Shown: in pieces, positions 1 through 38,194 of the stretch
Layout: each line of letters opens with the position of its first letter
Numbering within the stretch: position 1 is the first letter of the stretch
From: a virus
DNA: 38,194 nt
Virus genome (UHGV): UHGV-0004901
Reading direction: 5' to 3' (one strand)
Position numbers and translations under genes: made by a program
The notes under the pieces: generated by a model
What the model was told of the DNA's origin: nothing
The model's input: the letters and a program-made list of their open reading frames with translations, nothing else
Databases searched by the model: none

Positions 1-135
1 TTAACAGCTAACTCATAGCAAGTCATTCCTATTCAGATACTAATTCAACCCTCTGTTTTTACAGAGGGTTTTTGTTTTTATGTATTCATTTCTATTCACT
101 CTGCACCATATTTTTTGGCGGTACAGGTGACGGTA

Positions 136-150
136 TTACCTTAAAGGTAT
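136..150. promoter_or_regulatory. Operator-like palindrome TTACCTTAAAGGTAT upstream of the integrase gene, nested inside a longer inverted repeat (TGACGGTAT ... ATACCGTCA, about 128..165)
   Basis: Direct reading; member of the TTACC-N5-GGTAA family found at 14 or more sites in the window. Confidence 0.5.
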
Positions 151-192
151 ACTCTCATACCGTCATGAAAATGGTTTCTATACGGGTGAATT

Positions 193-1443
193 GTGCTTAC
201 CGATACAAAATTAAAAAACCTCAAGCCGCAGGACAAACTGTATAAGGTCTCCGATCGTGACGGGCTGTATGTAGCTGTGCTTACGTCAGGCACGGTCTCG
301 TTTCGCTATGACTACCGTATCAACGGTCGCCGCGAAACACTGGTAATCGGGCAGTATGGGCGTGACGGTATCAGCCTGGCAGAAGCGCGAGAAGAACTGA
401 TTGCTGCAAAGAAGCTGCTTAAAGCAGGCCAGTCGCCGGCTGCGGCTAAACGTGACGGTATCAAAAAGATTCGTGGTGCCGAGACGTTTGCGGTACATAC
501 CGACAGTTATATGAAACACGTCATCCTGGCTGACAGTACCCGCGCAATGAAGCAGGCGGTGATCGACCGTGACATACTTCCGGTTCTTGGCAACAAAATG
601 ATGGCTGAAATTACCACATCGATGGTTCGTGATTTGTGTGACCGGATTGTCGAACGCGGTGGTCGGGCAACAGCAGTACAGGCCAGGGAGATTATCAGCA
701 GCGTATACCGTCACGCCAATGACCGTGGTCATGGTTTGTTTAATCCTGCGGCTGACATTAAACCTTCGTCTATCGCCATATTTAAACCACGAGAGCGAAC
801 ACTGACACCAGAAGAAATTGGCCTGTTCTTCCGCACGCTGGATGCCATTGGTGCTATGGGCACTATGAAAATGGCTTTAAAACTGGTGCTTATCACTATG
901 GTTCGTAAGGGCGAATTCACCAATGCAACGTGGGATGAAATAGATTTTAAAAAATGGACATGGACAATTCCTCCAGACCGCATGAAGGGAAGCCGGGCGC
1001 ACGTTATTTACCTGCCTAAACAGGCACAGGATATATTGGTCGGGTTGCAGATGTGCGCTGGTGGAAGTGAATATCTGGTTCCTGGTCGTTACAATTTCCG
1101 GAAGCCATTATCTAATGCCGCGCTGAACTCTCTGATCGACAGAACGGTGAAAATAATAAATGAAGATGGTGAGCATATTCAGGACTTCACCGTACACGAT
1201 ATGCGCCGTACAGCCAGTACGTTGTTGCATGAGGCTGGTTATCCTTCAGACTGGATTGAAAAGGCTCTGGCACATGAGCAGAAAGGTGTGCGCGCCGTAT
1301 ATAACAAAGCGGAATACGCCAGACAGCGCGCCTACATGTTGCAGCAGTGGGCCGATATGATTGATTCCTGGATTAACGGGGAGCATACGGATCTGATTCC
1401 GTTCTCCCCGTCGAAGTTTGAGAAGTGGATGGCGGGGGAATAA
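193..1443 (+). CDS. int: Tyrosine integrase, P4-like, with N-terminal arm-binding domain (GTG start)
   Basis: 416-aa ORF; N-terminus LTDTKLKNLKPQDKLYKVSDRDGLYVAV...FRYDYRINGRRETL is typical of P4-type integrase arm domains; C-terminal ...HDMRRTASTLL...Y catalytic region. Confidence 0.9.
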   Translation: MLTDTKLKNLKPQDKLYKVSDRDGLYVAVLTSGTVSFRYDYRINGRRETLVIGQYGRDGISLAEAREELIAAKKLLKAGQSPAAAKRDGIKKIRGAETFAVHTDSYMKHVILADSTRAMKQAVIDRDILPVLGNKMMAEITTSMVRDLCDRIVERGGRATAVQAREIISSVYRHANDRGHGLFNPAADIKPSSIAIFKPRERTLTPEEIGLFFRTLDAIGAMGTMKMALKLVLITMVRKGEFTNATWDEIDFKKWTWTIPPDRMKGSRAHVIYLPKQAQDILVGLQMCAGGSEYLVPGRYNFRKPLSNAALNSLIDRTVKIINEDGEHIQDFTVHDMRRTASTLLHEAGYPSDWIEKALAHEQKGVRAVYNKAEYARQRAYMLQQWADMIDSWINGEHTDLIPFSPSKFEKWMAGE

Positions 1444-1446
1444 CGT

Positions 1447-1641
1447 TTAATAGTTCTGCTGATTTTCTTCCATCTCGGCTTCTGCTGCCAGTGATTCAAT
1501 TTTATCTGTGAATATTGCTGACAGTGTTGCAAATTCAGCATCAGTGACAGCGGGAATTGGAACAAACCTGATCCCGCTGTGTGCAAGCATGTTTGCAGTT
1601 TCAAGGCATTTCCTTAAATCTGCTGGTGATGCCCTGTTCAT
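1447..1641 (-). CDS. Hypothetical small protein (64 aa), translationally coupled to the upstream methyltransferase gene (ATGA overlap)
   Basis: In-frame ATG at 1641 overlaps the methyltransferase stop; the longer 1447..1761 track ORF overlaps the methyltransferase in another frame. Confidence 0.35.
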   Translation of the reverse strand: MNRASPADLRKCLETANMLAHSGIRFVPIPAVTDAEFATLSAIFTDKIESLAAEAEMEENQQNY

Positions 1642-2288
1642 GCTGCACGCTCCCGCCCCTGGTTGTCTGTTGGTGACAGCGGAGCATTGCTGAATGCATT
1701 TGTTAATCCGGCAATATCCAACGCGTATCCTGGGTGTAGTTGCACTGCCGGGTCTTCGCACTGATTACCCCAAACATCGAAGCCATGAGACGACTGGCGG
1801 GCGAACAGTTCAATGCGAGAAACATCGCCTAACAATTGCACAAGTTTTTCACGAACGACATCTGGTTTTCTTGAATGCTCAAGCCGCGGTGCGGTAAATG
1901 ACTGAACGATACCTGCATTAATGCGCGGAGGTAGTTTTCCCTTTACCGCAAACAGGCAATCTTCACTGTTGGCGCGAGTCATGTGTCCCATCCCCATAAC
2001 CAGTTTATCTGGTTGTCGACTACCACATTTTATCCACGTGAAGCCCTTCATGGTCATCAGACGGAATCCCCAGGCTTCAACAACTTTTAGTGCTTCGAGT
2101 GGTTGTGTTGGCACCCACCACATGGCCAACAGACAGTTTTCACCGGCCAAATCCCACACAGGAAGGCGGCAGATATCCAGCACACTCATAACCGGATATT
2201 TAAAACCAGCACCGCGATTACCATCTGTGGCTTTGTCCCGGTATGCCCAGGGTGGATCTGCATAGATTAGTGTGTATTTCTTAGTCAT
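1638..2288 (-). CDS. DNA N6-adenine methyltransferase, MT-A70-like (orphan phage methylase)
   Basis: MTKKYTLIYADPPWAY... contains the DPPW catalytic motif; start trimmed to the ATG at 2288. Confidence 0.85.
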   Translation of the reverse strand: MTKKYTLIYADPPWAYRDKATDGNRGAGFKYPVMSVLDICRLPVWDLAGENCLLAMWWVPTQPLEALKVVEAWGFRLMTMKGFTWIKCGSRQPDKLVMGMGHMTRANSEDCLFAVKGKLPPRINAGIVQSFTAPRLEHSRKPDVVREKLVQLLGDVSRIELFARQSSHGFDVWGNQCEDPAVQLHPGYALDIAGLTNAFSNAPLSPTDNQGRERAA

Positions 2289-2580
2289 AAACCACCCCAC
2301 AACATCCTATGCCGCTATAGTCGCCACGGCGAAGGCCGTTACCTTTTGTGATACATTGGTCCCTGCGAACCGCGATCCTTGCACGTTCAACATCACCAGA
2401 AGCAACATCCATACACTGAAGCCAAAGGTGGGCGGCAACGCGGAACTGCCCTTTTTTCTCTCTTTCAATCGCGCGTTTTTCGATCTCTATCGCCGCAGGA
2501 GTAACGGCAACAACCTTTGAAGGGCTGCGCATTGAAACCTTGTTCATGTGATATTTTTCAAGTCGGCTTAACTTTCTCAC
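2281..2580 (-). CDS. Hypothetical protein
   Basis: ORF in the leftward operon, overlaps the methyltransferase start by 8 bp; no recognisable motif. Confidence 0.3.
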   Translation of the reverse strand: MRKLSRLEKYHMNKVSMRSPSKVVAVTPAAIEIEKRAIEREKKGQFRVAAHLWLQCMDVASGDVERARIAVRRDQCITKGNGLRRGDYSGIGCCGVVYD

Positions 2581-2689
2581 TTAATCCAACCCTCTCTGAA
2601 AATTAATGCCAGCAGATAAAGCCATGCTGAAACAGAGGCCAGGAATAAGTACCATCCTGACCATTTGCTCCAGTGCCTTAGCAGCACAC

Positions 2690-2938
2690 TCATGCCGCGT
2701 TGCTCACAGGACGATATACACGTTGCTGAACAGGAGGTTTTTTACCCTGGAACTCTGCCGGGCTTGCTGCCTGACGTTCATCAAGCCAACGCTCAACTTC
2801 ATCACGGTTCCATGCGCAGCGTTTATCGGTGATATACCAGCGTTTAGGAAATTCCCCTGCGCGCTCCATACGGTCGATAGTGCTCCATGACAGTGGCACC
2901 ACCGCCAGGAGTTCCTTCTTACCTAATGCACCTTTCAT
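2690..2938 (-). CDS. AlpA-family small DNA-binding protein (excisionase/regulator-like)
   Basis: 82-aa protein; LSWSTIDRMERAGEFPKRWYITDKRCAWNRDEVERWL resembles AlpA/Vis-type HTH. Confidence 0.6.
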   Translation of the reverse strand: MKGALGKKELLAVVPLSWSTIDRMERAGEFPKRWYITDKRCAWNRDEVERWLDERQAASPAEFQGKKPPVQQRVYRPVSNAA

Positions 2939-2987
2939 AAATACCTCTCTTGGTTGCAGTGCGGCGCGCGTGGCGCCGCGGTGGTGG

Positions 2988-3869
2988 TTACATAGATGTT
3001 TCGTTTAATTCTTCCCGACGAACGCTGTAAACGTCGGTGGCTTTTGCCAGCAGTTCGTCATCATCTGAAAGTTTTTGTGCAATGTATTTGTAAGCCTTAT
3101 CCAGTTCGGAGACAGTGCTGTAATTCATCGCTGCGCTGGTAAAGGCCATCAGCATTTCTTCTGGATCACGGCTATCCGCTTTACGCGTTTGCTCATCAGG
3201 CTTTTTCACTGGTTTAGCGTTGATCAGACTGTTCATTCCCGCAGCAGTAGTCGTTTGCGGAGTAATGTCTCGCTCAACGCGCGGTGCCGTTTCCTGTAAT
3301 TCGTCAGGGGTGTAAACACCGAGAAGTACATCAGGAGCGTGCAGGCGAGCCCATCGTTTCGTGCAAAGATAGGCAAGCTGCTGGCGCGGATCCTGTTCCC
3401 ACAATGGAGAGTTACGCACTCCGGCTTGCGCCATACTGATGGTAAGCTCACGGGGTTCTGCTTCTCCTTTAAGAACTGCTGACACAGTTACCGTCAGATT
3501 CGGTGATTTATCTGTTTTGCCGTTAACATTCGACCAGTCACCGCTCCAGCGATAATTCAGGCGTGTCGCTAGCAGGCTGGAAGAGGATACGACCGCGTTT
3601 ACCAACTGTGCTTCGTAGCCTAACGTTCCGTTTACCACATGCGTTTTCTGCGCCACGGCGAAAGGGTTCATTCCCCACTGTGCCGCCTGCATGGTCACCG
3701 CCAGACAATCGGCAGGTTTGCCTTCAAGATGTTTCGGTACAGTCGCTTTGCTTTGTGACATCAACTCCGCGAAACGCACCAGTTGATTCATGCCCTCCGG
3801 GCTGAAGATTGCCGCAGCAGTACCTACAGTTGCGCCTGGTTGTGATGTGATTGCGATATCATTGCTCAT
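2988..3869 (-). CDS. recT: RecT-family single-strand annealing recombinase
   Basis: 293-aa ORF; central region ...QAAQWGMNPFAVAQKTHVVNGTLGYEAQL... is typical of RecT; overlaps the upstream exonuclease gene by 4 bp. Confidence 0.85.
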   Translation of the reverse strand: MSNDIAITSQPGATVGTAAAIFSPEGMNQLVRFAELMSQSKATVPKHLEGKPADCLAVTMQAAQWGMNPFAVAQKTHVVNGTLGYEAQLVNAVVSSSSLLATRLNYRWSGDWSNVNGKTDKSPNLTVTVSAVLKGEAEPRELTISMAQAGVRNSPLWEQDPRQQLAYLCTKRWARLHAPDVLLGVYTPDELQETAPRVERDITPQTTTAAGMNSLINAKPVKKPDEQTRKADSRDPEEMLMAFTSAAMNYSTVSELDKAYKYIAQKLSDDDELLAKATDVYSVRREELNETSM

Positions 3870-4687
3870 ACGTACATATCCTGTTTACGTGCCCAGTCAG
3901 GGCGTTTAATAATTTCCACGCCGCCCCATTCATCATTGATGCGGCATTCGTGATAGGTATTCAGATCCCGGCGGAACAGAGCGTGCCCGGCATCGACATC
4001 CGGCGCATCCAGCTCGAACACGCGTACCGGATACCGACCACAATCAATGCTTTCGCTCACGGCAAGAAAGAAAAAACCATGCGACTGACCAGTAACCCTC
4101 ATCGCTCCTTCGCGGTACATTGCGTCCTGCACGTGGTAGCGGAATTCCTCGATGTGGCGTGCAAAACGGTCCATATCTGCAACCTTTTTCACGTCGACGA
4201 TCACGTTGTGCTCGTTCAGCCATTTGTCTGGACGAATGCGGCACAACTCACCAGTCTCTTCATCATTCCAGTACATTGATGCTTCGCAGTAACCAGGTGC
4301 TTCCAGCATCCAGCGTGCCGCCGGGTGAGCCATTGCGCTATCACGCATCAGCTCCAGTTTTCGCCACTGCTCTGCATCAAGTACCGAAATCCCCATATCC
4401 GCTACATCACGAATAAATGCCTCTTCGTCAGCTTTACCTTGTTTTGTCCGACGATCGAATTTCGGTGAAACGATGAAGCGTTTGTCAAACTCTCCAGGTT
4501 CCAGAAGCAGACAGTGCAGAGCAGTACCCATGTCCAGTGCAGACTTCTTCTCTTCGTCTTCCGGAGCAGCCTTCACCCATTTCAGAAGGGCAGGGTTCTT
4601 AGCCACCATATCTAGCTGCGACTTACTCACGCCGTCACCGGCGTGGTAGTCCTCGTTGCTGATATCGAAATAAATTCCCGGATTCAT
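3866..4687 (-). CDS. RecE-like PD-(D/E)XK exonuclease (partner of RecT)
   Basis: 273 aa; N-terminal DISNEDYHAG motif and downstream D..E.K-type motif (IVDVKKV); operon partner of recT. Confidence 0.75.
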   Translation of the reverse strand: MNPGIYFDISNEDYHAGDGVSKSQLDMVAKNPALLKWVKAAPEDEEKKSALDMGTALHCLLLEPGEFDKRFIVSPKFDRRTKQGKADEEAFIRDVADMGISVLDAEQWRKLELMRDSAMAHPAARWMLEAPGYCEASMYWNDEETGELCRIRPDKWLNEHNVIVDVKKVADMDRFARHIEEFRYHVQDAMYREGAMRVTGQSHGFFFLAVSESIDCGRYPVRVFELDAPDVDAGHALFRRDLNTYHECRINDEWGGVEIIKRPDWARKQDMYV

Positions 4688-4983
4688 GCCGCGTCCCTCT
4701 GCCCATCAATCTGATCAGCCAGATCCCAGCGGGCGATAATTGCCATTGCCTCGCGCCGGTAGGCATCCATTAGTTCTTCGAACTCAGGGCTGTCTTTAGC
4801 GGCCTCCAGTACTTCCTGGCGAACGCCTTTAACTGTTACAACGTCGAAAGTTGATGCCAGTTGATGAAGCCGGATACTCTCAATCAGTTCAACTTGTCGG
4901 TCATATAGCTGTTCTGACAGGCGGTAGTCCTTGTCGAATGCCAGCATGATTTTTTGAAGATTTTTCTGCTGATTAACGTTCAT
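4684..4983 (-). CDS. Hypothetical early protein (99 aa from ATG 4983)
   Basis: Strong SD (GGGAGGG) upstream of the ATG at 4983; track ORF trimmed. Confidence 0.5.
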   Translation of the reverse strand: MNVNQQKNLQKIMLAFDKDYRLSEQLYDRQVELIESIRLHQLASTFDVVTVKGVRQEVLEAAKDSPEFEELMDAYRREAMAIIARWDLADQIDGQRDAA

Positions 4984-4985
4984 TA

Positions 4986-5138
4986 TCAGCCCTCCCATAT
5001 CTCGTTATCGTTGGCCACATCGCGAGCTTCTTTGCTGACGAAAGCCCACTTAATGCCTTCCTGTAAGGTGCGGAACTTCCAGCTCATGAATCCGCATGCA
5101 GTAACGCAGTACCAACCGTTGATGATTTTCCACTGCAT
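4986..5138 (-). CDS. Small protein (50 aa), first gene of the leftward early operon
   Basis: ORF below the track cutoff: MQWKIINGWYCVTACGFMSWKFRTLQEGIKWAFVSKEARDVANDNEIWEG; SD GAGGT 8 nt upstream, overlapping an operator half-site. Confidence 0.35.
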   Translation of the reverse strand: MQWKIINGWYCVTACGFMSWKFRTLQEGIKWAFVSKEARDVANDNEIWEG

Positions 5139-5144
5139 AACTTG

Positions 5145-5234
5145 TTACCTCGGTCTGTTACCGTTGAGGTAATAATTATGCGTATCTGGTTTGATGTCAA
5201 TAGATATGAGTTAAAAAAATTACCCATTAGGTAA
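5145..5234. promoter_or_regulatory. Leftward early promoter/operator region (OL-like): TTACCGTTGAGGTAA (5158..5172), TTACCCATTAGGTAA (5220..5234) and an extra TTACCTC half-site (5145..5151)
   Basis: Palindromes read directly; lie between the repressor-gene terminator and the first leftward gene. Confidence 0.6.
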
Positions 5235-5243
5235 TCGAATAGG

Positions 5244-5271
5244 CAATAAAAAAGCCGCCAGAAGGCGGCTT
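5244..5271 (-). terminator. Rho-independent terminator after the repressor gene
   Basis: Minus-strand hairpin AAGCCGCC-TTCT-GGCGGCTT followed by a T-run. Confidence 0.65.
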
Positions 5272-5291
5272 ACTTACTGAAAAATATGATT

Positions 5292-5876
5292 TTATTGTTT
5301 GTTTTTTTCGTTCTGGTTGATGACAAATTCAATGTAACTTTCGATCTTTGCTTTCTCGGTTTCGGGTAACAATGCGTAGCGCGAGCGATCATAGTTGATG
5401 GTCGCAGGGTCGTGCGGGTGAATCAGTAATTCATAGCCGTGACGCCCGAATGCGGATGCAACATTCTCCAGGGTGGAAATGGAAACGCTGACCTCATTGT
5501 TTAACAGGCGGCTGATTGTCACCTGGGCGACGCCGGATGCGCGGTGTAGTTTTCCCTGCGTTGAAAGGTCGCGGCTTTCGCTCATCCAGCGTTCCAGGTT
5601 GTGAGCCGCCAGCTGACCTATATCACTCGGGCCGACAGGCTGAAAACCTTCCTGAGAAAGCGAGCGATCGATATCAAGCCAGTTACGGGGTTTATTGGCG
5701 GCAGCTTCAATTTTTCGCGCAACCTGGTCGCCGATAACCTTCTTGCCAAGAGCCCAGCGGTTTACCAGATTTGCCTGAGTTCCAAGTTTTTCTGCCATCC
5801 GCGTCTGAACACCATTGAATTCACGGTCGATCAAGTCGTTGAGATTTTGCCTGCGGACGTCCTGGATACTTTTCAT
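5292..5876 (-). CDS. Immunity repressor (CI-like) with two HTH domains and no S24 peptidase domain
   Basis: 194 aa; two XRE-type HTH-like segments (…TRMAEKLGTQANLVNRWALGKK… and …ASGVAQVTISRLLNNE…); divergent from the Cro-like gene across an operator cluster. Confidence 0.7.
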   Translation of the reverse strand: MKSIQDVRRQNLNDLIDREFNGVQTRMAEKLGTQANLVNRWALGKKVIGDQVARKIEAAANKPRNWLDIDRSLSQEGFQPVGPSDIGQLAAHNLERWMSESRDLSTQGKLHRASGVAQVTISRLLNNEVSVSISTLENVASAFGRHGYELLIHPHDPATINYDRSRYALLPETEKAKIESYIEFVINQNEKNKQ

Positions 5877-5931
5877 TTTCTGGAAAATCGCCTCATATAT
5901 GAATCAGTAGATGATTCAATTTAAAGCAATA

Positions 5932-5994
5932 TTACCCAACAGGTAAATGCACCTCATAGGTAACTATCCTTGATTTTTGTTACCTTATGGGTGA
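5932..5994. promoter_or_regulatory. Immunity switch operators (OR-like): TTACCCAACAGGTAA (5932..5946), GCACCTCATAGGTAA (5949..5963), TTACCTTATGGGTGA (5980..5994)
   Basis: Three tandem 15-bp palindromic sites between the divergent repressor and Cro-like genes. Confidence 0.7.
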
Positions 5995-6030
5995 ATATTT
6001 ATTATCTGAAATAAATATCAGGCAATAGCT

Positions 6031-6261
6031 ATGAGCGATAACGGACATTTCGATTTCAAAAAGCACTGGCTTGCACTTACTCCGGATGAGCGTGAAGCCT
6101 TCGCACAGGAAGCCGGAACGACGAGTCACTATATCCAGACTCACTTAACAGGTAAGCGCAAAATGCCAGGTAAAGTATTGATGAATGGGCTTTTTAAAGC
6201 CTGTAAAACAAGACAATGGCTGCGCTTAAAAGCAGAACTGGCATACTTCTTCTACTCATGA
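6031..6261 (+). CDS. Cro-like small DNA-binding protein
   Basis: 76 aa, divergent from the repressor across the operator cluster; HTH-like segment LTPDEREAFAQEAGTTSHYIQTHLTGKR. Confidence 0.55.
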   Translation: MSDNGHFDFKKHWLALTPDEREAFAQEAGTTSHYIQTHLTGKRKMPGKVLMNGLFKACKTRQWLRLKAELAYFFYS

Positions 6262-6282
6262 TATCCAGCTACAACCCTCTGT

Positions 6283-6308
6283 AGACCGCCACCCGGCGGT
6301 CTTTTCAT
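6283..6308 (+). terminator. Rho-independent terminator after the Cro-like gene (tR1-like)
   Basis: GACCGCC-ACCC-GGCGGTC hairpin followed by TTTTC. Confidence 0.6.
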
Positions 6309-6316
6309 ATCTATTC

Positions 6317-6331
6317 GTACCTCAAAGGTAA
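6317..6331. promoter_or_regulatory. Operator-like palindrome GTACCTCAAAGGTAA downstream of the Cro terminator
   Basis: Direct reading. Confidence 0.45.
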
Positions 6332-6411
6332 TAAAAAACCAAATCTGGTTGATCTTTTTTTTGTGTCAGCACAAAATGACCGTAATCCCAATACTAATAA
6401 CAGGGCTTACC

Positions 6412-6612
6412 ATGGAAATCATTACACGTATTGATGCCGCAAAGCGCGGACTTAAACGCTACTACACCGGAAAAACATGTAAGCACGGACATGACAGTGA
6501 ACGCTGGGTTTACAACGGACACTGTGTTGAGTGCACCATGGAATCAAACCGTCGTATCAGGGCAGAGATTAAGCAGATCATGATTAATTCCTCCCCACAA
6601 CATTCAAGCTGA
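6412..6612 (+). CDS. Small Cys/His-rich protein in the cII position (hypothetical, possible zinc-binding)
   Basis: MEIITRIDAAKRGLKRYYTGKTCKHGHDSERWVYNGHCVEC...; start trimmed to ATG 6412. Confidence 0.4.
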   Translation: MEIITRIDAAKRGLKRYYTGKTCKHGHDSERWVYNGHCVECTMESNRRIRAEIKQIMINSSPQHSS

Positions 6613-6627
6613 TAGCGGAGATTAATC

Positions 6628-7467
6628 ATGAGCAGACATGCAACAGATTGGGCCTGGGAGACAGATCCAGGTAGCTCATCATTAAAGCTCATACTGCTCT
6701 CGATGGCTGACAGAGCCGATGAATATAACCTCTGCTACCCCAGCATAGAACGCCTCGTTAAAGACACTTGCCTGAATAAAAAAACCGTGCAGGCCGGGCT
6801 TATATCGCTCATGAAAATGGGGCTTATTTCAGATACCGGAGAGAGAAAGGGAGCGACAAAAAGAGTGCGGGTTTTCTCTCTTAATATAACCAAAAACGGG
6901 AACATTAAAGGCAACCGAGAGGGGGGCAATGAACCCGAAAACGGTAATGTTACCGAAAACGGGAATATACCCAAAAACGGGATGTTGAATGATCCCAAAA
7001 ACGGGATGTTGAATGATCCCAAAAACGGGATGTTGAATGATCCCAAAAACGGGATCCAGAACCAGTCATATAACCAGTCATTTAACCAAGAGAGGGAGAG
7101 CAGGACAAAAAACGGGGATTCTGTGCATCATGACCCCGGCGCAAACAACGCCGTGATGAATAACTTTGTTCCTCCTGGTGGGCCAGGGCAATTAGGCAAA
7201 TTTGTCATGCATGAACAATGGCAGCCATCAGATGACTTTCTTCGGAAAAGCTCATTGCAGGGGATCTACCTGGACAGTCTGCCAACGGCACAGGAACTTG
7301 CAGAGTTCAGAATTTACTGGATGGCTGAGGGTAAGGCATACCATCAGGCACAGTGGGAGCAGAAGCTGGCAAGGCGGCTGCAGATTAGCAGACAGAAGCA
7401 ATCAACATTACCTGATAACAACGTTCCGCACTGGAACAGCCCTGAAGCATGGGAGGATTTCTTGTGA
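6628..7467 (+). CDS. Replication initiator, lambda O-like (N-terminal winged-helix domain) with internal iterons
   Basis: N-terminal HTH-like domain; internal PKNGMLND repeats encoded by DNA iterons; followed by and overlapping a lambda P homolog. Confidence 0.75.
   Translation: MSRHATDWAWETDPGSSSLKLILLSMADRADEYNLCYPSIERLVKDTCLNKKTVQAGLISLMKMGLISDTGERKGATKRVRVFSLNITKNGNIKGNREGGNEPENGNVTENGNIPKNGMLNDPKNGMLNDPKNGMLNDPKNGIQNQSYNQSFNQERESRTKNGDSVHHDPGANNAVMNNFVPPGGPGQLGKFVMHEQWQPSDDFLRKSSLQGIYLDSLPTAQELAEFRIYWMAEGKAYHQAQWEQKLARRLQISRQKQSTLPDNNVPHWNSPEAWEDFL
6890..7060. repeat. Iteron array (putative origin of replication): 7 copies of CC(C/G)AAAACGG(G/T)A at 18-24 bp spacing, including 3 perfect 24-bp tandem copies
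   Basis: AAAACGG cores at 6893, 6938, 6956, 6974, 6998, 7022, 7046; followed by a second short direct repeat AACCAGTCAT(A/T)TAACCA (7059..7090). Confidence 0.7.
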
Positions 7468-8249
7468 ACAACGTTTTTACCGCGATACAAAACCGTGACG
7501 GAGAAGCCCTTTCTCGCATGTCAGGTTATGAGCATCAGTACACCAACAATGACAACGTGGTGAACATGTCAGCAGAGAGGCTTGTTGATGCCCTTTTCAA
7601 ACAGCTGAAACAACTGTTTCCGGCGGCAGTGGTAACCAACCTGAAGACGCCAGAGCAGGAAGTCGCTGCAAAACAGCAGTGGATTGCTGCGTTTGCCGAA
7701 GGTGGGATCCGAACCCGTGAACAGGTTTCTGCTGGTATGCGCCACGCCCGCGCCAGTGAATCTCCGTTCTGGCCGTCGCCAGGGCAATTCATCAAGTGGT
7801 GCAAAGACAGCAAGATGGTTCTTGGCGTCACCATTGACGATGTGATGGCGGAGTTTCACCGGTACAGCAAGGAAAAAAGTTTATATCCTGGTAGTCCCGA
7901 AAGATTCCCGTGGCGACATCCGGTTATGTACTGGGTCGTATGTGATACCCGCCGTGCAATGTATCAGCGCCAGCTTAGCGAGATTGAGGTTGAGAAACAT
8001 GCGCGCAGGCTGCTCGATGATTGGGCGAAAAAGGTGGCTTCTGGACAGCAGATACCCGATCCGGTGATCAGCATACAGGCAAAGCCAGAGCCCATGAGTA
8101 CACCTCCGGACACAGGGAGAGACGTTTACCATCCACCAGGGCGAAGTTTCGGATGCATGCCTAACGCCGCCACCCTTGGGGGAATAACACCGGCGCAGTG
8201 GCTGATGGAGGAATACAGGCGAGGAAAGGCGGCAGGATTTATCAAGTAA
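7449..8249 (+). CDS. Replication protein P-like (DnaB helicase loader)
   Basis: Clear similarity to lambda P recalled from memory: ...FPAAVVTNLKTPEQEVAAKQQWIAAFAEGGIRTREQVSAGMRHARASESPFWPSPGQFIKWCKD... versus lambda ...FPASL...RRQWVLAFRENGITTMEQVNAGMRVARRQNRPFLPSPGQFVAWCRE. Confidence 0.85.
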   Translation: MGGFLVNNVFTAIQNRDGEALSRMSGYEHQYTNNDNVVNMSAERLVDALFKQLKQLFPAAVVTNLKTPEQEVAAKQQWIAAFAEGGIRTREQVSAGMRHARASESPFWPSPGQFIKWCKDSKMVLGVTIDDVMAEFHRYSKEKSLYPGSPERFPWRHPVMYWVVCDTRRAMYQRQLSEIEVEKHARRLLDDWAKKVASGQQIPDPVISIQAKPEPMSTPPDTGRDVYHPPGRSFGCMPNAATLGGITPAQWLMEEYRRGKAAGFIK

Positions 8250-8286
8250 TACCAGCGCGATAGCGCATTTTTTTACGCTCAAATAA

Positions 8287-8363
8287 TTACCCATCAGGTA
8301 ATAAAATATTCTAAACTCTATTGATTTCGTGTCTTATGTGGTTTTTAATTACCTCAGAGGTAA
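8287..8363. promoter_or_regulatory. Operator pair TTACCCATCAGGTAA (8287..8301) and TTACCTCAGAGGTAA (8349..8363), 62 bp centre to centre; the second overlaps the SD of the downstream gene
   Basis: Direct reading; same 62-bp spacing as the OL pair. Confidence 0.55.
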
Positions 8364-8366
8364 ATC

Positions 8367-8711
8367 ATGAGAAAACAGATGCAGGCTCTTGGTCGACTCA
8401 AAACAGGCCAGATGAACAAAACAGAATCTGCGTATTGCCAGCATCTTGAGCAGCGTAAACGTGCAGGGGAAATCGCCTGGTATCGATTCGAGGGTATCAA
8501 GCTGCGGTTAGCTGATAACACGTTCTATACGCCAGATTTCGCTGTGATGCTCGCCACCGGAGAGATGGAACTGCACGAAGTGAAAGGTTTCTGGACCGAC
8601 GACGCCAGGGTGAAAACCAAAGTCGCCGCAGATCAGTATCCGTTCCGAATCATCGGGGTAACGGTTAAGCCAAAGAAAGCAGGTGGCGGATGGAAAATCG
8701 AAGAGTTCTGA
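8367..8711 (+). CDS. Small PD-(D/E)XK-like protein (DUF1064-like; possible nuclease/resolvase)
   Basis: 114 aa; ...YTPDFAVMLATGEMELHEVKG... fits a PD...E.K motif; family assignment from memory only. Confidence 0.45.
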   Translation: MRKQMQALGRLKTGQMNKTESAYCQHLEQRKRAGEIAWYRFEGIKLRLADNTFYTPDFAVMLATGEMELHEVKGFWTDDARVKTKVAADQYPFRIIGVTVKPKKAGGGWKIEEF

Positions 8712-8772
8712 ATCGACGATCTTTTTAGTTATCAATGTTATCAATAAGTTATGTGGATAAGCGAGGGTAAAG

Positions 8773-9252
8773 ATGGAAAGTAATATCAAAGGGTTAGTTG
8801 CCGCCGGGCATGAGATGGCTTCGGAACTGAAAGCAGAATGTGGTGCCGTTGATATGCGTAGTGTGGCAAAGCTGATCAGCGATTTGGCAACGCAACTGGA
8901 AGTGCAACTGGTGCGTGCTAATGCGCTGGCGGCGGAGAATGCGGGGCTGAAGTCTGGCGCTATGGACGAAATCAAGGTTATCAACCGTGGAGGGCAGGCA
9001 TATTGCGTAAAAGATGGAGTGCAAGTTAATCCCATGTATGCAAGAGGGTGGAATGACTATCGCGCAAAGTCTCTGCAATCAGACACCCCAGCCACCGATG
9101 CTTTCCTGGCTGAAATTGAACGCAAAGCAATCCGCAAGTTCATTAACAGCATTGAACACATCCTGCGTGACAAGTTGTCACCGTATGACACCGAAGAGAT
9201 GCTTGAGGCTATGCGTATTTTTCTGGAAGAACAGGGAGGTGAGCAAAAATGA
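8773..9252 (+). CDS. Hypothetical protein (nin-like region)
   Basis: 159-aa ORF with SD; no recognisable motif. Confidence 0.5.
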   Translation: MESNIKGLVAAGHEMASELKAECGAVDMRSVAKLISDLATQLEVQLVRANALAAENAGLKSGAMDEIKVINRGGQAYCVKDGVQVNPMYARGWNDYRAKSLQSDTPATDAFLAEIERKAIRKFINSIEHILRDKLSPYDTEEMLEAMRIFLEEQGGEQK

Positions 9253-9551
9253 CAATCACAAAACAACGAGTAGAAAAAATCATATATCGCCATGAAATGG
9301 GACTGAACAGCGATGTCACCGCCGAAGAGGTTTATGACCTGGCTGTACTGGCGCTGAATTTATCAAATATCGCAAACCTGAAGCGATACGAGCTTGATAT
9401 GGATGGTTGTGACTCGTTCGGTCAGGATTGTGGCGCTGACATGACTGAAGATCCTGATGGCGATTATGTCCTGTTTGATGACGTGGTTAAGTTGTTTGAG
9501 TTTGATACATTCGAAAGCCCAGCAAGGGAGACAACCAGTGAGCAAGATTGA
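9249..9551 (+). CDS. Hypothetical protein, acidic C-terminus
   Basis: 100-aa ORF; start overlaps the upstream stop (ATGA). Confidence 0.45.
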   Translation: MTITKQRVEKIIYRHEMGLNSDVTAEEVYDLAVLALNLSNIANLKRYELDMDGCDSFGQDCGADMTEDPDGDYVLFDDVVKLFEFDTFESPARETTSEQD

Positions 9552-9936
9552 CTATCAGGCACTGCGTGAGGCGGCGGAACGTGCAATTCAAGCAATGGAA
9601 CGCCTGTTAATGTTGCCAGCTGCTGATGATTTGTTAAGTGAACAGGAACTTAAAGATTACGGTGTGGATATTGATGTGCTCAACGCCTTCAAATTTCTGA
9701 CCGGACCAGAAACCGTGCTGGCGCTGCTGGATGAACTAGAAGCTAAAAACAAACGCATTACAGAACTGGAAGCGAGGGAAGTTCAATTACCGACTCGCTA
9801 CGACCTTCGATATGGGCACCCAATAAATGCTGATAAGCGACATGTCATGATACCTAAAGAAAATGGCAGTTGGCTTTGCCTGATTGACTTAGAACACGCA
9901 CTACGCGTCGCTGGCATTCGCATCAAAGGAGAGTGA
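9538..9936 (+). CDS. Hypothetical protein (GTG start)
   Basis: SD AGGGAG 8 nt upstream of GTG 9538; track ORF 9457..9936 trimmed. Confidence 0.4.
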   Translation: MSKIDYQALREAAERAIQAMERLLMLPAADDLLSEQELKDYGVDIDVLNAFKFLTGPETVLALLDELEAKNKRITELEAREVQLPTRYDLRYGHPINADKRHVMIPKENGSWLCLIDLEHALRVAGIRIKGE

Positions 9937-9937
9937 G

Positions 9938-10345
9938 ATGACCACTATTACCAAAGAGCGACTGCTGACAATCAAGCAGTGGCGCGAAACATACGGACCG
10001 GGTAGCAACGTTGTACTGCCAGCAGAAGAAGCGGAAGAACTGGCACGAATTGCACTGGTATCGCTGGAAGCAGAGCCGGTGGCAAAGATTATAGCTCATT
10101 ACCCATTAGGAGTTGACGTAGGCAAACAAAAGTTCGTACAGGCCATTGGAGAGCTTCCTGACTTTGGCGGATATCTATTTGCCGCCCCGCCAGCGCCGGT
10201 AGTGCCGGAAGAAGCAACTCCGGAAAACGTAGAAATGCTCTCTGGCTATGTTTCCACGTACAAATTAACCGATAGCGAGCGCGATATTGCTGCCGAAATA
10301 TGGAACGCCTGCCGCGCCGCTATGCTTCATGGGAAAGGAGAGTGA
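9938..10345 (+). CDS. Hypothetical protein, paralog of the 10621 gene (shared MTTITKER N-terminus)
   Basis: 135 aa; conserved junction AAAGGAGAGTGAGATG. Confidence 0.5.
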   Translation: MTTITKERLLTIKQWRETYGPGSNVVLPAEEAEELARIALVSLEAEPVAKIIAHYPLGVDVGKQKFVQAIGELPDFGGYLFAAPPAPVVPEEATPENVEMLSGYVSTYKLTDSERDIAAEIWNACRAAMLHGKGE

Positions 10346-10346
10346 T

Positions 10347-10610
10347 ATGGCAACTTTAACAAAAAAAGAACGGGCATGGTTGAACGAATTACAGGACGTT
10401 CTTGATCGCTGCCCATCACCGAAAAAAATTGGTTTTTACACCATTGGCGATAAAAGCATTTACCTGTATGACCTGCGCCGCATGGATGAAATCATGGAGG
10501 CTCTTGATAATCGTTCGTCAATGGATTGGTGTGTTGCTGTCCATGATATGAATGCAGGGTTTGATGAAAAGATTTTGTTCCCCTCATCAGTTGAAAGCAC
10601 TGCGGGTTAA
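10347..10610 (+). CDS. Hypothetical protein
   Basis: Start at ATG 10347 after conserved junction AAAGGAGAGTGATATG; track ORF trimmed. Confidence 0.45.
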   Translation: MATLTKKERAWLNELQDVLDRCPSPKKIGFYTIGDKSIYLYDLRRMDEIMEALDNRSSMDWCVAVHDMNAGFDEKILFPSSVESTAG

Positions 10611-10620
10611 GGAGTAACAC

Positions 10621-11199
10621 ATGACCACTATTACCAAAGAACGTATTGAATTGTTCATTAAAAATCCGCTTGGAAACGGACTTACCCGTGGCGAACAAAT
10701 GGAACTGGCACGAATTGCACTGGCATCACTGGCAGCAGTATCGGATGAACGAGCAGCCTATGAATTATTTATGGAGAAGCGTTTCGGGGAATCTGTAGAT
10801 CGCCGCAGGGCGAAAAATGGCGATAGAGAATACATGGCATGGGATATGGCGCTTGGCTGGATTATCTGGTGTCACCGCGCCGCCATGCTTCAGGCTGGAA
10901 ACTTTCGGGAAAATAAGGATTCGTCAACCAATAATTTTCGGGAAACCTCGGAAACGTCAACCAACTCTCCGGTAACTCCGGATAGTTGGATAAGCTGTAG
11001 TGAGCGAATGCCTGAGAAGAATCAGAACGTGCTCATTTCGGTGAATTTCGATAGCTCTCTGGTTGAACCGCTAATATGCTCCGCACGCTATACCGGAAGC
11101 ACTTTTCGGCGCGGAGATGCAACGATTAAGTCGGGTAATGGTATTGAGCAAGCAACTCACTGGATGCCGCTACCGGAACCGCCGCAGGAGGTGAAATGA
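10621..11199 (+). CDS. Hypothetical protein with DUF551-like C-terminal domain
   Basis: 192 aa; N-terminus paralogous to the 9938 gene; C-terminal ...WISCSERMPEKNQNVLI...THWMPLPEPP resembles DUF551 (from memory). Confidence 0.5.
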   Translation: MTTITKERIELFIKNPLGNGLTRGEQMELARIALASLAAVSDERAAYELFMEKRFGESVDRRRAKNGDREYMAWDMALGWIIWCHRAAMLQAGNFRENKDSSTNNFRETSETSTNSPVTPDSWISCSERMPEKNQNVLISVNFDSSLVEPLICSARYTGSTFRRGDATIKSGNGIEQATHWMPLPEPPQEVK

Positions 11200-11260
11200 T
11201 GCTTGGCCTGAAGTATTTTATGTAATTGGTATTGCTATATTTTTATCTGGGGATAAACGA

Positions 11261-11503
11261 ATGTTCTCTCTGATTCAACGTGGTCAGATATACACCGATA
11301 GCGCTGGCTATCCAGTAAAAATCATTCGTAGTACTGATCACTCAGTGTTCTTCAAGAGGATGGATGGCTATCCTGGAAGGGTGTGCATCAGAAAATTCAA
11401 TAATTTATTCGAACACATTGATCACAGAGAATATCACCAGATCCTGGCTGAAACAGAACAGGAGAACCATCTGAAAAAATTACGTGCCATGCAAAGGAGA
11501 TAA
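11261..11503 (+). CDS. Hypothetical protein
   Basis: 80-aa ORF. Confidence 0.4.
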   Translation: MFSLIQRGQIYTDSAGYPVKIIRSTDHSVFFKRMDGYPGRVCIRKFNNLFEHIDHREYHQILAETEQENHLKKLRAMQRR

Positions 11504-11535
11504 ACCGGTAAAGGTGTTCGCGATAAAGGTAAATA

Positions 11536-11877
11536 TTGATGGCTAAATCAGCAGCAGAGCGCAAAGCCGCTCAGAGAGCCAGACAAGCTGAATCCGGTGT
11601 ACGTAAGCTGGAGATTGTGCTTGATGCTCAGGAAATTGAAATGCTGGAGCGGAACTGCGCCGCCCGGCGCCCTGGTCGAGATCCCTATGAAATGGCCGAG
11701 TACATCGCGCTGATGATCCGCCAGGATGATGCCCGGGTGCGCGGGCGTATAAAATCGATCAGCAGAAAACGTTGCGGTAAGTGCGGCGAGAGAGTTCCAG
11801 TTAATTCATGCCCGTGTAATGGTGACTCGCAATGCTGGGTGACTAAAGGCTGGCATGAAACGAAATTAATAGTGTGA
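11536..11877 (+). CDS. Putative late-gene regulator: N-terminal basic/RHH-like region and C-terminal Cys-rich motif
   Basis: 113 aa; ...RKRCGKCGERVPVNSCPCNGDSQCW; sits directly upstream of the terminator that precedes the packaging operon; its stop codon lies inside a GTGACATGTCAC palindrome. Confidence 0.4.
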   Translation: MMAKSAAERKAAQRARQAESGVRKLEIVLDAQEIEMLERNCAARRPGRDPYEMAEYIALMIRQDDARVRGRIKSISRKRCGKCGERVPVNSCPCNGDSQCWVTKGWHETKLIV

Positions 11878-11885
11878 CATGTCAC
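11874..11885. repeat. 12-bp perfect palindrome GTGACATGTCAC (copy 1 of 3)
   Basis: Direct reading; overlaps the TGA stop of the 11536..11877 gene. Confidence 0.8.
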
Positions 11886-11926
11886 GAGTAGATTATGCAT
11901 GATGAATTTGATGGGTTTTGAATACT

Positions 11927-11952
11927 GCCGCCAACTATGGCGGCTTTATTTT
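11927..11952 (+). terminator. Rho-independent terminator upstream of the packaging operon (tR'-like)
   Basis: GCCGCC-AACTAT-GGCGGC hairpin followed by TTTATTTT. Confidence 0.6.
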
Positions 11953-11956
11953 GCAT

Positions 11957-11988
11957 GGTACTATTACCACAACGGTAACTATTACCAC
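11957..11988. promoter_or_regulatory. Direct repeat GGTA(A)CTATTACCAC x2 immediately upstream of the terminase small subunit gene; contains everted half-sites GGTAA-N3-TTACC
   Basis: Direct reading. Confidence 0.4.
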
Positions 11989-11995
11989 GGTGGTT

Positions 11996-12592
11996 ATGAT
12001 GCCTGCTGAACCTAAAACCTATAAACGCAAATCAACGCAATTTAAGCCACTAACAGCAATGCAGGAGGCTTATTGCCAGTCATACATCAAAACGCCTGAA
12101 AACCAGACTCAGGCAGCGATTAACGCAGGATTCTCCCCAAATACAGCGGCAGTTAAAGCCAGTGTCATGATGCGCGATGAACGCATTCAAAAACGGATTG
12201 CCGAGCTGATGGAGGAGCGCAACAAACGAATGCGCGTCAGTGCCGATTACGTTCTTATGCGCCTGGTGGAGATCGACCAGATGGATGTGATCGACATCCT
12301 CAACGACGATGGGAGCCTTAAACCAATCCGTGAGTGGCCGAAAATCTGGCGCACTACGCTTAGTGGCTTTGATCTGTCATCGACCATCATGAACATGAAC
12401 GAGGATTCGATAGAGACAATCCTCAAAAAAATTAAATGGCCTGACAAGGTGAAGAACCTTGAGCTGATTGGTAAGCATGTTGATGTCAACGCGTTCAAAG
12501 AACGTCTGGATGTTAATGTGAATGTGACAATTGCTGATCGCATAGCAGCAGCCAGGAAGCGACTCAAAGAACGTCAGGATGGTAATCAGTGA
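11996..12592 (+). CDS. Terminase small subunit
   Basis: Position immediately upstream of the large subunit with a 4-bp overlap; start moved to ATG 11996 because the track ORF start at 11918 reads through a terminator. Confidence 0.65.
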   Translation: MMPAEPKTYKRKSTQFKPLTAMQEAYCQSYIKTPENQTQAAINAGFSPNTAAVKASVMMRDERIQKRIAELMEERNKRMRVSADYVLMRLVEIDQMDVIDILNDDGSLKPIREWPKIWRTTLSGFDLSSTIMNMNEDSIETILKKIKWPDKVKNLELIGKHVDVNAFKERLDVNVNVTIADRIAAARKRLKERQDGNQ

Positions 12593-14064
12593 CAGATGCA
12601 GCGTTATCTCCTGAAGAGCAGTTGATCGAGGATATTGCAGGGTTCACTCACGATCCGCTTGGCTATGCCCTCTATGCGTTCCCGTGGGGGGAAGAGGGGA
12701 CTGAACTGGCACATGCTACCGGCCCACGTCAGTGGCAGGCCGATGCGTTCCGAGAGATACGTGATCACCTGCAGAATCCCGAGACGCGCTATCAGCCGCT
12801 TATGCTGGCACGTGCTTCGGGCCACGGTATTGGTAAATCAGCATTCATCTCAATGTTGATCAACTGGGGCATGTCCACTTGCGAGGATTGTAAGGTCGTG
12901 GTGACCGCCAACACCGACAACCAGCTACGAACGAAGACCTGGCCGGAAATTATCAAGTGGTCGAACCTTGCTATCACGAAAGACTGGTTTACCTGTACCG
13001 CTACCGCGATGTACAGCAATGATCCTGGGCACGACAAGCGGTGGCGAGCTGACGCAATCCCCTGGTCTGAGCACAACACTGAGGCATTCGCCGGACTACA
13101 CAACGAGCGCAAACGCATCATCGTGGTATTCGATGAAGCGTCGAACATTGCGGATCTGGTGTGGGAAGTTGCTGAGGGTGCGCTTACGGACGAAGACACT
13201 GAGATTATCTGGGTGGCGTTCGGAAACCCTACTCGTAACACCGGGCGTTTCCACGAATGTTTCCGCAAATATAAACACCGCTGGAAAACTGCGCAGATTG
13301 ACAGCCGGACGGTGGAAGGCACTAACAAACAGCAGTTGCAGAAATGGGTTGATGACTACGGGGAAGATAGCGACTTCGTTAAAATCCGTGTGCGCGGCAT
13401 ATTCCCTGATGCATCTGAATTGCAGTTTATCCCTACCGGTCTTACTGATGAGGCAATGAAACGGGTGGTAACCGCTGCGCAGGTGGCGCATGCTCCGGTG
13501 ATAATCGGCGTTGACCCGGCATACTCCGGCGTTGATGACGCTGTGATATACCTGCGGCAGGGGCTGCACAGTAAGGTGCTATGGACTGGTAACAAGACCA
13601 CCGACGATCTGATTATGGCGAAGCGTATCGCTGACTTTGAAGACCAGTATCAGGCTGACGCGGTGTTCATCGACTTCGGTTACGGTACCGGTCTGAAGTC
13701 AATCGGTGATGGTTGGGGGCGCACATGGCAACTTGTTCCGTTCGGTGGCGCGTCTACTGACCCGCAGATGCTCAACAAGCGTGGGGAGATGTTCAACTCA
13801 TGCAAGACATGGCTGAGGCTGGGCGGGATGCTGGATGACCAGGAAACAGCGGACGACCTGTCGGCGGCAGAGTATAAAGTTCGAGTGGACGGTAAAATCG
13901 TTATCGAACCGAAGGAAGATATCAAGGAGCGGCTTGGGCGTTCTCCTGGTAAAGGCGATGCGCTACTGCTGACGTTTGCTTTCCCTGTGTCAAAGCGTCT
14001 GCGAATTCCCGGGCAGCAGAACCAGCAAGGCAAGGCCATCACAGATTACGATCCCTATGCTTAA
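12589..14064 (+). CDS. Terminase large subunit (GTG start)
   Basis: 491 aa; Walker A-like ARASGHGIGKSAF; overall terminase ATPase/nuclease layout. Confidence 0.9.
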   Translation: MTDAALSPEEQLIEDIAGFTHDPLGYALYAFPWGEEGTELAHATGPRQWQADAFREIRDHLQNPETRYQPLMLARASGHGIGKSAFISMLINWGMSTCEDCKVVVTANTDNQLRTKTWPEIIKWSNLAITKDWFTCTATAMYSNDPGHDKRWRADAIPWSEHNTEAFAGLHNERKRIIVVFDEASNIADLVWEVAEGALTDEDTEIIWVAFGNPTRNTGRFHECFRKYKHRWKTAQIDSRTVEGTNKQQLQKWVDDYGEDSDFVKIRVRGIFPDASELQFIPTGLTDEAMKRVVTAAQVAHAPVIIGVDPAYSGVDDAVIYLRQGLHSKVLWTGNKTTDDLIMAKRIADFEDQYQADAVFIDFGYGTGLKSIGDGWGRTWQLVPFGGASTDPQMLNKRGEMFNSCKTWLRLGGMLDDQETADDLSAAEYKVRVDGKIVIEPKEDIKERLGRSPGKGDALLLTFAFPVSKRLRIPGQQNQQGKAITDYDPYA

Positions 14065-14113
14065 TCCGCTAGTGGGGATAATGTCGTTGATATCCTCTGA
14101 TGAGGATAAAACA

Positions 14114-14140
14114 AAGCCAGCTCATCGGCTGGCTGTTTGT
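14114..14140 (+). terminator. Rho-independent terminator after the terminase large subunit gene
   Basis: AGCCAGC-TCATC-GGCTGGCT hairpin followed by GTTTGT; immediately followed by a GTGACATGTCAC palindrome. Confidence 0.55.
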
Positions 14141-14150
14141 GACATGTCAC
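14139..14150. repeat. 12-bp perfect palindrome GTGACATGTCAC (copy 2 of 3)
   Basis: Direct reading. Confidence 0.8.
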
Positions 14151-14154
14151 GGTG

Positions 14155-14511
14155 TTATTGCTCGCTTAACTTCTGCTTCAGCAAGTAACCTTCGAGCATC
14201 CAGATTTTGTTTACAGCATTCTGCCGGGCAATCTTCCGACCAATTTCTGCATCAAAATTTTCCGGACTTGCACAGGCACTCTCTCCGGTGACGGTGAAGC
14301 CATTCTTCAGTACCAATACGCAGAAAGTCAGGAGGTCTGTAGATTTATGCGCTGTCCATGAATCGCCAACGCCCATATTGGCAGCACGAATGCCGTCATA
14401 AGCAGTAAAGAAATGCTCTTCAAGAATGATGCTTTCGATATATTGAGGCGTAACTCGCGGAGCGGTTTTGCCTTTCTCAACGATTTCTTTTTCGATTTGC
14501 TGGTCGTTCAT
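14155..14511 (-). CDS. Hypothetical protein (118 aa), reverse-oriented insert between terminase and portal
   Basis: ORF with SD AAGGTGAG; preceded directly by a terminator hairpin; no recognisable motif. Confidence 0.55.
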   Translation of the reverse strand: MNDQQIEKEIVEKGKTAPRVTPQYIESIILEEHFFTAYDGIRAANMGVGDSWTAHKSTDLLTFCVLVLKNGFTVTGESACASPENFDAEIGRKIARQNAVNKIWMLEGYLLKQKLSEQ

Positions 14512-14522
14512 AATCTCACCTT

Positions 14523-14546
14523 AAAAAAATGCCCGGCGAACCGGGC
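14523..14546 (-). terminator. Rho-independent terminator downstream of the tRNA, abutting the SD of the 14155..14511 gene
   Basis: Minus-strand GCCCGG-TTCG-CCGGGC hairpin followed by a T7 run. Confidence 0.65.
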
Positions 14547-14709
14547 GAACTGGAAGCAATGAGTTATGCCTTCCGTGGCTGTACTGGTTTACAGCATGAA
14601 GTCATCGCAATGGCGTCCTGCTGTAAAAAGGGCGGTGATAGTCCTTCAAGGGAAACCATCACCGCCAAGCCCCTGGAACTTCTGGCATCACGGTCCTTAG
14701 GCGTGATTC

Positions 14710-14786
14710 TGGCGTGGCATGCAGGATTCGAACCTGCGACCAACCGCTTAGAAGGCGGTTGCTCTGTCCAACTGAGCTAATGCCAC
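14710..14786 (-). tRNA. tRNA-Arg, anticodon UCU (decodes AGA), phage-encoded
   Basis: Folded by hand: 7-bp acceptor stem GUGGCAU/AUGCCAC, D-arm GCUC..GAGC, anticodon stem ACCGC/GCGGU with loop CUUCUAA, T-arm GCAGG-UUCGAAU-CCUGC, discriminator G and encoded CCA. Confidence 0.85.
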
Positions 14787-15108
14787 AACGCTGAGAGCAC
14801 TTAGCCTGTTAAGGCGCCACACTTTGTCGCGGCTCCATAAATGCTCTCATCGTTGTACCCTCGTCTCTTCCGAGGCGTCACACCGAATCGCCGGGATGGT
14901 GAATCCCCGTGCGCGGAATAAAACCGCTCGACTTGCACATTCCGGCTACCTGGTTCGTTTGCCCGAGCAAGGGAGGGTGCCCCTTAAACGTATCCAGACC
15001 GCTATCGGCGCATGTGCCATACGCCGTACTGCTCAAAATAAAAGCTCACTCCACCTGTTCAATTTAACGACAAGCCAGTCAGGTTAATAACCGGAATGAA
15101 CCATTTGC

Positions 15109-15123
15109 TTACCTGAAAGGTAA
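15109..15123. promoter_or_regulatory. Operator-like palindrome TTACCTGAAAGGTAA upstream of the virion gene block
   Basis: Direct reading; followed at 15165..15187 by a CATATGTGGTT-N5-GGTAATA element. Confidence 0.5.
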
Positions 15124-15213
15124 TAATTCGTGCGTTAAATGTCAACTGTCTACGATAAATAAATCATATGTGGTTAAATTGGTAATAATTTAATTGCGTA
15201 CGGAGTCATTGAT

Positions 15214-15420
15214 ATGTGCATGGGTAGCTCACCGTCAGTGCCTGCAACACCAGAAGTTCAGGCAGCACCACAGGAGCAGGATGCCGCCGTTGTTGATGCC
15301 CGCGACGAAGAAACTCGTCGCCGTCGCGCTGCTGCTGGTCGTAGTTCTACGCTGCTTACCGGTTCTCAGGGTGACACATCAACCGCTAATACCAGCGGTA
15401 AAACGCTGCTTGGTCAGTAA
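15214..15420 (+). CDS. Small low-complexity protein (68 aa), possibly a minor virion protein
   Basis: Initiation context CGGAGTCATTGATATG is nearly identical to the portal gene's (CGGAGTCATTGAAATG). Confidence 0.4.
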   Translation: MCMGSSPSVPATPEVQAAPQEQDAAVVDARDEETRRRRAAAGRSSTLLTGSQGDTSTANTSGKTLLGQ

Positions 15421-15434
15421 CCGGAGTCATTGAA

Positions 15435-17114
15435 ATGGCGGAAACAACTAAAGAGCGATTGAACAAACAGTTCGCACAACTTGAAAGCGAGCGTCAGTCG
15501 TTCGAGCCGCACTGGCGCGAGTTGAGTGATTACATCAACCCGCGTGGTTCCCGCTTTCTGACTTCTGAGGTCAACCGTAACGATCGACGCAATACACGCA
15601 TTATTGATTCGACCGGGACTATGGCGGCGCGCACTCTCGCCAGCGGCATGATGTCAGGCATCACAAGCCCCGCGCGTCCGTGGTTTCGCCTGGCTACGCC
15701 AGATCCTGAAATGATGGATTATGGCCCTGTTAAGTTGTGGCTTGAGGCGGTGCAGAACCGCATGAACGATATGTTCAATAAGTCGAATCTCTATCAGTCG
15801 CTGCCGCAGTTATACGGAAGCCTCGGCACATACAGCACTGGTGCAATGGCAGTGCTGGAGGATGACGAGGACATCATTCGCACAATGCCATTCCCGATAG
15901 GCAGTTACTACCTGGCTAACTCACCTCGTGGCAGTGTGGACACCTGTTTTCGCAAGTTCTCTATGACTGTTCGTCAGCTTGTTCAGGAGTTCGGGCTAAA
16001 TAACGTCAGCGAATCCGTAAAAAGCATGTGGGAAAGCGGAACCTACGAGAAGTGGATTGAAGTGATGCATTCGGTTTACCCGAACATTGACCGCGATACA
16101 TCGAAGCTGGATAGCAAGAACAAGCCATTCAAATCGGTTTATTACGAGGTTGGTGGCGATAACGACAAGTTGTTGCGTGAGTCCGGATTCGATGAGTTTC
16201 CAATTATGGCTCCGCGCTGGGAAGTTAACGGCGAAGATGTTTATGGATCATCATGCCCGGGTATGCTGGCGCTTGGACCTGTTAAGGCATTGCAGCTTCT
16301 CCAGAAGCGCAAGTCGCAGTTGATTGATAAAGCCACCAATCCGCCGATGGTTGCTCCGACTTCCCTCAAGAATCAGCGCGCCTCTCTTCTTCCTGGCGAC
16401 ATCACGTATATCGATCAGATTACTGGTCAGGATGGTTTCAGGCCTGCTTATCTGGTTAACCCCAGTACAGCAGATCTGGTAGCAGACATTCAGGACACCC
16501 GCCAAATCATTAACAGCGCCTACTTTGTCGATCTGTTCATGATGTTGCAGAACATCAATACCCGCTCGATGCCTGTTGAAGCAGTGATCGAAATGAAAGA
16601 AGAAAAGCTTCTGATGTTGGGGCCGGTTCTGGAGCGTCTGAACGACGAATGTCTTAACCCTCTCATTGACCGCGCTTTCTCGATGATGGTGCGTAAAAAC
16701 ATGCTGCCGCCACCGCCTGACGCGATGGAAGGTATGCCCCTGAAGGTCGAATACATTTCCGTCATGGCTCAGGCGCAGAAGTCTATCGGCCTGTCCAGTC
16801 TGGCGTCTACGGTCAACTTCATTGGTCAACTTGCGCAAGCGAAACCAGAAGCTCTCGACAAACTCAACGTTGATCAGGCGATCGATGCATTCGCTGATAT
16901 GTCCGGAGTGTCTCCAACCGTCATTGTTCCGCAGGAACAGGTTGAGCAGGCTCGCCAGCAACGGGCACAGCAACAACAGCAGCAACAAATGATGGCGATG
17001 GGGATGGCGGCGGCACAGGGGGCCAAGACGCTAAGCGAAGCTAAAACTTCGGATCCGAGTGTGTTGTCAGCTATGGCGAATGCAGTTAGTGGTCAGGGTG
17101 GGCAATCACAATGA
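15435..17114 (+). CDS. Portal (head-to-tail connector) protein, T7 gp8-like
   Basis: 559 aa; Gln/Met/Ala-rich C-terminal tail (…QQRAQQQQQQQMMAMGMAAAQGA…) resembles the T7 gp8 C-terminus; gene order portal-scaffold-capsid. Confidence 0.8.
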   Translation: MAETTKERLNKQFAQLESERQSFEPHWRELSDYINPRGSRFLTSEVNRNDRRNTRIIDSTGTMAARTLASGMMSGITSPARPWFRLATPDPEMMDYGPVKLWLEAVQNRMNDMFNKSNLYQSLPQLYGSLGTYSTGAMAVLEDDEDIIRTMPFPIGSYYLANSPRGSVDTCFRKFSMTVRQLVQEFGLNNVSESVKSMWESGTYEKWIEVMHSVYPNIDRDTSKLDSKNKPFKSVYYEVGGDNDKLLRESGFDEFPIMAPRWEVNGEDVYGSSCPGMLALGPVKALQLLQKRKSQLIDKATNPPMVAPTSLKNQRASLLPGDITYIDQITGQDGFRPAYLVNPSTADLVADIQDTRQIINSAYFVDLFMMLQNINTRSMPVEAVIEMKEEKLLMLGPVLERLNDECLNPLIDRAFSMMVRKNMLPPPPDAMEGMPLKVEYISVMAQAQKSIGLSSLASTVNFIGQLAQAKPEALDKLNVDQAIDAFADMSGVSPTVIVPQEQVEQARQQRAQQQQQQQMMAMGMAAAQGAKTLSEAKTSDPSVLSAMANAVSGQGGQSQ

Positions 17115-17407
17115 CAGATTACGAAGACGATCAACTGAAAGAAGAAAACGCCCGTAAGCAACGTGACATGGCGCAGCGTGAAATTGATGACATTCGCTTT
17201 GTCATGAGCAGTGAACAGGGGCGTCGCGTTGTCTGGTCGGTGCTGGAGAAAGGCCGTGTGTTTTCCGCTATCTCACCGATGGACGCTATGGCAATGGCAT
17301 TTAATGAGGGGCAACGCAATCTGGCGCTGGAACTGTTTCAGCGCGTTATGGCGCATTGCCCTGAACAGTATTTGAAGATGGCCAAAGAGGCCAGTGAACA
17401 GGAGTGA
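17111..17407 (+). CDS. Hypothetical protein (98 aa), coupled to the portal gene
   Basis: ATGA overlap with the portal stop. Confidence 0.45.
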   Translation: MTDYEDDQLKEENARKQRDMAQREIDDIRFVMSSEQGRRVVWSVLEKGRVFSAISPMDAMAMAFNEGQRNLALELFQRVMAHCPEQYLKMAKEASEQE

Positions 17408-17409
17408 TC

Positions 17410-18105
17410 ATGAATTTATTTGAGCGTTTGCTGTATCGCCGTCTTTGCAATGAGCAACCAGTCGATGGTGGAGCAGCTCCGGCTGCGTCAGAACCGTCAG
17501 CGCCTGCAGGTGATAACCCTGCTCCAGTTGGTGATCCATCACAACAGGAAGGTGATAAGCCACAACCTGTTGCTGATGGCGATAAACCTGCTGATGACAA
17601 AAAGCCTGAAAACGATAAGCAGGATGAAAAAAAGGACGGCGATAAACCAGAGGGTGCGCCTGAGAAGTACGAGTTTCAGGCAGCCGAAGGCGTAGAGCTG
17701 GATACAGAAGCGTTGAAGGAATTCGAGCCGGTGGCGCGAGAACTTAACCTGACCAACGAGCAAGCGCAAAAGCTGGTTGATGCTTATCCGAAGATTCTGG
17801 CAGGTGTTCAGCAGCGCCAGGCAGAAGCCTGGCAGAAAACAACCGAGCAGTGGGCTGCGGATGTAAAAGCTGACAAAGAAATCGGTGGCGACAAGTTGAT
17901 TTCTAACCTTAGCGCCGCACAGCGTGCGCTTGACCAGTTCGGGACACCTGAACTCAAAGAATATCTGAACACCACCGGACTGGGTAATCACCCTGATCTG
18001 GTCAAAACGTTCGTGAAAATCGGAAAGGCGATGTCTGAAGATGGCATGGTCACCGGTGGTAATGAAGGCCAGCGTAGTGCGGCCGAAGTGCTCTATGGCA
18101 AATAA
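17410..18105 (+). CDS. Scaffolding protein (putative)
   Basis: Acidic, low-complexity, helical-looking protein between portal and capsid; SD GGAG 6 nt upstream of ATG 17410. Confidence 0.55.
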   Translation: MNLFERLLYRRLCNEQPVDGGAAPAASEPSAPAGDNPAPVGDPSQQEGDKPQPVADGDKPADDKKPENDKQDEKKDGDKPEGAPEKYEFQAAEGVELDTEALKEFEPVARELNLTNEQAQKLVDAYPKILAGVQQRQAEAWQKTTEQWAADVKADKEIGGDKLISNLSAAQRALDQFGTPELKEYLNTTGLGNHPDLVKTFVKIGKAMSEDGMVTGGNEGQRSAAEVLYGK

Positions 18106-18113
18106 GAGAGGAA

Positions 18114-19106
18114 ATGACAATGGCTGTTAAAGGCTTAATTGCGCTGACGCTGGCAGACTGGGGTAAGCGCGTCGATCCTAATGGGAAAATCGATAAAATT
18201 ACCGAACTTCTCAGTCAAACGAATCCGATTCTGGAAGACATGCTGATTGTTGAAGGCAACCTTCCAACCGGACACCGCACCACCATTCGTTCTGGTTTAC
18301 CTTCAGCTACCTGGCGTTTGCTGAACTATGGCGTACAGCCAAGCAAATCAACCACAGTGCAGGTAACCGATTCCGTGGGCATGCTGGAAACCTATGCTGA
18401 AGTCGATAAGTCACTGGCTGATCTGAACGGCAATACCGCCGAATTCCGCCTGTCTGAAGACCGCGCATTTATTGAAGCGATGAATCAGCAGATGGCGCAG
18501 ACGCTGTTTTATGGTGATTCCAGCGTTAACCCTCAGCAGTTTATGGGACTGTCCTCCCGCTATTCCAGCCTGTCTGCGGGTAATGCTCAGAACATCATTG
18601 ATGCTGGTGGCACGGGTACAGATAACACCTCAATCTGGTTAGTGGTGTGGGGCGAAAACACCGTGCATGGCATCTTCCCGAAAGGGCAGAAGGCTGGCAT
18701 CCAGATGGAAGATAAAGGCCAGGTGACACTGGAAGATGCTAATGGCGGCAAGTACGAAGGCTACCGTACCCATTACAAATGGGACAACGGACTTGCTCTG
18801 CGTGACTGGCGTTATGTTGTTCGCATTGCAAACATCGATGTCAGCAATCTTTCAGAACCTTCCTCTGCCGCAAATATTGCGAAGTTGATGGTTAAAGCAC
18901 TGCATCGAATTCCAAACCGTGGCATGGGTCGCCCGGTGTTCTACATGAACCGCACTGTAGGCCAGGCTCTTGATCTGCAATCTCTGGAGAAAACATCTCT
19001 GGCGATCAGCGTAAAAGAGACAGAAGGCGAGTGGTGGACTTCATTCCGTGGTGTACCAATCCGTGAAACTGATGCGCTTCTGGAAACAGAAGCCCGCGTG
19101 GTGTAA
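18114..19106 (+). CDS. Major capsid protein
   Basis: 330-aa ORF with strong SD, in the capsid position after the scaffold; size fits a major capsid protein. Confidence 0.75.
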   Translation: MTMAVKGLIALTLADWGKRVDPNGKIDKITELLSQTNPILEDMLIVEGNLPTGHRTTIRSGLPSATWRLLNYGVQPSKSTTVQVTDSVGMLETYAEVDKSLADLNGNTAEFRLSEDRAFIEAMNQQMAQTLFYGDSSVNPQQFMGLSSRYSSLSAGNAQNIIDAGGTGTDNTSIWLVVWGENTVHGIFPKGQKAGIQMEDKGQVTLEDANGGKYEGYRTHYKWDNGLALRDWRYVVRIANIDVSNLSEPSSAANIAKLMVKALHRIPNRGMGRPVFYMNRTVGQALDLQSLEKTSLAISVKETEGEWWTSFRGVPIRETDALLETEARVV

Positions 19107-19157
19107 CGCCTGTTATTAACCTGTGGGTCGTAACAGACCCACTAATGGAGAAAGAAG

Positions 19158-19595
19158 ATGATCACCGACAAACTGTTGATGTTCTCCGAAGCTCAGGCGG
19201 TTACGAATACCGCGGCTTCTACTGACGTAATCGATCTCGGTCCAATTGACGGAAAACGTCGTGATATCGGCGTGGGTTACCCGCTTGAGTTTTGGGCGCT
19301 GGTTAACACAGCCGCCGCGGCAAGCGGTGATGCAACTGTAAACATCCAGTTGCAGACGAGTGAGAATAACAGCTCATGGACCACTATTTATGATAGTGGC
19401 GCACTGGCAAAGACCGCCCTGACAGCAGGTAAACGAGTTGTTTCTGCAAAGGTGCCTGCCGGTGTTCAGCGATATCTGCGTGTTAACTACTCCGTCGCAA
19501 CTGGCCCACTAACGGCTGGCGAATTCACTGCTGGTATCAGTCTTGATGTTGATGCCAATACGCCGTATCCGATCCGCTCAAAAGTAACTGGTTAA
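19158..19595 (+). CDS. Hypothetical capsid-associated protein (decoration-protein position)
   Basis: Position only. Confidence 0.35.
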   Translation: MITDKLLMFSEAQAVTNTAASTDVIDLGPIDGKRRDIGVGYPLEFWALVNTAAAASGDATVNIQLQTSENNSSWTTIYDSGALAKTALTAGKRVVSAKVPAGVQRYLRVNYSVATGPLTAGEFTAGISLDVDANTPYPIRSKVTG

Positions 19596-19605
19596 GGTGA
19601 TATCG

Positions 19606-19941
19606 ATGTCAGGTGAGAAACCAAGATACCGCGTTCTGCGCCTCTCTCATATCCATAACACTCTGTGGCCGGAGGGGGCAGAAATCGAATACGAAGGTGA
19701 GCCTGGTAGCGCACTGGAACCTGTTAACGATGCAGCCAGACAGGCAAAAGCAAAAGTTGCAGGAAAGGTGTCAATGGCAGCAACCAGCACCAAAATCATC
19801 AACGATGTGTCAGATGATGGTGAACTGGATAAGCTCCGTGAAGAGTACGAATTGCTCTTTAACGAGAAGCCACACCATAACGCCAAAGCCGAAACGCTCC
19901 GCGAGAAGATCGCAGATAAGCGTAAAGAACTGGGCGTGTAA
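19606..19941 (+). CDS. Hypothetical protein
   Basis: ATG 19606 with SD AAGGTGA; track ORF started at GTG 19597. Confidence 0.4.
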   Translation: MSGEKPRYRVLRLSHIHNTLWPEGAEIEYEGEPGSALEPVNDAARQAKAKVAGKVSMAATSTKIINDVSDDGELDKLREEYELLFNEKPHHNAKAETLREKIADKRKELGV

Positions 19942-19957
19942 GCCTCGCGAATCAGAC

Positions 19958-19980
19958 AAGGGGCTTCGGCCCCTTTATTG
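19958..19980 (+). terminator. Rho-independent terminator after the capsid gene block
   Basis: AAGGGGC-TTCG-GCCCCTT hairpin followed by TATTG. Confidence 0.65.
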
Positions 19981-19997
19981 CAGGAGTATAGAAACTT

Positions 19998-20603
19998 ATG
20001 GCCTCTGTAGTAGAGATCTGCAATCGTGCGCTGTCCAATATTGGCAATAGCCGCAGCATTAACAGCCTGACGGAAGCCAGCAAGGAAGCGGGGGAATGTT
20101 CGCTGCACTTTGAGGCCTGCCGTGATGCTGTGCTTTCTGATTTTGACTGGAACTTTGCTACCAAACGCGTGGCGCTTGCAGATACGAGCAATCCACCGCC
20201 TGACTGGGAATATGCGTACCAGTACCCGTCAGATTGTCTGCGCATTACTGAAATTATGCTTCCTGGTGTACGCAATCCAACAGCAGCAATGCGCGTTCAG
20301 TACGAAGTTGGTGCAGACACCAACGGAACAGGAAAGTTGATCTACACAGACCAGCCTCAGGCATGGCTCAAGTATGTCTCTCGCGTTACAGATGTGAACA
20401 TGTTTGATGCCATTTTTATGGAGGCGTTGGCCTGGCGTCTTGCGGCAGCTATTAACATGGCGCTGACTGGGAATGCAGACCTCGGTACGTTTGCCCTCAA
20501 TATGTACAATCGCGTGATTCTTAGTGCTGGCTTGCATAGCCAGAATGAATCACAGGAACCACAGCCACCGGTTGATGAGTTTACCATTGCGAGGTTGTCC
20601 TGA
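19998..20603 (+). CDS. Tail tubular protein A (T7 gp11-like adaptor)
   Basis: 201 aa, directly followed by an 823-aa gp12-like gene; size and order match the T7 gp11/gp12 pair; weak N-terminal resemblance to gp11. Confidence 0.55.
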   Translation: MASVVEICNRALSNIGNSRSINSLTEASKEAGECSLHFEACRDAVLSDFDWNFATKRVALADTSNPPPDWEYAYQYPSDCLRITEIMLPGVRNPTAAMRVQYEVGADTNGTGKLIYTDQPQAWLKYVSRVTDVNMFDAIFMEALAWRLAAAINMALTGNADLGTFALNMYNRVILSAGLHSQNESQEPQPPVDEFTIARLS

Positions 20604-23074
20604 TGGCTATCAGTTGGATCCAGCCCAGCTTTGCCGGTGGTGAGATTGGACCGTCGTTGTACGGGCGTATTGACATGGCGAAGTACCAGGTGGCATTGCG
20701 CAAGTGCGATAACTTTATCGTGCGGCAGTATGGCGGCGTTGAGAATCGACCTGGTACGCGTTTTGTCGGTGCCGCCAAATACCCAAATCGGAAATGCCGC
20801 CTGATCCCGTTCCAGTTCTCGACGGTTCAGACCTATGCTCTGGAGTTCGGACACCAGTACATGCGCGTTATCAAAGATGGTGCGTTGGTGCTGAACAGCA
20901 GCAATGTTATTTATGAAATTGCCACGCCATATACTGAAGCCGATCTGTTCCGAATTAAATTCACGCAAAGCGCAGACGTGCTTACGCTGGTTCATCCGGC
21001 ATACCCGCCGAAAGAGTTGCGCCGCTATGCGCATGACAACTGGCAACTGGTTGATGTGGTAACGAAGAACGGGCCATTTGAAGATATCAATATTGACGAG
21101 TCAGTGACGGTTTATGCCAGCGCCAGCACCGGGACAATTACGTTAACGGCAAGCGCCTCTATTTTTGGCTCGGAGCAGGTAGACAAATTGTTCTATCTGG
21201 AACAGCCTGCAGTGGATTCAGTGCCGGTATGGGAAACCAGTAAGAGTACGTCGATTGACGATGTTCGCCGTGCAGACAGTAACTACTATCGCGCTGTTAC
21301 AGCAGGTAAAACAGGCACTTTGCGCCCTTCGCATACAGAAGGCACATCATGGGATGGCTGGGGCGGATCCGGTGATGATGATACCGGCATTGAGTGGGAA
21401 TATCTGCACAGTGGTTTTGGCATTGCCCGTATCACTGCTGCAAATGGAACTACTGCAACTGCCGAGGTGATTTCCTATATCCCTTCGCAGATAGTTGGCG
21501 AGGATAATGCCAGCTATAAATGGGCTAAATATGCCTGGAACAGTATTAACGGTTATCCTGGCACTGTTGTTTATTATCAACAACGTCTTTACTTCGCCGC
21601 ATCGACTGCGTTCCCTCAGACTATCTGGGCCAGCCGTACTGGGGATTATAAGGATTTTGGCAAAAGCAATCCTACGCAGGATGACGACAGAATTATCTAC
21701 ACCTATGCCGGGCGTCAGGTTAATGAGATCCGCCACCTGATTGATGTTGGTTCGCTGGTGGCGCTGACTTCCGGAGGTGAGTACGTCATCACCGGCGACC
21801 AGAACAAAGTATTAACCCCATCATCATTTGCATTCAGCTCTCAGGGATCAAATGGCTCGAGCAATGTCCCACCAATTGCCGTGGCGAATATTGCTCTGTT
21901 CGTCCAGGAGAAAGGCAGTGTTGTCCGTGATCTTGCCTACTCATTCGATGTTGACGGCTATCAGGGGAACGACCTGACCATCCTTGCCAATCATCTTTTT
22001 CAGAAGCACAGCATTGTTGACTGGTGCTTCTCTATTGTCCCTTACTCCAGCGCCTTCTGCATTCGTGATGACGGTAAATTACTGGTGATGACCTATTTGC
22101 GTGATCAGCAGGTTTTTGCATGGGCACCACAATCCAGTACCGGAAAATATGAAAGCACATGCAGTATCAGCGAAGGCAATGAAGATGCGGTGTATTTCGT
22201 CGTTAACCGAACCGTTAACGGGCAAACAGTGAGATACATCGAGCGGCTGTCCAGCCGTTTATTTACCAGCGATGAAGATGCTTTCTTTGTTGATTCTGGC
22301 CTTAGCTATGATGGAAGAAATACGTCTGACAGAACGATGACCATCACTGGTGGTTCTGGTGAATGGGATTACCGTGCGGAATATACAATCAGTGTTTCTG
22401 GTGGTGCGTACTTCACCAGTAGTGATGTCGGCGCGCAACTACAGTTCCCTTATACCGGAACTGATCCTGATACTGGCGATGAGGTGTCAAAAGAATTACG
22501 TTGCGACATTATTTCTGTAACCAGCAATACCGCTGTAGTGGTTCGTGCTAACAGGAACGTCCCGCCATCCCTCAGGAATGTGGCCACCACGAACTGGCAG
22601 ATGGCGCGCCGGACATTTGGAGGCCTGTCTCATCTTGAAGGCCAGACCGTAAACATTCTCTCTGATGCGAACGTGGAACCACAGAAAGTGGTTTCCGGAG
22701 GTGCCGTCACGCTGGAATCTCCGGGGGCTGTAGTGCACATCGGCCTGCCAATAACTGCTGAATTCGAAACACTGGATATCAACATTAACGGACAGGAAAC
22801 GCTGCTGGACAAAAAACAGGTGATCCCCTCCGTTACTCTGGTTGTGAATGCCAGTCGCGGCATCTGGGCGACTACGCCCGGCGGTAAATGGTACGAATAT
22901 CCACAGCGTGAATTCGAGTTCTACGATGATCCTGTTGATGATGCTACCGGAAAAGTAGAAGTGAAACTGGACAGTAACTGGGGCAAAAACGGACGTGTAA
23001 AAATCCGTCAGCTTGATCCGTTGCCGCTGTCTGTTCTTGCCGTTATTCCTCGCCTTACTGTTGGGGGATTCTGA
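20603..23074 (+). CDS. Tail tubular protein B (T7 gp12-like nozzle)
   Basis: 823 aa; N-terminus ...GGEIGPSLYGRID...VENRPGTRF resembles T7 gp12 ...GGISQQPDILRYPDQ...LQKRPPLVF. Confidence 0.7.
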   Translation: MAISWIQPSFAGGEIGPSLYGRIDMAKYQVALRKCDNFIVRQYGGVENRPGTRFVGAAKYPNRKCRLIPFQFSTVQTYALEFGHQYMRVIKDGALVLNSSNVIYEIATPYTEADLFRIKFTQSADVLTLVHPAYPPKELRRYAHDNWQLVDVVTKNGPFEDINIDESVTVYASASTGTITLTASASIFGSEQVDKLFYLEQPAVDSVPVWETSKSTSIDDVRRADSNYYRAVTAGKTGTLRPSHTEGTSWDGWGGSGDDDTGIEWEYLHSGFGIARITAANGTTATAEVISYIPSQIVGEDNASYKWAKYAWNSINGYPGTVVYYQQRLYFAASTAFPQTIWASRTGDYKDFGKSNPTQDDDRIIYTYAGRQVNEIRHLIDVGSLVALTSGGEYVITGDQNKVLTPSSFAFSSQGSNGSSNVPPIAVANIALFVQEKGSVVRDLAYSFDVDGYQGNDLTILANHLFQKHSIVDWCFSIVPYSSAFCIRDDGKLLVMTYLRDQQVFAWAPQSSTGKYESTCSISEGNEDAVYFVVNRTVNGQTVRYIERLSSRLFTSDEDAFFVDSGLSYDGRNTSDRTMTITGGSGEWDYRAEYTISVSGGAYFTSSDVGAQLQFPYTGTDPDTGDEVSKELRCDIISVTSNTAVVVRANRNVPPSLRNVATTNWQMARRTFGGLSHLEGQTVNILSDANVEPQKVVSGGAVTLESPGAVVHIGLPITAEFETLDININGQETLLDKKQVIPSVTLVVNASRGIWATTPGGKWYEYPQREFEFYDDPVDDATGKVEVKLDSNWGKNGRVKIRQLDPLPLSVLAVIPRLTVGGF

Positions 23075-23538
23075 TGATCGATGTTCGAATTGTTCCCGCT
23101 ACCGAAGAGCATCTTCAGATGATTTTGCCGGATGTTCGTCAGGCTGATATTGACGAACTGTATGCGGTATCGCTGATGACTACCGAAGATGCGCTGCGTG
23201 TTGGTCTTCGCACTGCGACTATGGCCTGGTCAGGATTTGCGAACGGAGAACTGGTAACCATGTTTGGCGTATCTCCGGCGTCAATGATCGGTGGCAATGG
23301 TACGCCCTGGCTGGTAGGAACCAGCCGTATTGAAAAATATCAGAAGACATTTCTTCGCCACTGCCGCCCTGTATTGCAGCAGATGCTGGCAGTTTATCCG
23401 CGCCTGGAAAACTACGTCGATGAGCGAAACCATGTTGCCAAAGCATGGCTGCACTGGCTTGGATTCAGGCTTGAAGAAGCCGCGCCTTATGGTGCTCTTG
23501 GTCTTAATTTCCACAGATTTCACATGGAGAGAAAATAA
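23074..23538 (+). CDS. Hypothetical virion protein (T7 gp13 position)
   Basis: Position only; coupled overlaps with both neighbours. Confidence 0.4.
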   Translation: MIDVRIVPATEEHLQMILPDVRQADIDELYAVSLMTTEDALRVGLRTATMAWSGFANGELVTMFGVSPASMIGGNGTPWLVGTSRIEKYQKTFLRHCRPVLQQMLAVYPRLENYVDERNHVAKAWLHWLGFRLEEAAPYGALGLNFHRFHMERK

Positions 23539-24083
23539 TGTGCGATCCGGTTATTGCTGGTGGCGCAATGCTCGCCATGAGTGGCATTCAGGCATACACC
23601 CAGTACCAACAGGGAAAGTATGCCTCGAAGGTTGCAGAAGCGAACGCAGATATAGCCACAGCTCAGGCAAATGATGCAATAAACAGAGGTAACGCTGAAG
23701 CTGAGCAACGGCGCAGAGAGACCCGACAGCGGCTTGGTACACAGGCGGCGACAATGGGGGCTACCGGCGCTGATTTATCTACAGGTAACGCGCTGGATAT
23801 ATTTGGTGACACTGCTCAGTTTGGTGCTCTTGATTCGCTAACGACGGTGAATAACGCGCAACGCGAGGCTTACGGTTATCAGGTGCAGGCTGCCAACTAT
23901 AAAGCAGAAGCCAGTTCAGCCCGTAAACAGGGGAATGTAGGAGCAGCAACAACATTGCTCACTGCGCCTCTGAAGGCATACGGTGCGTACCAGATGTTTG
24001 GTGGGACGTGGAGTCCGTTTACTCAAAGCACTCCTGCGCCAATCGGGGCAGCAGCAGGAACCAGATTACCCGGAGGATTATAA
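23538..24083 (+). CDS. Internal virion protein B (T7 gp14-like)
   Basis: N-terminus MCDPVIAGGAMLAMSGIQAY resembles the T7 gp14 N-terminus MCWAAAIPIAISGAQAI; Ala/Gln-rich. Confidence 0.6.
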   Translation: MCDPVIAGGAMLAMSGIQAYTQYQQGKYASKVAEANADIATAQANDAINRGNAEAEQRRRETRQRLGTQAATMGATGADLSTGNALDIFGDTAQFGALDSLTTVNNAQREAYGYQVQAANYKAEASSARKQGNVGAATTLLTAPLKAYGAYQMFGGTWSPFTQSTPAPIGAAAGTRLPGGL

Positions 24084-26704
24084 TGCCAGTCGTACCAACA
24101 GTATCCGGACGTCAGGTTGAGAGTCGTGGAGTTCAGTCAGCAGGCTTGCAGACGTTTTCTCAGCCAGGTATTGGTGATGCTTTTGTTCGGGCAGGGACAG
24201 AGGCAATTGATGTTTTTGGTCAGGCAAAACAGCGTGCCAATATTGCCTTTGTTCAGGAGGCATCCCTTAAACTCAGTCAGACAGGCAGTGATCTGCTGAA
24301 TAATCCTGAAACAGGATTGCTTAACCTGAAAGGGAAAAATGCTATTGGAAAAGGCCATGAGTATACGCAGCAGTTTGATGCTCAGGTTGAACAACTGGCT
24401 ATGTCGCTGCCAGATGAACAGGCTCGTAATGCTTTCATGCAGCAGGCGCAGCAACAGCGTATTCAGTTCACTACGCAGGCCGGGAGGTACGAAATAGGAC
24501 AGGTTCGCCAGTATGAGGCGGATATGCAGGATGCGACACTAAAAAACCTATCGATGCAGTTCCGTAACCCGACAATGGCAAACCAGGCAGGATTGAAGGC
24601 ATATCATAGCATCATCGCTTACGGCGAAGCCCACGGCCAGAGTCAGGAAGAGATCGAACAGAACTGGGTTTCGTGGCGCGAGAATGCCGCGAACGGTGCG
24701 GCGGAGGCGTGGTATGTGCCGATGTATCAACAGATGATGGGGCCGAACGGCAAGATTGAGGTAACCGATACACCGAGTGAGGCGCAGTTATTCTCTGCAA
24801 TAATCTGGCAGGAGAGTGGCGGAAATCAGTACGGAAAGGACGGAACACCTCTGGTGTCGCCAAAAGGCGCTGTTGGCGTAGCGCAGGTGACGGAAGATAC
24901 TGGCCCCGAAGCTGCCCGCCTTGCTGGTGTGCCGTGGGACCGAGATAAATGGTTGAATGACCCGCGCTATAATGCCCGCTTGGGGCAAGCTTATTTCGGC
25001 GCGCAGATGAAGAAATACGACAATAACCCGGTTCTGGCAGTAGCTGCCTATAACGCTGGCCCAGGAAAGGTTGACGGCTGGATTAAACAGATTGGCGATC
25101 CGCGCACAGGCGAAGTCAGTAACGCCCAGTTTGCCGCAGCTATCCCATACGACGAGACGCGCAATTATGTGGCAAAAGTAACTGGCAGTGCTGGAGCTAT
25201 TCCTGGATCTGCGACGATGGAAAACCTCATCGCACAGCCATTCTGGAACGCCATGAGTCCGGACAAAAAGTCGCAGATGATGAGCAAGGTTGCTGGCATG
25301 TACGACATGCAGGCTTCAGCCGGTCGCGTTGCGCTACAGAGTCGAATGCAGGACGACCTATCCAAAATTGAGGCCGGTAAGCAGGTGACGCCTATTTCAG
25401 CGCACGAATGGGCCGCCGTTATGCCGCTTCAGGCAGCGCCTGCCGAGCGCCTGCAGATGGAAAAAACCTTCCAGCAATACCAGCAGGCAATGACGCTACA
25501 ACCTGTTTATCAGACCATCATGCAGGGCAACGTCCAGCAGGGTACCGCCGCCGTGCAGGCAATGGCACCGCAGGAAAACGACCCTGACTTTAAATACAAA
25601 GCCGAGCTTTATGCATCGGCAAAGGTCAAGCTTGGGCAGGTACTGAAGGCGCGGGAAGCGGATCCGGGGGTATGGCTGCAACAAAACTCTCCGGTTGTGC
25701 AGGCTGCATTCCAGCAGTACCTCAATGACCCTTCATCTGGTGAATACCTAGTTTCCCGCATACAGTCTGAAAAAGACCGCCTGGGGATAATGAGCAAAAA
25801 AGTTTTACCGGAGTCCATGGTTAACGACGTACTGCAGCGTATTGACAACACGCAGGAATCTAGCGTAAAGGCCATTCAGTCGGTGGCGCAGTCGTTCGGC
25901 AAATACTCGGATCAGGTGATGTGGCAGGTGCAAAATAAAGCATTCCCAGCTTTAAAGGTTGTAATGTCTACAGAAAACCAACGGGCAGCAGATGCGTTGT
26001 GGCAAATACGGAATGTATCTACTTCTGATTTGAGATCTGGTTTGGATAAAAACCAGGCAGACAGTGCAGACTCATCGTGGACAGATCAATTTAAAGATTT
26101 TTCTTCAACTCTTATTCCTCAGAGAAATGGTGCTGAAAACTGGACTATTTATAACGAGCAGGGAAAACGCTTGACCTACAACTACATGCAGCGCGGAATG
26201 TCGGCGTCTGATGCAGCAAAACAGGCGTATCAGGACCTTCTCGGCGAGCAGTACCAGACCAATGGCACTTGGCGGCTACCTAAGCGTGCAGGGATAGATA
26301 TTCGTGACGTTAACGATGGTGCCAATGCGTATCTGAAAAACCTGTCAGCAGATCAGATTATGCCGCTTATTGGTGACCCAAGGCTACCTGATGAGGTCAA
26401 CCGTGAGCAGAGTATCTCCCGCATTCGTGATAATGCGCAGTGGGTTACCAACAGCGACGAAACAGGACTTACCCTGATGCTCAACGGGCTGATCGTCAAC
26501 GGTGCCGACGGCAACCCGATTACGGTGCCGTTCAACGATCTGGCGAAACTGGGAACAACCAACCGATCAGTATGGAACAGCATTACCAAGTTCATTGATA
26601 CTCCGGTGAAATATACTCCCGGACAGTCTAAGGAATACAGCGCAGAAAGTCAGCGCGACAACCTGATTAACATTTTCCAGAACGGCCAGCAATCAGGACG
26701 ATAA
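24083..26704 (+). CDS. Internal virion (ejection) protein with lytic transglycosylase domain
   Basis: Start at ATG 24083 (SD GGAGGA); SLT motifs ...IIWQESGGNQYG... and ...AAYNAGPGKV... Confidence 0.8.
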   Translation: MPVVPTVSGRQVESRGVQSAGLQTFSQPGIGDAFVRAGTEAIDVFGQAKQRANIAFVQEASLKLSQTGSDLLNNPETGLLNLKGKNAIGKGHEYTQQFDAQVEQLAMSLPDEQARNAFMQQAQQQRIQFTTQAGRYEIGQVRQYEADMQDATLKNLSMQFRNPTMANQAGLKAYHSIIAYGEAHGQSQEEIEQNWVSWRENAANGAAEAWYVPMYQQMMGPNGKIEVTDTPSEAQLFSAIIWQESGGNQYGKDGTPLVSPKGAVGVAQVTEDTGPEAARLAGVPWDRDKWLNDPRYNARLGQAYFGAQMKKYDNNPVLAVAAYNAGPGKVDGWIKQIGDPRTGEVSNAQFAAAIPYDETRNYVAKVTGSAGAIPGSATMENLIAQPFWNAMSPDKKSQMMSKVAGMYDMQASAGRVALQSRMQDDLSKIEAGKQVTPISAHEWAAVMPLQAAPAERLQMEKTFQQYQQAMTLQPVYQTIMQGNVQQGTAAVQAMAPQENDPDFKYKAELYASAKVKLGQVLKAREADPGVWLQQNSPVVQAAFQQYLNDPSSGEYLVSRIQSEKDRLGIMSKKVLPESMVNDVLQRIDNTQESSVKAIQSVAQSFGKYSDQVMWQVQNKAFPALKVVMSTENQRAADALWQIRNVSTSDLRSGLDKNQADSADSSWTDQFKDFSSTLIPQRNGAENWTIYNEQGKRLTYNYMQRGMSASDAAKQAYQDLLGEQYQTNGTWRLPKRAGIDIRDVNDGANAYLKNLSADQIMPLIGDPRLPDEVNREQSISRIRDNAQWVTNSDETGLTLMLNGLIVNGADGNPITVPFNDLAKLGTTNRSVWNSITKFIDTPVKYTPGQSKEYSAESQRDNLINIFQNGQQSGR

Positions 26705-26705
26705 C

Positions 26706-28403
26706 ATGCCAATTTACACAGATGATCCGGGACAGGGCATTAACCAGCCAATTGGCAACGCGCCAGCAGGGCTTGGCGAATCGCTGCTTTCTTCCCTTAA
26801 GCAGGGATTTGAAGAGGGGCCGGTCATGTCCGGCTACCGCTTTGCGCAGGCCGACTCGCTGACGAATGACCCAAACTCTACAGTTATCAGTAAGCAGGAC
26901 GCAGATGAGCTCCTGAAGCAGTACGGCGTAAAGAGCATAAACGTGCCAGATTCTGGCGTTACGCAGGCTTTTCTCGATCATGTTATTGCCGAACGCAAAG
27001 ATTCTCTGGCACGCCAGCAGATTGCGATGTCGGCACCGAGCGGGTGGGTAGCCACGCCGCTTAATTTCGCAGCCAGCCTAGCTGGTTCAATGGCAGATCC
27101 TGGTAACGTGGCGCTGGCGCTGGTTCCGTTCGCTGGAGAAGCAAAGGCAGCTTCTGTGCTTGGCCGATTTGGCGAGCGATTTGTTGCTGGTGCACGCATG
27201 GGGGCAGCGCAGGCGGTGGTGACCGTGCCGCTTACCGGGCTGGCAGCGGCGGCGGAAGGTGACGACTTCACCTATAGCAACGCGTTGGAAAGTACTTTCT
27301 TTAACACGATGGCTGGCGGCCTAATGCATGCCGGCGGCGGCCTTATCGCCGATATCGTGCGACCGCGTCGCGTTCCCGATGCTGCAACGGGAGAGTCCCC
27401 GGCGTTTTCTGGCGATGCGCAGCCAACCCCGGTGATAACGCCTGACAACATTCCGGCGGGCGTGAATATCCCTGAGGTTGGCGCTAACGCAGATCTGGCG
27501 GCGGCCATTTCCAGTGAAGCGGAGAGCTACGCATACAGCCGGGCTTATGACGACGTGGTTCCTGACTATATGGCGCGCCAGCAGGAGTTACAGAGCGGGC
27601 AGATCGGTAACGTAGCCGACCTGCGTGCCGAGCTTGCGGCTAATCAACGTCATGCTGACTCGCTTGATGCGACGCTGCAGCAGCGCACCAAAAAGTATCA
27701 GGGGCAGCGGATGAAGTTTAAGGATGCGCGCTCTAGGGCACTGAAAGAGATTCAGGCCGAGAAAGACGCCATCGCTGCACGCAATCAGGAGATCAACACA
27801 TCGCTGGAGCAGAACGCGACAGCAGAGCAGGCGCGCTGGCGCCAGTCTCAGATTTCCCGCGGCGAGATCCCCGACGACCTGAAAGTCACCATTTCCGAGC
27901 GTGCGCAGCAGATCCTGGACGGCATGCAGATGTCGCCGGTCGCTGGCGCAGTTCGCACTGCCGCAAGCGCCATCAGGGATGCTGACTGGAGCGTGAACCA
28001 GCAGGCGTATCGCGCTGCGCTGGCACACATGATGGAAGGACGTAGCCCAGATGTTGAGCCCTTCTATGAACTGCACAAACCGGCACTGCGTGAACGCGCC
28101 ATCCATCGCATACAGAATCCGGCACGGCAGGTTGATGAAACGGCTCGCCCAGCAAGCGAAACAGCCGATCGGGTTTATCAAGAAACGCAAAAGGCAGATC
28201 ATGAAATTACCGCTGCCGCTGCAGACCTTGATAACGAGCTCAACCTGAGTAACGCCCTGCTTGACGATATCGCTGTCGATAACCCTGATCTTGCGACCAC
28301 GTTGCGCCAGAAACTCAATGATATTCGTGTCGACGCCAGCGACAATAGCATGAGCAACGCTTTCCGGGCATTTGCCGCCTGTATGATTAACCGGGGGATG
28401 TGA
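26706..28403 (+). CDS. Internal virion/ejection protein (putative)
   Basis: 565-aa ORF within the ejection-gene block; position and coupling. Confidence 0.5.
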   Translation: MPIYTDDPGQGINQPIGNAPAGLGESLLSSLKQGFEEGPVMSGYRFAQADSLTNDPNSTVISKQDADELLKQYGVKSINVPDSGVTQAFLDHVIAERKDSLARQQIAMSAPSGWVATPLNFAASLAGSMADPGNVALALVPFAGEAKAASVLGRFGERFVAGARMGAAQAVVTVPLTGLAAAAEGDDFTYSNALESTFFNTMAGGLMHAGGGLIADIVRPRRVPDAATGESPAFSGDAQPTPVITPDNIPAGVNIPEVGANADLAAAISSEAESYAYSRAYDDVVPDYMARQQELQSGQIGNVADLRAELAANQRHADSLDATLQQRTKKYQGQRMKFKDARSRALKEIQAEKDAIAARNQEINTSLEQNATAEQARWRQSQISRGEIPDDLKVTISERAQQILDGMQMSPVAGAVRTAASAIRDADWSVNQQAYRAALAHMMEGRSPDVEPFYELHKPALRERAIHRIQNPARQVDETARPASETADRVYQETQKADHEITAAAADLDNELNLSNALLDDIAVDNPDLATTLRQKLNDIRVDASDNSMSNAFRAFAACMINRGM

Positions 28404-30952
28404 TGGCAGCAAACGAATTTTTGACGCAGTGCGAGCGCAGTGTAAATGCTGCCGCTGGTCGCGAGCTTTCTTCCGATGAGATGGAGTCGCTGGTGCGTGA
28501 CATGAACGACACCACTAGGCGAATTCTGGCGACCAATGAGGCGCTGTCTCTGGAAGAGGCCGCGATGCGCGCAGCGGAAGAACTGAGCAATACCGATATG
28601 CTGGCAAAACAGATTGAGGCTCGCAATAAGGCAATCAACACCCGTATTGCAGCACAACGACTTAGAGAGCTTCGTACTATCTGGAAAGACCGCCCGGATA
28701 TCGGGCTTGAAGCAATGCTGGTTGGCCGCAACGATGCGCGTACCGGCGCCCGCCGGTCGGTATCTTCGGAGGTGGCGCAACTGCGCGGCAAGTATCATTC
28801 CGGTATCAACTACGATTTTGACCGTGCCGGGCTAGTGCAATTCATCGCCAGCGGCAGCAATGACAGGGAAATTGCCGATGCAATGTGGCGCATAGGGCGC
28901 GGGCAGTCAACTGACGGTATGACAAAGCAATCCGTAAGCGCTGCACAAATCATCATGAAATGGCAGGAAACTGCGCGCATTGATGAGAACCGCGCCGGGG
29001 CATGGATACGCAAAGAGCCGGGCTATATAGTGCGCCAGTCACACGATATCATGAAGATCCGCGCCGCAGGTTATGAAGCATGGCGAAATGCTATTCTCCC
29101 GCGCCTTGATGAGCGCACTTTTGACGGCGTGGCTGACCGCGAGCAGTTCATGCATAACATTTATAACGGGCTGGCTTCCGGCGTGCATCTTACATCTGAA
29201 AAGCCAGATTGGATGAATGGCTTTAAGGGATCGGCGAACGCAGCTAAACGCGCCAGCCAAGAGCGAATTTTGCACTTCAAAGATGGTATCTCGTGGCACG
29301 AGTACAACCAGCAATTCGGCACCGGCAGCCTGCGAGAGGCGCTGTTTGGTGGCTTAAACAGCGCTGCCCGCACAACGGGCATGATGCGCGTACTGGGCAC
29401 TAACCCACAGAACATGTTTAAGTACCTGACGGACACCATTGCTGAAGATATCAGCAAATCCGGAAGACCGGCAGCGTTAGCTGACTACATGACGAAGGTG
29501 CGTCGCATTAACCGTACCGTAATGCCGCAGGTTGACGGCTCGCTAAATATTCCTGGCAGCGTAGGCTGGGCCAATGCGTCGGCGGCTGTACGCGGCTGGT
29601 TGCGTATGAGCCAGCTTGGTGGCGCGGTAATCTCATCGTTTAACGACGTGCCTATCGCCGCTACCGAGATGCGCTACCAAGGGCAGAATTTTATGCAGGC
29701 GTTGCTTGGTGCTATGAGAGGCCGCTTCACGCGTTACAACAGCGCGGAGCAGAAAGAGATCCTTTCCTCTATCGGAGTTTATTCCGACTCCATGACGCAG
29801 GAAATCATCCGGCGCATATCTGGTGATGACACGCTGAATGGAAAACTTGGTCGCGCGCAGCAGCTTTTCTTTAAGTACAACCTCATGAACTTCTGGACCG
29901 AGAGCGGTCGTAACAGCAACGCCATGATGATAACCAACTGGCTTGCAAAGAATGCTGACCAGTCTCATGCGCGGCTACCGGAAGACCTGCGACGCGTGCT
30001 GGATCTGCACGGTATTGGCGAACGTGAGTGGGAAATTTTTCGCAACATGGACATGGCCGATAGCGAAGGTCGTAAGTTCATGACGACCAGCGGCATGCGC
30101 GGCGTGCCTGACGAAGTGATTGCCGGTTATGTAGAGAGTAAGGGGATCAAACCAACGCAGCGCGCTATCGCTGACGCACGCGATCAATTGGAAGGGCAGT
30201 TGCGCGGCTACATCCTTGACCGCCTGAATATCGCCATGTCAGAGCCTGGCGATCGCACGCAGGCGTTTATGAAGATGGGCACGGTGCCAGGAACGGTGGC
30301 TGGGGAAGCAATACGATTCGCTGGTCAGTACAAATCGTTCACTGCAAGCTTCATGCAGAACGTACTAGGACGCGAAGTATTCGGGCGTGGTTATATTCCT
30401 GCTGGGCTTGGTGAGTCGAAAACCGGATCGCTGACGAATGCGCTGCTACGTAACGGGAAGGGGGCTTTCCTTGGTGCTGCAAACCTCTTTGTCTGGGCGA
30501 CTATGTTTGGTTATATCTCCATGCAGTCAAAACTCATGCTGAAAGGGCAAACACCACGCCCGGCAGATGCCAAGACGTTTCTCGCAGCCGCATCTCAGGG
30601 GGGCGGTCTTGGCATCTTGGGTGACTTCATGTTTGGCGAGGTCAACCGCATGGGGGCCGGGCCGGTTACGTCGCTAATGGGACCGGCTGCATCGAACGCT
30701 GACAGCATTATCACGCTGCTCCAGCAGACCACGAGGGGGGATGCAGATTTGGGTGACTGGTATCGCACGGCACTTGACAATACGCCATTCCTCAACGTGT
30801 TCTGGCTTCGTACGGCGATGAATGGTTTAATATTGAACCGGATACAAGATGCCCTTGACCCAGGCTCTCTTGAGCGTTATCAGCGCCGTGTTGAGCGTGA
30901 ACAGGGTAACGACTTTCTGATCCCACCATCGCAGTTCATGCTAGGGAAGTAA
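28403..30952 (+). CDS. Internal virion/ejection protein (putative)
   Basis: Start at ATG 28403, overlapping the upstream stop (TGATG); position. Confidence 0.55.
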   Translation: MAANEFLTQCERSVNAAAGRELSSDEMESLVRDMNDTTRRILATNEALSLEEAAMRAAEELSNTDMLAKQIEARNKAINTRIAAQRLRELRTIWKDRPDIGLEAMLVGRNDARTGARRSVSSEVAQLRGKYHSGINYDFDRAGLVQFIASGSNDREIADAMWRIGRGQSTDGMTKQSVSAAQIIMKWQETARIDENRAGAWIRKEPGYIVRQSHDIMKIRAAGYEAWRNAILPRLDERTFDGVADREQFMHNIYNGLASGVHLTSEKPDWMNGFKGSANAAKRASQERILHFKDGISWHEYNQQFGTGSLREALFGGLNSAARTTGMMRVLGTNPQNMFKYLTDTIAEDISKSGRPAALADYMTKVRRINRTVMPQVDGSLNIPGSVGWANASAAVRGWLRMSQLGGAVISSFNDVPIAATEMRYQGQNFMQALLGAMRGRFTRYNSAEQKEILSSIGVYSDSMTQEIIRRISGDDTLNGKLGRAQQLFFKYNLMNFWTESGRNSNAMMITNWLAKNADQSHARLPEDLRRVLDLHGIGEREWEIFRNMDMADSEGRKFMTTSGMRGVPDEVIAGYVESKGIKPTQRAIADARDQLEGQLRGYILDRLNIAMSEPGDRTQAFMKMGTVPGTVAGEAIRFAGQYKSFTASFMQNVLGREVFGRGYIPAGLGESKTGSLTNALLRNGKGAFLGAANLFVWATMFGYISMQSKLMLKGQTPRPADAKTFLAAASQGGGLGILGDFMFGEVNRMGAGPVTSLMGPAASNADSIITLLQQTTRGDADLGDWYRTALDNTPFLNVFWLRTAMNGLILNRIQDALDPGSLERYQRRVEREQGNDFLIPPSQFMLGK

Positions 30953-30953
30953 T

Positions 30954-31325
30954 ATGAACAGAATTATATTAATGATTATTCTTATGCTTTTAGTTGTAAA
31001 ATCTTTTGCAGATACTACCTCACCGTTAATGATTCAGCCTAAAAATGGGGAAACACTGGAGGATTCTAAAAAGCATACAATGGAATATTTTGGATGTATA
31101 AAAGGGCAGGTCGTAAAATACGCTAAGACAGGAGAAAGTGTTGATTCTATATCCAAAGCTTCGGTTGTGTCATGCGAGTCGTACATACAAAAGATTGCTG
31201 AATCAAATATATACTATTTAAATTCCTCTCAAGACGGTAAGCGGAAATTTATTGGAAGGCTTAAATCAGATGGTGAAAATTTAGCAACGAAATTTGCTAT
31301 GGATGAAAAGCTAAAAAATAAATAG
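30954..31325 (+). CDS. Secreted/periplasmic protein with signal peptide (moron, about 33% GC)
   Basis: N-terminal MNRIILMIILMLLVVKSFA signal peptide; two Cys in the mature part; very AT-rich compared with about 52% GC for the flanking virion genes. Confidence 0.55.
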   Translation: MNRIILMIILMLLVVKSFADTTSPLMIQPKNGETLEDSKKHTMEYFGCIKGQVVKYAKTGESVDSISKASVVSCESYIQKIAESNIYYLNSSQDGKRKFIGRLKSDGENLATKFAMDEKLKNK

Positions 31326-31333
31326 GTGACTAC

Positions 31334-31630
31334 ATGCAAGCGATAGGATTCATTGTTTATATCGTCGTTGGTCTTTTTCAGTTGGCAGCAATTATGGCTG
31401 GGCTTGAATCATGGTGGGGATTGCACTGGATAATTGCAGCCCCCATTGCTTTCATCGTGAGCTATATTCCATTTGTTGGAGCGATTGTTGGTATGGTTGG
31501 CGCTGTGGATGTATGGCGGTGGGAGTGGTGGCAGGCTGGCCTTCTCTTCTTTGGTGGGATCATCTTTGCTATTGTCTGCGGTGGAATGTCATCATTTTTC
31601 GAATGGCTATCATTCAGAAAAGGAACGTGA
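31334..31630 (+). CDS. Small integral membrane protein (3-4 predicted TM segments); candidate holin or exclusion protein
   Basis: 98 aa, hydrophobic throughout, Trp-rich loops; stop codon embedded in a GTGACATGTCAC palindrome. Confidence 0.5.
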   Translation: MQAIGFIVYIVVGLFQLAAIMAGLESWWGLHWIIAAPIAFIVSYIPFVGAIVGMVGAVDVWRWEWWQAGLLFFGGIIFAIVCGGMSSFFEWLSFRKGT

Positions 31631-31638
31631 CATGTCAC
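31627..31638. repeat. 12-bp perfect palindrome GTGACATGTCAC (copy 3 of 3)
   Basis: Direct reading; overlaps the TGA stop of the 31334..31630 gene in the same register as copy 1. Confidence 0.8.
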
Positions 31639-31663
31639 AGGCCGCTTTCGCGGCCTTGTTTTT
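31639..31663 (+). terminator. Rho-independent terminator ending the late/moron transcript
   Basis: AGGCCGC-TTTC-GCGGCCT hairpin followed by TGTTTTT. Confidence 0.7.
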
Positions 31664-31823
31664 AACGAATGCCACCGCCGCCCGGGCGGGAATCCGCAGA
31701 ACGCCCACCGCAGCGGGAGCCGTCAGCGGCAGTATCGCTGTCGTGCTGACAACGACCGGCAAAGGCCTGAGTTGAAGCTACCAGAGACAACAAAACGAAC
31801 AGTGCAGCAAATGCTTTTTTCAT
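31662..31823 (-). CDS. Small protein with Sec-type signal peptide (53 aa), speculative
   Basis: MKKAFAALFVLLSLVASTQAFA then a 31-aa Gly/Arg/Cys-containing tail; possible promoter TTGACG-16-TATAGA upstream; weak SD. Confidence 0.3.
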   Translation of the reverse strand: MKKAFAALFVLLSLVASTQAFAGRCQHDSDTAADGSRCGGRSADSRPGGGGIR

Positions 31824-31894
31824 TGTGACATTTCCATCTATAAGCCACCTCAATGTGGCGTCAATGAGTGTAGCACTGACTTTTGTTTCGTCCA

Positions 31895-31917
31895 CAAAAA
31901 AGCCCTCGCCGCGGGCT
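31895..31917 (-). terminator. Rho-independent terminator after the 31917..32456 gene
   Basis: Minus-strand AGCCC-GCGGCGA-GGGCT hairpin followed by a T6 run. Confidence 0.6.
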
Positions 31918-32456
31918 TACCAAAACTTGTACCACGGGGATTTATCCTTCAATGGACAATCCTTCCATCGTGTGGCTAACCATTCATATTCTTTAAAATA
32001 TGTGTTTATGTTTTCTTTTTCTCTAATAGCTTGTATAAGAGGTAGCGCAATCTGATAGTTATTTACAACGGAGCTGTAAAATACTTCCTTAATCATGGTC
32101 TCATCATAAGTTTTCCGCTTCACGCTCACAGCCATGCGTTCGTAGAAACCTAGACAGTAAATTATTTCTCTCTTCTCTATCTTTTCTTCATCCGTAAGAT
32201 CAGCCTGCCCATTGCTTGGATACATATAAGAGCGGAATGATTTGTTCGACTCGTGAATGCGGCGCATAGTAGATAGGCCTTTCTTATAATCTACATCAAA
32301 CCTGCTTTCACCAAGGAATACTGAAGTGTGTACTTTTCTCGCTGTATTTACATTATAAATAATAGTAGCGATAGCTATGAACAAGCCAAGCGAAACCGCG
32401 ACTGCACTTACGATTTGAGCCACAGCCATGGCAAATTGCATTTCTTCACTTAACAC
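31917..32456 (-). CDS. Membrane-anchored protein of unknown function (single N-terminal TM, about 36% GC); candidate superinfection-exclusion/defence protein
   Basis: GTG start with SD GGAG; TM segment AMAVAQIVSAVAVSLGLFIAIATII; AT-rich; occupies the position held by sieA in P22-type genomes. Confidence 0.55.
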   Translation of the reverse strand: MLSEEMQFAMAVAQIVSAVAVSLGLFIAIATIIYNVNTARKVHTSVFLGESRFDVDYKKGLSTMRRIHESNKSFRSYMYPSNGQADLTDEEKIEKREIIYCLGFYERMAVSVKRKTYDETMIKEVFYSSVVNNYQIALPLIQAIREKENINTYFKEYEWLATRWKDCPLKDKSPWYKFW

Positions 32457-32474
32457 AAACTGTCTCCAGACATG

Positions 32475-32496
32475 AAAACGGGGCCTAATGGCCCCG
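32475..32496 (-). terminator. Hairpin/terminator between the antirepressor gene and the 31917..32456 gene
   Basis: Minus-strand ACGGGGCC-ATTA-GGCCCCGT hairpin followed by TTTT. Confidence 0.5.
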
Positions 32497-32585
32497 TCAT
32501 TAAACTATCCGAATGTTAAACGCCTTCGTACTCGTCAAATTTTCTCATGTGGGCTCCTCCTGTATCGGTGCCTAATCGCTATGGA

Positions 32586-32600
32586 TCACCCGTAAGGTAA
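32586..32600. promoter_or_regulatory. Operator-like palindrome TCACCCGTAAGGTAA
   Basis: Direct reading. Confidence 0.45.
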
Positions 32601-32672
32601 TAGTACTCTATTCACCACCCTGTCTGCAATCGTACAGAATTATTTAAAAGCACATCCATGTGCCACCGCCCG

Positions 32673-33383
32673 TCAGAAGAACCCTGCCTTGTCGTTGATG
32701 TATTCCGCGTGCGTCTGGATATCACGCAGGCATTTGCTCACACCGACGATGTAGCAGAACATGGTGGTCAGCTCCGCCGCCGCGCCCGATACGTCGTGCC
32801 CGTCTTCCTGTAACTGGTTCAGCAGATTCATCAGCAGTGAGTTCTCCGTCAGGCCGAGAACACCAGACGGCGAGTGAATCAGGCTGCGGTAGCCGGGCTT
32901 CAGCGGGGCGCTGTAGGTTTTGTTCTCTATCTTCATTGCCTGCATCACTGCTGATGCTGTGGCGTTTGCAACCTGGTCGGCAACCATCTTTATGCGTTCT
33001 TCCTGCGGGAGCGAGTTTTTAATGTAACTTCCGGTGCGGCGGATCTGAGGAAGAACCTCACCTGTAACCCATTTACGAAAGCGGTAGGGGATAGTGCCTG
33101 GTGTCACTGCGTCGCGGCAGCGGAGGATCAGTGTGTAGAGGCCTGACTCGGAGATGATGTTGATCTCTTTTACTCGGCTGTCAAAAATTGCACGATGTTC
33201 ATGCCCTATGTTGAACATAGACCTTTCATCATCATCCAGTTTTTCAAGTGCTTGGGTGACGTTTTGGATACGCAGCGCACTACAAACGTCTTGGGCTACA
33301 AACCATGGTTGGCCATCGATAATGATGGAACGGATAGGGTTAACAGATTCAAATTTGAAGATGGCAGTTTGAGCATTAGCCAT
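32673..33383 (-). CDS. ant: Antirepressor with Bro-N/KilA-N-type N-terminal domain
   Basis: ...FESVNPIRSIIIDGQPWFVAQDVCSALRIQN...GLYTLILRCRDA... matches Bro-N; start at ATG 33383 with SD GGAG. Confidence 0.8.
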   Translation of the reverse strand: MANAQTAIFKFESVNPIRSIIIDGQPWFVAQDVCSALRIQNVTQALEKLDDDERSMFNIGHEHRAIFDSRVKEINIISESGLYTLILRCRDAVTPGTIPYRFRKWVTGEVLPQIRRTGSYIKNSLPQEERIKMVADQVANATASAVMQAMKIENKTYSAPLKPGYRSLIHSPSGVLGLTENSLLMNLLNQLQEDGHDVSGAAAELTTMFCYIVGVSKCLRDIQTHAEYINDKAGFF

Positions 33384-33652
33384 GGTGGTTATCTCCACTT
33401 AGTGATTTTAATCACCACCGCAACGCCAATTACTGGTGGTGAACTGGACAAGGTTGGCGTACCGGCCTAAGTGGTACCGGCGTCCTTTCGGACCCCTGCC
33501 CAGCCCACCATAATTCGGATATAGCTGTGCTTAACGCATAAAAAAACCACGTCTGGCGTGGTATGCGCCACTTAGTAACTCGGGACGCCAATCCCGGCAC
33601 TGGATTTTGCCAGTACCCGATTACTATGGCACAAGAGGAGTGCGATGTAAAT

Positions 33653-33760
33653 TTACCGCAAAGGTAATGATAAACGCGAAGAAATATTAAAATCAACCGT
33701 ATTTGGTTGGTTGCGTTTAACGCTTGATCACCTGAAAGCAAGATATTACCTTTAAGGTAA
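33653..33760. promoter_or_regulatory. Two operator palindromes in the divergent ant / 33781 promoter region: TTACCGCAAAGGTAA (33653..33667) and TTACCTTTAAGGTAA (33746..33760)
   Basis: Direct reading. Confidence 0.55.
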
Positions 33761-33780
33761 TGTTATTGTGAGGAAAAGCA

Positions 33781-34509
33781 ATGGAAGTTTTCTGGATAGT
33801 TGTTGGTGTGGTTGCGGTGATTATTTATGTTATCAACCAGAACAAGACTAAGATCTCTGATCGTACGGTCGTTAATCATAACAAAACGATAAAGACCGAA
33901 GATGGGGAGATAACGATTAATCGTACACAGGTGATAGAACACACCTCTACTCAGTTTCAAAAAACTGGAGGTAATGCGCCTAATATTTCCGCACCTCCTG
34001 CTTATGATAGTGCGGTAATCCAGACATATTATAAACAGCAGGAGTTAGCAAAAGAGAGGCAACTGATTCAGCCAAAGCCGTTTACAGCTGAGCTTCCACC
34101 TGGAGTGTCAACGCGTCCGGCATATCATGGAAGATTCCCTGGTGATGACATATCGTCTCAGTCATCTAAAAAAGCACCTCAGGCAGTATCAGAGCCAGCA
34201 AGAATACCTTCTGTATCGCCGCCAAAAGAAGAATCAGCTAACAGAGTTTCAAGTGGTAGCAAGCAGTGCTTGCGATGCAGAATAAACCTACCATATGAAA
34301 AATTCAGGAAATCGTCAAAAAATCCAGATGGATTGACTAAGTGGTGTGCAAGGTGTCTCGATGGCCCAAAGAATACACGCCATATGAAGTGGTGCCCAAT
34401 TTGTAATGTCCGCAGAAAACGAACCAGCTTTTACCCTAATAATCAAAATGCGGACGGATTAATGGCATGGTGCAAAACGTGCTGGGATGAGCACAAAGCG
34501 AAACGATAG
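33781..34509 (+). CDS. Membrane-anchored protein with two tandem CxxC...DGLxxWCxxC zinc-ribbon-like repeats (unknown function)
   Basis: N-terminal TM MEVFWIVVGVVAVIIYVI; C-terminal repeats CLRCRINLPYEKFRKSSKNPDGLTKWCARC and CPICNVRRKRTSFYPNNQNADGLMAWCKTC. Confidence 0.6.
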   Translation: MEVFWIVVGVVAVIIYVINQNKTKISDRTVVNHNKTIKTEDGEITINRTQVIEHTSTQFQKTGGNAPNISAPPAYDSAVIQTYYKQQELAKERQLIQPKPFTAELPPGVSTRPAYHGRFPGDDISSQSSKKAPQAVSEPARIPSVSPPKEESANRVSSGSKQCLRCRINLPYEKFRKSSKNPDGLTKWCARCLDGPKNTRHMKWCPICNVRRKRTSFYPNNQNADGLMAWCKTCWDEHKAKR

Positions 34510-34533
34510 GCCGCTCTTGCGGCCTTTAAATTT
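34509..34533. terminator. Hairpin/terminator between convergent genes
   Basis: GGCCGC-TCTT-GCGGCC followed by TTTAAATTT. Confidence 0.5.
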
Positions 34534-34789
34534 ACCGGGTTTGTTTTCGTAATTGTTCGGCACAATAGTCGAGATGTGTTTGCAGATCCCGCATAGACAT
34601 CTGTGACCTGGTGACGTAGTTAATCAGTGCAGTCAGTTCGGCAAGTGGGCCATCGACATTAAATCCATCCTTATCGAGATCCCGGAGTAATTTCATCAAG
34701 TGCGATCCCTCCACCAGTGATCTGACGCCTCCCGGCGTGTGAATCCTTTCGGTAAATCCGTCTTCCAGTGGATAGTGATACTGCTGCAT
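34532..34789 (-). CDS. Antirepressor C-terminal-domain paralog (85 aa, stand-alone)
   Basis: ...GGVRSLVEGSHLMKLLRDLDKDGFNVDGPLAELTALINYV...RDLQTH... aligns by eye with the Ant C-terminus ...SGVLGLTENSLLMNLLNQLQEDGHDVSGAAAELTTMFCYI...RDIQTH...; strong SD GGAGAAG before ATG 34789. Confidence 0.5.
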   Translation of the reverse strand: MQQYHYPLEDGFTERIHTPGGVRSLVEGSHLMKLLRDLDKDGFNVDGPLAELTALINYVTRSQMSMRDLQTHLDYCAEQLRKQTR

Positions 34790-34865
34790 CTTATCTTCTC
34801 CATACGATAACTGTATATTTATACAGTAACAAATAATTTGTTTGCTATCCAGCACGTTTTGCAAA

Positions 34866-34880
34866 TCACCTGAAAGGTAA
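34866..34880. promoter_or_regulatory. Operator-like palindrome TCACCTGAAAGGTAA between the Ant-C paralog and the tail fibre gene; followed by CATATGTGGTT-N5-GGTAATA (34910..34932)
   Basis: Direct reading. Confidence 0.5.
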
Positions 34881-34984
34881 TATCTGTTCGTATTTATGGG
34901 TTGTCTATCCATATGTGGTTTTTTAGGTAATAGAATGACCAGATATGCGGCGCAACGGGTGCTGCGACTATCTGGAGATTTAAC

Positions 34985-37900
34985 ATGACGGTCTCAACCG
35001 AAGTTGACCACAACGAATACACCGGTAACGGAGTTACGACATCATTTCCGTATACCTTCCGTATTTTCAAAAAATCCGACCTGGTTGTTCAGGTGTCTGA
35101 TCTGAACGGGAACGTAACAGAATTGGTGCTTGATACCGGTTATAAGGTAACTGGAGCGGGCACTTATAGTGGCGGTGAAGTGGTTCTTCCGTCGCCGCTT
35201 GCTGCTGGCTGGCGAATTACGATAGAGCGTGTGCTTGATGTGGTGCAGGAGACTGATCTTCGCAATCAGGGAAAATTTTTCCCCGAAGTTCATGAGGATG
35301 CATTCGACTACCTGACGATGCTGATCCAGCGATGTTTTGGGTGGTTCAGACGTGCATTGATGAAGCCCTCGCTGCTTGCAAAATATTACGATGCAAAGCA
35401 AAACAAAATTTCTAACCTTGCAGATCCATCACTTGAGCAGGACGCTGTAAATAATCGTTCAATGCGTAAGTATGTGGATGCTGCAATTGCTGGTGTTGTC
35501 GGTGGTTTCGGATGGTTTATCCAGTATGGTGCTGGAGCTGTATACAGAACGTTCCAGGATAAGATGCGTGATACAGTAAGTGTGAAAGATTATGCTGCTG
35601 TTGGAGATGGTATAACTGATGATACGAATTCTTTTATTCTGGCTCCTGAAAATGCTTATGTTCCACCTGGAGTATATCTTGTTGATACGTTGAAAGTAGA
35701 TGTAAGCAAAATGACAGGGGAAGGGATGATTCTTTCCAAAACTGGTCATCTACTTTCTCTTCGTAATAATATCAGTAATACATTGGTGCAACGCCATTTA
35801 ATGGAAGCATTTATGGGTTTTGGTGAGTCCCAAGTTTTTCCAAATGGTGAGGCTACAAGTCAAGGGTGTGCTTATGCGAATTATAATGGTAAAAAATTAT
35901 TTATTTTACAAACGGTTGTTGGCAGTGCTGAAGGTAGTGGAAACTTCAACTCTAAAGTAACATCAGCTGGTGACTTCATAACCGGAATTGAATATGAAAT
36001 AGTAAGTATAGGTTCAACTGATTTTACAACTATAGGGGCTGCTGAAAATAATATTGGTGTACGATTTACGGCGAATGGTCCAGGGGTTGGTACAGGAACA
36101 GCAGCTGCTTTAGAGAAGCGCAGGCTGGTTGAATACTCGTTTTCTGATGATGGTTCAGTAGTGCAAAATACTACTTACACTGCACCAATATTAAATAACC
36201 ATCAGGGAATATCTACGATAGTTATTGATGATGACCTTTTTATTTATACCCAAATGGTTACCCAGCCTACATATCGAGGAAATGATGGAGGAAAAGGTTA
36301 TTCAAAATTAATTTGGAAAGGGAGCAGCACATCTGAATCTGATGTGATTACTTATCAGCTTTTTGGATATTCTGGTTCTGGTCATCCTTATCAGAATTAT
36401 AATTCAGCAACCCCGTGTGTATCTTCAGATGGAAGGTATGTTGTTCTTGTTGCAACTGATAGCACAGCAGATGATGATGCCTGGTATGTATTTGTTTACA
36501 GCAGGATACACGTAGAATCCCTTGACAATAGTTTGGAAGCAAGACCATTGTATTATTTCAGGATTCCACATCCGCAGCGCGGAACTGATACTCATGTTAT
36601 TCAAGATGTTGCCAGTGATGGTAAGTACATCTATATATTAAGGGGATATACACATCCGTTCATGTTGCATATTATTCAGAAGTTTGATTATTCTGGTAAT
36701 ATTCTTGCTGAATTTTCATTTGAGGGGGCTCGTTCTCTTTATGGATACAAAAATCTTATGGATAATCCAAAGTATGGGACCCCCCATTCATTTGAACCTG
36801 AAGGTATAGACATGTATGAAGGAGACCTTATTATTCTAACTATGGATAATTGGGATTCTGGAGCTTCTATTATAACTTACAAAGGAAAGAATTATTCCGC
36901 TTTTTCTACTGCTTCTGGTATTGCTCCGGATGATCCCGATGGATTTAGAATGTGGGCGATAACAAATAAAGTTAGTGGTGGGGAATACTCGAATGATAAA
37001 AAGTACAGCGATGGAGTGTATTCGAAACGAGGAAAACAGATATTTCTTATTTCACAATCGCGTGGGGTTGCTAATGAACTCCCATTGAATTCCGCCTTGA
37101 CAACTCGTGTTAATAACTCACCACTTTCTTCTATAAGTTCTGCTTTTGATGTTTCCTTTAAATTAGGAGAGAACTGGATATTGGGGGGGTATTCAGAAAA
37201 TACTTCAGAATATAAAAAAGCCATTCAGTATGCTAGTAATGGTGCTTTTCGTGTTCATGATTCCCGCAGAGAATCTGACAATAATAAGTACTGGTCTATA
37301 CGTGGTGGATATGATGTAACACCGCAGATACAAGAAGTTGTTGAATTTAGGTGTCGTGGTACTGTAGAAAATGGGGCTGGCTGGAATGCTTATGGTTCTA
37401 ATGACTATCGCTTACCAAACAGGTTTCGTATGTTCCCTGGCGGGAGCTTTGGCGGTACTCAAGTTCTTGTCGAGATAGCTAATCCAGTTAATGATAATCC
37501 TTATTTTGCTCCCACAGGGCAGATAGGAACAGTTAATAATGGTACAACGACAGCATACTGGAATAACATATATAGCAAGAATGCTGTCACTGTTGTTTCA
37601 GATGTTAATTACAAAGATGAATTCTCGGATATACCGACTGAACTTATTGAAGCCGTGGGTAGTGTAAAATTTCAAATGTGGAAGATGAAGGATGAAATAT
37701 TACGAAAAGGAAGTGAACATGCCAGATATCATTTTGGAGTTGTAGCGCAGCAAGTTAAGGATGCAATTACAAAAGCTGGTCTTGATTGGAAGAAGTATGG
37801 TCTTATTACGTATGAAGAAACCAGTGTTTTGGTAAGAGAAAACGAATCTGGTGATTTTTATCCTATTGATATTGAGTCTTGTCCAATTCCAGTTAATGAA

Positions 37901-38059
37901 TTTGGGATTATTAAATTAATAGAAGGTGCAGATGAAATTAAAGAAGATAAACATGGAAATTTGGTATTGACAAGATCTATTTACATGATGCGTATGGATG
38001 AATTTGAAATAATAAGGATGGCATATCAAGAAAAGAAAATAGCGGATCTAATAAGTTAA
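34985..38059 (+). CDS. Tail fibre/tailspike protein: T7 gp17-like N-terminal virion-attachment domain, AT-rich distal receptor-binding region, C-terminal chaperone-like segment
   Basis: N-terminus ...TGNGVTTSFPYTFRIFKKSDLVVQV...RITIERVLDVVQETDLRNQGKFFP resembles the T7 tail fibre N-terminal domain; GC drops from about 50% to about 36% after roughly 35.6 kb; C-terminal ...SDVNYKDEF...YHFGVVAQQVKD... resembles intramolecular chaperone (S74-like) domains. Confidence 0.8.
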   Translation: MTVSTEVDHNEYTGNGVTTSFPYTFRIFKKSDLVVQVSDLNGNVTELVLDTGYKVTGAGTYSGGEVVLPSPLAAGWRITIERVLDVVQETDLRNQGKFFPEVHEDAFDYLTMLIQRCFGWFRRALMKPSLLAKYYDAKQNKISNLADPSLEQDAVNNRSMRKYVDAAIAGVVGGFGWFIQYGAGAVYRTFQDKMRDTVSVKDYAAVGDGITDDTNSFILAPENAYVPPGVYLVDTLKVDVSKMTGEGMILSKTGHLLSLRNNISNTLVQRHLMEAFMGFGESQVFPNGEATSQGCAYANYNGKKLFILQTVVGSAEGSGNFNSKVTSAGDFITGIEYEIVSIGSTDFTTIGAAENNIGVRFTANGPGVGTGTAAALEKRRLVEYSFSDDGSVVQNTTYTAPILNNHQGISTIVIDDDLFIYTQMVTQPTYRGNDGGKGYSKLIWKGSSTSESDVITYQLFGYSGSGHPYQNYNSATPCVSSDGRYVVLVATDSTADDDAWYVFVYSRIHVESLDNSLEARPLYYFRIPHPQRGTDTHVIQDVASDGKYIYILRGYTHPFMLHIIQKFDYSGNILAEFSFEGARSLYGYKNLMDNPKYGTPHSFEPEGIDMYEGDLIILTMDNWDSGASIITYKGKNYSAFSTASGIAPDDPDGFRMWAITNKVSGGEYSNDKKYSDGVYSKRGKQIFLISQSRGVANELPLNSALTTRVNNSPLSSISSAFDVSFKLGENWILGGYSENTSEYKKAIQYASNGAFRVHDSRRESDNNKYWSIRGGYDVTPQIQEVVEFRCRGTVENGAGWNAYGSNDYRLPNRFRMFPGGSFGGTQVLVEIANPVNDNPYFAPTGQIGTVNNGTTTAYWNNIYSKNAVTVVSDVNYKDEFSDIPTELIEAVGSVKFQMWKMKDEILRKGSEHARYHFGVVAQQVKDAITKAGLDWKKYGLITYEETSVLVRENESGDFYPIDIESCPIPVNEFGIIKLIEGADEIKEDKHGNLVLTRSIYMMRMDEFEIIRMAYQEKKIADLIS

Positions 38060-38078
38060 TGCTATAATAAATAATATG

Positions 38079-38115
38079 TAATGGCCGCGCATTACGGCCA
38101 TTATTATAATTATAT
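38079..38115 (+). terminator. Rho-independent terminator after the tail fibre gene
   Basis: TAATGGCCG-CGCATTA-CGGCCATTA hairpin followed by a T/A-rich run. Confidence 0.6.
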
Positions 38116-38117
38116 CA

Positions 38118-38194
38118 CTGTGCTGCTGTGCTGCTGTGCTGCTGTGCTGCTGTGCTGCTGTGCTGCTGTGCTGCTGTGCTGCTGTGCTGCTGTG
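38118..38194. repeat. Tandem octanucleotide repeat (CTGTGCTG)n, at least 9.6 copies, truncated by the window end
   Basis: Direct reading; perfect 8-bp periodicity to the last base of the window. Confidence 0.9.

What the first reader, a model, noticed from the sequence alone, without database searches (positions are those of the whole stretch)
14139..15200. Reverse-oriented insert between terminase and portal carrying a tRNA-Arg(UCU) and a terminator-gated gene
The virion operon is interrupted by a minus-strand unit: a roughly 320-bp GC-rich leader, tRNA-Arg (anticodon UCU, for the rare AGA codon), an intrinsic terminator (hairpin plus T7 run), then only about 10 nt later the SD and ATG of a 118-aa gene. 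That gene can therefore only be expressed by terminator read-through, an attenuator-like arrangement. The tRNA is not the integration site, since it lies inside the phage.
Basis: partly seen in the sequence, partly recalled or inferred. Interest (0 to 1): 0.5.

Follow-up and report, generated by a model that had tools for sequence, protein, structure and literature searches.

The report
Early phage RNA–tRNA–anti-defence cassette
A backwards-facing early gene cassette in an epsilon15-like E. coli phage holds a tRNA-Arg and an anti-CBASS (Acb4-family) gene behind two terminators. Its "leader" is an unannotated, strongly conserved structured RNA, also found in phage P1 and in lambda-like phages that lack N, and it may be what lets RNA polymerase read through those terminators.

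Summary

- **The gene.** It belongs to PF13876, the Acb4 anti-CBASS sponge family.
- **The gene slot.** The terminator–U7–SD–ATG junction is conserved in related phages while the ORF behind it is swapped, so this is a cargo slot, not a classical attenuator.
- **The leader.** It is a real structured RNA family: a ~165-nt pseudoknotted core plus a long 3' hairpin. About 99% of pairs are kept, and 9–10 pairs show compensatory changes in two separately retrieved alignments. It has no Rfam match and is unannotated in 1,840 of 5,426 complete E. coli genomes.

The same RNA sits just behind repressor-controlled early promoters in lambdoid phages that lack N, and upstream of ban in P1. It is usually followed by a tRNA or a cloverleaf-like domain and a strong terminator.

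Best guess (about 0.4): a cis-acting, put-like processive antiterminator. Main rival: an RNase P-released, trans-acting early RNA. The function is untested.

The parts
15109..15152 (-). Early promoter (TTGACA 15145-15140, 17 nt, TACCTT 15122-15117; alternative TAGACA/AATTAT) overlapped by the palindromic operator TTACC-N5-GGTAA at 15109-15123
   Evidence: Promoter scan and sequence. The palindrome occurs 15 times in the window against 0.56 expected, clustered at the HTH repressor gene, the replication genes and the antirepressor operon. The same promoter and operator arrangement is seen in other Uetakevirus-type loci.
15032..15108 (-). 5' part of the leader, specific to phiV10-like phages. It contains CAUUCCGGUUA (about 15076-15086), which is complementary to the invariant core segment UAGCCGGAAUG.
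   Evidence: Sequence. The MFE fold pairs these two segments. Not conserved in other subtypes.
14855..15031 (-). Core of the conserved structured RNA (~165-177 nt). It has hairpin P1, helix P2 enclosing a variable hairpin, a three-way junction with P5, hairpin P6 with a GAAGAGA loop, and two candidate pseudoknots (GCAC:GUGC and CACC:GGUG).
   Evidence: Covariance model R1 scores 143 bits here. Covariation: 98.8% of cells paired and 9 compensatory pairs in alignment A2; 98.9% and 10 pairs in alignment A3 from other Enterobacterales. No Rfam match at E<=10.
14785..14856 (-). 3' hairpin of the RNA (P7 ACAACG/CGUUGU, P8 GAGAGCA/UGCUCUC) with a variable tip. Its last two bases are the first two of the tRNA.
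   Evidence: Present in 92 of 128 loci, with covarying strands and tips of 15-176 nt.
14710..14786 (-). tRNA-Arg(UCU), CCA encoded
   Evidence: ARAGORN and Rfam. Annotated as tRNA-Arg in KP869107, KP869108 and MN187550.
14687..14708 (-). Conserved hairpin AUCACG-N-CGUGAU just after the tRNA
   Evidence: The same motif follows the tRNA or the cloverleaf-like domain in many loci.
14623..14666 (-). Terminator T1: GGCGGUGAUGG...CUAUCACCGCC + CUUUUUAC
   Evidence: Terminator scan; -22 kcal/mol. A homologous terminator with a covarying stem follows the RNA in mEp460-type lambdoids. The T1 motif is present in 77 of 112 loci.
14523..14546 (-). Terminator T2: GCCCGG-UUCG-CCGGGC + AU7, abutting the SD
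   Evidence: The junction is conserved and the stem covaries (GCCCAC-UUCG-GUGGGC) in front of different cargo ORFs.
14155..14522 (-). SD AAGGUGAG and the 118-aa cargo gene, an Acb4-family (PF13876) predicted cyclic-dinucleotide sponge
   Evidence: Pfam PF13876, E=1.7e-34, 118.6 bits against a cut-off of 27. Weak direct hit to PDB 9e4w Acb4. The Acb4 family is equated with PF13876, and all 8 tested homologs bind 3'3'-cGAMP (PMC11722364).
14115..14134 (-). Terminator T3 ending the unit. It sits between the unit and the end of the terminase gene.
   Evidence: Annotated as a putative terminator in phiV10.

Best explanation
Shown:
- The insert is a repressor-controlled early accessory cassette of an epsilon15/phiV10-like temperate phage.
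- Its order is: operator-overlapped promoter, a conserved structured RNA (core plus 3' hairpin), tRNA-Arg(UCU), two strong intrinsic terminators, then a swappable cargo ORF. Here the cargo is an Acb4-family anti-CBASS sponge.

Inferred:
- The tRNA supplies decoding capacity for the AGA/AGG codons that are enriched in the phage.
- The cargo counters cyclic-nucleotide immunity.
- The structured RNA acts in cis on the RNA polymerase that made it. It would be functionally like HK022 put RNA but structurally unrelated, making that polymerase resistant to T1 and T2.
- Under this model the cargo is expressed only from this early promoter.
- In lambdoid phages that lack N, the same RNA sits at the start of the PL transcript. 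There it would let polymerase pass the terminator and the inserted genes that separate PL from the early-left genes.
For: The RNA is real:
- Two alignments retrieved by different sequence patterns give 98.8% and 98.9% paired cells with 9 and 10 compensatory pairs, and 0 of 500 shuffles reach the observed paired fraction, compensatory cells or covariation score.
- About 60 invariant nucleotides lie in loops and junctions. They are kept in phages with unrelated proteins and in 20+ host species, which points to a host-encoded partner.

Position:
- The core lies about 10-120 nt behind promoters that carry operators, in Uetakevirus-type and lambdoid loci.
- In mEp460, mEp390, a Stenotrophomonas-labelled phage and Stx2c phages it lies directly after cI and before the early-left genes. 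This is the position of putL in HK022.

Need for read-through:
- 79 of 112 loci have a predicted intrinsic terminator between the RNA and the first co-oriented ORF.
- In L072 a convergent inserted gene with its own terminator lies in the path.
- No promoter-like site was found between the tRNA and the ATG in the window.
- A stoichiometric sponge protein placed behind two strong terminators makes little sense unless they are overcome (inference).

No N protein:
- The first ORFs after the RNA are not N-like.
- Casjens and co-workers note that LLS, whose cI is 89% identical to that of mEp460_4F5, has no N and guess at an RNA mechanism (PMC12315714).
- The mEp phages were collected as Nus-dependent (PMC11893012).
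Against: - There are no experimental data.
- Model R1 finds nothing in the HK022 put regions. The only resemblance to putL (ACGGCG...CAUGCGUCG) is not shared by putR.
- No boxA is present.
- There is only one copy per phage and none on the PR side.
- In P1-type loci the core sits after tRNA-Ile and directly before ban, with no terminator to overcome.
- Epsilon15 has lost the core, the tRNA and T1, yet keeps T2 and an intact cargo ORF.
- The usual order, RNA then tRNA or cloverleaf-like domain then strong terminator, looks like a self-contained RNA gene.
- The loci are redundant and come from a pattern-based retrieval.
Confidence: 0.4

Rival explanations
1. The structured RNA is a discrete, trans-acting early phage RNA. 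It is transcribed from the early promoter. Its 3' end is cut free by RNase P at the adjacent tRNA or tRNA-like domain, and most transcripts end at T1. The released RNA then acts on a host component, for example in host takeover or counter-defence, as a decoy or sponge. The cargo gene gets only leaky read-through.
For: - The module order RNA, then tRNA-Arg or a cloverleaf-like domain, then hairpin, then a strong terminator recurs in Uetakevirus and lambdoid contexts. The terminators are homologous.
- The slot after the RNA always begins with GUGG and ends with CCAC.
- The RNA's last stem ends exactly at tRNA position +1/+2.
- The neighbours are accessory or counter-defence items: tRNA and Acb4.
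- This model also fits P1, where the RNA follows a tRNA.
- Precedent, from my own knowledge: the P1/P7 C4 and P4 CI RNAs are matured by RNase P.
Against: - The cloverleaf-like domain is recognised neither by ARAGORN nor by the Rfam tRNA model at E<=5. Its fold has an insignificant z-score of -0.92.
- In P1 and in L060 the core is simply a 5' UTR with no 3'-end-forming element.
- This model leaves unexplained how the early-left genes behind T1 are expressed in lambdoids that lack N.
Confidence: 0.3
2. The RNA is a passive structured leader, and this is an ordinary tRNA operon plus a moron. The RNA would only stabilise the transcript, block Rho loading on a long untranslated stretch, or help tRNA processing. 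T1 and T2 would simply be leaky, giving low constitutive cargo expression after derepression.
For: - The core is always 5'-proximal in long untranslated stretches: 300-700 nt before the first ORF in lambdoids and ~365 nt between tciC and ban in P1.
- Phage tRNA-Arg(UCU) genes and swappable accessory genes flanked by terminators are common (own knowledge).
- Epsilon15 does without the core.
Against: - A mere stabiliser or Rho block does not need ~60 invariant nucleotides, two candidate pseudoknots and conservation across Escherichia, Salmonella, Klebsiella, Citrobacter, Kosakonia and Erwinia prophages.
- The element occurs without any tRNA.
Confidence: 0.15
3. The 118-aa gene has its own unrecognised promoter, non-consensus or using another sigma factor or activator, in the T1-T2 spacer. 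In that case the terminators only insulate it from the tRNA unit.
For: The ~100-nt T1-T2 spacer is conserved between E. coli and Salmonella phages at 75-80%, so it could hold a signal.
Against: - No sigma-70-like match lies between 14512 and 14709 (my own inspection).
- T2 would lie inside such a transcript, 12 nt before the ATG, and would still terminate it.
Confidence: 0.08

Closest known systems
HK022 put RNAs (putL/putR), cis-acting RNA antiterminators
   Same: Both lie just downstream of an early, repressor-controlled promoter in a lambdoid phage that lacks N. Both are structured RNAs upstream of terminators. No phage protein partner is evident for either.
   Different: put is ~70 nt with two stem-loops and occurs at both PL and PR. 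This RNA has a ~165-nt core with two candidate pseudoknots plus a long hairpin, and occurs once per phage. Model R1 finds no hit in HK022. Antitermination activity is untested here.
Lambda N/nut and rrn boxA antitermination
   Same: Read-through of terminators in early operons. The mEp phages that carry the RNA come from a Nus-dependent collection.
   Different: There is no N-like protein after PL. There is no boxA in the leader.
P1/P7 C4 and P4 CI immunity RNAs (Rfam C4 clan)
   Same: Phage regulatory RNAs cut out of longer early transcripts; from my own knowledge, RNase P does the cutting. A C4/isrK module is present elsewhere in this same window and in mEp460 and Stx2c phages.
   Different: Those are ~80-nt antisense RNAs with known targets (a1/b1). 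The present RNA is larger, unrelated in sequence and has no identified target.
Stable RNAs co-transcribed with phage tRNA clusters (T4 species 1 and 2 RNAs); MALAT1/mascRNA-type 3'-end formation
   Same: A non-tRNA structured RNA physically joined to a tRNA or tRNA-like element that could define its end through RNase P (analogy from my own knowledge).
   Different: No sequence relation. RNase P processing is not shown here. The tRNA-like domain is not recognised by tRNA models.
Acb4 anti-CBASS sponge family (PF13876; SPO1 Acb4, PDB 9e4w)
   Same: The 118-aa ORF scores 118.6 bits on PF13876 and aligns to Acb4 over the conserved motif. All 8 homologs tested in the literature bind 3'3'-cGAMP.
   Different: This homolog is untested. 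It sits in a terminator-gated early slot where other ORF families alternate.
tRNA-Arg(UCU) genes of temperate coliphages; morons
   Same: A phage tRNA that matches over-used rare codons. An accessory gene bracketed by terminators and swapped among relatives.
   Different: A typical moron brings its own promoter. Here the conserved part is terminator plus SD, and only the ORF changes.

Membership tests
tRNA (tRNA-Arg, anticodon UCU) | Cloverleaf with a 7-nt anticodon loop, scored by tRNA models | tested here: met
   ARAGORN finds 14710-14786 (-), anticodon tct at position 35. Rfam RF00005 scores 73.3 bits against a gathering score of 29. The CCA end is encoded.
tRNA (tRNA-Arg, anticodon UCU) | Expressed, processed and aminoacylated | not testable with these tools
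   Needs a Northern blot or tRNA-seq.
Acb4 / PF13876 (Phage_gp49_66) viral cyclic-dinucleotide sponges | Sequence membership in PF13876 above the curated cut-off | tested here: met
   E=1.7e-34, 118.6 bits against a cut-off of 27, profile positions 1-82 of 82. phmmer hit to PDB 9e4w Acb4, E=0.006.
Acb4 / PF13876 (Phage_gp49_66) viral cyclic-dinucleotide sponges | Tetramer that binds 3'3'-cGAMP and blocks CBASS | not tested
   Known only for other family members (PMC11722364). No structure prediction or assay was done here.
HK022-type put antiterminator RNA | ~70-nt RNA with two stem-loops and the put consensus sequence | tested here: not met
   Model R1 gives no hit in the HK022 PL and PR regions. 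The architecture differs: 165-nt core, 5 helices, candidate pseudoknots. The short similarity to putL is absent from putR.
HK022-type put antiterminator RNA | Located downstream of an early promoter, upstream of terminators, in a phage without N | tested here: met
HK022-type put antiterminator RNA | Makes the transcribing RNA polymerase terminator-resistant in cis (beta' zinc-binding domain dependent) | not testable with these tools
   Needs reporter or in vitro transcription assays and rpoC mutants.
N/nut or rrn-type (boxA) antitermination site | boxA (YGCUCUUUAACAA-like) plus a boxB hairpin, with an N-like ARM protein | tested here: not met
   No boxA-like match in the leader or in the mEp460 PL region beyond chance. 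The ORFs after PL are not N-like.
Classical transcription attenuator | Leader peptide or ligand sensor, with mutually exclusive antiterminator and terminator hairpins next to the terminator | tested here: not met
   No conserved leader ORF. The short ORFs after the RNA vary and are not conserved as protein. No alternative pairing with the T2 stem was seen. A tRNA separates the core from the terminators.
Any Rfam 15 family | Covariance-model match | tested here: not met
   At gathering threshold only tRNA, C4 and isrK hit in the window. At E<=10 nothing overlaps 14787-15110. Lambdoid copies also give nothing.
Intrinsic (Rho-independent) terminators T1, T2, T3 | GC-rich hairpin followed by a U tract on the transcribed strand | tested here: met
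   Energies are -22 kcal/mol (T1), about -11 (T2) and about -10 to -12 (T3). The T2 stem covaries. Termination efficiency was not measured.
Uetakevirus (epsilon15/phiV10-like phages) | Genome similarity and synteny (terminase, reverse insert, gp3, portal) | tested here: met
   91-98% identity to phiV10, typing phages 9 and 10, and ZX5. Same gene order. The portal matches PF12236.

The most novel reading that the evidence does not exclude
The 'leader' is the founding example of a new class of phage RNA. It would be a ~165-240-nt pseudoknotted RNA that modifies host RNA polymerase so that it reads through terminators. In that role it would replace the N protein in a large group of lambdoid phages that lack N, and it would gate counter-defence cargo (here Acb4) in epsilon15-like phages. 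It is structurally unrelated to put RNA.
Probability: 0.35. Interest if true: 0.85.

Novelty: new variant of a known kind. Interest (0 to 1): 0.62.

Why it matters
- **A widespread unnamed RNA.** A third of complete E. coli genomes, phage P1 and many prophages of Klebsiella, Citrobacter, Salmonella and other genera carry this RNA. No annotation pipeline names it.
- **An open question in phage regulation.** How lambdoid phages without N get their early-left operon past terminators is unresolved; the literature only guesses at "put-like" RNA. This RNA sits exactly where such an element should be, so the question becomes directly testable with simple reporter fusions.
- **Counter-defence.** In epsilon15-like phages the RNA heads a cassette with a tRNA and an anti-CBASS sponge in a swappable slot. 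That slot is a promising place to look for new counter-defence genes and for how their timing is controlled.
- **If it is not an antiterminator.** A highly conserved early phage RNA with about 60 invariant nucleotides still implies an unknown interaction with a host machine.

Tried and rejected
- **Rfam.** Searched at gathering threshold and at E<=10. Nothing matched the leader or the tRNA-like domains.
- **Protein-coding reading of the leader.** Rejected. No CDS is called there in RefSeq E. coli. Hairpin lengths vary by non-multiples of 3, and covariation fits RNA. The ORFs annotated over it in mEp460 and mEp390 are on inconsistent strands.
- **An ARM-like 24-aa peptide after the RNA in mEp460.** Rejected. 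It is not conserved as protein. The conserved part is an RNA hairpin with a compensatory change.
- **Homology to HK022 put.** The covariance model finds nothing. The shared motif is in putL only.
- **boxA or nut.** Absent.
- **tRNA identity of the lambdoid cloverleaf-like domain.** Not confirmed by ARAGORN or Rfam.
- **Literature.** Searches by sequence string, by topic and in one supplement gave no description of this RNA. The Pas sRNAs are smaller, Hfq-type and restricted to Escherichia and Shigella. The P1 genome paper is not held.
- **PDB searches of three other cargo proteins.** Nothing informative.
- **17-mer genome scan.** It returned many chance hits in Bacteroidota and other phyla, which the covariance model rejected.
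- **Scripts.** My first regexes for P6 failed and were corrected.
Full report
**What is there**

The window is an epsilon15/phiV10-like temperate podophage (genus Uetakevirus). The 1.1-kb region 14100-15230 is 91-98% identical to phiV10, E. coli O157 typing phages 9 and 10, ZX5 and others. The gene order is the same: small and large terminase, a reverse-oriented insert, gp3, portal.

On the minus strand I confirm:
- tRNA-Arg(UCU) at 14710-14786 (ARAGORN; Rfam 73.3 bits).
- A GCCCGG-UUCG-CCGGGC hairpin followed by A+U7 at 14523-14546.
- An SD immediately after it and the ATG at 14511, which starts a 118-aa ORF.

- A stronger terminator (T1) right behind the tRNA, at 14631-14666, -22 kcal/mol, with a CUUUUU tail.
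- A small conserved hairpin at 14687-14708.
- A terminator after the ORF at 14115-14134.

No sigma-70-like site lies between the tRNA and the ATG. The only promoter-like site is at about 15117-15152.

**Regulation of the unit**

The promoter is overlapped by the palindrome TTACC-N5-GGTAA (15109-15123). This palindrome occurs 15 times in the window against 0.56 expected by chance. The copies cluster around three places:
- an HTH repressor gene (5292-5876),
- the replication genes,
- a C4/isrK-Bro antirepressor operon.

The repressor and antirepressor of the near-identical phage ZX5 were shown to be functional by overexpression (PMC9782041). I therefore read the unit as an early, repressor-controlled transcription unit. 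This is an inference.

**The tRNA and the gene**

In 35 phage ORFs, AGA occurs at 4.4 and AGG at 4.0 per 1000 codons, together 14% of Arg codons. From my own knowledge this is about two to three times the E. coli level, which fits the usual codon-supply role of a phage tRNA.

The 118-aa protein is a full-length member of PF13876 (E=1.7e-34). It gives a weak direct hit to the crystal structure of SPO1 Acb4. Chang et al. equate the Acb4 anti-CBASS sponge family with PF13876 and found that all eight tested homologs bind 3'3'-cGAMP (PMC11722364).

In related phages the sequence T2 hairpin-U7-AAGGUGA-N4-6-AUG is kept, and the stem covaries (GCCCGG/CCGGGC against GCCCAC/GUGGGC). The ORF behind it, however, belongs to at least five unrelated families. 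This is a conserved, terminator-gated cargo slot and not a classical attenuator.

**The 'leader' is a conserved structured RNA**

The part of the leader from about 15027 to 14787 is roughly 80% identical to unannotated DNA in unrelated phages:
- P1, P7 and D6, where it lies between trnI and ban.
- Lambdoid phages such as mEp460, mEp390, cdtI and Stx2c phages.

It is present in 1,840 of 5,426 complete E. coli genomes and carried no annotated feature in any of the 40 records listed.

A pattern scan of IMG/VR gave at least 120 loci, which reduce to 36 representatives below 94% similarity. In their alignment (A2) a structure of five helices plus two candidate pseudoknots keeps 98.8% of cells paired. 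It has 9 pairs and 71 cells with compensatory changes. None of 500 shuffles reaches the observed paired fraction, compensatory-cell count or covariation score, and structures slid by 1-3 columns pair only 27-44% of cells.

A covariance model built from this alignment (R1) finds single copies at 100-168 bits in prophages of Citrobacter, Kosakonia, Klebsiella, Enterobacter, Kluyvera, Phytobacter, Erwinia, Buttiauxella and others. Those loci had been fetched with a different 17-mer. Their alignment (A3) again gives 98.9% pairing and 10 compensatory pairs, with 0 of 500 shuffles reaching any of the five measures.

About 60 nucleotides are invariant, mostly in loops and junctions: UGGCACAUG, AGCGGUC, GGUAGCCGGAAUGUGCAAG, CACCA, GGUGUGAC and the GAAGAG loop.

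A long 3' hairpin (ACAAC..GAGAGCA / UGCUCUC..GUUGU) with covarying strands and a hypervariable tip of 15-176 nt follows the core in 92 of 128 loci.

Rfam 15 has no match, even at E<=10. I found no description of this RNA in the literature I could search.

**Context across phages**

*Uetakevirus-type loci.* The order is: operator-controlled promoter, RNA, tRNA-Arg, hairpin, T1, T2, cargo.

*Lambdoid loci.* The RNA starts 10-50 nt after a promoter that lies just past the cI terminator. That promoter carries the same operators as the cI/cro intergenic region.
- The RNA is followed by a domain that begins with GUGG and ends with CCAC and folds as a cloverleaf. This domain is not recognised by tRNA models.
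- Next comes a terminator homologous to T1, and only then the early-left genes.
- None of these early-left genes is N-like.
- In one subtype a convergent membrane-protein gene with its own terminator lies in the path.

*Terminators overall.* 79 of 112 loci have a predicted intrinsic terminator between the RNA and the first co-oriented ORF.

*P1-type loci.* These are the exception. Here tRNA-Ile is followed by the core only, and then by the ban SD.

*Epsilon15.* It has lost most of the core, the tRNA and T1, but keeps T2 and the cargo.

**How it most likely works**

Shown: the anatomy, the conservation and covariation of the RNA, the family assignments, and the placement behind operator-bearing promoters and ahead of terminators.

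Inferred: the function of the RNA. I think a put-like, cis-acting processive antiterminator is the most likely function (about 0.4). It explains four things:
- The promoter-proximal, co-oriented position in three phage groups.
- The invariant nucleotides, kept in phages that share no proteins, which suggests a host partner such as RNA polymerase.
- The strong terminators ahead of genes that must be expressed, including a stoichiometric sponge protein.
- The absence of N in the lambdoid carriers. Casjens and co-workers explicitly speculate about an RNA mechanism for this phage type (PMC12315714), and the mEp phages are Nus-dependent.

It is not a member of the put family and it has no boxA.

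The main rival (about 0.3) is that RNA, tRNA or tRNA-like domain, and T1 together form a self-contained RNA gene. Its product would be released by RNase P and act in trans. This fits the module architecture and the P1 context better, but it leaves early-left expression unexplained.

A passive leader (about 0.15) and a hidden promoter for the cargo (about 0.08) are less likely.

**Verdict**

It misses the second terminator, the identity of the gene, the cargo-slot nature of the junction, and above all that the leader is a widespread, unannotated structured RNA family.

The tRNA and the Acb4 gene are ordinary. The RNA is the interesting part. It turns the question of early antitermination in lambdoids that lack N into a set of simple experiments.

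Noticed in passing
window 136, 5158, 5220, 5932, 5980, 6317, 8287, 8349, 11964, 11982, 15109, 32586, 33653, 33746, 34866: The palindrome TTACC-N5-GGTAA occurs 15 times (9 exact) against 0.56 expected. The copies cluster at the HTH repressor gene, the replication genes, the antirepressor operon and the promoter of the RNA/tRNA unit. They look like dispersed operators of the phage repressor, as in the P1 C1 system.
   Followed up: partly
window 33432-33515 (-) and 33540-33616 (-); also L004 206-394 and L006 776-964: C4 antisense RNA and an isrK-like RNA lie upstream of a Bro-N antirepressor (32673-33398). This is a P1/P7-type immunity-I module in a Uetakevirus. The same pair is present in the lambdoid phages mEp460 and Stx2c that also carry the new RNA.
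   Followed up: partly
window ~15076-15086 versus ~14925-14935 (minus strand): The phiV10-specific 5' leader contains CAUUCCGGUUA, which is complementary (11 bp with one G-U) to the invariant core segment UAGCCGGAAUG. The MFE fold pairs them, which would mask the core. This could be a switch or chance. It is not conserved in other subtypes.
   Followed up: no
L004 2741-2870 (mEp460); similar in L006, L014, L049, L052, L063, L076: In lambdoid phages the place of the tRNA is taken by an 80-150-nt domain. It starts with GUGGUGA, ends with UCACCAC-AAC, has a T-arm-like hairpin (CCGGAGAUCAGCACCGG, which covaries with CUGGAGUUCAGCACCAG) and folds as a cloverleaf. L076 still keeps a UUAGCUCAG D-arm. 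ARAGORN and Rfam do not call it a tRNA.
   Followed up: partly
L005 (epsilon15) 2809-2990; L118: Epsilon15 carries a deletion that removes most of the RNA core, the tRNA-Arg and the 5' half of T1. It apparently arose by recombination between the similar sequences GGUUCCCUUGAUGCU in hairpin P3 and in the T1 loop. T2 and the Acb4-like gene remain intact.
   Followed up: partly
L013, L036, L052, L065, L071, L089, L108 (cargo slot after T2): The slot behind T2 holds unrelated ORFs of unknown function in different phages: phrog_4846, phrog_11049, phrog_18493, and phrog_4780, a 263-aa membrane and coiled-coil protein. They are candidates for further counter-defence or exclusion genes. In six loci of the L011 type no ORF starts behind T2, and an operator-like TTACC-N5-GGTA sequence follows instead.
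   Followed up: partly
L093 3517-4100: This locus appears to carry a rearranged or duplicated 3' part of the RNA. A second ACAAC..AAGAGCA / UGCUCUU..GUUGUGG hairpin follows a truncated tRNA-like start, which suggests frequent recombination inside the module.
   Followed up: no
window 14115-14134 and 14064-15214 (+ strand): Late (+ strand) transcription from terminase to gp3 and portal has to cross about 1.15 kb that is antisense to this early unit. T3 is annotated in phiV10 as a + strand terminator. How the late operon bridges or restarts here is unclear.
   Followed up: no
L072 1537-2055 (+), between the RNA and the early-left genes: A convergent 172-aa predicted membrane-protein gene with its own terminator is inserted directly after the RNA core in one lambdoid subtype. 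It looks like a moron placed inside the PL operon.
   Followed up: no

What the first reader, a model, noticed from the sequence alone, without database searches (positions are those of the whole stretch)
30954..32500. AT-rich accessory island between the ejection genes and the antirepressor: candidate undescribed exclusion/defence cassette
Four genes of atypical composition occupy the position where P22-type phages carry sieA and immI: a secreted protein with signal peptide (30954..31325, about 33% GC), a multi-pass membrane protein (31334..31630), a convergent small signal-peptide ORF (31662..31823), and a single-TM membrane-anchored protein (31917..32456, about 36% GC) with its own operator, leader and terminators. 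None shows a recognisable enzymatic motif. All are predicted envelope-associated, as expected for proteins that block superinfecting phage DNA entry or trigger abortive infection.
Basis: inference. Interest (0 to 1): 0.7.

Follow-up and report, generated by a model that had tools for sequence, protein, structure and literature searches.

The report
Mosaic prophage accessory slot, not a cassette
The four small envelope-protein genes are real, but they are independently shuffled passengers in a variable slot of an epsilon15-like E. coli prophage. One of them, a DUF4760 membrane protein that always travels with a conserved 10-residue leader peptide and a terminator, is a good but untested candidate anti-phage gene.

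Summary
All four ORFs exist at the stated coordinates. Only ORF1 (33% GC) and ORF4 (39%) are AT-rich; ORF2 is 46.5% and ORF3 58%.

The window is an epsilon15/phiV10-like E. coli prophage. The genes lie between the last ejection gene and a c4-RNA/Bro-N antirepressor region, syntenic with P22 sieA-immI.

They are not one cassette. Among 59 related loci the slot measures 245-4606 bp and shows 13 presence/absence combinations. All four occur together only here and in one RefSeq genome.
- ORF1 (secreted, helical, two invariant Cys) and ORF2 (three TM segments) end the late operon.
- ORF3 is a separate 53-aa secreted peptide.
- ORF4 is a Pfam DUF4760 protein: one TM helix plus a helical domain inferred to be cytoplasmic.

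DUF4760 is an autonomous moron. It also sits in the P2 gpA-gpQ (old/tin) hotspot and in other temperate-phage sites.

It is almost always preceded by a conserved mini-ORF (window MRKFDEYEGV; core D-E-[FY]-[DE]-[GW]-[FVI]-stop) and an intrinsic terminator.

No gene matches a known defence family. A defence or exclusion role remains an inference from position.

The parts
30954..31325 (+). ORF1: 123-aa secreted (signal-peptide) helical protein, 32.8% GC. It starts 1 nt after the stop of the last ejection gene.
   Evidence: ORF. GC and hydrophobic N-terminus.
Homologues of 60-98% identity occur only in Enterobacteriaceae. Each follows the stop of an 848-aa last ejection protein by 1 nt. The same holds for a 42%-identical relative behind a 924-aa ejection protein.
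The mature part is conserved and the signal peptide is variable. C48 and C74 are invariant.
31334..31630 (+). ORF2: 98-aa small inner-membrane protein with about three TM segments. It is the last gene of the late transcription unit.
   Evidence: phrog_3075 (unknown function) E=1.6e-54. Found only in epsilon15-like E. coli and Klebsiella phages. A 61-64% identical version sits directly after the ejection gene in other loci.
31639..31656 (+). Intrinsic terminator hairpin (AGGCCGC-TTTC-GCGGCCT followed by a T-run) that ends the ORF1-ORF2/late transcript. It lies between the convergent ORF2 and ORF3.
   Evidence: The homologous site is annotated 'terminator' in the phage phiV10 records (H12/H13).
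31662..31823 (-). ORF3: 53-aa pre-peptide with a signal peptide (MKKAFAALFVLLSLVASTQAFA). The mature part is about 31 aa, Gly/Asp/Arg-rich, with two Cys. 58% GC.
   Evidence: The RefSeq annotation calls the 53-aa form (WP_000708858.1). phrog_14503 'membrane associated protein' E=7.5e-40. It is 100% identical in E. coli epsilon15-like phages and 82-86% in Klebsiella ones. It is present or absent independently of the other three genes.
31900..31918 (-). Intrinsic terminator directly after the ORF4 stop codon.
   Evidence: AAGCCCGCGGCGAGGGCTT followed by TTTTGTGG.
31917..32456 (-). ORF4: 179-aa DUF4760 protein with an N-terminal TM helix and an all-helical domain inferred to be cytoplasmic. 38.9% GC.
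   Evidence: Pfam PF15956: E=1.6e-30, 106.6 bits against a 25-bit cut-off. phrog_2284. Homologues across Enterobacterales, and at 26-31% identity in Pseudomonas and Alteromonas phages.
AF2 model: pLDDT 93.
32475..32496 (-). Attenuator-like intrinsic terminator (CGGGGCC-AUUA-GGCCCCG plus UUUU). It lies 19 nt after the leader stop and 18 nt before the ORF4 GTG.
   Evidence: Sequence. A stem-loop plus T-run is found in 38 of 39 unique leader regions, with 13 different complementary arm pairs. The stop-to-stem distance is 17-21 nt in 34 of 38, and the median dG is -14.6 kcal/mol.
32516..32548 (-). Conserved leader mini-ORF MRKFDEYEGV*, with a strong Shine-Dalgarno (GGAGGAG, about 32553-32561).
Found upstream of DUF4760 in 96 of about 98 assessable loci. 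These span epsilon15-like, P2-like, other prophage and chromosomal contexts. It is also present in Pseudomonas phage zjk6, as ...REEYEGI*.
Third codon positions vary freely while D-E-[FY]-[DE]-[GW]-[FVI]-stop is kept. No Rfam family covers the region.
32642..32665 (-). Hairpin plus T-rich run just after the stop of the Bro-N antirepressor gene. It is a probable end of the c4-ant transcript and separates it from the DUF4760 module.
   Evidence: Read directly from the sequence (GCACAT-GG-ATGTGC then TTTTAAAT). It is conserved with compensatory changes in the Klebsiella loci. The terminator scan did not list it, so it is tentative.

Best explanation
ANATOMY (shown). The interval is the hypervariable accessory slot of an epsilon15/phiV10-like temperate podophage. 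It lies between the ejection-protein genes and the c4/antirepressor immunity region. In this window the slot holds three unrelated units.

(1) ORF1 and ORF2. These are the tightly spaced last genes of the late operon, closed by a terminator. ORF1 starts 1 nt after the ejection-gene stop; ORF2 starts 8 nt after ORF1. ORF1 is a secreted, disulfide-capable helical protein. ORF2 is a small three-TM membrane protein.

(2) ORF3. A separately transcribed 53-aa secreted peptide.

(3) The DUF4760 module. It runs 5' to 3' on the minus strand: Shine-Dalgarno, then a 10-codon leader ORF, then an intrinsic terminator 19 nt later, then the Shine-Dalgarno and GTG of a single-pass membrane protein, then a second terminator. 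The helical domain is inferred to face the cytoplasm.

DISTRIBUTION (shown). The DUF4760 module moves as a unit between phage types. It is found in this slot, in the P2 gpA-gpQ old/tin hotspot, between lambdoid tail genes, next to integrases, and alone in chromosomes.

MECHANISM (inferred).
- In the lysogen the leader is transcribed and translated constitutively, and most transcripts stop at the attenuator. DUF4760 protein is therefore kept low.
- Read-through would rise when translation of the conserved acidic-aromatic leader peptide is disturbed, for example by ribosome arrest at its stop codon or loss of translation capacity during infection.
- DUF4760 would then act at the inner membrane as a conditional anti-phage effector (abortive infection or entry block).
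- ORF1, ORF2 and ORF3 are most likely periplasmic or membrane exclusion or surface-modifying factors, like the other signal-peptide and lipoprotein genes that replace them at the same position in related phages.

None of the functional steps is demonstrated.
For: Phage type and context.

Independent assortment.
- Among 59 related loci the distance from ejection gene to tailspike is 245-4606 bp, with 13 presence/absence patterns.
- Only 1 of 5426 complete E. coli genomes covers at least 80% of the four-gene interval, while 541 carry parts of it.
- In Klebsiella prophages DUF4760 is the only gene called between the ejection gene and the antirepressor.

ORF1 and the late operon.
- There is a 1-nt gap after the ejection gene in every locus listed.
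- Alternative occupants of that position are other secreted, lipoprotein or TM proteins.

DUF4760 mobility.
- Of 99 loci, 48 are epsilon15-like, 33 P2-like and 18 other.
- It sits right after portal gene Q in E. coli, Pectobacterium and Providencia P2-like prophages, each with different neighbours.
- It is also found between lambdoid tail genes, after tail fibres, and next to an integrase.
- 'DUF4760' occurs 197 times in the P2-hotspot arrangement table of Rousset 2022, which established that locus as a defence hotspot.

Leader and attenuator.
- Present in 96 of about 98 loci.
- Synonymous third positions are split about 50:50 while the residues are kept.
- The hairpin is kept through 13 different arm pairs at fixed spacing.
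- It is conserved as far as a 31%-identical Pseudomonas homologue.

Topology. The N-terminus is acidic and K/R residues follow the TM helix. The orientation follows from the positive-inside rule and is an inference.
Against: - There is no experimental or homology link to any known defence or exclusion protein. PADLOC gave nothing for the four genes or for ten alternative cargo proteins.
- There is no similarity to P22 SieA.
- No antiterminator structure could be demonstrated. RNAalifold gave no consensus on the MAFFT alignment. SD:anti-SD pairing was no better than shuffles in 17 of 18 cases.
- With 19 nt between the stop codon and the stem, a ribosome at the stop codon would not by itself melt the hairpin.
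- A sigma-70 promoter for the module is weak or ambiguous in the window, although clear TTGAC-type promoters are visible in homologous modules (read by eye).
- The leader motif also occurs away from DUF4760, so it may be a free micropeptide rather than a sensor.
- Late-operon placement of ORF1 and ORF2 is equally compatible with a role in the phage's own lytic cycle.
Confidence: 0.55

Rival explanations
1. One reading: the four genes form one co-acting exclusion or defence cassette acquired as an AT-rich island.
For: The genes are adjacent, all are envelope-associated, and they occupy the sieA-like position. ORF1-like, ORF2-like and DUF4760 genes co-occur again in one distant locus, L179.
Against: - There are 13 presence/absence patterns among 59 loci, and the full set occurs only here.
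- The genes lie in three transcription units on two strands, separated by terminators.
- GC content ranges from 33% to 58%.
- DUF4760 occurs alone in this slot and in unrelated phages.
Confidence: 0.04
2. The mini-ORF and DUF4760 form a toxin/antitoxin-like pair. A labile acidic decapeptide, made in excess because of the intervening terminator, binds and silences the membrane protein. Loss of translation would free the toxin, giving prophage addiction or abortive infection.
For: - The peptide sequence, not the nucleotide sequence, is conserved.
- The order upstream ORF, terminator, downstream gene would give a high peptide-to-protein ratio.
- The same slot holds YafO-like and DUF1902/HicB-like genes in other phages.
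- Mini-ORFs with the same motif exist on their own in other phages.
Against: - The window-type leader is followed in 7 loci by a different 211-aa cargo, without the hairpin.
- The motif also occurs upstream of gene 47 in T4-like phages and downstream of a putative Q-like antiterminator gene (assigned by eye, not family-tested) in lambdoid contigs. Both argue against a DUF4760-specific partner.
- No complex prediction could be run.
Confidence: 0.15
3. ORF1, ORF2 and perhaps ORF3 serve the phage's own lytic cycle rather than protecting the lysogen. Being late-expressed periplasmic or membrane factors, they could assist ejection-protein handling, lysis timing, or prevention of progeny re-adsorption.
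For: ORF1 follows the last ejection gene by 1 nt in every locus and diverges in step with it: 98% with a 99%-identical ejection protein, 87-89% with 89-90%, and 42% with a 924-aa variant. ORF1 and ORF2 share the late-operon terminator.
Against: ORF1 and ORF2 are absent from most related phages: ORF1 is in 12 of 59 loci and ORF2 in 14 of 59. They are therefore dispensable. They are replaced by unrelated secreted proteins and lipoproteins, as is typical of morons. ORF1 is 33% GC against 55% for its neighbour.
Confidence: 0.2
4. DUF4760 is a membrane-anchored relative of the plant EP domain. It would bind a nucleotide-derived immune signal, acting either as an effector or receptor, or as a phage-encoded sponge (counter-defence).
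Against: - Foldseek E-values are 0.8-3, which is not significant.
- None of 81 family members hits Pfam EDS1_EP even at E<=10.
- A profile search of PDB sequences found nothing.
- The protein is all-helical with a 49-residue helix, which can inflate scores.
- There is no lipase-like domain and no signal-producing enzyme in the module.
Confidence: 0.08
5. The genes are lysogenic-conversion morons that alter host physiology (envelope stress, colonisation, resistance to colicins or antimicrobials) and have no role in phage-phage conflict.
For: Small secreted and membrane proteins of unknown function are typical conversion genes. DUF4760 also sits alone in chromosomes, next to the ast operon in Rahnella and in a Pantoea island. 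The only paper that mentions DUF4760 lists it in a genomic island of a disinfectant-resistant Serratia.
Against: DUF4760 recurs in a validated defence hotspot and in the sieA-equivalent position. There is no positive evidence for any host phenotype.
Confidence: 0.12

Closest known systems
P22 SieA superinfection-exclusion protein (Leavitt et al. 2024, PMC10883804)
   Same: Same genomic position: after the three ejection-protein genes, convergent with them, and before the antirepressor immunity region and tailspike. [quoted passage not shown]
   Different: No sequence relationship to ORF4 (BLASTP E=43; hhalign probability 1.4%). ORF4 has a single TM helix plus a helical domain and also occurs in myoviruses and siphoviruses, so it cannot be specific to podovirus ejection conduits. 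ORF1, ORF2 and ORF3 were not compared with SieA.
Cargo of the P2 gpA-gpQ (old/tin) anti-phage hotspot (Rousset et al. 2022, PMC9122126)
   Same: DUF4760 homologues of about 50% identity lie directly after portal gene Q in P2-like prophages of three genera. 'DUF4760' appears 197 times in that paper's table of hotspot arrangements.
   Different: The main text does not report DUF4760 among the systems that showed defence. The window's copy is in a different phage family and a different slot. PADLOC has no model for it.
EP domain of plant EDS1/PAD4/SAG101 (Pfam PF18117)
   Same: It is the best structural match to the high-confidence AF2 model by two programs. Both are all-helical domains of proteins linked to immunity.
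   Different: - There is no detectable sequence similarity, and Foldseek E-values are about 1.
- DUF4760 lacks the lipase-like domain and carries a TM anchor.
- EP domains work as heterodimers that bind TIR-made nucleotides, and nothing of that kind was tested here.
- Bhandari et al. [quoted passage not shown]
Leader-peptide transcription attenuators and arrest peptides (trpL/hisL type; tnaC, ermCL, speFL type)
   Same: A short ORF with a strong Shine-Dalgarno is followed by an intrinsic terminator and then the regulated gene. Conservation is at the peptide level, as in arrest peptides.
   Different: There are no runs of regulatory codons. No alternative antiterminator hairpin was found. The motif D-E-[FY]-[DE]-[GW]-[FVI]-stop matches no arrest peptide that I know of (own knowledge). 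No Rfam family matches.
Late-operon exclusion lipoproteins and periplasmic exclusion proteins (Cor of phi80/N15, Llp of T5, Ltp of TP-J34). Comparison from established knowledge, not tested here.
   Same: ORF1 and the alternative occupants of its position are small exported proteins or lipoproteins encoded at the end of a virion-gene operon. One ORF1 homologue is a lipoprotein form (P0146).
   Different: There is no sequence or fold similarity to any of them. The receptor here is O-antigen with a tailspike, not an outer-membrane porin.
P1/P7 immI (c4 antisense RNA - icd - ant). Context only.
   Same: C4 RNA, its a1/b1 target and isrK lie directly upstream of the Bro-N antirepressor.
   Different: This element lies outside the finding.

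Membership tests
Pfam DUF4760 (PF15956) | HMM score above the curated gathering threshold | tested here: met
   ORF4 scores 106.6 bits against a 25-bit cut-off, E=1.6e-30, covering profile positions 2-141 of 141. All 81 aligned homologues match.
P22 SieA family | Sequence homology to SieA | tested here: not met
   P22 SieA against ORF4: BLASTP E=43. DUF4760 profile against SieA: hhalign probability 1.4%. Only the P22 (type A) sequence was compared; types B and C were not available.
P22 SieA family | Gene located between the ejection genes and the antirepressor/tailspike, convergent with the ejection genes | tested here: met
   P22 map compared with the window map.
P22 SieA family | Inner-membrane protein that blocks DNA injection through the ejection-protein conduit | not testable with these tools
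   Only a predicted TM helix is available. The function needs infection assays.
Known anti-phage defence systems (PADLOC-DB v2) | HMM match to any component model | tested here: not met
   No hit at E<=1 for ORF1-4, the antirepressor or the 242-aa protein. No hit at E<=0.01 for ten alternative cargo proteins of the slot.
P2 old/tin hotspot cargo | Located between replication gene A and portal gene Q of P2-like prophages | tested here: met
   Met for homologues of 47-52% identity, not for the window copy: L017, L019, L020. 33 P2-like loci (30 of them next to portal Q) among the 99 DUF4760 loci. Rousset 2022 table.
P2 old/tin hotspot cargo | Demonstrated protection against phages | not testable with these tools
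   Not reported for DUF4760 in the paper's main text.
EDS1-family EP domain (PF18117) | Sequence match to the EP-domain profile | tested here: not met
   None of the 81 members hits EDS1_EP at E<=10. A PDB sequence-profile search returned nothing.
EDS1-family EP domain (PF18117) | Same helical fold | tested here: inconclusive
EDS1-family EP domain (PF18117) | Fused to an N-terminal lipase-like domain, and heterodimerises to bind TIR-derived nucleotides | tested here: not met
   The domain architecture is a TM helix plus a helical domain only. Ligand binding cannot be tested here.
Leader-peptide attenuator | Short translated ORF with a Shine-Dalgarno upstream of the regulated gene | tested here: met
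   Present in 96 of about 98 loci. Synonymous variation with conserved residues indicates that it is translated.
Leader-peptide attenuator | Intrinsic terminator between the leader and the gene | tested here: met
   Found in 38 of 39 unique regions, with 13 compensatory arm pairs and fixed spacing.
Leader-peptide attenuator | Mutually exclusive antiterminator structure controlled by ribosome position | tested here: inconclusive
   No consensus structure came from RNAalifold on the MAFFT alignment. SD:downstream duplexes were not better than shuffles.
P1/P7-type immI (context) | C4 antisense RNA upstream of an antirepressor gene | tested here: met
   Rfam C4 scores 66 bits against a 45-bit gathering score at 33432-33515(-). 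isrK scores 63.5 against 50. The Bro-N gene lies at 33398..32673.

The most novel reading that the evidence does not exclude
DUF4760 would be the first non-plant relative of the EDS1/PAD4/SAG101 EP domain. In this reading it is a phage-borne, membrane-anchored immune module whose synthesis is gated by a new kind of acidic-aromatic leader peptide (D-E-F/Y-D/E-G-F/V-stop). Phages of several families would also use that peptide as a translation-sensing switch or as a free micropeptide.
Probability: 0.1. Interest if true: 0.85.

Novelty: new variant of a known kind. Interest (0 to 1): 0.55.

Why it matters
Prophage accessory slots are a main source of new anti-phage genes. This analysis replaces a vague "four-gene island" with one precise, portable and testable unit: leader ORF, attenuator and DUF4760.

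That unit is common. Parts of the interval occur in about 10% of complete E. coli genomes (541 of 5426). The unit also recurs in the validated P2 defence hotspot and has never been characterised.

The conserved mini-ORF is a candidate new regulatory peptide or micropeptide. The same motif is found in T4-like and lambdoid phages.

If the EP-domain resemblance reflects common ancestry, it would bear on the unexplained origin of a domain central to plant TIR immunity.

The slot itself, with its many alternative secreted proteins and lipoproteins placed right after the ejection genes, is a natural library for studying exclusion of short-tailed phages.

Tried and rejected
Searches that found nothing useful
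- PADLOC, NCBIfam and PDB-sequence searches of all four proteins gave nothing.
- An HMM search with the ORF1 profile against 1.84 billion representatives found only 17 hits. The top hit (P0144, 2352 aa, 40 stretches) is a repeat-protein artefact, not a homologue.
- The AFDB50 fold library was not available.
- A full-text search found one paper that mentions DUF4760, only in a gene list. A 2026 paper on P2/P4 hotspots has no searchable supplements.

Hypotheses tested and dropped
- SieA homology is rejected.
- RNAalifold on a MAFFT alignment of 24 leader regions predicted no pairs, because the hairpins were aligned out of register. I replaced this with per-sequence hairpin statistics.
- The idea that an 'AACCTC' box pairs with the leader Shine-Dalgarno in the P2-type modules was not better than shuffled controls (z < -2 in 1 of 18), so I dropped it.
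- A sigma-70 promoter for the DUF4760 module could not be fixed in the window. The scan gives only a 9/12 match that overlaps the ant hairpin, and my by-eye TTGCAG-18-TACTAT has a poor -35.
- The alternative 77-aa start for ORF3 is rejected, because the canonical signal peptide must be N-terminal and the RefSeq annotation calls the 53-aa form.


Full report
**1. What is in the sequence**

- ORF1: 30954-31325 (+), 123 aa.
- ORF2: 31334-31630 (+), 98 aa.
- ORF3: 31662-31823 (-), 53 aa from MKKAF.
- ORF4: 31917-32456 (-), 179 aa, GTG start behind a GGAGAC Shine-Dalgarno.

A 100% identical stretch exists in E. coli SW070919 (NZ_CM129861.1). NCBI's annotation calls exactly these four genes there.

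GC content is 0.328, 0.465, 0.580 and 0.389 for ORF1 to ORF4. The window as a whole is 0.492 and the preceding ejection gene 0.548. There are therefore two AT-rich patches, not one island.

Hydropathy gives the following:
- ORF1 and ORF3 have an N-terminal signal-like segment.
- ORF2 has about three TM segments.
- ORF4 has one TM segment (residues about 6-39).

**2. Context**

The window is an epsilon15/phiV10-like temperate podophage. This rests on DNA matches to phiV10, TL-2011b, HEMP4 and phiv142-3, and on the 850-aa protein upstream matching PHROG 684 'virion structural protein'.

Downstream on the minus strand lie, in order:
- a Bro-N antirepressor (32673-33398);
- C4 antisense RNA (33432-33515; 66 bits against a 45-bit cut-off);
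- isrK (33540-33616) and the c4 a1/b1 target.

After these comes the tailspike gene, on the plus strand.

The gene order ejection genes, accessory genes, antirepressor region, tailspike mirrors P22 (7-20-16, sieA, mnt/arc/ant, 9). The immunity region, however, is of the P1/P7 c4-ant type, not the P22 mnt/arc/sar type.

**3. Not a cassette**

I collected 76 loci that encode a relative of the last ejection protein, from IMG/VR and from one genome per species.
- In the 59 loci that also contain the tailspike, the distance between the two genes ranges from 245 to 4606 bp. The window has 4033 bp.
- ORF1, ORF2, ORF3 and DUF4760 occur in 13 different presence/absence combinations.
- Of 5426 complete E. 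coli genomes, 541 carry part of the interval but only one carries at least 80% of it.
- In Klebsiella prophages DUF4760 is the only gene called between the ejection gene and the antirepressor.
- In other E. coli prophages the DUF4760 position is taken by a YafO-family toxin gene, and ORF1 by a 57-aa ORF.

Clustering all slot ORFs showed many alternative occupants. None of ten representatives hit PADLOC. Only a weak YafO match and a DUF1902 match appeared in Pfam.

**4. ORF1 and ORF2**

ORF1 homologues of 60-98% identity occur only in Enterobacteriaceae. Each begins 1 nt after the stop of the 848-aa last ejection protein.

A 42%-identical relative occupies the same place behind a 924-aa ejection protein. 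There it is followed by a 98-aa ORF at the ORF2 position and by DUF4760.

A sensitive profile search found only a small family of roughly 90-120-aa, mostly secreted, proteins, plus one lipoprotein form.

The signal peptide varies while the mature part is strongly conserved, with two invariant cysteines. The AF2 model is helical with pLDDT 89.9 and has no specific structural relative.

In related phages the same plus-strand position directly after the ejection gene is filled by other signal-peptide proteins, lipoproteins or small membrane proteins. ORF2 and ORF3 are confined to epsilon15-like E. coli and Klebsiella phages. A terminator at 31639-31656 closes the late transcript and is annotated as such in phiV10.

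I infer that these are exported accessory proteins of the exclusion or surface-modification kind. A role in the phage's own lytic cycle cannot be excluded.

**5. ORF4 is a mobile DUF4760 module**

ORF4 matches Pfam DUF4760 well above threshold. One paper in the searchable library mentions the domain, only in a gene list.

Homologues of 41-99% identity are spread over Enterobacterales. More distant ones occur in Pseudomonas, Alteromonas and Acinetobacter phages.

Among 99 loci with the gene, 48 are in the epsilon15-type slot, 33 are in P2-like prophages and 18 are elsewhere.
- In P2-like prophages of E. coli, Pectobacterium and Providencia the gene lies directly after portal gene Q, with different neighbours each time.
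- That locus, between gpA and gpQ, is the old/tin hotspot that Rousset et al. 2022 showed to be rich in anti-phage systems.
- Their supplementary table lists 'DUF4760' 197 times, but the main text does not report it among the systems that showed defence.
- Other sites include between apparent lambdoid tail genes (a putative K-like peptidase and an I-like tail protein, assigned by eye), together with two lipoprotein genes; after tail-fibre genes; between tape-measure and baseplate genes; and beside an integrase.
- Lone chromosomal copies also exist.

This is the behaviour of an autonomous single-gene moron.

**6. A conserved leader peptide and attenuator**

Between the antirepressor stop and ORF4 lies a 10-codon ORF, MRKFDEYEGV* (32548..32516, minus strand), behind a strong GGAGGAG Shine-Dalgarno.
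- A GC-rich hairpin with a U-run (32496..32475) follows 19 nt after its stop codon.
- The ORF4 GTG follows 18 nt after that.

Klebsiella copies differ by four synonymous changes plus R to K.

The same arrangement precedes DUF4760 in P2-like, chromosomal and other contexts. Examples are MKKMYDEFDGF*, MRKFDEFEGF*, MNMIYDEYDWF* and MKMVFDEFDGF*. It also precedes a 31%-identical homologue in Pseudomonas phage zjk6 (...REEYEGI*).

Overall 96 of about 98 assessable loci have it; one has lost it through an upstream rearrangement.

Among 24 distinct versions of the last seven codons, third positions are split roughly evenly between synonymous codons. The residues remain D(23/24)-E(24/24)-[FY]-[DE]-[GW]-[FVI]-stop.

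In 38 of 39 unique leader regions a stem-loop plus T-run follows:
- 13 different but complementary arm pairs;
- stop-to-stem spacing of 17-21 nt in 34 of 38;
- 12-18 nt from the T-run to the start codon in 36 of 38.

No Rfam family matches.

This is strong evidence for a translated leader and a conserved terminator, that is, an attenuator-like device. I could not identify an antiterminator, so the sensing mechanism is unknown.

**7. The leader motif is not exclusive to DUF4760**

An exact scan of IMG/VR for F-D-E-F-D-G-F-stop gave 41 sites, where by my estimate fewer than one is expected by chance. Of these, 32 lie upstream of DUF4760 and 9 do not. The nine include:
- A mini-ORF MFSLRKFDAEDVDFFDEFDGF* followed by a hairpin, just upstream of gene 47 in Karamvirus (CC31/PG7-type T4-like) phages. 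It is conserved in 41 phage records and is not annotated.
- MLDEFEGFDEFDGF* between a putative Q-like antiterminator gene (assigned by eye, not family-tested) and the lysis genes of lambdoid contigs.

In 7 epsilon15-like loci the window-type leader is followed, without the hairpin, by an unrelated 211-aa gene.

The peptide is therefore either a general phage regulatory leader or a free micropeptide. This weakens the idea that it is a DUF4760-specific antitoxin. From memory only, its acidic stretch ending in an aromatic or aliphatic residue recalls the C-terminal tips of SSB proteins. I did not test this.

**8. Structure of DUF4760**

With an 81-sequence alignment AF2 gave pLDDT 93 and pTM 0.81. 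The model has a long helix (residues 4-52) that contains the TM segment, followed by a helical bundle.

Foldseek independently ranked EDS1 chains first (TM-score 0.50-0.54 normalised to the query, probability up to 0.89). Its E-values were 0.8-3.3.

No sequence method links the families. [quoted passage not shown]

I treat this as the closest known fold and as a lead, not as membership.

The acidic N-terminus and the basic residues after the TM helix suggest that the helical domain faces the cytoplasm. This is an inference from the positive-inside rule.

**9. Mechanism and verdict**

Shown:
- the anatomy;
- the independent assortment of the four genes;
- the family membership of ORF4;
- its mobility, including into a validated defence hotspot;
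- the conserved leader and terminator.

Inferred:
- DUF4760 is kept low by attenuation and acts at the inner membrane as a conditional anti-phage effector.
- ORF1-3 are exported exclusion-type factors.

No known defence or exclusion family is matched.

The 'single cassette' reading is wrong. The defence hypothesis remains plausible mainly for ORF4.

Noticed in passing
window 33432-33629 (-): C4 antisense RNA (66 bits), isrK (63.5 bits) and the c4 a1/b1 target lie directly upstream of the Bro-N antirepressor. The immunity-I region is therefore of the P1/P7 (c4-ant) type rather than the P22 mnt/arc/sar type.
   Followed up: partly
window 33781-34509 (+): A 242-aa protein with an N-terminal TM helix and two C-terminal Cys4 zinc-ribbon-like repeats. 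It gives weak Stc1, endonuclease VII and Lar-like PHROG hits. It lies between the c4 region and the tailspike module, is 43% GC, and is present in only 2 of the related loci (L032, L094). It looks like another moron.
   Followed up: no
L187:10680-10790, L221 (Enterobacter phage CC31, NC_014662 about 34200-34300): T4-like Karamvirus phages carry an unannotated mini-ORF MFSLRKFDAEDVDFFDEFDGF*. It overlaps the end of an 87-aa zinc-ribbon ORF and is followed 3 nt later by a terminator hairpin and then gene 47 (SbcD/Mre11-like). It is conserved in 41 phage records.
   Followed up: partly
L183:5020-5110, L197:1250-1340, L186:11570-11640: Mini-ORFs MLDEFEGFDEFDGF* and MFDEFDGF*, each followed immediately by a hairpin. 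In L183 and L197 they sit downstream of a 195-aa gene that I took by eye for a Q-like antiterminator (not family-tested) and upstream of the lysis genes, in lambdoid-type viral contigs.
   Followed up: partly
L229, L231, L241, L244, L251 (3788-3820), L252, L263: The window-type leader MRKFDEYEGV*, with its identical upstream region, is followed by an unrelated 211-aa protein of unknown function instead of the hairpin and DUF4760. The break point lies about 13 nt after the leader stop, which suggests cargo exchange at that junction.
   Followed up: partly
L133:5596-6538; L030:9233-9745: Several proteins of about 153-170 aa share the DUF4760 architecture (N-terminal TM helix plus helical domain) without detectable similarity to it. 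They occupy the same slot, sometimes as two tandem paralogues next to DUF4760.
   Followed up: no
L127:4983-6539: In a lambdoid-type contig the DUF4760 module and two small lipoprotein genes (150 and 139 aa) are inserted between what look like lambdoid tail genes (a putative K-like peptidase and an I-like tail protein, assigned by eye, not family-tested).
   Followed up: no
L001:10286-12196 (NZ_CM129861.1): In the only RefSeq genome with the identical four-gene interval, the tailspike gene is interrupted by an IS3-family element. The window has an intact 1024-aa ORF at 34985-38059.
   Followed up: no
L003:4216-4761; phage TL-2011b: In many related E. coli prophages the DUF4760 position is occupied by a gene annotated as a YafO-family toxin, with no adjacent antitoxin called. 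The Pfam match of a related slot protein is weak (E=2.4e-4, below the cut-off).
   Followed up: partly

What the first reader, a model, noticed from the sequence alone, without database searches (positions are those of the whole stretch)
32475..32600. Ten-codon ORF with a near-perfect Shine-Dalgarno between an operator and a terminator hairpin, upstream of the membrane-anchored gene
On the minus strand the order is operator (32586..32600), then CAGGAGGAGCCCAC-ATG AGA AAA TTT GAC GAG TAC GAA GGC GTT TAA (peptide MRKFDEYEGV, 32516..32548), then the hairpin ACGGGGCC-ATTA-GGCCCCGT plus TTTT, then the SD and GTG of the 31917..32456 gene. A strongly initiated micro-ORF followed by a terminator in front of a gene is the architecture of a leader-peptide attenuator.
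Basis: seen in the sequence. Interest (0 to 1): 0.45.

Follow-up and report, generated by a model that had tools for sequence, protein, structure and literature searches.

The report
Conserved 10-codon peptide gene before DUF4760
The ten-codon reading frame is a real, evolutionarily conserved gene for a tiny acidic peptide that, together with a terminator hairpin, almost always precedes one family of membrane-anchored prophage proteins (DUF4760) across many bacteria, an undescribed peptide-plus-protein unit rather than a textbook attenuator.

Summary
On the minus strand: AGGAGG, 7 nt, ATG...TAA (MRKFDEYEGV), 17 nt, a 9-bp G+C hairpin (-18 kcal/mol) with U4, GGAGA, then the GTG of a 179-aa DUF4760 gene.

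It is not chance and it is not the ant terminator. The same unit (micro-ORF, hairpin plus U-run, DUF4760) precedes 72 of 75 DUF4760 genes retrieved by protein similarity alone, from Escherichia, Klebsiella, Serratia, Pantoea, Erwinia, Yersinia and Pseudomonas phages. Their genomic contexts are unrelated.

The peptide is under selection as a peptide:
- Core motif [DE]-E-[YF]-[DE]-G-[VFIL]-stop.
- Third codon positions vary freely; first and second positions are almost fixed.
- The hairpin shows compensatory changes in 8 of 10 pairs.

The classical attenuator parts are missing. There is no antiterminator and there are no regulatory codons. The distance from stop codon to hairpin ranges from 15 to 59 nt. 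Distant lineages keep a micro-ORF but lack the terminator.

Best reading: a two-gene cassette with its own promoter. A leaky internal terminator would give much peptide mRNA and little DUF4760 mRNA, as at microcin C mccA-mccB, and the peptide most likely acts on or with DUF4760. A cis-acting arrest-peptide leader remains a serious rival. I found no Rfam, NCBIfam or literature record.

The parts
32624..32629 (-). Candidate -35 hexamer TTGCAG of the cassette promoter (inferred)
   Evidence: TTGCAR, 17/18 nt, TAnnAT sits at the same place in window, L016 and L008 although the spacer has diverged and L008 has no ant upstream. It is below the threshold of the simple scan. That scan lists another candidate, GTGGCA-16-AATAAT at 32666-32639. 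Neither has been tested.
32600..32605 (-). Candidate -10 hexamer TACTAT (inferred); the predicted start would be near 32593
   Evidence: Sequence. The positional equivalents are TAATAT, TAAAAT and TAAGAT in L016, L008, L040 and L043.
32585..32601 (-).
   Evidence: ATTACC-N5-GGTAAT, with invariant arms and a free N5, lies 53-92 nt upstream of the micro-ORF ATG in 13 of 15 diverse cassettes. It overlaps the predicted core promoter. The binding partner is unknown.
32556..32561 (-). Shine-Dalgarno AGGAGG of the micro-ORF, 7 nt before ATG
   Evidence: Sequence. Every homologous leader has GGAGG, GAGGA or GGGGG at the same spacing.
32516..32548 (-). Micro-ORF, 10 codons plus TAA, peptide MRKFDEYEGV
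   Evidence: 31 distinct nucleotide versions. Entropy at codon positions 1/2/3 is 0.31/0.40/1.11. Asp and Glu are invariant and the stop is TAA in 30 of 31. Present upstream of 72 of 75 DUF4760 loci found by protein similarity.
32499..32515 (-). 17-nt A+U-rich spacer between stop codon and hairpin
   Evidence: Diverges fast: 7 of 19 positions differ between window and L008, against 1 of 33 in the ORF. Length is mostly 16-19 nt in Enterobacterales and 15-59 nt in wider relatives.
32475..32498 (-). Intrinsic-terminator-type hairpin (9 bp, loop ATTA) with U4
   Evidence: -18.4 kcal/mol, z = -5.1. Covariation: 83.9% of cells paired and 6 of 10 pairs with double changes on a MAFFT alignment. On the model-fitted alignment 87.6% paired, 8 of 10 pairs, 42 cells, 0 of 500 shuffles as high. 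Other lineages have U5-U8.
32463..32467 (-). Shine-Dalgarno GGAGA of the DUF4760 gene
   Evidence: Sequence. (U)GGAG follows the U-run in most lineages.
31917..32456 (-). DUF4760 gene, 179 aa, N-terminal membrane helix plus an all-helical domain
   Evidence: Pfam PF15956, E = 1.6e-30. The GTG start is supported by GTG or ATG at the same aligned position in homologues. AlphaFold model has pLDDT 90.
31894..31918 (-). Terminator AAGCCCGCGGCGAGGGCTTTTTTGTGG closing the cassette; right edge of the variable cargo slot
   Evidence: Listed by the terminator scan. The same sequence ends the alternative cargos in IAI39, phiv142-3 and TL-2011b.
32639..32672 (-). Segment after the ant stop with a weak hairpin GCACA-TGGA-TGTGC plus TTTTAAATAATT; the more likely ant terminator (uncertain)
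   Evidence: Conserved with every ant relative, whatever cargo follows. Stem letters differ compensatorily in Klebsiella and L016 (GGCGC...GCGCC). The energy is weak: -6.4 kcal/mol, z = -0.8.

Best explanation
The region is the 5' part of a self-contained cassette inserted in the variable cargo slot downstream of the c4/isrK-ant immunity module of this P22/epsilon15-like prophage. The order is promoter with operator-like inverted repeat, strongly translated 10-codon gene, intrinsic terminator, DUF4760 gene, terminator.

Shown: the micro-ORF is conserved as a protein-coding sequence (family motif ...[DE]-E-[YF]-[DE]-G-[VFIL]-COOH). The hairpin is conserved as a structure. Both are tied to DUF4760 and not to ant.

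Inferred:
1. Most transcripts stop at the hairpin, giving a short peptide mRNA of about 120 nt.
2. A minority read through the short U4 tract and provide the only mRNA for DUF4760, because there is no room for a promoter between hairpin and gene. One promoter would therefore deliver much peptide and little DUF4760, the dosing logic documented for microcin C mccA-mccB.
3. The peptide is the functional partner of the cytoplasmic helical domain of DUF4760, for example a short-lived ligand or inhibitor, rather than a by-product of regulation.

My confidence by step: about 0.9 that the ORF is a translated, selected gene; about 0.85 that the hairpin is the cassette's own terminator; about 0.5 that its role is a constitutive leaky stop that sets the ratio; about 0.4-0.45 that the peptide acts in trans on DUF4760.
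For: Peptide-level selection:
- Window MRKFDEYEGV; Klebsiella and Serratia MKKFDEYEGV, with 4-5 synonymous changes each; Pantoea MRKFDEFEGF; Erwinia MQKFDEFEGF; Yersinia-type MKKFDEFDGF.
- P2-like E. coli and Citrobacter phages M[KR][KR]x[FY]DEFDGF.
- Pseudomonas-phage lineage ...REEYEGI...NEEYEGF...REEYEGL; other lineages ...DENDGY.
- Codon-position entropy 0.31/0.40/1.11.

Linkage to DUF4760:
- 72 of 75 protein-retrieved loci carry motif, hairpin and T-run. The three exceptions are a recombinant and two 5'-truncated genes.
- Peptide-pattern scans hit almost only DUF4760 leaders.

Hairpin: compensatory changes, and a covariance model built on enterobacterial leaders also finds the Pseudomonas-type ones.

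Not ant's terminator: the cassette occurs without ant.

Against a steric or structural switch, and so for a plain internal terminator:
- No antiterminator.
- Spacer-to-downstream pairing is no better than shuffles, mean z = +0.41.
- Stop-to-hairpin distance is 15-59 nt.
- Micro-ORFs with related acidic, Gly and hydrophobic C-termini persist where there is no terminator: Alteromonas phage P24, L169, and L172 with its stop 5 nt before the gene.

Built for high expression: AGGAGG at 7 nt, AAA/AGA second codons, and TAA stop in 30 of 31.

Precedent: the 7-codon mccA with SD ATAGGAGG, an intrinsic terminator before mccB, a 105-107-nt RNA and a ratio of about 20:1 (PMC4231749).

Predicted topology (my reading of the sequence, positive-inside rule) puts the DUF4760 domain in the cytoplasm, where the peptide is made.
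Against: - There are no transcript, ribosome or binding data. Termination at this hairpin is inferred from shape only.
- U4 followed by CAUG is a weak tail.
- The scan did not list the hairpin.
- A free 10-residue unmodified peptide would be expected to be degraded quickly, and no fold or interaction could be computed with these tools.
- C-terminal conservation with a variable N-terminus is equally what a ribosome-tunnel arrest peptide would show.
- One natural variant (L121) keeps DUF4760 without the micro-ORF. The IAI39-type recombinants keep the micro-ORF without DUF4760. Neither part is therefore strictly dependent on the other for survival of the host.
- In the P2-type lineage a conserved spacer motif UUAACCUCU is complementary to the micro-ORF's SD. 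This hints at an RNA-level switch that the simple dosing model does not need.
- The motif similarity of the most distant micro-ORFs (EGWGG, EGVRD, VIGGL) was found with a filter that favoured acidic/aromatic ends, so it is suggestive only.
Confidence: 0.45

Rival explanations
1. Cis-acting regulatory leader peptide. The nascent chain ...DE[YF][ED]G[VF] acts inside the ribosome, by arrest at or near the stop codon or by ribosome destabilisation by the acidic stretch. It would do so in response to some signal, and ribosome occupancy would then change read-through of the terminator, mRNA stability or initiation at the DUF4760 start.
For: - Conservation is concentrated in the last 6-7 residues while the N-terminus varies from 4 to 15 residues. 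That is the pattern of tunnel-acting arrest peptides.
- A terminator lies between ORF and gene in almost all close lineages.
- The spacer is 16-19 nt in most enterobacterial leaders.
- In the P2-type lineage the spacer motif UUAACCUCU can pair with the micro-ORF's SD (8-10 bp, -9 to -12 kcal/mol). Its CCUC can also pair with GAGG at the base of the terminator's 5' arm, a possible ribosome-sensitive three-way competition.
- Ribosome binding changes termination at mccA (PMC4231749).
Against: - No conserved alternative structure links ribosome position to the hairpin.
- A ribosome at the stop codon would, by my estimate, cover about 10 nt of the 17-nt spacer and not reach the stem.
- The window lineage lacks the SD-spacer complementarity (-5.4 kcal/mol, z = -0.1).
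- Spacing reaches 59 nt in relatives.
- Micro-ORFs persist without a terminator.
- The peptide is found with one protein family only.
Confidence: 0.3
2. Classical amino-acid-sensing attenuator of the trp/his type. Ribosome stalling at regulatory codons would choose between antiterminator and terminator.
For: The order SD, short ORF, terminator, gene is present.
Against: - No antiterminator.
- No repeated codons; codon usage at each position varies synonymously.
- The downstream gene is a membrane-anchored prophage accessory protein, not a biosynthetic operon.
- Stop-to-hairpin spacing is variable.
Confidence: 0.03
3. The short transcript is chiefly a regulatory RNA, or a dual-function RNA, ending at the hairpin, and the ORF is secondary.
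For: A unit of about 120 nt running from promoter to terminator. The 5' untranslated part is also well conserved between window and L008.
Against: - Three-base periodicity of variation shows selection on the peptide.
- The untranslated parts are unrelated between lineages.
- No Rfam match.
- U4 is short for an Hfq-type sRNA end.
Confidence: 0.05
4. Chance ORF, with the hairpin simply being the terminator of ant.
For: The hairpin lies 175 nt downstream of the ant stop on the same strand.
Against: - ORF and hairpin are conserved with DUF4760 in contexts lacking ant.
- ant relatives carrying other cargo lack the hairpin.
- ant has its own conserved hairpin right after its stop.
Confidence: 0.01

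Closest known systems
Microcin C operon leader: mccA, intrinsic terminator, mccB (Zukher et al. 2014, PMC4231749)
   Same: A tiny ORF (7 against 10 codons) with a near-consensus SD at the 5' end of an operon. An intrinsic terminator lies in the intergenic region with no promoter after it. A short RNA of about 105-120 nt is predicted. The downstream product depends on read-through. The precedent shows that such a terminator sets a high peptide-to-enzyme mRNA ratio.
   Different: The peptide is unrelated (MRTGNAN against MRKFDEYEGV). There is no MccB-type adenylating enzyme, no export or immunity genes, and no C-terminal Asn. The partner here is one small membrane-anchored helical protein. Ribosome dependence of termination was not tested here.
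Classical leader-peptide transcription attenuators (trpL, hisL, pheL, pyrL)
   Same: Order of elements: SD, short translated ORF, G+C hairpin with U-run, then the structural gene.
   Different: No antiterminator hairpin, no regulatory codon runs, peptide sequence conserved as amino acids, variable stop-to-hairpin distance, and a non-biosynthetic downstream gene.
Nascent-peptide sensors (tnaC, ermBL/ermCL, secM, mgtL)
   Same: A short ORF whose C-terminal residues are conserved, lying upstream of the regulated gene. Like mgtL, it has an acidic stretch early in a very short chain (my recollection of that literature, not checked here).
   Different: No Rho-site, SD-sequestering or antiterminator element that a stalled ribosome could control was found. 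There is no known ligand and no similarity to any of these peptides.
Precursor-peptide gene plus leaky terminator in RiPP/bacteriocin and pqq operons (from general knowledge, not checked here)
   Same: The small structural gene comes first, with a partial terminator before the partner genes.
   Different: No modifying enzymes, no leader/core organisation, no signal sequence; the peptide has only 10 residues.

Membership tests
Classical leader-peptide attenuator (trp/his type) | Short translated leader ORF upstream of the regulated gene | tested here: met
   SD plus a 10-codon ORF, conserved with coding periodicity.
Classical leader-peptide attenuator (trp/his type) | Intrinsic terminator between leader ORF and gene | tested here: met
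   9-bp G+C hairpin plus U4. The structure is conserved with compensatory changes. Actual termination was not measured.
Classical leader-peptide attenuator (trp/his type) | Mutually exclusive antiterminator pairing that overlaps or abuts the leader ORF | tested here: not met
   Terminator stem probability is 0.87-1.0 in 28 leaders. Competing pairing of the 5' arm gains 0 to -10 kcal/mol (window -2.9), against -12 to -19 for the hairpin.
Classical leader-peptide attenuator (trp/his type) | Run of codons for the sensed amino acid | tested here: not met
   No repeated residue in MRKFDEYEGV. Conservation is of the whole hexapeptide.
Arrest-peptide / nascent-chain sensor | Conserved residues in the C-terminal, tunnel-proximal part of a short ORF | tested here: met
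   [DE]-E-[YF]-[DE]-G-[VFIL]-stop is conserved and the N-terminus is variable.
Arrest-peptide / nascent-chain sensor | An RNA element whose state depends on the stalled ribosome's footprint | tested here: inconclusive
   None in the window lineage. There is a possible SD-spacer-terminator-base competition in the P2-type lineage only.
Arrest-peptide / nascent-chain sensor | Demonstrated ribosome stalling | not testable with these tools
   Needs toeprinting or ribosome profiling.
mccA-type small-peptide gene with internal terminator | Tiny ORF with strong SD as the first gene; intrinsic terminator before the next gene; no internal promoter | tested here: met
   Only 21 nt separate the hairpin from the GTG, and these hold the SD.
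mccA-type small-peptide gene with internal terminator | Abundant short transcript and minor read-through transcript | not testable with these tools
   Needs Northern blotting or 3'-end mapping.
mccA-type small-peptide gene with internal terminator | Downstream MccB-like enzyme and a heptapeptide ending in Asn (membership in the microcin C family proper) | tested here: not met
   The downstream protein is DUF4760 only, and the peptide ends in Val or Phe.
Known RNA families (Rfam 15) | Match to any curated leader or sRNA model | tested here: not met
   No hit at 32454-32600 even at E up to 5, and none in eight homologous loci.
Known anti-phage defence systems (PADLOC 2.0) / NCBIfam | Profile match of DUF4760 or of the longer peptides | tested here: not met
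   No hits.

The most novel reading that the evidence does not exclude
A widespread, undescribed two-component module of temperate phages. A ribosomally made acidic peptide of 7-21 residues, with a conserved ...[DE]-G-hydrophobic C-terminus, would be the dedicated ligand, antidote or trigger of a membrane-anchored protein. That protein's helical domain resembles the small-molecule-binding EP domain of plant EDS1/PAD4 immune proteins. The peptide would be overproduced through an internal terminator and turned over quickly. Loss of host gene expression, for example on phage infection, would then release DUF4760 activity. That would be among the smallest gene-encoded partners known in a toxin-antitoxin-like or defence system.
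Probability: 0.3. Interest if true: 0.85.

Novelty: new variant of a known kind. Interest (0 to 1): 0.68.

Why it matters
Genes of ten codons are missed by annotation pipelines and by most small-protein surveys. Here comparative sequence alone gives coding-level evidence for one.

It is linked to a protein family of about 2,100 clusters at 50% identity with no known function. One lineage of the cassette is present in 289 of 5,426 complete E. coli genomes and the window's lineage in 41.

The cassette sits in places where temperate phages keep accessory and defence genes:
- the cargo slot after ant;
- the gpA-gpQ hotspot of P2-like phages, where it is listed but untested (PMC9122126);
- tail-gene morons;
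- next to cI.

If the peptide partners DUF4760, this is a new and very simple peptide-protein system. If it acts in cis, it is a new arrest-peptide family with an unknown signal. Either outcome is directly testable with a handful of constructs.

Tried and rejected
1. Antiterminator search. Partition-function folding of 28 leaders and folding of transcripts truncated before the 3' arm found nothing conserved.

2. The extended lower stem seen in the window's minimum-free-energy fold (UUCGGAUA with UGUCUGGA, covering part of the DUF4760 SD). I tested it across lineages as spacer-to-downstream duplexes. It is no better than shuffles (mean z = +0.41), so I rejected it as a general mechanism.

3. 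SD-to-spacer pairing. It is real-looking only in the P2-type lineage and absent in the window.

4. A second mini-ORF starting at the AUG just after the U-run. Its frame relative to DUF4760 is not conserved, so I rejected it as coding.

5. An internal promoter for DUF4760 inside the micro-ORF or spacer. I saw no acceptable hexamer spacing when reading the sequence.

6. A protein-pattern scan of species-representative genomes with the single DUF4760 protein found no relative. Alignments A5 and A6 were too diverse to seed locus searches.

It was redone with alignment A2.

8. PADLOC, NCBIfam, Rfam and full-text searches for DUF4760, PF15956 and the peptide strings gave nothing relevant.

9. Resemblance of ...FDEFDGF-COOH to the acidic, Phe-ended C-terminal tail of SSB (DFDDDIPF). 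This is from memory only and untested, so I did not use it.

Full report
**What is in the window**

- AGGAGG (32561-32556), then 7 nt.
- ATG AGA AAA TTT GAC GAG TAC GAA GGC GTT TAA (32548-32516, MRKFDEYEGV).
- A 17-nt A+U-rich spacer.
- The hairpin GACGGGGCC-ATTA-GGCCCCGUU (32498-32477), whose T-run is 32478-32475.
- GGAGA (32467-32463), 6 nt, and the GTG (32456) of a 179-aa ORF ending at 31917.

The hairpin alone folds at -18.4 kcal/mol, z = -5.1 against shuffles. The 179-aa protein is a DUF4760 (PF15956) protein, E = 1.6e-30. It has one N-terminal membrane helix and a confidently modelled all-helical domain (pLDDT 90).

**Surroundings**

Upstream on the same strand, Rfam finds an isrK/c4-a1b1 element (33616-33540) and a C4 antisense RNA (33515-33432). 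These lie directly before a BRO-N antirepressor gene (33398-32673), so this is a P1-type c4-ant immunity module. The nearest annotated relatives are P22-like or epsilon15-like (Uetakevirus) E. coli prophages.

The stretch between the ant stop and a shared terminator (AAGCCCGCGGCGAGGGCTTTTTT, 31918-31894) is a variable cargo slot:
- the window carries DUF4760;
- E. coli IAI39-type prophages carry an unrelated 211-aa gene;
- phiv142-3 carries small ORFs;
- TL-2011b carries a YafO-type toxin-antitoxin pair.

Only the first roughly 85 nt after ant are common to all of them. That segment holds a weak hairpin followed by TTTTAAATAATT. Its stem letters change compensatorily in Klebsiella and in L016. 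It is the better candidate for the ant terminator.

**The unit is conserved far beyond this prophage**

In 41 complete E. coli genomes the region is at least 98.8% identical, which says nothing about selection. I therefore fetched DUF4760 homologues over a range of identities and read their upstream DNA. Every one has an SD-led ORF of 10-11 codons, then a G+C hairpin with a T-run, then an SD and the DUF4760 start:
- Klebsiella: ATGAAAAAATTTGATGAGTATGAGGGTGTTTAA (MKKFDEYEGV)
- Serratia: ATGAAAAAATTCGATGAGTACGAAGGCGTATAA (MKKFDEYEGV)
- A 63%-identity relative: MKKFFDEYELV
- Pantoea: MRKFDEFEGF
- Erwinia: MQKFDEFEGF
- Yersinia-type: MKKFDEFDGF
- A copy in a non-phage chromosomal site: MEKFDEYEGV

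The flanking nucleotides are unrelated between these lineages.

A degenerate back-translation of the peptide was scanned over species-representative genomes, IMG/VR and JGI metagenomes. Setting aside one hit with no start codon, one cut off by the contig end and the IAI39-type recombinants, every representative hit I examined is followed by a DUF4760 homologue.

Conversely, 70 IMG/VR loci were found by DUF4760 protein similarity alone. These include a 44-52%-identity lineage whose leaders encode M[KR][KR]x[FY]DEFDGF, followed by textbook terminators (GGCGGGGA-loop-UCCCCGCC plus U6).

Pseudomonas-phage relatives (about 31% identity) have 15-21-codon ORFs ending REEYEGI, NEEYEGF or REEYEGL, plus terminators. 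Other lineages end DENDGY.

Overall, 72 of 75 protein-retrieved loci with enough upstream DNA carry motif, hairpin and T-run. The exceptions are one locus whose upstream was replaced inside the hairpin and two 5'-truncated genes.

**Selection acts on the peptide and on the hairpin**

Among 31 distinct micro-ORF sequences, mean entropy over the last eight codons is 0.31 and 0.40 at codon positions 1 and 2, and 1.11 at position 3. Asp and Glu are invariant, Gly is present in 30 of 31, and the stop is TAA in 30 of 31. Between window and L008, the ORF differs at 1 of 33 positions (a synonymous change). The spacer differs at 7 of 19.

For the hairpin, a MAFFT alignment of 30 leaders gives 83.9% paired cells and double changes at 6 of 10 pairs, with 0 of 500 shuffles as high. 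A covariance model built from that alignment finds a single strong hit in the window (32454-32524). It also finds Pseudomonas-type leaders that were not used to build it. Its structural alignment gives 87.6% paired cells, 8 of 10 pairs and 42 cells with double changes. That alignment is fitted to the model and leans towards it.

**Is it an attenuator?**

The defining switch is missing:
- In 28 leaders the terminator stem has mean pair probability 0.87-1.0.
- If the 3' arm is withheld, pairing of the 5' arm with anything upstream gains only 0 to -10 kcal/mol (-2.9 in the window). The hairpin itself is worth -12 to -19 kcal/mol.
- The lower stem seen in the window's minimum-energy fold, which would cover part of the DUF4760 SD, is not reproduced across lineages. 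Spacer-to-downstream duplexes average z = +0.41.
- There are no codon runs.
- The stop-to-hairpin distance is 16-19 nt in most enterobacterial leaders, but 24-29 nt in some and 36-59 nt in the DENDGY lineage.
- By my estimate a ribosome at the stop codon covers about 10 nt downstream and would not reach the stem in any of them.

More distant DUF4760 lineages also carry SD-led micro-ORFs. Some have terminators...RDDFPGL, MREVIGGL/MRDVIDGL and MSKEGTRD. Some have none: Alteromonas phage P24 (MNLRDGWDDI), L169 (...LDGSEGF), and L172 (MKDTWDY, ending 5 nt before the gene). For some searches part of the search used a filter that favoured acidic/aromatic ends, so the motif kinship of the farthest ones is suggestive only.

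The constant element is therefore the tiny ORF. The terminator is frequent but dispensable.

**Most likely mechanism**

The cassette has its own promoter region. TTGCAR-17/18-TAnnAT is kept at the same place in three contexts with diverged spacers, one of them without ant. The simple scan offers GTGGCA-16-AATAAT a little upstream.

An inverted repeat ATTACC-N5-GGTAAT, with invariant arms and a free centre, overlaps the core promoter in 13 of 15 diverse cassettes. It looks like an operator for an unidentified factor.

From there the simplest reading is a small gene with its own terminator, followed by a gene that can only be reached by read-through. One promoter would give much peptide mRNA and little DUF4760 mRNA. 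This is the arrangement shown experimentally for the 7-codon mccA gene (SD ATAGGAGG), the intrinsic terminator before mccB, a 105-107-nt RNA and a steady-state ratio of about 20:1 (PMC4231749).

The following fit a peptide that works with DUF4760 better than a by-product of regulation:
- the peptide is conserved as a peptide;
- it is built for high expression (strong SD, AAA/AGA second codon, TAA stop);
- it is found with this one protein family only;
- it outlasts the terminator in evolution.

I give the whole chain 0.45.

The main rival, at 0.30, is that the conserved C-terminus acts inside the ribosome as an arrest or destabilising sequence. Such peptides show the same conserved C-terminus and variable N-terminus. 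The P2-type lineage has a conserved spacer motif, UUAACCUCU. It is complementary to the micro-ORF's SD, and its CCUC can pair with the base of the terminator's 5' arm. The window lineage lacks it.

**Comparison with what is known, and novelty**

No Rfam family matches the leader in the window or in eight homologous loci. NCBIfam and PADLOC have nothing for DUF4760 or for the longer peptides. The literature held here mentions DUF4760 once, in passing. The peptide strings appear nowhere relevant.

Rousset et al. list 'DUF4760 + StbA + Plasmid_stab_B...' among gene arrangements of the P2 gpA-gpQ hotspot. DUF4760 and its neighbours do not appear in the paper's main text, so I found no sign that it was examined or tested (PMC9122126). 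Loci L157 and L158 show the cassette in exactly that position.

The kind of element is known: a small upstream ORF plus a terminator. This family, its peptide-level conservation and its exclusive tie to DUF4760 appear to be new, so I rate it a new variant of a known kind.

**Scale**

- The profile search finds 2,095 DUF4760 clusters at 50% identity with E up to 1e-3, and 396 with E up to 1e-10.
- The P2-type cassette is in 289 of 5,426 complete E. coli genomes.
- The window type is in 41.

**Limits**

Everything about transcription, translation, termination efficiency, peptide stability and peptide-protein contact is inference from sequence. No experiment-level data were available, and the tools could not co-fold peptide and protein.

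Noticed in passing
window 33432-33616 (-): isrK/c4-a1b1 element (33616-33540) and C4 antisense RNA (33515-33432) lie directly upstream of the BRO-N antirepressor gene (33398-32673). This is a P1-type c4-ant immunity module in a P22/epsilon15-like prophage. The same pair precedes ant in the Klebsiella and Serratia loci L040 and L043.
   Followed up: partly
window 32585-32601 (-); L016, L008, L040, L043, L053, L114, L133, L139, L143, L130, L135: Inverted repeat ATTACC-N5-GGTAAT, with invariant arms and a free 5-nt centre, in the promoter region of 13 of 15 diverse DUF4760 cassettes. It lies just after the predicted -10 in the window type, and between -35 TTGACT and -10 in the P2 type. It looks like an operator, but no candidate binding protein was identified.
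   Followed up: partly
window 31894-32672 (-); L003, L006, L007: The interval between the ant stop (plus about 85 nt) and the shared terminator AAGCCCGCGG..GGGCTTTTTT is a swap site for cargo. It holds DUF4760 here, a 211-aa protein with no family in IAI39-type prophages, small ORFs in phiv142-3, and a YafO toxin-antitoxin pair in TL-2011b. In 11 E. coli genomes the micro-ORF is retained at 98-100% identity in front of the 211-aa gene, with the junction at about 32503.
   Followed up: yes
[not shown]
   Followed up: no
window 34532-34912 (-): A 126-aa ORF whose C-terminal half resembles the C-terminal domain of the Ant protein (...LMKLLRDLDKDGFNVDGPLAELT...RDLQTH.. against ...LMNLLNQLQEDGHDVSGAAAELT...RDIQTH..). 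It may be a second, truncated antirepressor-like gene next to the tailspike. There is no Pfam hit.
   Followed up: no
L118, L127-L153, L157, L158 (P2-type leaders): The spacer motif (U)UAACCUCU(AYG)AGG between the micro-ORF stop and the terminator is conserved at nucleotide level. It is complementary to the micro-ORF's SD region (8-10 bp, -9 to -12 kcal/mol), and its CCUC can pair with GAGG at the base of the terminator's 5' arm. It is absent from the window lineage.
   Followed up: partly
window 32471-32474 and the equivalent site in most loci: Directly after the U-run most lineages have (C/U)AUGG(A/G). The AUG's frame relative to DUF4760 differs between lineages: in frame in L049, L050, L058 and L157, out of frame in L118, L133, L155 and the window. 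It is therefore conserved as RNA, probably as part of the SD.
   Followed up: partly
L049, L112 (upstream of the cassette); L050-L052, L111: Five tandem copies of a 10-nt unit (GTTCGTCTTG), with related TTCCGTTTCCG repeats, lie just upstream of the cassette promoter in lambda-like tail-region insertions.
   Followed up: no
window 31662-31823 (-): Downstream of the cassette terminator lies a conserved small ORF, MKKAFAALFVLLSLVASTQAFAGRCQHDSD..., with a signal-peptide-like start. PGAP annotates it as a 53-aa hypothetical protein. It is kept in all the cargo variants.
   Followed up: no
L121: This is the only intact-looking DUF4760 gene without a micro-ORF. The upstream DNA is replaced from inside the hairpin loop, leaving only the 3' arm and the U-run.
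   Followed up: partly
window 32475-32498 (-): The simple terminator scan did not report this hairpin, although by my count it satisfies the stated rule (at least 5 pairs, loop of 4, 5 T in the next 8 bases). The reason was not resolved.
   Followed up: no

Follow-up and report, generated by a model that had tools for sequence, protein, structure and literature searches.

The segment 33384-33780 of the analyzed window, a 38,194-nt stretch of viral DNA, is a 397-bp divergent spacer with the ant gene on one side and a plus-strand open reading frame (ORF242, 33781-34509) on the other. The regulated gene, ant, lies on the minus strand (32673-33383; AUG at 33383-33381, stop at 32673) and encodes a 236-aa Bro-N antirepressor (Pfam Bro-N, E = 9.6e-20; phrog_130 anti-repressor Ant, E = 8e-57). 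Its Shine–Dalgarno (SD) sequence was found to be GGAG (33396-33393), separated from the AUG by a 9-nt spacer. A tailspike gene is located near ant, and a neighboring gene with a LexA box at 34808-34829 encodes an 85-aa protein homologous to the C-terminus of Ant. The earlier note on this DNA had described about 380 bp of non-coding leader ahead of ant. The spacer is indeed present, but transcribed leader makes up only about 233 nt of it, between the predicted transcript start (~33616) and the AUG (33383); the remainder is promoter and operator DNA common to ant and the divergent ORF.

The source of the DNA was identified as a Uetakevirus-like Escherichia coli prophage of the phiV10, epsilon15, and TL-2011b type. 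A 601-bp query spanning 33300-33900 was 100% identical to a sequenced chromosome and matched dozens of E. coli genomes at an identity of at least 98%. At least part of the query was found in 471 of 5,426 complete E. coli genomes, with a coverage of at least 80% in 95 of them, and phage HEMP4 was shown to carry the region at 98–99% identity. Across phages, the conserved block (~33408-33673) coincided exactly with the promoter, isrK, and c4 described below, while the flanks diverged.

An Rfam scan of the whole window at the curated cut-offs returned three matches, namely one tRNA and two leader RNAs, and a search for tRNA-like elements with ARAGORN gave tRNA-Arg at 14710-14786 as its sole match. 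Both leader RNAs were located upstream of ant on the minus strand, that is, on the strand of ant itself. The first is an IsrK-type small RNA (sRNA; RF01394, 33540-33616), which matched its model over the full length (positions 1–77) with 63.5 bits against a cut-off of 50 and exhibits the architecture of hairpin 1, hairpin 2 with a1, b1, and an intrinsic terminator; five covarying pairs were detected in hairpin 1. In a permissive scan, the c4-a1b1 family (RF03163, "a1, b1 targets of C4") additionally matched 33629-33577 with 43.4 bits, below its cut-off of 46.7 (E = 3e-9). The second RNA is a C4 antisense RNA (RF01695, 33432-33515), which likewise matched its model over the full length (positions 1–87) with 66.0 bits against a cut-off of 45 (E = 8e-11), and from which a mature c4 of ~75 nt (33435-33509) was predicted.

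Both RNAs are preceded by a predicted sigma-70 promoter on the minus strand (33623-33651), composed of a −35 element TTTACA (33651-33646), a 17-nt spacer, and TGn-CATAGT with the −10 element at 33628-33623. While this promoter for isrK, c4, and ant matched only 9 of the 12 consensus positions, it has a TG before the −10 element, its −10-to-start spacing agrees with position 1 of the isrK model (predicted start at ~33616), and it is kept in the relatives. At the other end of isrK, the CCACG-TCTGG-CGTGG hairpin listed in the earlier note was confirmed at 33546-33562; read on the minus strand, it precedes a U7 tract and was scored as an intrinsic terminator (33540-33562; ACCACG-CCAGA-CGUGGU, then U7), and it forms the isrK end. 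The sequence scan thus placed promoter-like and terminator-like sites where they would be needed if a short and a read-through form were made.

RNA structure prediction had been proposed in the same note, and in this analysis c4 was shown to fold canonically. The predicted fold (−43.1 kcal/mol, z = −4.6 vs. shuffles), in which the minimum-energy structure is the same as the centroid, consists of a long basal helix around two hairpins, with the b′ segment exposed in the loop of hairpin 2 and the a′ segment in the single strand that follows. The same shape was observed in 12 phages, and eight covarying pairs were identified among 11 phages. In addition, the 5′ flank of c4, CCGAAUUAU/GGUGGG (AAUUAU/GGUGGG), is the same as the 5′ end of P1 c4, the 15 nt around this end being identical to those of P1.

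Nearly all of the motifs that make the spacer appear so unusual could be assigned to this module, many of them as predicted interaction sites of these RNAs. The three copies of CCACTTAG, two on the plus strand (33395-33402 and 33568-33575) and one on the minus strand (33467-33474), correspond to the b2, b1, and b′ boxes, respectively, and the duplicated GTACCGGC (33459-33466 and 33474-33481) supplies the two arms of the stem of c4 hairpin 2. A further triplet, ACGCCAA/TTGGCGT at 33423-33429, 33454-33460, and 33585-33591, was found to constitute a2, a′, and a1; it had been absent from the motifs listed earlier. Read on the minus strand, the IsrK-type RNA thus contains the a1 box UUGGCGU (33585-33591), which occupies the same place, nt 26 of the isrK transcript, in each of the 12 phages compared, and the b1 box CUAAGUGG (33568-33575), which lies directly upstream of the terminator hairpin. 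These boxes are complementary to the c4 segments a′, ACGCCAA (33454-33460), and b′, CCACUUAG (33467-33474), respectively. The ant leader contains a second set, namely a2, UUGGCGU (33423-33429), and b2, CUAAGUGG (33395-33402), which are perfect complements of a′ and b′. The ant SD GGAG begins within b2, with which it shares two bases, the last two of the box. In 20,000 shuffles, there was no case in which the leader and the isrK segment were both fully complementary to a′ (over 7 nt) and to b′ (over 8 nt). For mutational work, CCACUUAG → CCAGUUAG may serve as an example of a b′ mutant.

Local duplex energies for the c4 pairings ranged from −11.6 to −16 kcal/mol and are indicative only, and when c4 was modeled in RNAcofold together with IsrK or the ant leader, no net gain was obtained (ddG = 0), which is uninformative, loop–loop contacts being beyond this model. 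In the whole window, CCACTTAG occurs four times against 0.66 expected, with three of the copies inside 180 bp; the fourth (34337-34344, inside ORF242) has no adjoining a box and is most likely due to chance. A 26-nt imperfect inverted repeat (33409-33434 / 33798-33823) was likewise judged most likely to be a chance occurrence.

Two further hairpins were recognized in the ant leader. One, formed by UCACCACC (33442-33435) and GGUGGUGA (33419-33412), is conserved and holds a2 in its loop; three of its eight pairs have compensatory changes in P1. This hairpin (33412-33442) recruits the 3′ strand of the basal stem of c4, so that the two structures compete. The other, GUGAU-UAAA-AUCAC (GTGATTTTAATCAC, 33402-33415), lies between a2 and b2 and is specific to this window. 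It had previously been described as a palindrome overlapping the ribosome-binding region of ant. The sequence is present, but its inverted arms of 5 bp are separated by 4 nt, so that it is not a true palindrome, and it lies 6 nt upstream of the SD without overlapping it. It was conserved in none of the relatives compared, and was thus set aside as a local feature rather than a part of the module.

The module was compared with those of ten related phages (phiV10, TL-2011b, ZX5, phiv142-3, two Klebsiella phages, VT2-Sakai, an Stx2c phage, APSE-2, and a Yersinia phage). In all ten that were fetched, isrK was followed directly by C4, both above the cut-offs. The same isrK-C4 pair was found in Gifsy-1, and P1 gave c4-a1b1 and C4 matches. 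When complements of the unpaired c4 segments were sought in the extracted modules of 13 phages, including P1 and Gifsy-1, seven a sequences (UUGGCGU, UUGGUCU, UUGACCU, UUGGAAC, UUGAGAC, UUGACAG, and others) and about ten b sequences were obtained. Despite these changes in sequence between phages, a1/a′/a2 and b1/b′/b2 were complementary inside each of the 13. The b boxes paired mostly by Watson–Crick pairs, a few having one G-U pair or just 6–7 paired bases. The position of the boxes was also kept: a2 occurred 0–4 nt past the C4 match, and b2 beside or over the downstream start region, overlapping the SD in most relatives. At the level of sequence, this three-way covariation is the strongest evidence for a function of the putative a and b boxes.

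In a cross-specificity matrix with G-U pairs allowed, the match within a phage was the best or tied best except in a few b-box comparisons. The background of 5–7 contiguous pairs was too noisy, however, and the derivation of immunity groups from this matrix was rejected. The genes downstream of the module vary among the phages and encode Bro-N, ORF6N, AntA, or P1 Ant domains; these differing antirepressor-type domains imply that the RNA module acts as a portable cassette. The occurrence of c4 and isrK upstream of a Bro-N gene has already been noted in a preprint on the comparative genomics of APSE phages (10.1101/2020.03.17.996009). In ZX5, a close relative within Uetakevirus, overexpressed Bro-N Ant favors lysis and the HTH repressor blocks it (PMC9782041); this paper, the one found on a Uetakevirus-like phage, leaves sRNAs unmentioned.

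The two operator palindromes reported for the spacer were confirmed as TTACC-N5-GGTAA sites. The first, TTACCGCAAAGGTAA (33653-33667), is positioned 1 nt upstream of the −35 element of the isrK/c4/ant promoter, with its center at about −44. The second, TTACCTTTAAGGTAA (33746-33760), lies before the divergent ORF (33781-34509) and upstream of the predicted ant transcript start, and is hence outside the ant leader RNA. They do not form a second operator system as had been suggested, but belong to a family of 15 sites in the window (at most one mismatch; 0.56 expected), four of which surround the gene of a 194-aa HTH_3 repressor (5295-5876, minus strand). Sites 5932 and 5980 lie between the repressor gene and a cro-like gene, and sites 5158 and 5220 past its other end. 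The repressor gave no Pfam match to peptidase S24. The same palindrome preceded isrK in each of the Uetakevirus-like loci, six in number, whereas the other phages compared lacked it there. Since the sites flank the repressor gene and precede isrK in the Uetakevirus-like loci, they are probably operators of the prophage HTH repressor. Given the center at about −44, binding of the repressor is likely to repress the promoter, activation from this position being still conceivable.

Taken together, the leader very probably constitutes an RNA switch over Ant translation of the P1-immI or Gifsy-1-isrK type. In the P1 immI region (NC_005856), the annotated order is the C1 operator Oc4 at the promoter, a1 (TTGACAG), b1 (GTTAGTGC), a 77-nt c4, a2 (TTGACAG), b2 (GTTAGTGA), and the start of icd. 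The present locus agrees with P1/P7 immI in the order of the parts on one strand, the lengths of a1/a2 (7 nt) and b1/b2 (8 nt), the placement of b′ in a c4 hairpin loop and of a′ in a single strand, the overlap of b2 with an SD ahead of the antirepressor operon, and the c4 5′-end sequence CCGAATTATGGTGGG, which is identical. The spacings are also similar, at 20 nt vs. 22 nt in P1 between a2 and b2, and 11 nt vs. 10 nt between b2 and the AUG. The palindrome at 33653-33667 is analogous in position to Oc4, but it is a TTACC-N5-GGTAA palindrome, whereas P1 has an asymmetric C1 site. The locus further differs from P1 in its a and b boxes, which predicts a different immunity specificity, in the a1/b1 segment being a separate terminated sRNA that scores as isrK, and in Ant being a Bro-N protein and not P1 Ant1/2. 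In addition, b2 covers the SD of ant itself without icd. The icd-type relay, which is absent here, is a feature of the P1 operon and not of the RNA family.

Among the systems studied experimentally, the nearest is the isrK-orf45-anrP-isrJ region of Salmonella Gifsy-1, the type locus for IsrK. The two loci share the isrK and C4 pair directly upstream of an antirepressor gene, the same kind of complementarity, the a box UUGGCGU, and the layout of promoter, start, and terminator. Unlike the present locus, Gifsy-1 has a 45-codon ORF that spans c4, ends at the anrP AUG, and contributes by coupling, the corresponding ORF here having only 14 codons. Moreover, its b box differs, AnrP is an ORF6N protein and Ant a Bro-N protein, isrJ has no counterpart after ant, and the Gifsy-1 isrK promoter has no TTACC-N5-GGTAA operator. 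The Gifsy-1 "orf45"/STnc1160 segment between isrK and anrP was found to score 69 bits as C4 in Rfam. In Gifsy-1, transcription from the isrK promoter yields IsrK when it terminates early and, upon read-through, a long isrK-orf45-anrP mRNA that is translationally silent, and a processed RNA of ~80 nt, STnc1160, has been described (Hershko-Shalev et al., 2016, PMC4825925). IsrK supplied in trans raises anrP translation ~140-fold and transcription ~8-fold, and co-expression of orf45/STnc1160 with IsrK leaves the growth arrest unrelieved and more pronounced (PMC4825925). The authors explain the action of IsrK by alternative mRNA structures and not by titration of a processed c4-like RNA; they compared P4 CI and seqA, and named CI as the structural analog (PMC4825925). 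The text of that paper makes no mention of Citron, "phage P1", icd, or RNase P (PMC4825925), and in the literature searched, the link between P1 c4 and IsrK was made only indirectly via P4 CI.

The CI RNA of satellite phage P4 with seqA/seqC, compared here by description only, resembles the present system in being a processed small RNA with target repeats up- and downstream on the same transcript, but differs in that it terminates the transcription of replication genes early and is itself the immunity factor, without control of an antirepressor. The immI region of P22 (mnt, arc, ant, and sar) has an antirepressor gene near the tailspike gene and post-transcriptional control by RNA in common with it. 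The sar RNA of P22 is, however, transcribed from the opposite strand, across the start of ant, as a cis-antisense RNA, and is accompanied by the protein repressors Arc and Mnt; neither the promoter scan nor the ORF list gave any of these in the present spacer.

The switch would be expected to operate as follows. Transcription on the minus strand would start at ~33616 from the sigma-70 promoter beside the operator of the prophage repressor, and many transcripts would probably end at the intrinsic terminator (33562-33540) to give the ~77-nt IsrK-type sRNA with a1 and b1. The read-through RNA contains c4, which would probably be excised by RNase P as in P1. With b′ (CCACUUAG) displayed by a hairpin loop and a′ (ACGCCAA) left unpaired, the c4 RNA would bind a2 (UUGGCGU) and b2 (CUAAGUGG) of the ant leader; since b2 overlaps the SD, this pairing would cover the SD and block ribosome binding, so that Ant is kept off. 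Such a block should act both in cis and in trans, so that it would also act on a superinfecting phage with the same a and b boxes. The short IsrK-type RNA, which has the same a1 and b1 boxes, would most likely serve as a decoy that competes for c4 and thereby turns Ant on, as does Gifsy-1 IsrK, or alternatively might compete for the equivalent pairing within the same molecule. Of these steps, RNase P processing, terminator read-through, the translation block, and the decoy role of IsrK are those that we infer by homology. Hfq binding and activation of an antirepressor in trans are known only from Gifsy-1 IsrK (PMC4825925).

No upstream ORF of the icd or orf45 type was found in the leader. The ORF beginning at the conserved AUG at the 5′ end of c4 has 14 codons only and ends at a UAG inside the b′ loop, 84 nt before the ant AUG. 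In the absence of such an ORF, translational coupling to it is impossible and the control must act on the SD of ant; without the icd or orf45 relay, the step from pairing to Ant must thus differ from those of both P1 and Gifsy-1.

Among other explanations, c4 might act mainly on transcription, like P4 CI RNA, with the a1/b1 or a2/b2 pairing leading to early termination, either at the isrK terminator or by the action of Rho on the leader, which is not translated. For P1, Rho-dependent termination is what c4 ultimately brings about at ant, once the translation of icd is blocked. The position of b1 directly upstream of the terminator hairpin would suit this explanation as well, and a CI-like role of STnc1160 at the IsrK terminator was raised by the Gifsy-1 authors (PMC4825925). 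On the other hand, the overlap of b2 with the SD, observed here and in most relatives, points to control of translation, as does the 140-fold response of the Gifsy-1 translational fusion vs. the 8-fold response of the transcriptional one (PMC4825925). A mode acting mainly on transcription is thus considered unlikely. The two mechanisms do not exclude each other, and termination of the P4 type could supplement control at the level of translation, although it probably does not take its place.

It is very improbable that the module is an inactive remnant of a decaying prophage. Relative to phiV10, the ORF at 33781-34509 is a foreign insertion beside the promoter, as might be expected in a decaying element, but the a and b boxes, six in all, are perfectly complementary, and no damage is seen in the promoter, the terminator, or the c4 stem. 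The recurrence of the 601-bp region at an identity of at least 98% in dozens of E. coli genomes, its coverage of at least 80% in 95, and its presence in HEMP4 at 98–99% identity also argue against decay.

Scarcely more credible, and if anything less so, is a small coding ORF of the icd, orf45, or "ash" kind coupled to ant, with the RNA matches being secondary. P1 needs icd, and in ZX5 a 37-aa ORF over c4 is annotated as "ash family"; translation of orf45 also contributes in Gifsy-1 (PMC4825925). The ORF from the conserved AUG nevertheless stops after 14 codons at the UAG in b′, well short of the ant AUG, and the base pairs covary. Even Gifsy-1 orf45 is conserved in its nucleotides and not in its amino acids (PMC4825925). 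Two leader ORFs, of 103 aa (33430-33741) and 34 aa (33467-33571), overlap the RNAs and were rejected, the orf45 counterpart being cut to 14 codons.

The least credible explanation is a P22-style arrangement, with a plus-strand sar-like RNA across the ant start and/or an operator system of the Mnt/Arc type: although ant lies near the tailspike gene as in P22 immI and palindromic operators are present, the promoter scan found no plus-strand promoter-like site in 33200-33780, it is the minus strand that shows structure and covariation, the two RNAs fill the interval from the promoter to ant with no arc- or mnt-sized gene, and the palindromes are of the same family as the sites near the HTH repressor and cro-like genes. 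The ORF list gave no arc/mnt-type genes flanking the ant promoter, and the ORFs listed there overlap the RNAs and are without support. The proposal of an antisense RNA analogous to P22 sar was therefore correct insofar as a regulatory antisense-acting RNA is predicted to target the ribosome-binding region of ant, but this RNA is encoded on the same strand as ant and is of the c4/IsrK kind, not of the sar kind.

The prophage leader is accordingly a further example of a known phage switch, and the mechanism is not new. The module is distinguished by its a and b box specificity (UUGGCGU and CUAAGUGG), by having no upstream ORF, and by an operator of the Uetakevirus type. The c4/IsrK switch could be viewed as a minimal module, in which c4 would block the SD of ant directly, with neither icd nor orf45 as a relay, while the IsrK-type sRNA would act solely as a sponge for c4, and which, together with the operator and the LexA-box gene, would form a two-stage commitment switch. 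In such a switch, the SOS response would induce the small (85-aa) antirepressor, the repressor would leave the isrK promoter, and the ensuing burst of IsrK would titrate c4, so that full-length Ant is made. We regard this proposal as tentative and rather more doubtful than not. If true, this minimal form would unite the models of P1 c4 and Gifsy-1 IsrK in one mechanism.

The leader, noted at first for its length and repeats, is a compact RNA immunity module, for which exact coordinates of two unannotated sRNAs and six target boxes are now available, and it belongs to a prophage type found in several hundred of 5,426 complete E. coli genomes. As the orf45/STnc1160 segment of Gifsy-1 scores as C4 and IsrK has a1/b1, the studies of P1 c4 and of IsrK describe the same cassette. 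The lack of an upstream ORF would make the present locus a clean test system for direct SD occlusion by c4 and for the decoy role of IsrK, and the variable a and b boxes predict immunity-specificity groups among related prophages.

The palindrome TTACC-N5-GGTAA, counted with up to one mismatch, was shown to occur at 15 sites in the whole window against 0.56 expected, namely at 136, 5158, 5220, 5932, 5980, 6317, 8287, 8349, 11964, 11982, 15109, 32586, 33653, 33746, and 34866. These sites were scattered genome-wide and, with few exceptions, intergenic, a pattern reminiscent of P1 and its dispersed C1 operators. The predicted binder is likely the 194-aa HTH_3 protein encoded at 5295-5876; since Pfam gave no peptidase S24 hit for this protein, it is probably incapable of self-cleavage. 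Downstream of ant, the minus-strand DUF4760 gene (31917-32456) possesses its own site, the operator-like TCACC-N5-GGTAA at 32586-32600, approximately 130 nt upstream of the gene.

In the Gifsy-1 locus, the published 'orf45'/STnc1160 segment (L012, 34131-34214) scored 69 bits with the Rfam C4 model, and Gifsy-1 IsrK overlapped a c4-a1b1 match (48.1 bits). A search of the original IsrK paper turned up none of the P1-related terms Citron, 'phage P1', icd, and RNase P (Hershko-Shalev et al., 2016; PMC4825925). Gifsy-1 has a tRNA-Arg close to its isrK locus, and the window likewise carries a phage-borne tRNA-Arg (anticodon TCT; 14710-14786, minus strand).

Divergently from ant, ORF242 (242 aa; 33781-34509, plus strand; phrog_6762) encodes a protein with a hydrophobic N-terminal segment and C-terminal CxxC repeats, the latter weakly matching endonuclease VII and Lar-like zinc ribbons. 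ORF242 occurs in TL-2011b but is missing from phiV10, ZX5, and phiv142-3, and it appears to be a moron that entered between the isrK promoter and a small gene with a LexA box. ORF242 and the small gene are together flanked by a 21-nt inverted repeat (90%; AGATATTACCTTTAAGGTAAT at 33741-33761 and ATCACCTGAAAGGTAATATCT at 34865-34885), a duplicated unit of a -10 element plus an operator that may mark the insertion boundaries.

Positions 33409-33434 of the ant-leader RNA, around the predicted c4 target box a2, resembled the 5' coding region of ORF242 (33798-33823) over 26 nt at 73%, where UUGGUGU could pair with a', the single-stranded box of c4, via one G-U; a fourth copy of the b-box motif CUAAGUGG lies in the ORF242 mRNA at 34337-34344. 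This mRNA could be a second c4 target, chance being the likelier explanation.

The small gene, an 85-aa ORF (34532-34789, minus strand; phrog_450), is preceded by a near-consensus LexA box, TACTGTATAAATATACAGT (34808-34829; CTGT-N8-ACAG at 34811-34826), which sits within the spacer of a promoter (TTGTTA-17-TATCGT) and was found exactly in phiv142-3 and ZX5 as well. Its product aligned with the C-terminal 80 aa of Ant (43% identity, E = 3e-20). Judging from these sequence features, the 85-aa ORF looks like an SOS-controlled small antirepressor neighboring the c4-controlled Ant, and this putative SOS control would share its logic with 186 Tum and with the LexA-controlled antirepressors of the Gifsy phages.

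Follow-up and report, generated by a model that had tools for sequence, protein, structure and literature searches.

What can a short-tailed temperate phage gain from a small protein that joins a membrane anchor to two putative zinc ribbons, and when would this protein be made? The question is raised by an ORF at positions 33781-34509 (+ strand) of the virus genome UHGV-0004901, whose analysed stretch of 38,194 nucleotides is called the window here. The ORF starts with ATG, is preceded by a Shine-Dalgarno-like GAGGA at 33770-33774 and encodes 242 aa, exactly as claimed by an earlier note made from the DNA letters. Its product is described below as a membrane-tethered double zinc-ribbon protein, a member of PHROG 6762.

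Protein layout and membrane topology

AlphaFold (AF2) models an N-terminal helix at residues 3-21 (33787-33843, +) with a pLDDT of about 90, and charged residues are absent from this segment, VFWIVVGVVAVIIYVIN, which supports the transmembrane (TM) helix that the earlier note had seen. The helix sequence is conserved in the homolog alignment, with G9 near-invariant and N21 invariant. Across 64 family members the mean charge is −0.89 before the TM helix and +2.31 after it, and by the positive-inside rule an N-out/C-in topology is predicted for the anchor. The protein would hence be a single-pass inner-membrane protein with about two residues outside and all parts after the TM helix in the cytoplasm. 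A cleavable signal peptide was considered and rejected, as the protein starts with Met-Glu and shows neither a basic n-region nor an AXA-type site, and a periplasmic location is incompatible with the Cys4 domains further along.

The helix is followed by a juxtamembrane segment (aa 25-57, 33853-33951, +) for which conservation and the AF2 model predict a long β-hairpin, with strands at 26-39 and 42-55 (pLDDT 50-67). Its conserved pattern in the homolog alignment reads SDRTVV..TIKTEDGEI.I.RTQV, and the Kingella and Acinetobacter homologs have this segment too. Residues 60-158 (33958-34254, +) form a disordered, hypervariable Pro/Ser-rich tether. Pro, Ser, Ala and Gln make up 46% of these residues, the AlphaFold model is mostly of low confidence here (pLDDT <50 over 111-137 and 148-154), and both length and sequence vary in the family alignment, so that composition, pLDDT and homolog variability all agree with the low-complexity linker noted earlier. 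Some distant homologs (L093/L095) have a coiled coil in place of β-hairpin and linker. The C-terminal zinc domain is compact and strongly basic (net +14).

The zinc modules and their family

The C-terminal domain holds two Cys4 modules in tandem. Module 1 (aa 161-195, 34261-34365, +), delimited by invariant residues, the AF2 model and PHROG and Pfam matches, has the pattern C163-x2-C166...D183-G-L-x2-W-C189-x2-C192; module 2 (aa 203-237, 34387-34491, +) is an internal repeat of it, with C205-x2-C208...D225-G-L-x2-W-C231-x2-C234. The BLOSUM62 score between the two is 68 versus 21.7 ± 4.7 for shuffles (z = 9.7), and none of 2000 shuffles reached the real score. Among homologs C163, C166, C189, C192, D183, G184 and W188 are invariant in module 1, and C205, C208, C231 and C234 are near-invariant in module 2; in a set of 22 homologs none of the eight Cys falls below 90% conservation. 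The duplication of the module read from the sequence is thus well founded. Modelled alone, the zinc domain is compact (pLDDT 89.7), each module folding in the model as a β-hairpin and then a helix that begins at the second CXXC.

Concerning family identity, the module had been taken to belong to no recognised family, and this view has to be given up. The protein matches PHROG 6762, a family without assigned function, over its full length (residues 1-242 on positions 1-242 of the 242-position profile, E 1.1e-150, 501 bits). Its other PHROG matches, with endonuclease VII, HNH, primase and Lar-like families, cover no more than the Zn-ribbon parts of these. Two stretches match Pfam Stc1 (PF12898) on profile positions 52-83 with 21 bits (E 5e-4), below the gathering threshold of 24.8 bits. 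Related multi-repeat proteins exceed that threshold (P0070 60.9, P0098 39.2 and P0036 33.9 bits), hence the kinship is one of superfamily level and not formal Stc1 membership. Sibling repeat proteins carry the same domain fused to HNH, SF1 and SF2 helicase domains. The Foldseek comparison of an AlphaFold model that the earlier note had advised was productive in part: BFVD gave 37 matches at E ≤ 1e-3, mostly HNH, ββα-Me and endonuclease VII proteins and including 'Stc1 domain' proteins, and the full-length model had no match in the PDB at E ≤ 0.001. In phmmer and profile searches of PDB sequences the best match was the N-terminal Cys4 site of PacI (E 0.23) and the other a RING chimera (E 0.96), both sub-threshold; an NCBIfam search gave nothing meaningful. 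The module is a Stc1-type or HNH-accessory Cys4 zinc ribbon, that is, one of a known type, with zinc binding itself, at an expected two Zn for the domain, predicted from the residue pattern.

HNH and ββα-Me zinc ribbons, such as the first β4α2 repeat of Hpy99I, the N-terminal site of PacI and those of phage 'endonuclease VII/HNH' proteins, likewise have two C-x2-C pairs per module of ~30 aa, in tandem. In the Hpy99I repeats the Cys4 site is built from two CXXC motifs, placed in a hairpin and at the start of a helix (PMC2699513). Unlike these nucleases, the 242-aa protein has no His or Asp-His between its CXXC pairs and no nuclease domain: the stretches in question, RINLPYEKFRKSSKNPDGLTKW and NVRRKRTSFYPNNQNADGLMAW, hold no His in either module, and no HNH or Endonuclease_7 Pfam match was found at E ≤ 1. 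The catalytic His (general base) and the Asn/Asp metal ligands of a ββα-Me motif are thus missing, and the protein is devoid of a nuclease domain and a nuclease active site. Compared with Stc1 and HNH ribbons, only the 242-aa protein joins its zinc domain, through a long tether, to a membrane anchor at the N-terminus, and a literature search found no paper on such a membrane-anchor plus zinc-ribbon architecture. A ZAS anti-sigma factor, defined by an N-terminal cytoplasmic H-x3-C-x2-C domain followed by a TM helix and an extracytoplasmic C-terminus, was also tried and rejected: here the TM helix comes first and the zinc domain last, the motif reads C-x2-C...C-x2-C, and Pfam gave no match to an anti-sigma family.

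Selection and distribution

All 54 close copies of the gene, which represent 39 alleles, are intact. For the whole gene pN/pS among these copies is 0.26, distributed as 0.27 for aa 1-59 (TM helix and juxtamembrane segment), 0.72 for the linker (aa 60-158) and 0.06 for the zinc domain (aa 159-242); the disordered tether of ~100 residues evolves almost neutrally. The gene is found in 114 of 5426 complete E. coli genomes (~2%), and other carriers are phages of Serratia, Salmonella, Enterobacter, Providencia, Edwardsiella, Aeromonas, Acinetobacter and Kingella. The TM-plus-two-module architecture is kept in dozens of 50%-identity clusters, out to Kingella and Acinetobacter. It is a real, well-conserved accessory gene of temperate phages, and architecture, topology and accessory status, taken together, can be put forward with considerable confidence.

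An accessory cassette with a proposed promoter and an operator of its own

A four-way DNA alignment delimits a cassette of ~860 bp (33675-34532) composed of promoter, operator, gene and terminator. It is present in the window and in TL-2011b, and phiV10 and HEMP4 are without it, the difference being a clean indel; ZX5 also lacks the gene. Many E. coli prophages match the left flank until about 33668-33674 and then diverge. The earlier note had reckoned that absence of the gene from otherwise identical phages would speak against it. Such absence is found in HEMP4 and phiV10, and since both are viable, a phage can complete its life cycle without the gene, as would suit an accessory role; this is not a refutation. 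Clean indel and occurrence in ~2% of E. coli genomes bear out the idea of an accessory gene tied to immunity and anti-immunity circuitry.

A 10-bp direct repeat, AAATTTACCG, stands on both sides of the cassette in the window and is missing at the right junction in TL-2011b; hence, it is not a target-site duplication, and transposition-type insertion was discarded. The left junction lies at the operator of the antirepressor gene (ant), which suggests operator-mediated mosaic recombination.

A σ70 promoter is proposed at 33724-33752 (+), with a −35 TTGATC (33724-33729), a 17-nt spacer and a −10 TACCTT (33747-33752); transcription is predicted to start around 33759. The −10 is a poor consensus match, and it is conservation only that points to the gene's own promoter: TTGAYC or TTGAAC occurs exactly 17 nt before TACCTT in the upstream regions of diverged E. 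coli, Enterobacter/Citrobacter/Salmonella-type, Serratia and L071 loci. Overlapping the −10, and 20 nt before the ATG, lies the operator palindrome ATTACC-N5-GGTAAT (ATTACCTTTAAGGTAAT, 33745-33761). Its motif, TYACC-N5-GGTRA, is phage-wide, with 12 copies in the window versus 0.09 expected, and operator pairs in an OL/OR-like arrangement flank the repressor and cro genes; the operator seen earlier on the promoter of the gene is thereby confirmed. An operator 17-24 nt before the ATG is also found in Serratia, Superficieibacter and Enterobacter-type loci, and Providencia phages have their own operator variant, TAACC-N5-GGTTA, at the same position. At the other end, an intrinsic-terminator-like hairpin (34508-34525, +; stem of 7 bp, 6 of them GC, and a T-rich tail) falls inside the indel.

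The likely binder of the operator is the phage's HTH repressor (5292-5876), a protein of 194 aa without self-cleavage domain that is 100% identical to the ZX5/phiV10 repressor, which has been verified by experiment. Overexpression of the ZX5 repressor shuts off lytic genes (PMC9782041). Since the −10 sits inside the phage-wide operator, the gene should be switched together with the immunity circuit, and repression in the lysogen, not constitutive lysogenic expression, is predicted. The gene would be silent or throttled while the repressor holds the operator, and would come on just after infection or when antirepressors inactivate the repressor. Such repressor control, as read from the operator position, seems reasonably probable to us.

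The antirepressor side

A Bro-N antirepressor gene (32673-33398, −) is divergent from the zinc-ribbon gene across a gap of 383 bp. For context, a promoter scan places the antirepressor-operon promoter at 33623-33667 (−; TTTACA-17-CATAGT with a TG element), with its own operator at 33653-33667. Its −10 ends 7 nt before the 5' end of isrK at 33616, and isrK (33540-33616) and a C4 antisense RNA (33432-33515) fill 33432-33616 (−), with Rfam scores of 63.5 and 66 bits, respectively, both above the gathering thresholds. The two RNAs are the leader of the Bro-N antirepressor gene, and in related loci the pair likewise precedes ant. Divergence from ant, part of the original description, is true in the window, but the 383-bp gap, with ant promoter, operator, isrK and C4, is not a shared promoter region; nor is divergence a defining context, as the two genes are co-directional in Enterobacter, Citrobacter and Superficieibacter phages. 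It is its own operator-promoter, not divergence from ant, that travels with the gene.

It should be noted that the TL-2011b record marks the region only as a misc_feature. A longer ancestral ORF, suggested by the TL-2011b misc_feature upstream, was ruled out: the isrK/C4 RNAs account for that stretch, and TL-2011b has an intact ORF.

Genomic context of the homologs

In at least six distant lineages (Aeromonas, Kingella, Acinetobacter, L108, L119/L167 and L168, at least three of them uncultured) the homolog lies directly downstream of, and co-directional with, an HTH+S24 CI repressor gene, with gaps of 15-54 nt, and from this position directly behind cI expression in lysogens is predicted. CI is the sole recurrent neighbour, in 8 of ~13 lineages, in an all-against-all neighbour clustering. 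The window gene is not in the cI operon but forms a unit of its own, with about 28 kb between it and the repressor gene. The label 'lysogeny-associated' given to it earlier therefore fits the at least six lineages with the gene behind cI, and not the window, where the operator over the −10 predicts repression. The accompanying repressors differ in type (S24-cleavable, or non-cleavable double-HTH) for the same conserved zinc domain.

Behind the pair of cI and gene, L119/L167 have a Staphylococcal-nuclease-like ORF whose N-terminus is hydrophobic. Epsilon15-like phages have the gene after the last of the injection-protein genes and before the tailspike gene, and P22 sieA occupies the equivalent slot. 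DUF4760, found near the gene here and in L093, was considered as an obligatory partner and dropped, being missing from other epsilon15-like loci.

Proposed function

The layout suggests that the tethered zinc-ribbon domain would bind nucleic acid on the cytoplasmic side of the inner membrane, the side on which infecting phage DNA emerges. Two outcomes may then be envisaged. Incoming DNA might be trapped or blocked, amounting to superinfection exclusion, or nucleic-acid sensing might be coupled to the conserved and probably oligomerising membrane segment, in an abortive-infection-like response. Concerning the first step, nucleic-acid binding by the zinc domain is evenly poised in our judgement; Stc1-type tandem zinc fingers can be protein-protein adaptors, yeast Stc1 binding Ago1, so that nucleic-acid binding is not assured. 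The complete chain, a membrane-tethered nucleic-acid binder serving inter-phage exclusion or defence, is offered tentatively as the preferred reading, its chances lying a little below that balance, and exclusion or defence taken as the biological role ranks about there or slightly lower. In sum, it is reasonable to count the protein among the candidates for a new phage-exclusion or defence function. A more specific version, which we rate somewhat lower, is a new single-protein exclusion or abortive-infection device, with a non-catalytic, HNH-derived sensor at the membrane and the TM helix and β-hairpin as effector. Competitor DNA would be captured or sensed as the injection channel releases it, and the module would be plugged into the immunity circuit in either of two ways, behind cI or behind a copy of the phage's own operator.

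The protein has no PADLOC match and no PHROG match to any Sie, Rex or Abi family (E ≤ 0.1), and we know of no well-established precedent among exclusion proteins for a cytoplasmic binder acting on incoming DNA. Against exclusion it can be observed that the operator over the −10 predicts repression in a stable lysogen, the opposite of the prophage-expressed sieA and rexAB.

[quoted passage not shown] The protein described here is, like SieA, a prophage accessory protein of a short-tailed temperate phage, predicted to reside in the inner membrane; it differs in having no sequence similarity to SieA, which lacks a zinc domain and is predicted to have three TM segments, and in the repressor operator over its −10, SieA being expressed from the prophage. 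The map position is also alike, a variable region between injection-protein genes and tailspike, next to anti-immunity genes. Lambda rexAB offers a second parallel, as homologs sit 15-54 nt behind cI on the same strand in at least six distant lineages, and RexA and RexB pair a cytoplasmic nucleic-acid-binding part with a membrane part, a conceptual likeness. Unlike rexAB, the protein is a single polypeptide without homology to it (no PADLOC match), and the window gene is outside the cI operon.

If exclusion or abortion of other phages is true, the protein would represent a mechanistically distinct prophage defence, cytoplasm-facing and outside PADLOC, with carriers that include STEC-associated phiV10/TL-2011b-type prophages. 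The two ways in which one accessory gene is connected to different immunity circuits, co-transcribed with cI or under the resident operator over its −10, provide a natural experiment on moron regulation. The phenotype is readily testable, since the gene is small, the repressor is known, and phages with the cassette (TL-2011b) and without it (phiV10, ZX5, HEMP4) are at hand.

Alternative explanations

The protein could instead serve the phage as a DNA tether, an early lytic auxiliary that would attach phage genomes or replication intermediates to the membrane or draw the host nucleoid towards the periphery. T4 Ndd pulls the host nucleoid to the periphery, and the strongly basic zinc domain, the coiled coil that replaces β-hairpin and linker in L093/L095, and an operator-controlled promoter that predicts expression early after infection or induction would all suit such a task. 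A matching layout is that of phi29 p16.7, a membrane protein that is made early and recruits phage DNA to the membrane (PMC4974454). Both begin with a TM helix, continue with a spacer or oligomerisation element and end in a domain that binds nucleic acid (predicted here), but the DNA-binding fold of p16.7 is unrelated, it serves protein-primed replication in a lytic Bacillus phage, and the zinc-ribbon protein can be dispensed with and is tied to immunity regions. Near-identical viable phages without the gene, the absence of linked replication genes in the neighbour clustering, and a place in the cI operon of at least six lineages, where the protein would be made in lysogens when there is no phage replication, leave a DNA tether improbable.

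To a similarly small degree we credit a component of the lysis-lysogeny switch, which would shift the decision, or the threshold for induction, by keeping a regulator sequestered at the membrane. The repressor, the antirepressor, the isrK/C4 RNAs or their target mRNA, and host Hfq or FtsH are candidate targets. The gene is always beside cI or beside antirepressor genes with C4/isrK leaders, its promoter bears the resident phage's own operator, and such zinc ribbons can bind RNA or protein; a passage in one review cites binding of rRNA by the Nob1 zinc ribbon (PMC3592412). A switch component is, however, hard to reconcile with a dispensable gene, as phiV10, ZX5 and HEMP4 do without it and ZX5 lysogenises and induces; furthermore, no specific partner co-varies with the gene, and different repressor types accompany the same zinc domain.

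Less probable again is a host-directed early effector, either a membrane-localised protein that inhibits cell division or another host process, or a lysis-timing factor. The order of N-terminal anchor, flexible P/S-rich tether and cytoplasmic globular domain may resemble that of ZipA; co-regulation with the early and derepression regulon would agree, and the highly conserved TM helix suggests specific membrane contacts. Against this, many lineages have the gene in the cI operon, which implies that lysogens tolerate the protein continuously, and neither PHROGs nor Pfam gave a likeness to Kil, DicB, Icd or holin families. Finally, a decayed, functionless relic of a selfish element such as an HNH homing endonuclease, brought to mind by a module otherwise typical of HNH/endonuclease VII proteins and by the bare TL-2011b annotation, is effectively refuted by selection and conservation data, that is, by the low zinc-domain pN/pS, the 54 of 54 intact copies, an architecture kept across dozens of clusters reaching Kingella and Acinetobacter, and the retention of a conserved promoter, operator and terminator of its own.

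Architecture and membrane topology of the zinc-ribbon protein

The zinc-ribbon gene occupies 33781..34509 on the + strand, where an ATG preceded at 6 nt by an SD-like GAGGA opens an ORF of 242 aa; both the position of this ORF and its two tandem Cys4 modules, as described in the earlier note, are borne out. The AlphaFold2 model of the full protein, for which a 22-sequence family alignment was used as input, shows a confident helix (aa 3-21), a long β-hairpin of medium confidence (aa 26-39 and 42-55), a helix at aa 77-94, a low-confidence, presumably disordered stretch over most of aa 95-158, and a confident C-terminal domain (aa 160-242). The C-terminus modelled alone reaches a mean pLDDT of 89.7. 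It holds the modules C163-x2-C166...DGLxxWC189-x2-C192 and C205-x2-C208...DGLxxWC231-x2-C234, which align to each other with a score of 68 (shuffled controls 21.7 ± 4.7, z = 9.7). All eight cysteines are invariant or near-invariant across homologs, and the domain carries 20 Lys/Arg vs 6 Asp/Glu, a net charge of +14.

Concerning the membrane anchor, the protein opens with Met-Glu and runs through 17 hydrophobic, uncharged residues into QNKTKISDR. Averaged over 64 family members, charge rises from −0.89 ahead of the helix to +2.31 across the 15 residues that follow it, and through the positive-inside rule this asymmetry predicts an N-out/C-in orientation, the only arrangement that two Cys4 zinc sites would allow. 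Conservation of the helix extends beyond hydrophobicity to its sequence, with F4, W5, G9, V10, Q20 and N21 invariant or near-invariant, and the juxtamembrane segment SDRTVV..TIKTEDGEI.I.RTQV is also conserved, being still recognisable in the Kingella and Acinetobacter homologs. Hence, the membrane-proximal part is probably more than an anchor and may serve oligomerisation or contact with a membrane partner.

Family assignment and relatives of the module

The earlier note recognised no family for the module, which can now be assigned to the Stc1/HNH-accessory type, the whole protein being a full-length member (E 1e-150) of PHROG 6762, a family of unknown function. Stc1 is its sole Pfam match, at a sub-threshold 21 bits vs 24.8, and NCBIfam and PADLOC searches gave no match. 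With the C-terminal 86 residues as query, an exhaustive phmmer search yielded 864 clusters at 50% identity, in two groups. One comprises dozens of proteins of ~180-240 aa in which an N-terminal TM and a spacer precede exactly two modules, and the other consists of proteins in which the same 30-aa module (consensus K.C.KC..KP..EF.K....DGL...CK.C) is repeated 3-8 times in tandem; among these multi-repeat relatives several exceed the Stc1 threshold, and fusions to HNH nuclease, SF1 helicase or SF2 helicase domains occur in some. PHROG matches cover the zinc-ribbon part of the 'endonuclease VII', 'HNH endonuclease', 'primase' and 'Lar-like' families, and the 37 Foldseek matches to viral models (E ≤ 1e-3) are largely HNH, ββα-Me or endonuclease VII proteins, with 'Stc1 domain' phage proteins and giant-virus Zn-finger proteins as well. 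Among PDB profile matches, the N-terminal Cys4 site of PacI ranks first (E 0.23).

Kinship with the Stc1/HNH-accessory ribbons is nevertheless at the superfamily level, as the protein fails the Stc1 threshold and is devoid of the defining HNH catalytic residues. Since the stretch between the CXXC pairs contains no His or Asp-His in either module, and Pfam gives no HNH model match, the head is an accessory zinc ribbon without a nuclease. A precedent is found in Hpy99I, which consists of two β4α2 repeats, each with a structural zinc held by two CXXC motifs, and whose first, non-catalytic repeat touches the DNA major groove (PMC2699513). Together with the nuclease and helicase associations and the charge, this precedent suggests that the head would bind nucleic acid.

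Some distant relatives vary the architecture. In two gut podophage contigs (L093, 5001-5636; L095, 4971-5618) the β-hairpin and Pro/Ser linker are replaced by a long heptad-like segment, probably a coiled coil, and the TM and both zinc modules are retained. GenBank virome records name such homologs 'Meiotic chromosome segregation protein', a label that presumably derives from the Stc1 family description. In two further lineages (L168, 4518-5249; L105, 4911-5806) the gene adjoins a homologous small membrane protein of ~102 aa (…WLNY..SNI.G.IIF…WLATKSDI). The L168 zinc-ribbon protein has 134 aa and no N-terminal TM, so that the pair may be a split version of the architecture.

Genomic context, distribution and selection

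The window is a temperate podophage of the phiV10/epsilon15-like (Uetakevirus) type. In epsilon15-like prophages from at least six genera the zinc-ribbon gene is invariably found in the variable slot that separates the last injection-protein gene from the tailspike gene, next to one or more antirepressor genes, its orientation relative to ant varying by lineage. Elsewhere, in Aeromonas phiARM81mr, a Kingella prophage, an Acinetobacter prophage and three or more uncultured lineages, a homolog follows a canonical CI repressor gene (HTH + Peptidase_S24) on the same strand, 15-54 nt downstream. Clustering of all neighbours in about 13 distant lineages returned CI as the only recurrent one (8 lineages) and no conserved partner gene. 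The family is therefore a module of one gene, which temperate phages link to their immunity circuitry by either of two routes. One uncultured lineage, L119/L167, has the order cI, zinc-ribbon gene, Staphylococcal-nuclease-like ORF; the last (L119, 5498-6151; L167, 5225-5878) also has an Excalibur domain, shares a short overlap with the gene before it, and has a hydrophobic N-terminus, perhaps a signal peptide.

A four-way alignment delimits the cassette as a clean indel of ~860 bp, roughly 33675-34532, holding promoter, operator, ORF and terminator. It is missing from phiV10 and also from HEMP4, in which the flanking sequence is 98% identical. Among complete E. coli genomes, 114 of 5426 contain ≥80% of the region, and PGAP labels the ORF there as a hypothetical protein. 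TL-2011b is the only deposited phage with the gene; its RefSeq record (3017-4105) presents the isrK/C4 region and the intact ORF as one misc_feature, 'similar to hypothetical protein', with no CDS, which is an annotation artefact and not a pseudogene.

All 54 close copies from viral contigs (39 distinct alleles) are intact at 242 aa. Their pN/pS is 0.06 in the zinc-ribbon domain (aa 159-242), 0.27 in the TM and juxtamembrane part (aa 1-59) and 0.72 in the linker (aa 60-158), a pattern consistent with an anchor and a head that are both functional, and with a spacer between them that evolves almost neutrally.

Operator network and predicted expression

The palindrome TYACC-N5-GGTRA occurs 12 times in the window vs 0.09 expected. 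An OL-like pair (5158, 5220) lies beside the 194-aa HTH_3 repressor ORF (5292..5876, −) and an OR-like pair (5932, 5980) between it and the cro-like ORF, the two pairs flanking the repressor and cro-like genes; further copies stand in front of other transcription units (8287, 8349, 11964, 15109) and in the accessory region around the zinc-ribbon gene (32586, 33653, 33746, 34866). Nearly every transcription unit, structural ones included, is preceded by an operator, a distributed design reminiscent of P1 C1; a paper defining this operator for Uetakeviruses was not found in the literature. The repressor, with two HTH-like regions and no Peptidase_S24 domain, is 100% identical to that of phiV10, ZX5 and a dozen other phages, and the arrangement of the sites makes it the putative binder of the palindrome. 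In ZX5, lytic transcription is abolished when the repressor is overexpressed, and the repressor is in turn counteracted by that phage's Bro-N antirepressor (PMC9782041).

Upstream of the zinc-ribbon ORF, TTGATC (33724-33729) is separated by 17 nt from TACCTT (33747-52), which is the left half of operator 33746-33760. The promoter was read from a layout shared by otherwise diverged upstream regions: TTGACC-17-TACCTT in Enterobacter/Citrobacter/Salmonella-type loci, TTGATC-17-TACCTT in locus L071 and TTGAAC-17-TACCTT in Serratia, with 17-24 nt from operator end to ATG in all of them. Providencia phages hold a different palindrome, TTAACC-N5-GGTTAA, at the equivalent position (2-3 copies per ~10 kb vs roughly 0.01 expected by our own estimate), which argues that the promoter carries the resident phage's own operator over its −10. 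This is, for the predicted promoter, a repressive geometry, and because of it the gene is expected to be off or throttled in a stable lysogen of the window's lineage; infection or induction should switch it on, along with the rest of the derepression regulon. For this lineage, the prediction runs against the lysogeny-associated function proposed in the earlier note.

The 383 bp between the zinc-ribbon gene and the Bro-N antirepressor gene (32673..33398, −) include isrK (33540-33616, −, 63.5 bits) and a C4 antisense RNA (33432-33515, −, 66 bits), both above the Rfam gathering score. A promoter-like TTTACA-17-CATAGT with extended TG has its −10 ending 7 nt before the isrK 5' end, and operator 33653-33667 abuts its −35. 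This stretch corresponds to the known P1/Gifsy-type leader of antirepressor operons. The pair also precedes ant genes in five related loci (L063, L065, L069, L073, L088), with sRNA-Xcc1 in its place in L093 and L110. The leader is not part of the cassette, and both phiV10 and HEMP4 have it; this ~270-bp region is common to hundreds of E. coli prophages, where it bears no annotation.

On the other side of the zinc-ribbon gene, a small ORF (34532..34789, −; 85 aa from the ATG at 34789), homologous to phiV10 gp24, has the C-terminal domain phrog_450 in common with the Bro-N Ant. In its promoter, TTGTTA...TATCGT, a near-consensus LexA box, CTGTATATTTATACAG (34811-34826), fills the 17-nt spacer, and an operator-bearing promoter lies further upstream. 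The product is probably an SOS-inducible antirepressor, the trigger of induction for a repressor that has no self-cleavage domain.

Proposed role

Strong support exists for the architecture, with a cytoplasmic, basic tandem zinc-ribbon head on a long tether, for the lack of a nuclease motif, for the accessory status and for an autonomous operator-promoter, the promoter being predicted; promoter, repressor-operator pairing, zinc binding, topology and function are computational predictions throughout. The zinc module is already known, and what is uncharacterised is its membrane-tethered architecture, located where phage exclusion genes sit.

We tentatively favour inter-phage exclusion or defence at the inner membrane as a quite possible role, on account of its rexAB-like placement behind cI, of a podophage slot resembling that of SieA, and of its dispensability for the phage itself. 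The map position of P22 sieA is presumably the equivalent podophage slot. Both wiring schemes would give expression early after infection, when the cell is most exposed to secondary infection. SieA is an inner-membrane blocker of DNA injection (PMC10883804); the libraries searched gave no homology to known Sie, Rex or defence proteins. The same membrane-bound head could tether DNA for the phage's own benefit, in the manner of p16.7 or Ndd, which is unlikely for so dispensable a cassette, or, given its immunity-gene neighbours, act as a sequestration-type modulator of the lysis-lysogeny switch, to which we assign an equally low probability. Early expression would also suit a host-directed early effector, a rather improbable reading. 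A functionless nuclease relic is effectively excluded by the 54/54 intact copies and the zinc-domain pN/pS of 0.06.

Other features of the window

A DUF4760 protein (PF15956, phrog_2284) is encoded at 31917-32456 (−), and ahead of it come a very short ORF (ATG at 32548) that has a strong SD and a promoter overlapped by operator 32586-32600. A DUF4760 gene (4162-4692) also adjoins the distant zinc-ribbon homolog in gut podophage locus L093, and TL-2011b has a YafO-family toxin in this slot instead. The phage encodes a tRNA-Arg (anticodon TCT, 14710-14786, −), upstream of which the same strand has the operator copy at 15109 and a TTGACA hexamer. The tailspike (34985-38059, +; 1024 aa) combines an N-terminal head-binding part, which is conserved, with a C-terminal Peptidase_S74 intramolecular chaperone domain, and it shows weak matches to pectate lyase and β-propeller; the receptor-binding portions of tailspikes in related loci are entirely different.

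Follow-up and report, generated by a model that had tools for sequence, protein, structure and literature searches.

A three-module tail spike with a probable exchanged receptor-binding cassette in an epsilon15-like Escherichia coli prophage

Introduction

The tail spike gp20 of Salmonella phage epsilon15 (E15) and its counterparts in E. coli Uetakevirus phages resemble the protein described here in genome type, gene position, and flanking genes, and their N-terminal phage-binding domain is homologous to it. The body of E15 gp20 is a trimeric beta-helix endorhamnosidase that also has an esterase "petal" domain and a beta-sandwich, and the text of the preprint makes no mention of a chaperone (bioRxiv 10.64898/2026.07.31.742079). 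Unlike E15 gp20, the present spike is predicted to have a body composed of a five-bladed propeller and a tower, with an S74 chaperone at its end.

Propeller bodies of this kind are known from the receptor-binding proteins (RBPs) of the staphylococcal phages phi11 (Gp45, 5efv), 80alpha (6v8i), and NF5 (9m7x) and from the fibre of podovirus P68 (6iab), to which the present spike is related by fold only, at 10 to 14% identity. Three features set it apart from them, namely a 50-residue inserted domain, the GDG motif of its neck, and the C-terminal S74 chaperone, none of which, to our knowledge, has been described for the phi11, 80alpha, NF5, or P68 proteins. The platform of the P68 and phi11 RBPs serves receptor binding, with teichoic-acid GlcNAc as the ligand (PMC6795507). 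Because the host considered here is Gram-negative, the ligand cannot be wall teichoic acid, in contrast to the phi11-type RBPs. In Gram-negative phages, the function of the propeller fold class has been described as unclear (PMC12491483).

Two further groups of proteins are relevant. (i) The endosialidase spikes (K1F endoNF and phi92), T5 pb1, phi29 gp12, AS12 gp42 (6eu4, Acinetobacter), and E1004 (9vvr) share with the present spike an S74 domain whose sequence includes the SDxxxK motif and the helix GVIAQ(Q/E)V. A Ser nucleophile at the site of cleavage with a Lys five residues downstream (S-D-x-x-x-K) defines the MEROPS S74/endoNF family. The overall logic of endoNF is similar as well (an anchor, a propeller-containing body, a stalk, and a released chaperone), but the propeller of endosialidases (GH58) has six blades and polysialic acid specificity, as against five blades in the present spike. 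(ii) The tailspikes of the E. coli phages vB_EcoP-683R2, Gally, and PGN829.1 and the neck appendage gp12 of Bacillus phage GA1 are 25 to 32% identical to 83 to 91% of aa 198-871; they belong by sequence to the same propeller family but are too distant to have a specificity in common with it.

Here, we analyze the spike gene in UHGV virus genome UHGV-0004901, the whole 38,194-nt stretch of which is referred to below as the window. The gene very probably encodes a spike of three modules (anchor, propeller cassette, and S74 chaperone) in which the receptor-binding cassette has been swapped. The features are collected in Table 1.

Table 1. Coordinates of the spike gene, its modules, and upstream features in the window
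Feature	Position	Strand	Evidence or remark
Tail spike/tail fibre gene, 1024 aa	34985..38059	+	Intact ORF
Virion-attachment (anchor) domain, aa 1-165: beta-sandwich (aa ~6-86), then helices	34985..35479	+	Conservation, phmmer, Foldseek
Hinge and shared junction motif, aa 166-212 (...GAVYRTFQDKMRDTVSVKDYAAVGDG)	35480..35620	+	Left junction at ~35571; GC drop starts here
Probable exchanged receptor-binding cassette, 37.5% GC	35571..38026	+	Junctions, composition, rarity in E. coli
Five-bladed beta-propeller "platform," approx. aa 263-640	35771..36904	+	Limits estimated from secondary structure and family conservation
Inserted beta domain of ~50 aa, aa 325-375 (...GIEYEIVSIGSTDFTTIGAAENNIGVRFTANGPGVGTGTA)	35957..36109	+	Unit occurs in tandem in many large proteins
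Putative tower/stalk region, approx. aa 641-871, leading to cleavage site	36905..37597	+	Secondary structure, pLDDT
Peptidase_S74 intramolecular chaperone, aa 872-1024	37598..38059	+	Pfam, phmmer, Foldseek
Predicted autocleavage site, before Ser872	codon 37598-37600	+	Partner Lys877
Right junction and shared backbone: last 33 nt of gene, stop codon, GC-rich hairpin (38079-38103)	38027..38117	+	
Divergent 85-aa antirepressor-like gene	34532..34789	-	Annotated as 258-nt CDS in all relatives
LexA (SOS) box AACTGTATATTTATACAGTA, 18/20 to consensus	34809..34828	.	Between -35 TTGTTA and -10 TATCGT of leftward promoter-like site
Weak sigma-70-like site TCCATA-17-TAGAAT, 8/12 matches	34908..34936	+	Relaxed scan; best for spike
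RNA hairpin just upstream of start codon	34939..34976	+	3' arm overlaps first bases of GGAG

Results

The spike gene and its surroundings. The window encodes an integrase, a T7-type portal (PF12236), and an E15 GP7 capsid protein; with tail, internal-protein, and regulatory genes added to these, the gene complement looks complete. The spike gene was assigned by PHROG tail spike/fibre families, starts with an ATG preceded 6 nt upstream by GGAG, and lies, as in epsilon15-like phages, between the immunity/antirepressor region and the lysis genes. The first ~640 nt are 90 to 95% identical at the DNA level to the Uetakevirus phages ZX5, phiv142-3, EC.W1-9, and HEMP4, and nt 1-346 are 74% identical to an E15 isolate. 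Judged by sequence, the gene is the tail spike of an epsilon15-like (Uetakevirus-type) E. coli prophage. Three minus-strand ORFs within it (35042-35401, 35459-35749, and 36892-37224) were taken as chance ORFs.

Terminator-like hairpins and opposite-strand genes cut the spike off from the virion operon, so that a separate promoter can reasonably be inferred. The original prediction had gone further and given the spike an operator-bearing promoter of its own; the transcriptional separation stands, but such a promoter was not recovered. The standard sigma-70 scan returned no plus-strand site between 34004 and 35743, and the best site of a relaxed scan is the weak one listed in Table 1. The predicted "operator" is probably the LexA box, whose span includes an inverted repeat (CTGTATATTTATACAG, 34811-34826) upstream of the spike. 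Because of its position within a leftward promoter-like site, we assign this box to the leftward 85-aa gene, from the start of which it is 22 nt away; it is kept in relatives. The 85-aa protein is 43% identical to the C-terminal 74 residues of a Bro-N antirepressor encoded at 32673-33398 (BLASTP E value of 3e-16), and its gene matches phrog_450 and the anti-repressor phrog_1760. The RNA hairpin preceding the start codon has a folding energy of -23 kcal/mol (z score of -3.0; 0 of 200 shuffled sequences fold as well) and is invariant in four relatives that are just 92 to 94% identical nearby; an Rfam search of 31000-38194 gave nothing above chance within the spike gene or immediately before it.

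The N-terminal anchor is shared by many podovirus spikes. The anchor domain is conserved in more than 180 protein clusters and in 493 E. coli genomes, and the PHROG matches to aa 1-165 are drawn from at least 15 different tail families. In phmmer searches it matches the N terminus of the Carin1/Dpo tail fibres (28lx/8ck1) with an E value of 1e-32. The AlphaFold2 model has a pLDDT of 85 to 92 for aa 11-80, and the helical part is of low confidence; only aa ~6-86 are modeled confidently. When this model was used in Foldseek, the top 23 matches were all anchors of podovirus fibres or spikes, among them Carin1 (8ck1_B; E value of 2.7e-12, 47% identity) and T7 gp17 (7ey9_a, E value of 7.4e-5; 7boz_a, E value of 2.0e-4; 7ey7_a, TMt of 0.56), with a probability of 1.00 for the common fold. 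Further podovirus anchors of like fold are those of PhiM1 (8vbx), Kp7/Kp9, P-SCSP1u, and HRP29.

An N-terminal domain of the T7 gp17 type, as originally predicted, is thus supported at the level of the fold and falls short at that of curated sequence thresholds. The Pfam T7-tail model PF03906 matches aa 135-161 alone, at 15.6 bits (cut-off, 25.2); BLASTP against T7 gp17 covers only aa 134-155, with an E value of 0.015 that is below significance; hhalign against the T7 tail N-terminal domain gives a probability of 5.7%; and T7 gp17 is absent from the matches of a PDB profile search. Proof of the T7 gp17 relationship from sequence was rejected, and the fold search alone supports that relationship. 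What can be seen is a weak colinear alignment of spike aa 12-166 with residues 11-156 of the T7 domain and a common motif, N(K/R)I.NLA.P....DAV. The anchor is closely related to the Carin1/Dpo31/36 type and distantly related, or structurally analogous, to T7 gp17. T7-like tail components encoded in the window include, besides the portal, internal virion proteins and two tail proteins, one of 201 aa (adaptor-like, with a match to a "tail tubular protein" PHROG) and one of 823 aa (nozzle-like). The anchor (aa 1 to ~165) would fix the spike to the tail adaptor or nozzle and would be held constant within the phage group.

The distal part contains a predicted propeller that may bind or cleave. The model of the distal region contains confident globular domains and is not of low complexity. 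Aa ~196-871 would comprise a neck, the five-bladed propeller platform with its small inserted domain, and the tower/stalk; propeller and tower can be superposed on the phi11 and P68 RBPs, and the structural alignment with the phi11 RBP spans 337 residues, more than a propeller alone. The region is AT-rich as predicted; rather than a linker of odd composition, it has the modeled fold of a receptor-binding module. A Foldseek comparison with endoNF gave E values of 3e-8 to 7e-7 for the propeller, chaperone, and stalk undivided, values that are not attributable to the propeller in particular. At the sequence level, the Pfam model Phage_RBD_prop (PF21311) reaches 17.5 bits over aa 519-611 (cut-off, 23.7), and a profile of 41 relatives retrieved no propeller RBP from the PDB. 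The last ~55 residues of the stalk are of low confidence in the monomer model, as expected of a trimeric stalk.

The inserted domain had no match in Pfam and PHROG searches; in an exhaustive search, it matched other proteins 4 to 12 times in tandem, and among cassette relatives a second copy is found in P0004/6/8, while the domain is missing from P0009. The same kind of search changed the standing of the cassette as a whole: a word-indexed search with 9 matches had suggested that its centre is nearly unique, whereas the exhaustive search returned 1723 representatives at E values of <1e-3. A beta-helix depolymerase, suggested by a Pect-lyase motif at aa 198-235, was likewise considered and rejected, as the model and the fold searches show a propeller and no right-handed beta-helix catalytic body.

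By analogy to the architecture of the phi11, 80alpha, and P68 proteins, the cassette would recognize a cell-surface glycan. The main alternative, which opposes only the binding-only part of this explanation, is that the distal module is an enzyme, whether a glycan-modifying spike or a depolymerase of polysaccharides, whose active site would be in the propeller as in endosialidases or in GH43, GH32, or GH130 propellers, and that it cleaves O-antigen or capsule and thereby lets a short-tailed phage reach the outer membrane. We regard this as a real possibility, with chances appreciably below even. Among epsilon15-type phages, enzymatic spikes are the classical case (bioRxiv 10.64898/2026.07.31.742079), and Klebsiella prophages have beta-propellers among their depolymerase fold classes (PMC12491483). 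Within the family (25 to 45% identity), H406, H467, Q540, E604, E606, and D759 are invariant and K437, D482, and R583 are nearly so, E604 and E606 lying in an FEPEG motif. Over 41 diverged relatives, polar positions that are invariant or nearly so (H406, K437, H467, D482, Q540, R583, and E604/E606) are unusually numerous; such invariance could reflect catalysis instead of mere binding. Against an enzyme, the closest structural relatives (the phi11, 80alpha, P68, and NF5 RBPs) are described as binding proteins, and the Pfam search detects no glycoside hydrolase or lyase family.

The spike ends in an S74 chaperone. That the C terminus resembles an autocleaving chaperone had been predicted from the peptides SDVNYKDEF (aa 872-880) and YHFGVVAQQVKD (aa 915-926), and the assignment is upheld by sequence and fold, cleavage itself being predicted. 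PF13884 scores 35.8 bits (cut-off, 22; E value of 9.6e-9) over aa 872-933, and phmmer against the PDB finds 6eu4 (2e-22), 9vvr (1e-13), 3gud (8e-12), and 3gw6 (2e-5). The model (pLDDT of 86 to 96 for aa ~875-1024) matches 3gud with a TMt of 0.78 to 0.79 (E value of 2e-6), 3gw6 (E value of 3e-8), and 4uw8 (E value of 9e-7). The SDxxxK motif is S872-D-V-N-Y-K877, of which S872, D873, and K877 are invariant in nine homologues, and Ser872 aligns with residue 1 of the crystallized, released phi29 gp12 chaperone (3gud). The chaperone would drive folding of the stalk trimer and would then cut itself off before Ser872 by means of a Ser-Lys dyad; its release would leave a mature subunit of ~95 kDa.

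The gene is intact in several lysogens. Four further complete genomes, originating in Mali, Gambia, and Japan, contain the 3075-nt ORF intact and at 99.9% identity; of these, MLI121 and MLI114 are O15 and E100341 and AST205 are O7. Because both O7 and O15 occur among the lysogens, the receptor cannot be read from the host O type, and an assignment by lysogen serotype was abandoned for want of a single type (two of each). These 99.9%-identical spikes in O7 and O15 lysogens spread over three continents, together with the propeller core, which more than 100 diverged relatives conserve strongly, would fit a more speculative reading, which we consider rather unlikely: that the cassette represents an uncharacterised class of enterobacterial podophage receptor module, either a new enzyme whose conserved centre is made up of His, Glu, and Asp or a lectin-like protein that binds a surface structure shared by several O serogroups. 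If so, the host range of an epsilon15-like phage would not be tied to one O antigen.

The sole record that is 100% identical to the window, SW070919, has its spike gene split by an IS3 element after window position 35578, as might be expected if the gene were a decaying remnant in a defective prophage from which no functional spike is made. We consider such decay improbable, since the ORF is intact in the window and in the four other genomes, the window holds a complete-looking phage gene set, and the predicted catalytic Ser/Lys motif and the family-invariant residues are all kept.

Composition and prophage comparison place both junctions. GC content is 47.2% (GC3, 44%) for aa 1-185 and 37.5% (GC3, 25%) for aa 186-1024, compared with 50 to 58% (GC3, 51 to 61%) for the seven large virion genes of the window. 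Throughout the window, 900-nt segments with less than 41% GC occur only in the distal part of the spike; the drop begins at ~35576, in good agreement with the predicted fall from about 35.6 kb. The expected richness of the distal part in Ser, Gly, Asn, and Tyr was confirmed in part: S, N, and Y are mildly raised (8.7, 6.2, and 6.1%, versus 5.4, 4.9, and 4.9% in the N-terminal part), while G is flat (9.3 versus 9.2%).

The prophage EC0026B is identical to the spike gene at 586 of 586 positions up to 35570, with the first mismatch at 35572. After 35620, identity falls to 39%, and homology returns only at 38027, 2.45 kb on, where 84 of 91 positions (38027-38117) are identical to sequence that is non-coding in EC0026B and lies downstream of its own spike stop codon; the GC-rich hairpin in this segment sits between convergent genes. 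Because identity to EC0026B collapses at 35572 and resumes at 38027, the limits of the cassette were set at ~35571 and 38026, which fixes each of the two recombination junctions with a precision of a few bases. An assembly artefact at the identity break is argued against by the four independent complete genomes with an intact gene.

Neither composition nor homology is uniform along the gene, and the N-terminal ~200 aa and the distal part have different relatives. The former are common to hundreds of prophages with unrelated distal parts; on matching anchors, the distal products are annotated as endosialidase propellers, SGNH hydrolases, GH28-related proteins, and S74 proteins. The first ~630 to 670 nt alone are shared with 493 of 5426 complete E. 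coli genomes, and the entire gene with 5. Conversely, metagenomic proteins P0002-P0008 are 39 to 47% identical to the spike from aa ~186 on but have a P22-type head-binding domain at the N terminus, and their genes follow P22 gp7-type ejection genes. Because these closest relatives of the cassette, in P22-like contigs of 54 to 56% GC, have spikes of 51 to 54% GC, no low-GC donor was found among them. The hinge motif of the spike also opens the homologous module in P22-type spikes.

The gene thus bears out the prediction of a chimeric fibre, with an attachment domain joined to an AT-rich distal module in one intact ORF, and of horizontal exchange of the receptor module. Homologous recombination would have brought in the cassette, in a direction on which the EC0026B comparison by itself is neutral. 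The left crossover would lie in the hinge motif (QDKMRD..VSVKD..GDG), which is conserved, and the right one within the final ~30 nt of the gene, the sister prophage being identical up to codon 196 and the remnant of the 3' crossover being preserved. The alternative that the distal part evolved in place, its low GC reflecting amino-acid or functional constraint on Asn/Tyr/Ile/Lys-rich beta proteins, finds some support in its somewhat higher content of S, N, Y, and I and in the similarly low GC (37.1%) of the distal spike part of at least one other relative (20AR0300), but it is very improbable. It is at synonymous third positions that the shift is most marked; DNA identity to the sister prophage drops over a few bases from 100% to background, to be regained after 2.45 kb; and just 5 of the 493 genomes with the anchor have the distal part. 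Moreover, homologous modules of the same protein family have 51 to 54% GC in other phages, and low GC is thus no requirement of the fold.

Discussion

The spike described here is a well-documented additional example of an already known type, and the locus is a clear but ordinary case of host-recognition module exchange that leaves the current understanding of such proteins unchanged. The swap would have replaced the host-recognition specificity while leaving the remainder of the virion untouched. The locus also brings E. coli prophages into the range of propeller receptor modules of the phi11/P68 type. For practical use, its anchor (aa 1-195) and its portable cassette (aa ~196-1024) could be recombined to retarget epsilon15-like phages. 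Swapping of tail-spike modules is the main route by which temperate podoviruses change hosts, and this locus is a very clear case of it.

A mosaic spike gene and its junctions

A nearly complete Escherichia coli prophage, epsilon15-like (Uetakevirus-type), makes up the window. Besides a tyrosine integrase, it encodes a T7-type portal, a capsid protein of the E15 GP7 family, adaptor-like and nozzle-like tail proteins, and internal virion proteins. Its last 7.2 kb are 100% identical to E. coli strain SW070919, apart from an IS3-family element in the latter. The spike is encoded by the last gene of this prophage; its coordinates and those of its surroundings are listed in the table.

The original prediction described the spike as a chimeric tail fiber, in which a T7-type attachment domain is joined to an AT-rich distal module. 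A GC-window scan shows that the drop within the gene is real and large: the GC content falls from 47.2% for amino acids (aa) 1 to 185 (GC3, 44%) to 37.5% for aa 186 to 1024 (GC3, 25%), with the onset of the step at about position 35576, while the seven large virion genes of the window have 50 to 58% GC (GC3, 51 to 61%). Across the entire window, 900-nt windows below 41% GC occur only in the distal part of the spike gene. Because the step is strongest at third codon positions, amino acid usage is ruled out as its cause. The description of the distal region as Ser/Gly/Asn/Tyr-rich applies mildly (G, 9.3%; S, 8.7%; N, 6.2%; Y, 6.1%) but is misleading, as the region is not of low complexity.

Homology is likewise divided. 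In a megablast search of 5426 complete E. coli genomes, 493 genomes matched only from nucleotide (nt) 1 to about 630 to 670 of the gene, and five matched the whole gene (at least 99.9% identity); in isolated Uetakevirus phages, the match is confined to nt 1 to about 640 (90 to 95%). Proteins with this common N terminus are annotated variously as endosialidase propeller, SGNH hydrolase, GH28-related, or S74 proteins, and therefore one N-terminal virion-attachment domain (anchor) serves many receptor-binding bodies. The closest relatives of the body (P0002 to P0008 of the homologue search) are 39 to 47% identical from aa ~186 onward, have N termini that are P22-type head-binding domains or short, and are encoded in metagenomic contigs behind P22 gp7-type ejection protein genes. 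Thus, the anchor and the body have different relatives, and since neither composition nor homology is uniform along the gene, the chimera stands.

The junctions were mapped by base-level alignment with the sister prophage of E. coli EC0026B. The 225 bases upstream of the gene (34760 to 34984, including a 195-nt intergenic region) are identical at 224 positions, and nt 1 to 586 of the gene are identical at all 586; the two sequences begin to differ at 35572, and past 35620 the identity is 39%. Homology resumes at 38027, in the final 33 nt of the gene (84 of 91 positions), where the EC0026B counterpart is a noncoding stretch 3′ of that prophage's own spike stop codon, a scar of the 3′ crossover. 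The break and return of identity thus delimit an exchanged cassette of about 35571 to 38026. Cluster P0001, which groups sequences with this cassette, has 90 members. The left crossover lies within the motif …GAVYRTFQDKMRDTVSVKDYAAVGDG…, which works as a recombination site because it is present in E15-type and P22-type spikes alike.

SW070919 is the sole genome with 100% identity to the window. Its IS3 element lies 7 nt past the left junction and parts the anchor from the receptor cassette, so that the spike gene is split and inactivated.

Features of the spike gene and its surroundings (window positions unless a record is named)
Feature	Position	Strand	Remarks
Tyrosine integrase gene	193-1443
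DUF4760 protein gene	31917-32456	-	E 1.6e-30; right after the virion operon terminator
Bro-N antirepressor gene	32673-33398	-
C4 antisense RNA	33432-33515	-	Rfam, 66 bits, above threshold
isrK	33540-33616	-	Rfam, 63.5 bits, above threshold
c4-a1b1 (C4 target element)	33577-33629	-	Rfam, 43.4 bits, just under threshold
242-aa protein gene (phrog_6762)	33781-34509	+	Between antirepressor region and spike gene
85-aa protein gene	34532-34789	-	Product 43% identical to C terminus of Bro-N antirepressor, E 3e-16
LexA box AACTGTATATTTATACAGTA	34809-34828		18/20 to consensus; sole operator-like element
Hairpin directly 5′ of spike start	34939-34976		-23 kcal/mol, z -3.0; overlaps ribosome-binding site
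Spike gene	34985-38059	+	1024 aa; GGAG 6 nt 5′ of ATG
Inserted ~50-aa unit	35957-36109		aa 325-375 of the spike
Tandem repeat CTGTGCTG	38118-38194		Perfect 8-nt repeat, 9.6 copies seen; runs off window end
IS3-family element of SW070919	L007 3595-4907		Corresponds to window 35578/35579

Anchor, propeller body, and chaperone

The anchor (aa 1 to ~165) is closely related to the Carin1/Dpo31/36 tail fiber N-terminal domain (phmmer, 1e-32; profile, 7e-40). Its AF2 model is confident only for a beta-sandwich (aa ~6 to 86), and the best 23 Foldseek PDB matches are all podovirus fiber or spike N-terminal anchors from tail reconstructions, with T7 gp17 among the matches (7ey9_a, 7.4e-5; 7boz_a, 2.0e-4). 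At the sequence level, Pfam PF03906 (T7) scores 15.6 bits, below its cutoff of 25.2, BLASTP aligns T7 with aa 134 to 155 alone, and hhalign is colinear with T7 across aa 12 to 166 at a probability of just 5.7%. "T7-type" is therefore right for the fold and predicted role of this domain but not for its family membership.

The body (aa ~196 to 871) was modeled with 41 aligned relatives (AF2 pLDDT, 86.9), and Foldseek retrieves the receptor-binding proteins of 80alpha, NF5, P68, and phi11 at about 1e-9. In P68 and phi11, the receptor site lies on a five-bladed propeller "platform," which is followed by a "tower" (PMC6795507). No beta-helix was found in the body, in which a weak Pect-lyase match is restricted to the opening motif (aa 198 to 235). 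The propeller family has 1723 representatives below E 1e-3 and 111 below 1e-30; it includes, at 25 to 32% identity, the spikes of E. coli phages 683R2, Gally, and PGN829.1 as well as gp12 of Bacillus phage GA1. Inserted in the propeller is a unit of ~50 aa (consensus roughly G.F..G..YEI.S.GTTDFT.IGA..N.VG..FTATG.G.GTG.A), which elsewhere in the protein library is repeated 4 to 12 times in tandem within very large proteins, the longest of 7522 aa. It matched no Pfam or PHROG family, and so it may be an undescribed widespread domain.

The C-terminal module covers aa 872 to 1024. Within it, Pfam Peptidase_S74 scores above threshold, in agreement with the original prediction of an autocleaving intramolecular chaperone at the C terminus. 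Matches by phmmer are the C termini of spikes 6eu4 and 9vvr, the released phi29 gp12 chaperone (3gud), and the endoNF chaperone (3gw6); Foldseek gives a TMt of 0.79 with 3gud. Ser872 lines up with residue 1 of the phi29 chaperone in its released form, and homologues share the motif S872-D-x-x-x-K877 without variation. The original reading of the segment is correct, with cleavage predicted before Ser872.

Control region and neighboring genes

The virion operon ends at about 31630, followed by a terminator-like hairpin (31639 to 31656), and the 3.3 kb between it and the spike gene hold genes on the opposite strand as well as another terminator-like hairpin (34508 to 34525). As the spike gene is set apart in this way, it can fairly be expected to have its own promoter. 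An operator on that promoter is not supported as originally proposed: the sole operator-like site, the LexA box, is flanked by the -35 and -10 elements of a promoter-like site that points leftward, and the 85-aa gene has its ATG 22 nt away. No good sigma-70 match was found 5′ of the spike gene (best, TCCATA-17-TAGAAT, 34908 to 34936, 8/12); use of the TAGAAT site would place the transcription start near 34943. The ORF listing had stretched the 85-aa gene to 34912, masking the intergenic region; the gene is 258 nt, as annotated in all relatives. Related prophages and phage ZX5 retain the LexA box and the 85-aa gene, which together look like a LexA-controlled small antirepressor-type induction switch. 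The hairpin overlapping the spike ribosome-binding site has no Rfam match and is unchanged in four relatives that otherwise differ by 6 to 8%; it may modulate translation or mRNA stability.

The Bro-N antirepressor gene is preceded on its 5′ side by the C4 antisense RNA, isrK, and c4-a1b1 elements, which suggests that an antirepressor region under antisense control, like immI of P1/P7, closely precedes the spike gene; P22 immI occupies the equivalent place before its spike gene. The 242-aa protein gene, found in some relatives only, encodes C-terminal Cys-rich repeats that match endonuclease VII, HNH, and Lar-like zinc finger PHROGs and, weakly, Pfam Stc1. The DUF4760 gene is moron-like.

The CTGTGCTG repeat makes up the 3′ portion of a convergent gene for a hexapeptide-repeat acyltransferase, encoding (STAAQQHS)n, with the same cyclic peptide from all three reading frames. 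Its copy number varies by strain (products of 416 and 374 aa; records L007, 7377 to 8627, and L001, 9126 to 10250), and the array is much shorter in EC0026B. A phase- or length-variable role in seroconversion is possible for this gene, and the repeat is probably the reason that the window ends where it does.

Proposed mechanism, receptor, and novelty

Judged by the folds and by what is established for T7, P68/phi11, and endoNF/phi29, the following course appears most likely. Three spike chains would trimerize, guided by the C-terminal chaperone, which would then cleave itself off before Ser872; the mature ~95-kDa trimer would dock on the tail adaptor/nozzle through aa 1 to 165, and the propeller platform would engage a surface glycan. 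That the body also cleaves or modifies this glycan is possible, if somewhat less likely than binding alone: many polar residues are invariant (H406, H467, Q540, E604/E606 in FEPEG, and D759) or near-invariant (K437, D482, and R583) in the 25 to 45% identical family, and epsilon15's own spike is enzymatic (bioRxiv 10.64898/2026.07.31.742079), whereas the nearest structural relatives of the body are binders (PMC6795507). The role of the propeller in Gram-negative phages has been called unclear (PMC12491483).

Regarding the receptor, lysogens with spike genes 99.9% identical to that of the window are of types O15 (MLI121 and MLI114) and O7 (E100341 and AST205). The spike is therefore present in at least two O types, which fits either swapping of the cassette once the prophage had integrated or a receptor independent of a single O antigen.

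That tail spikes exchange cassettes is textbook knowledge, and every module of this spike is of an already known kind. What is new is the exact junctions, with the 3′ scar, and the combination, in E. coli, of an E15-type anchor, a phi11/P68-type propeller body, and an S74 chaperone.
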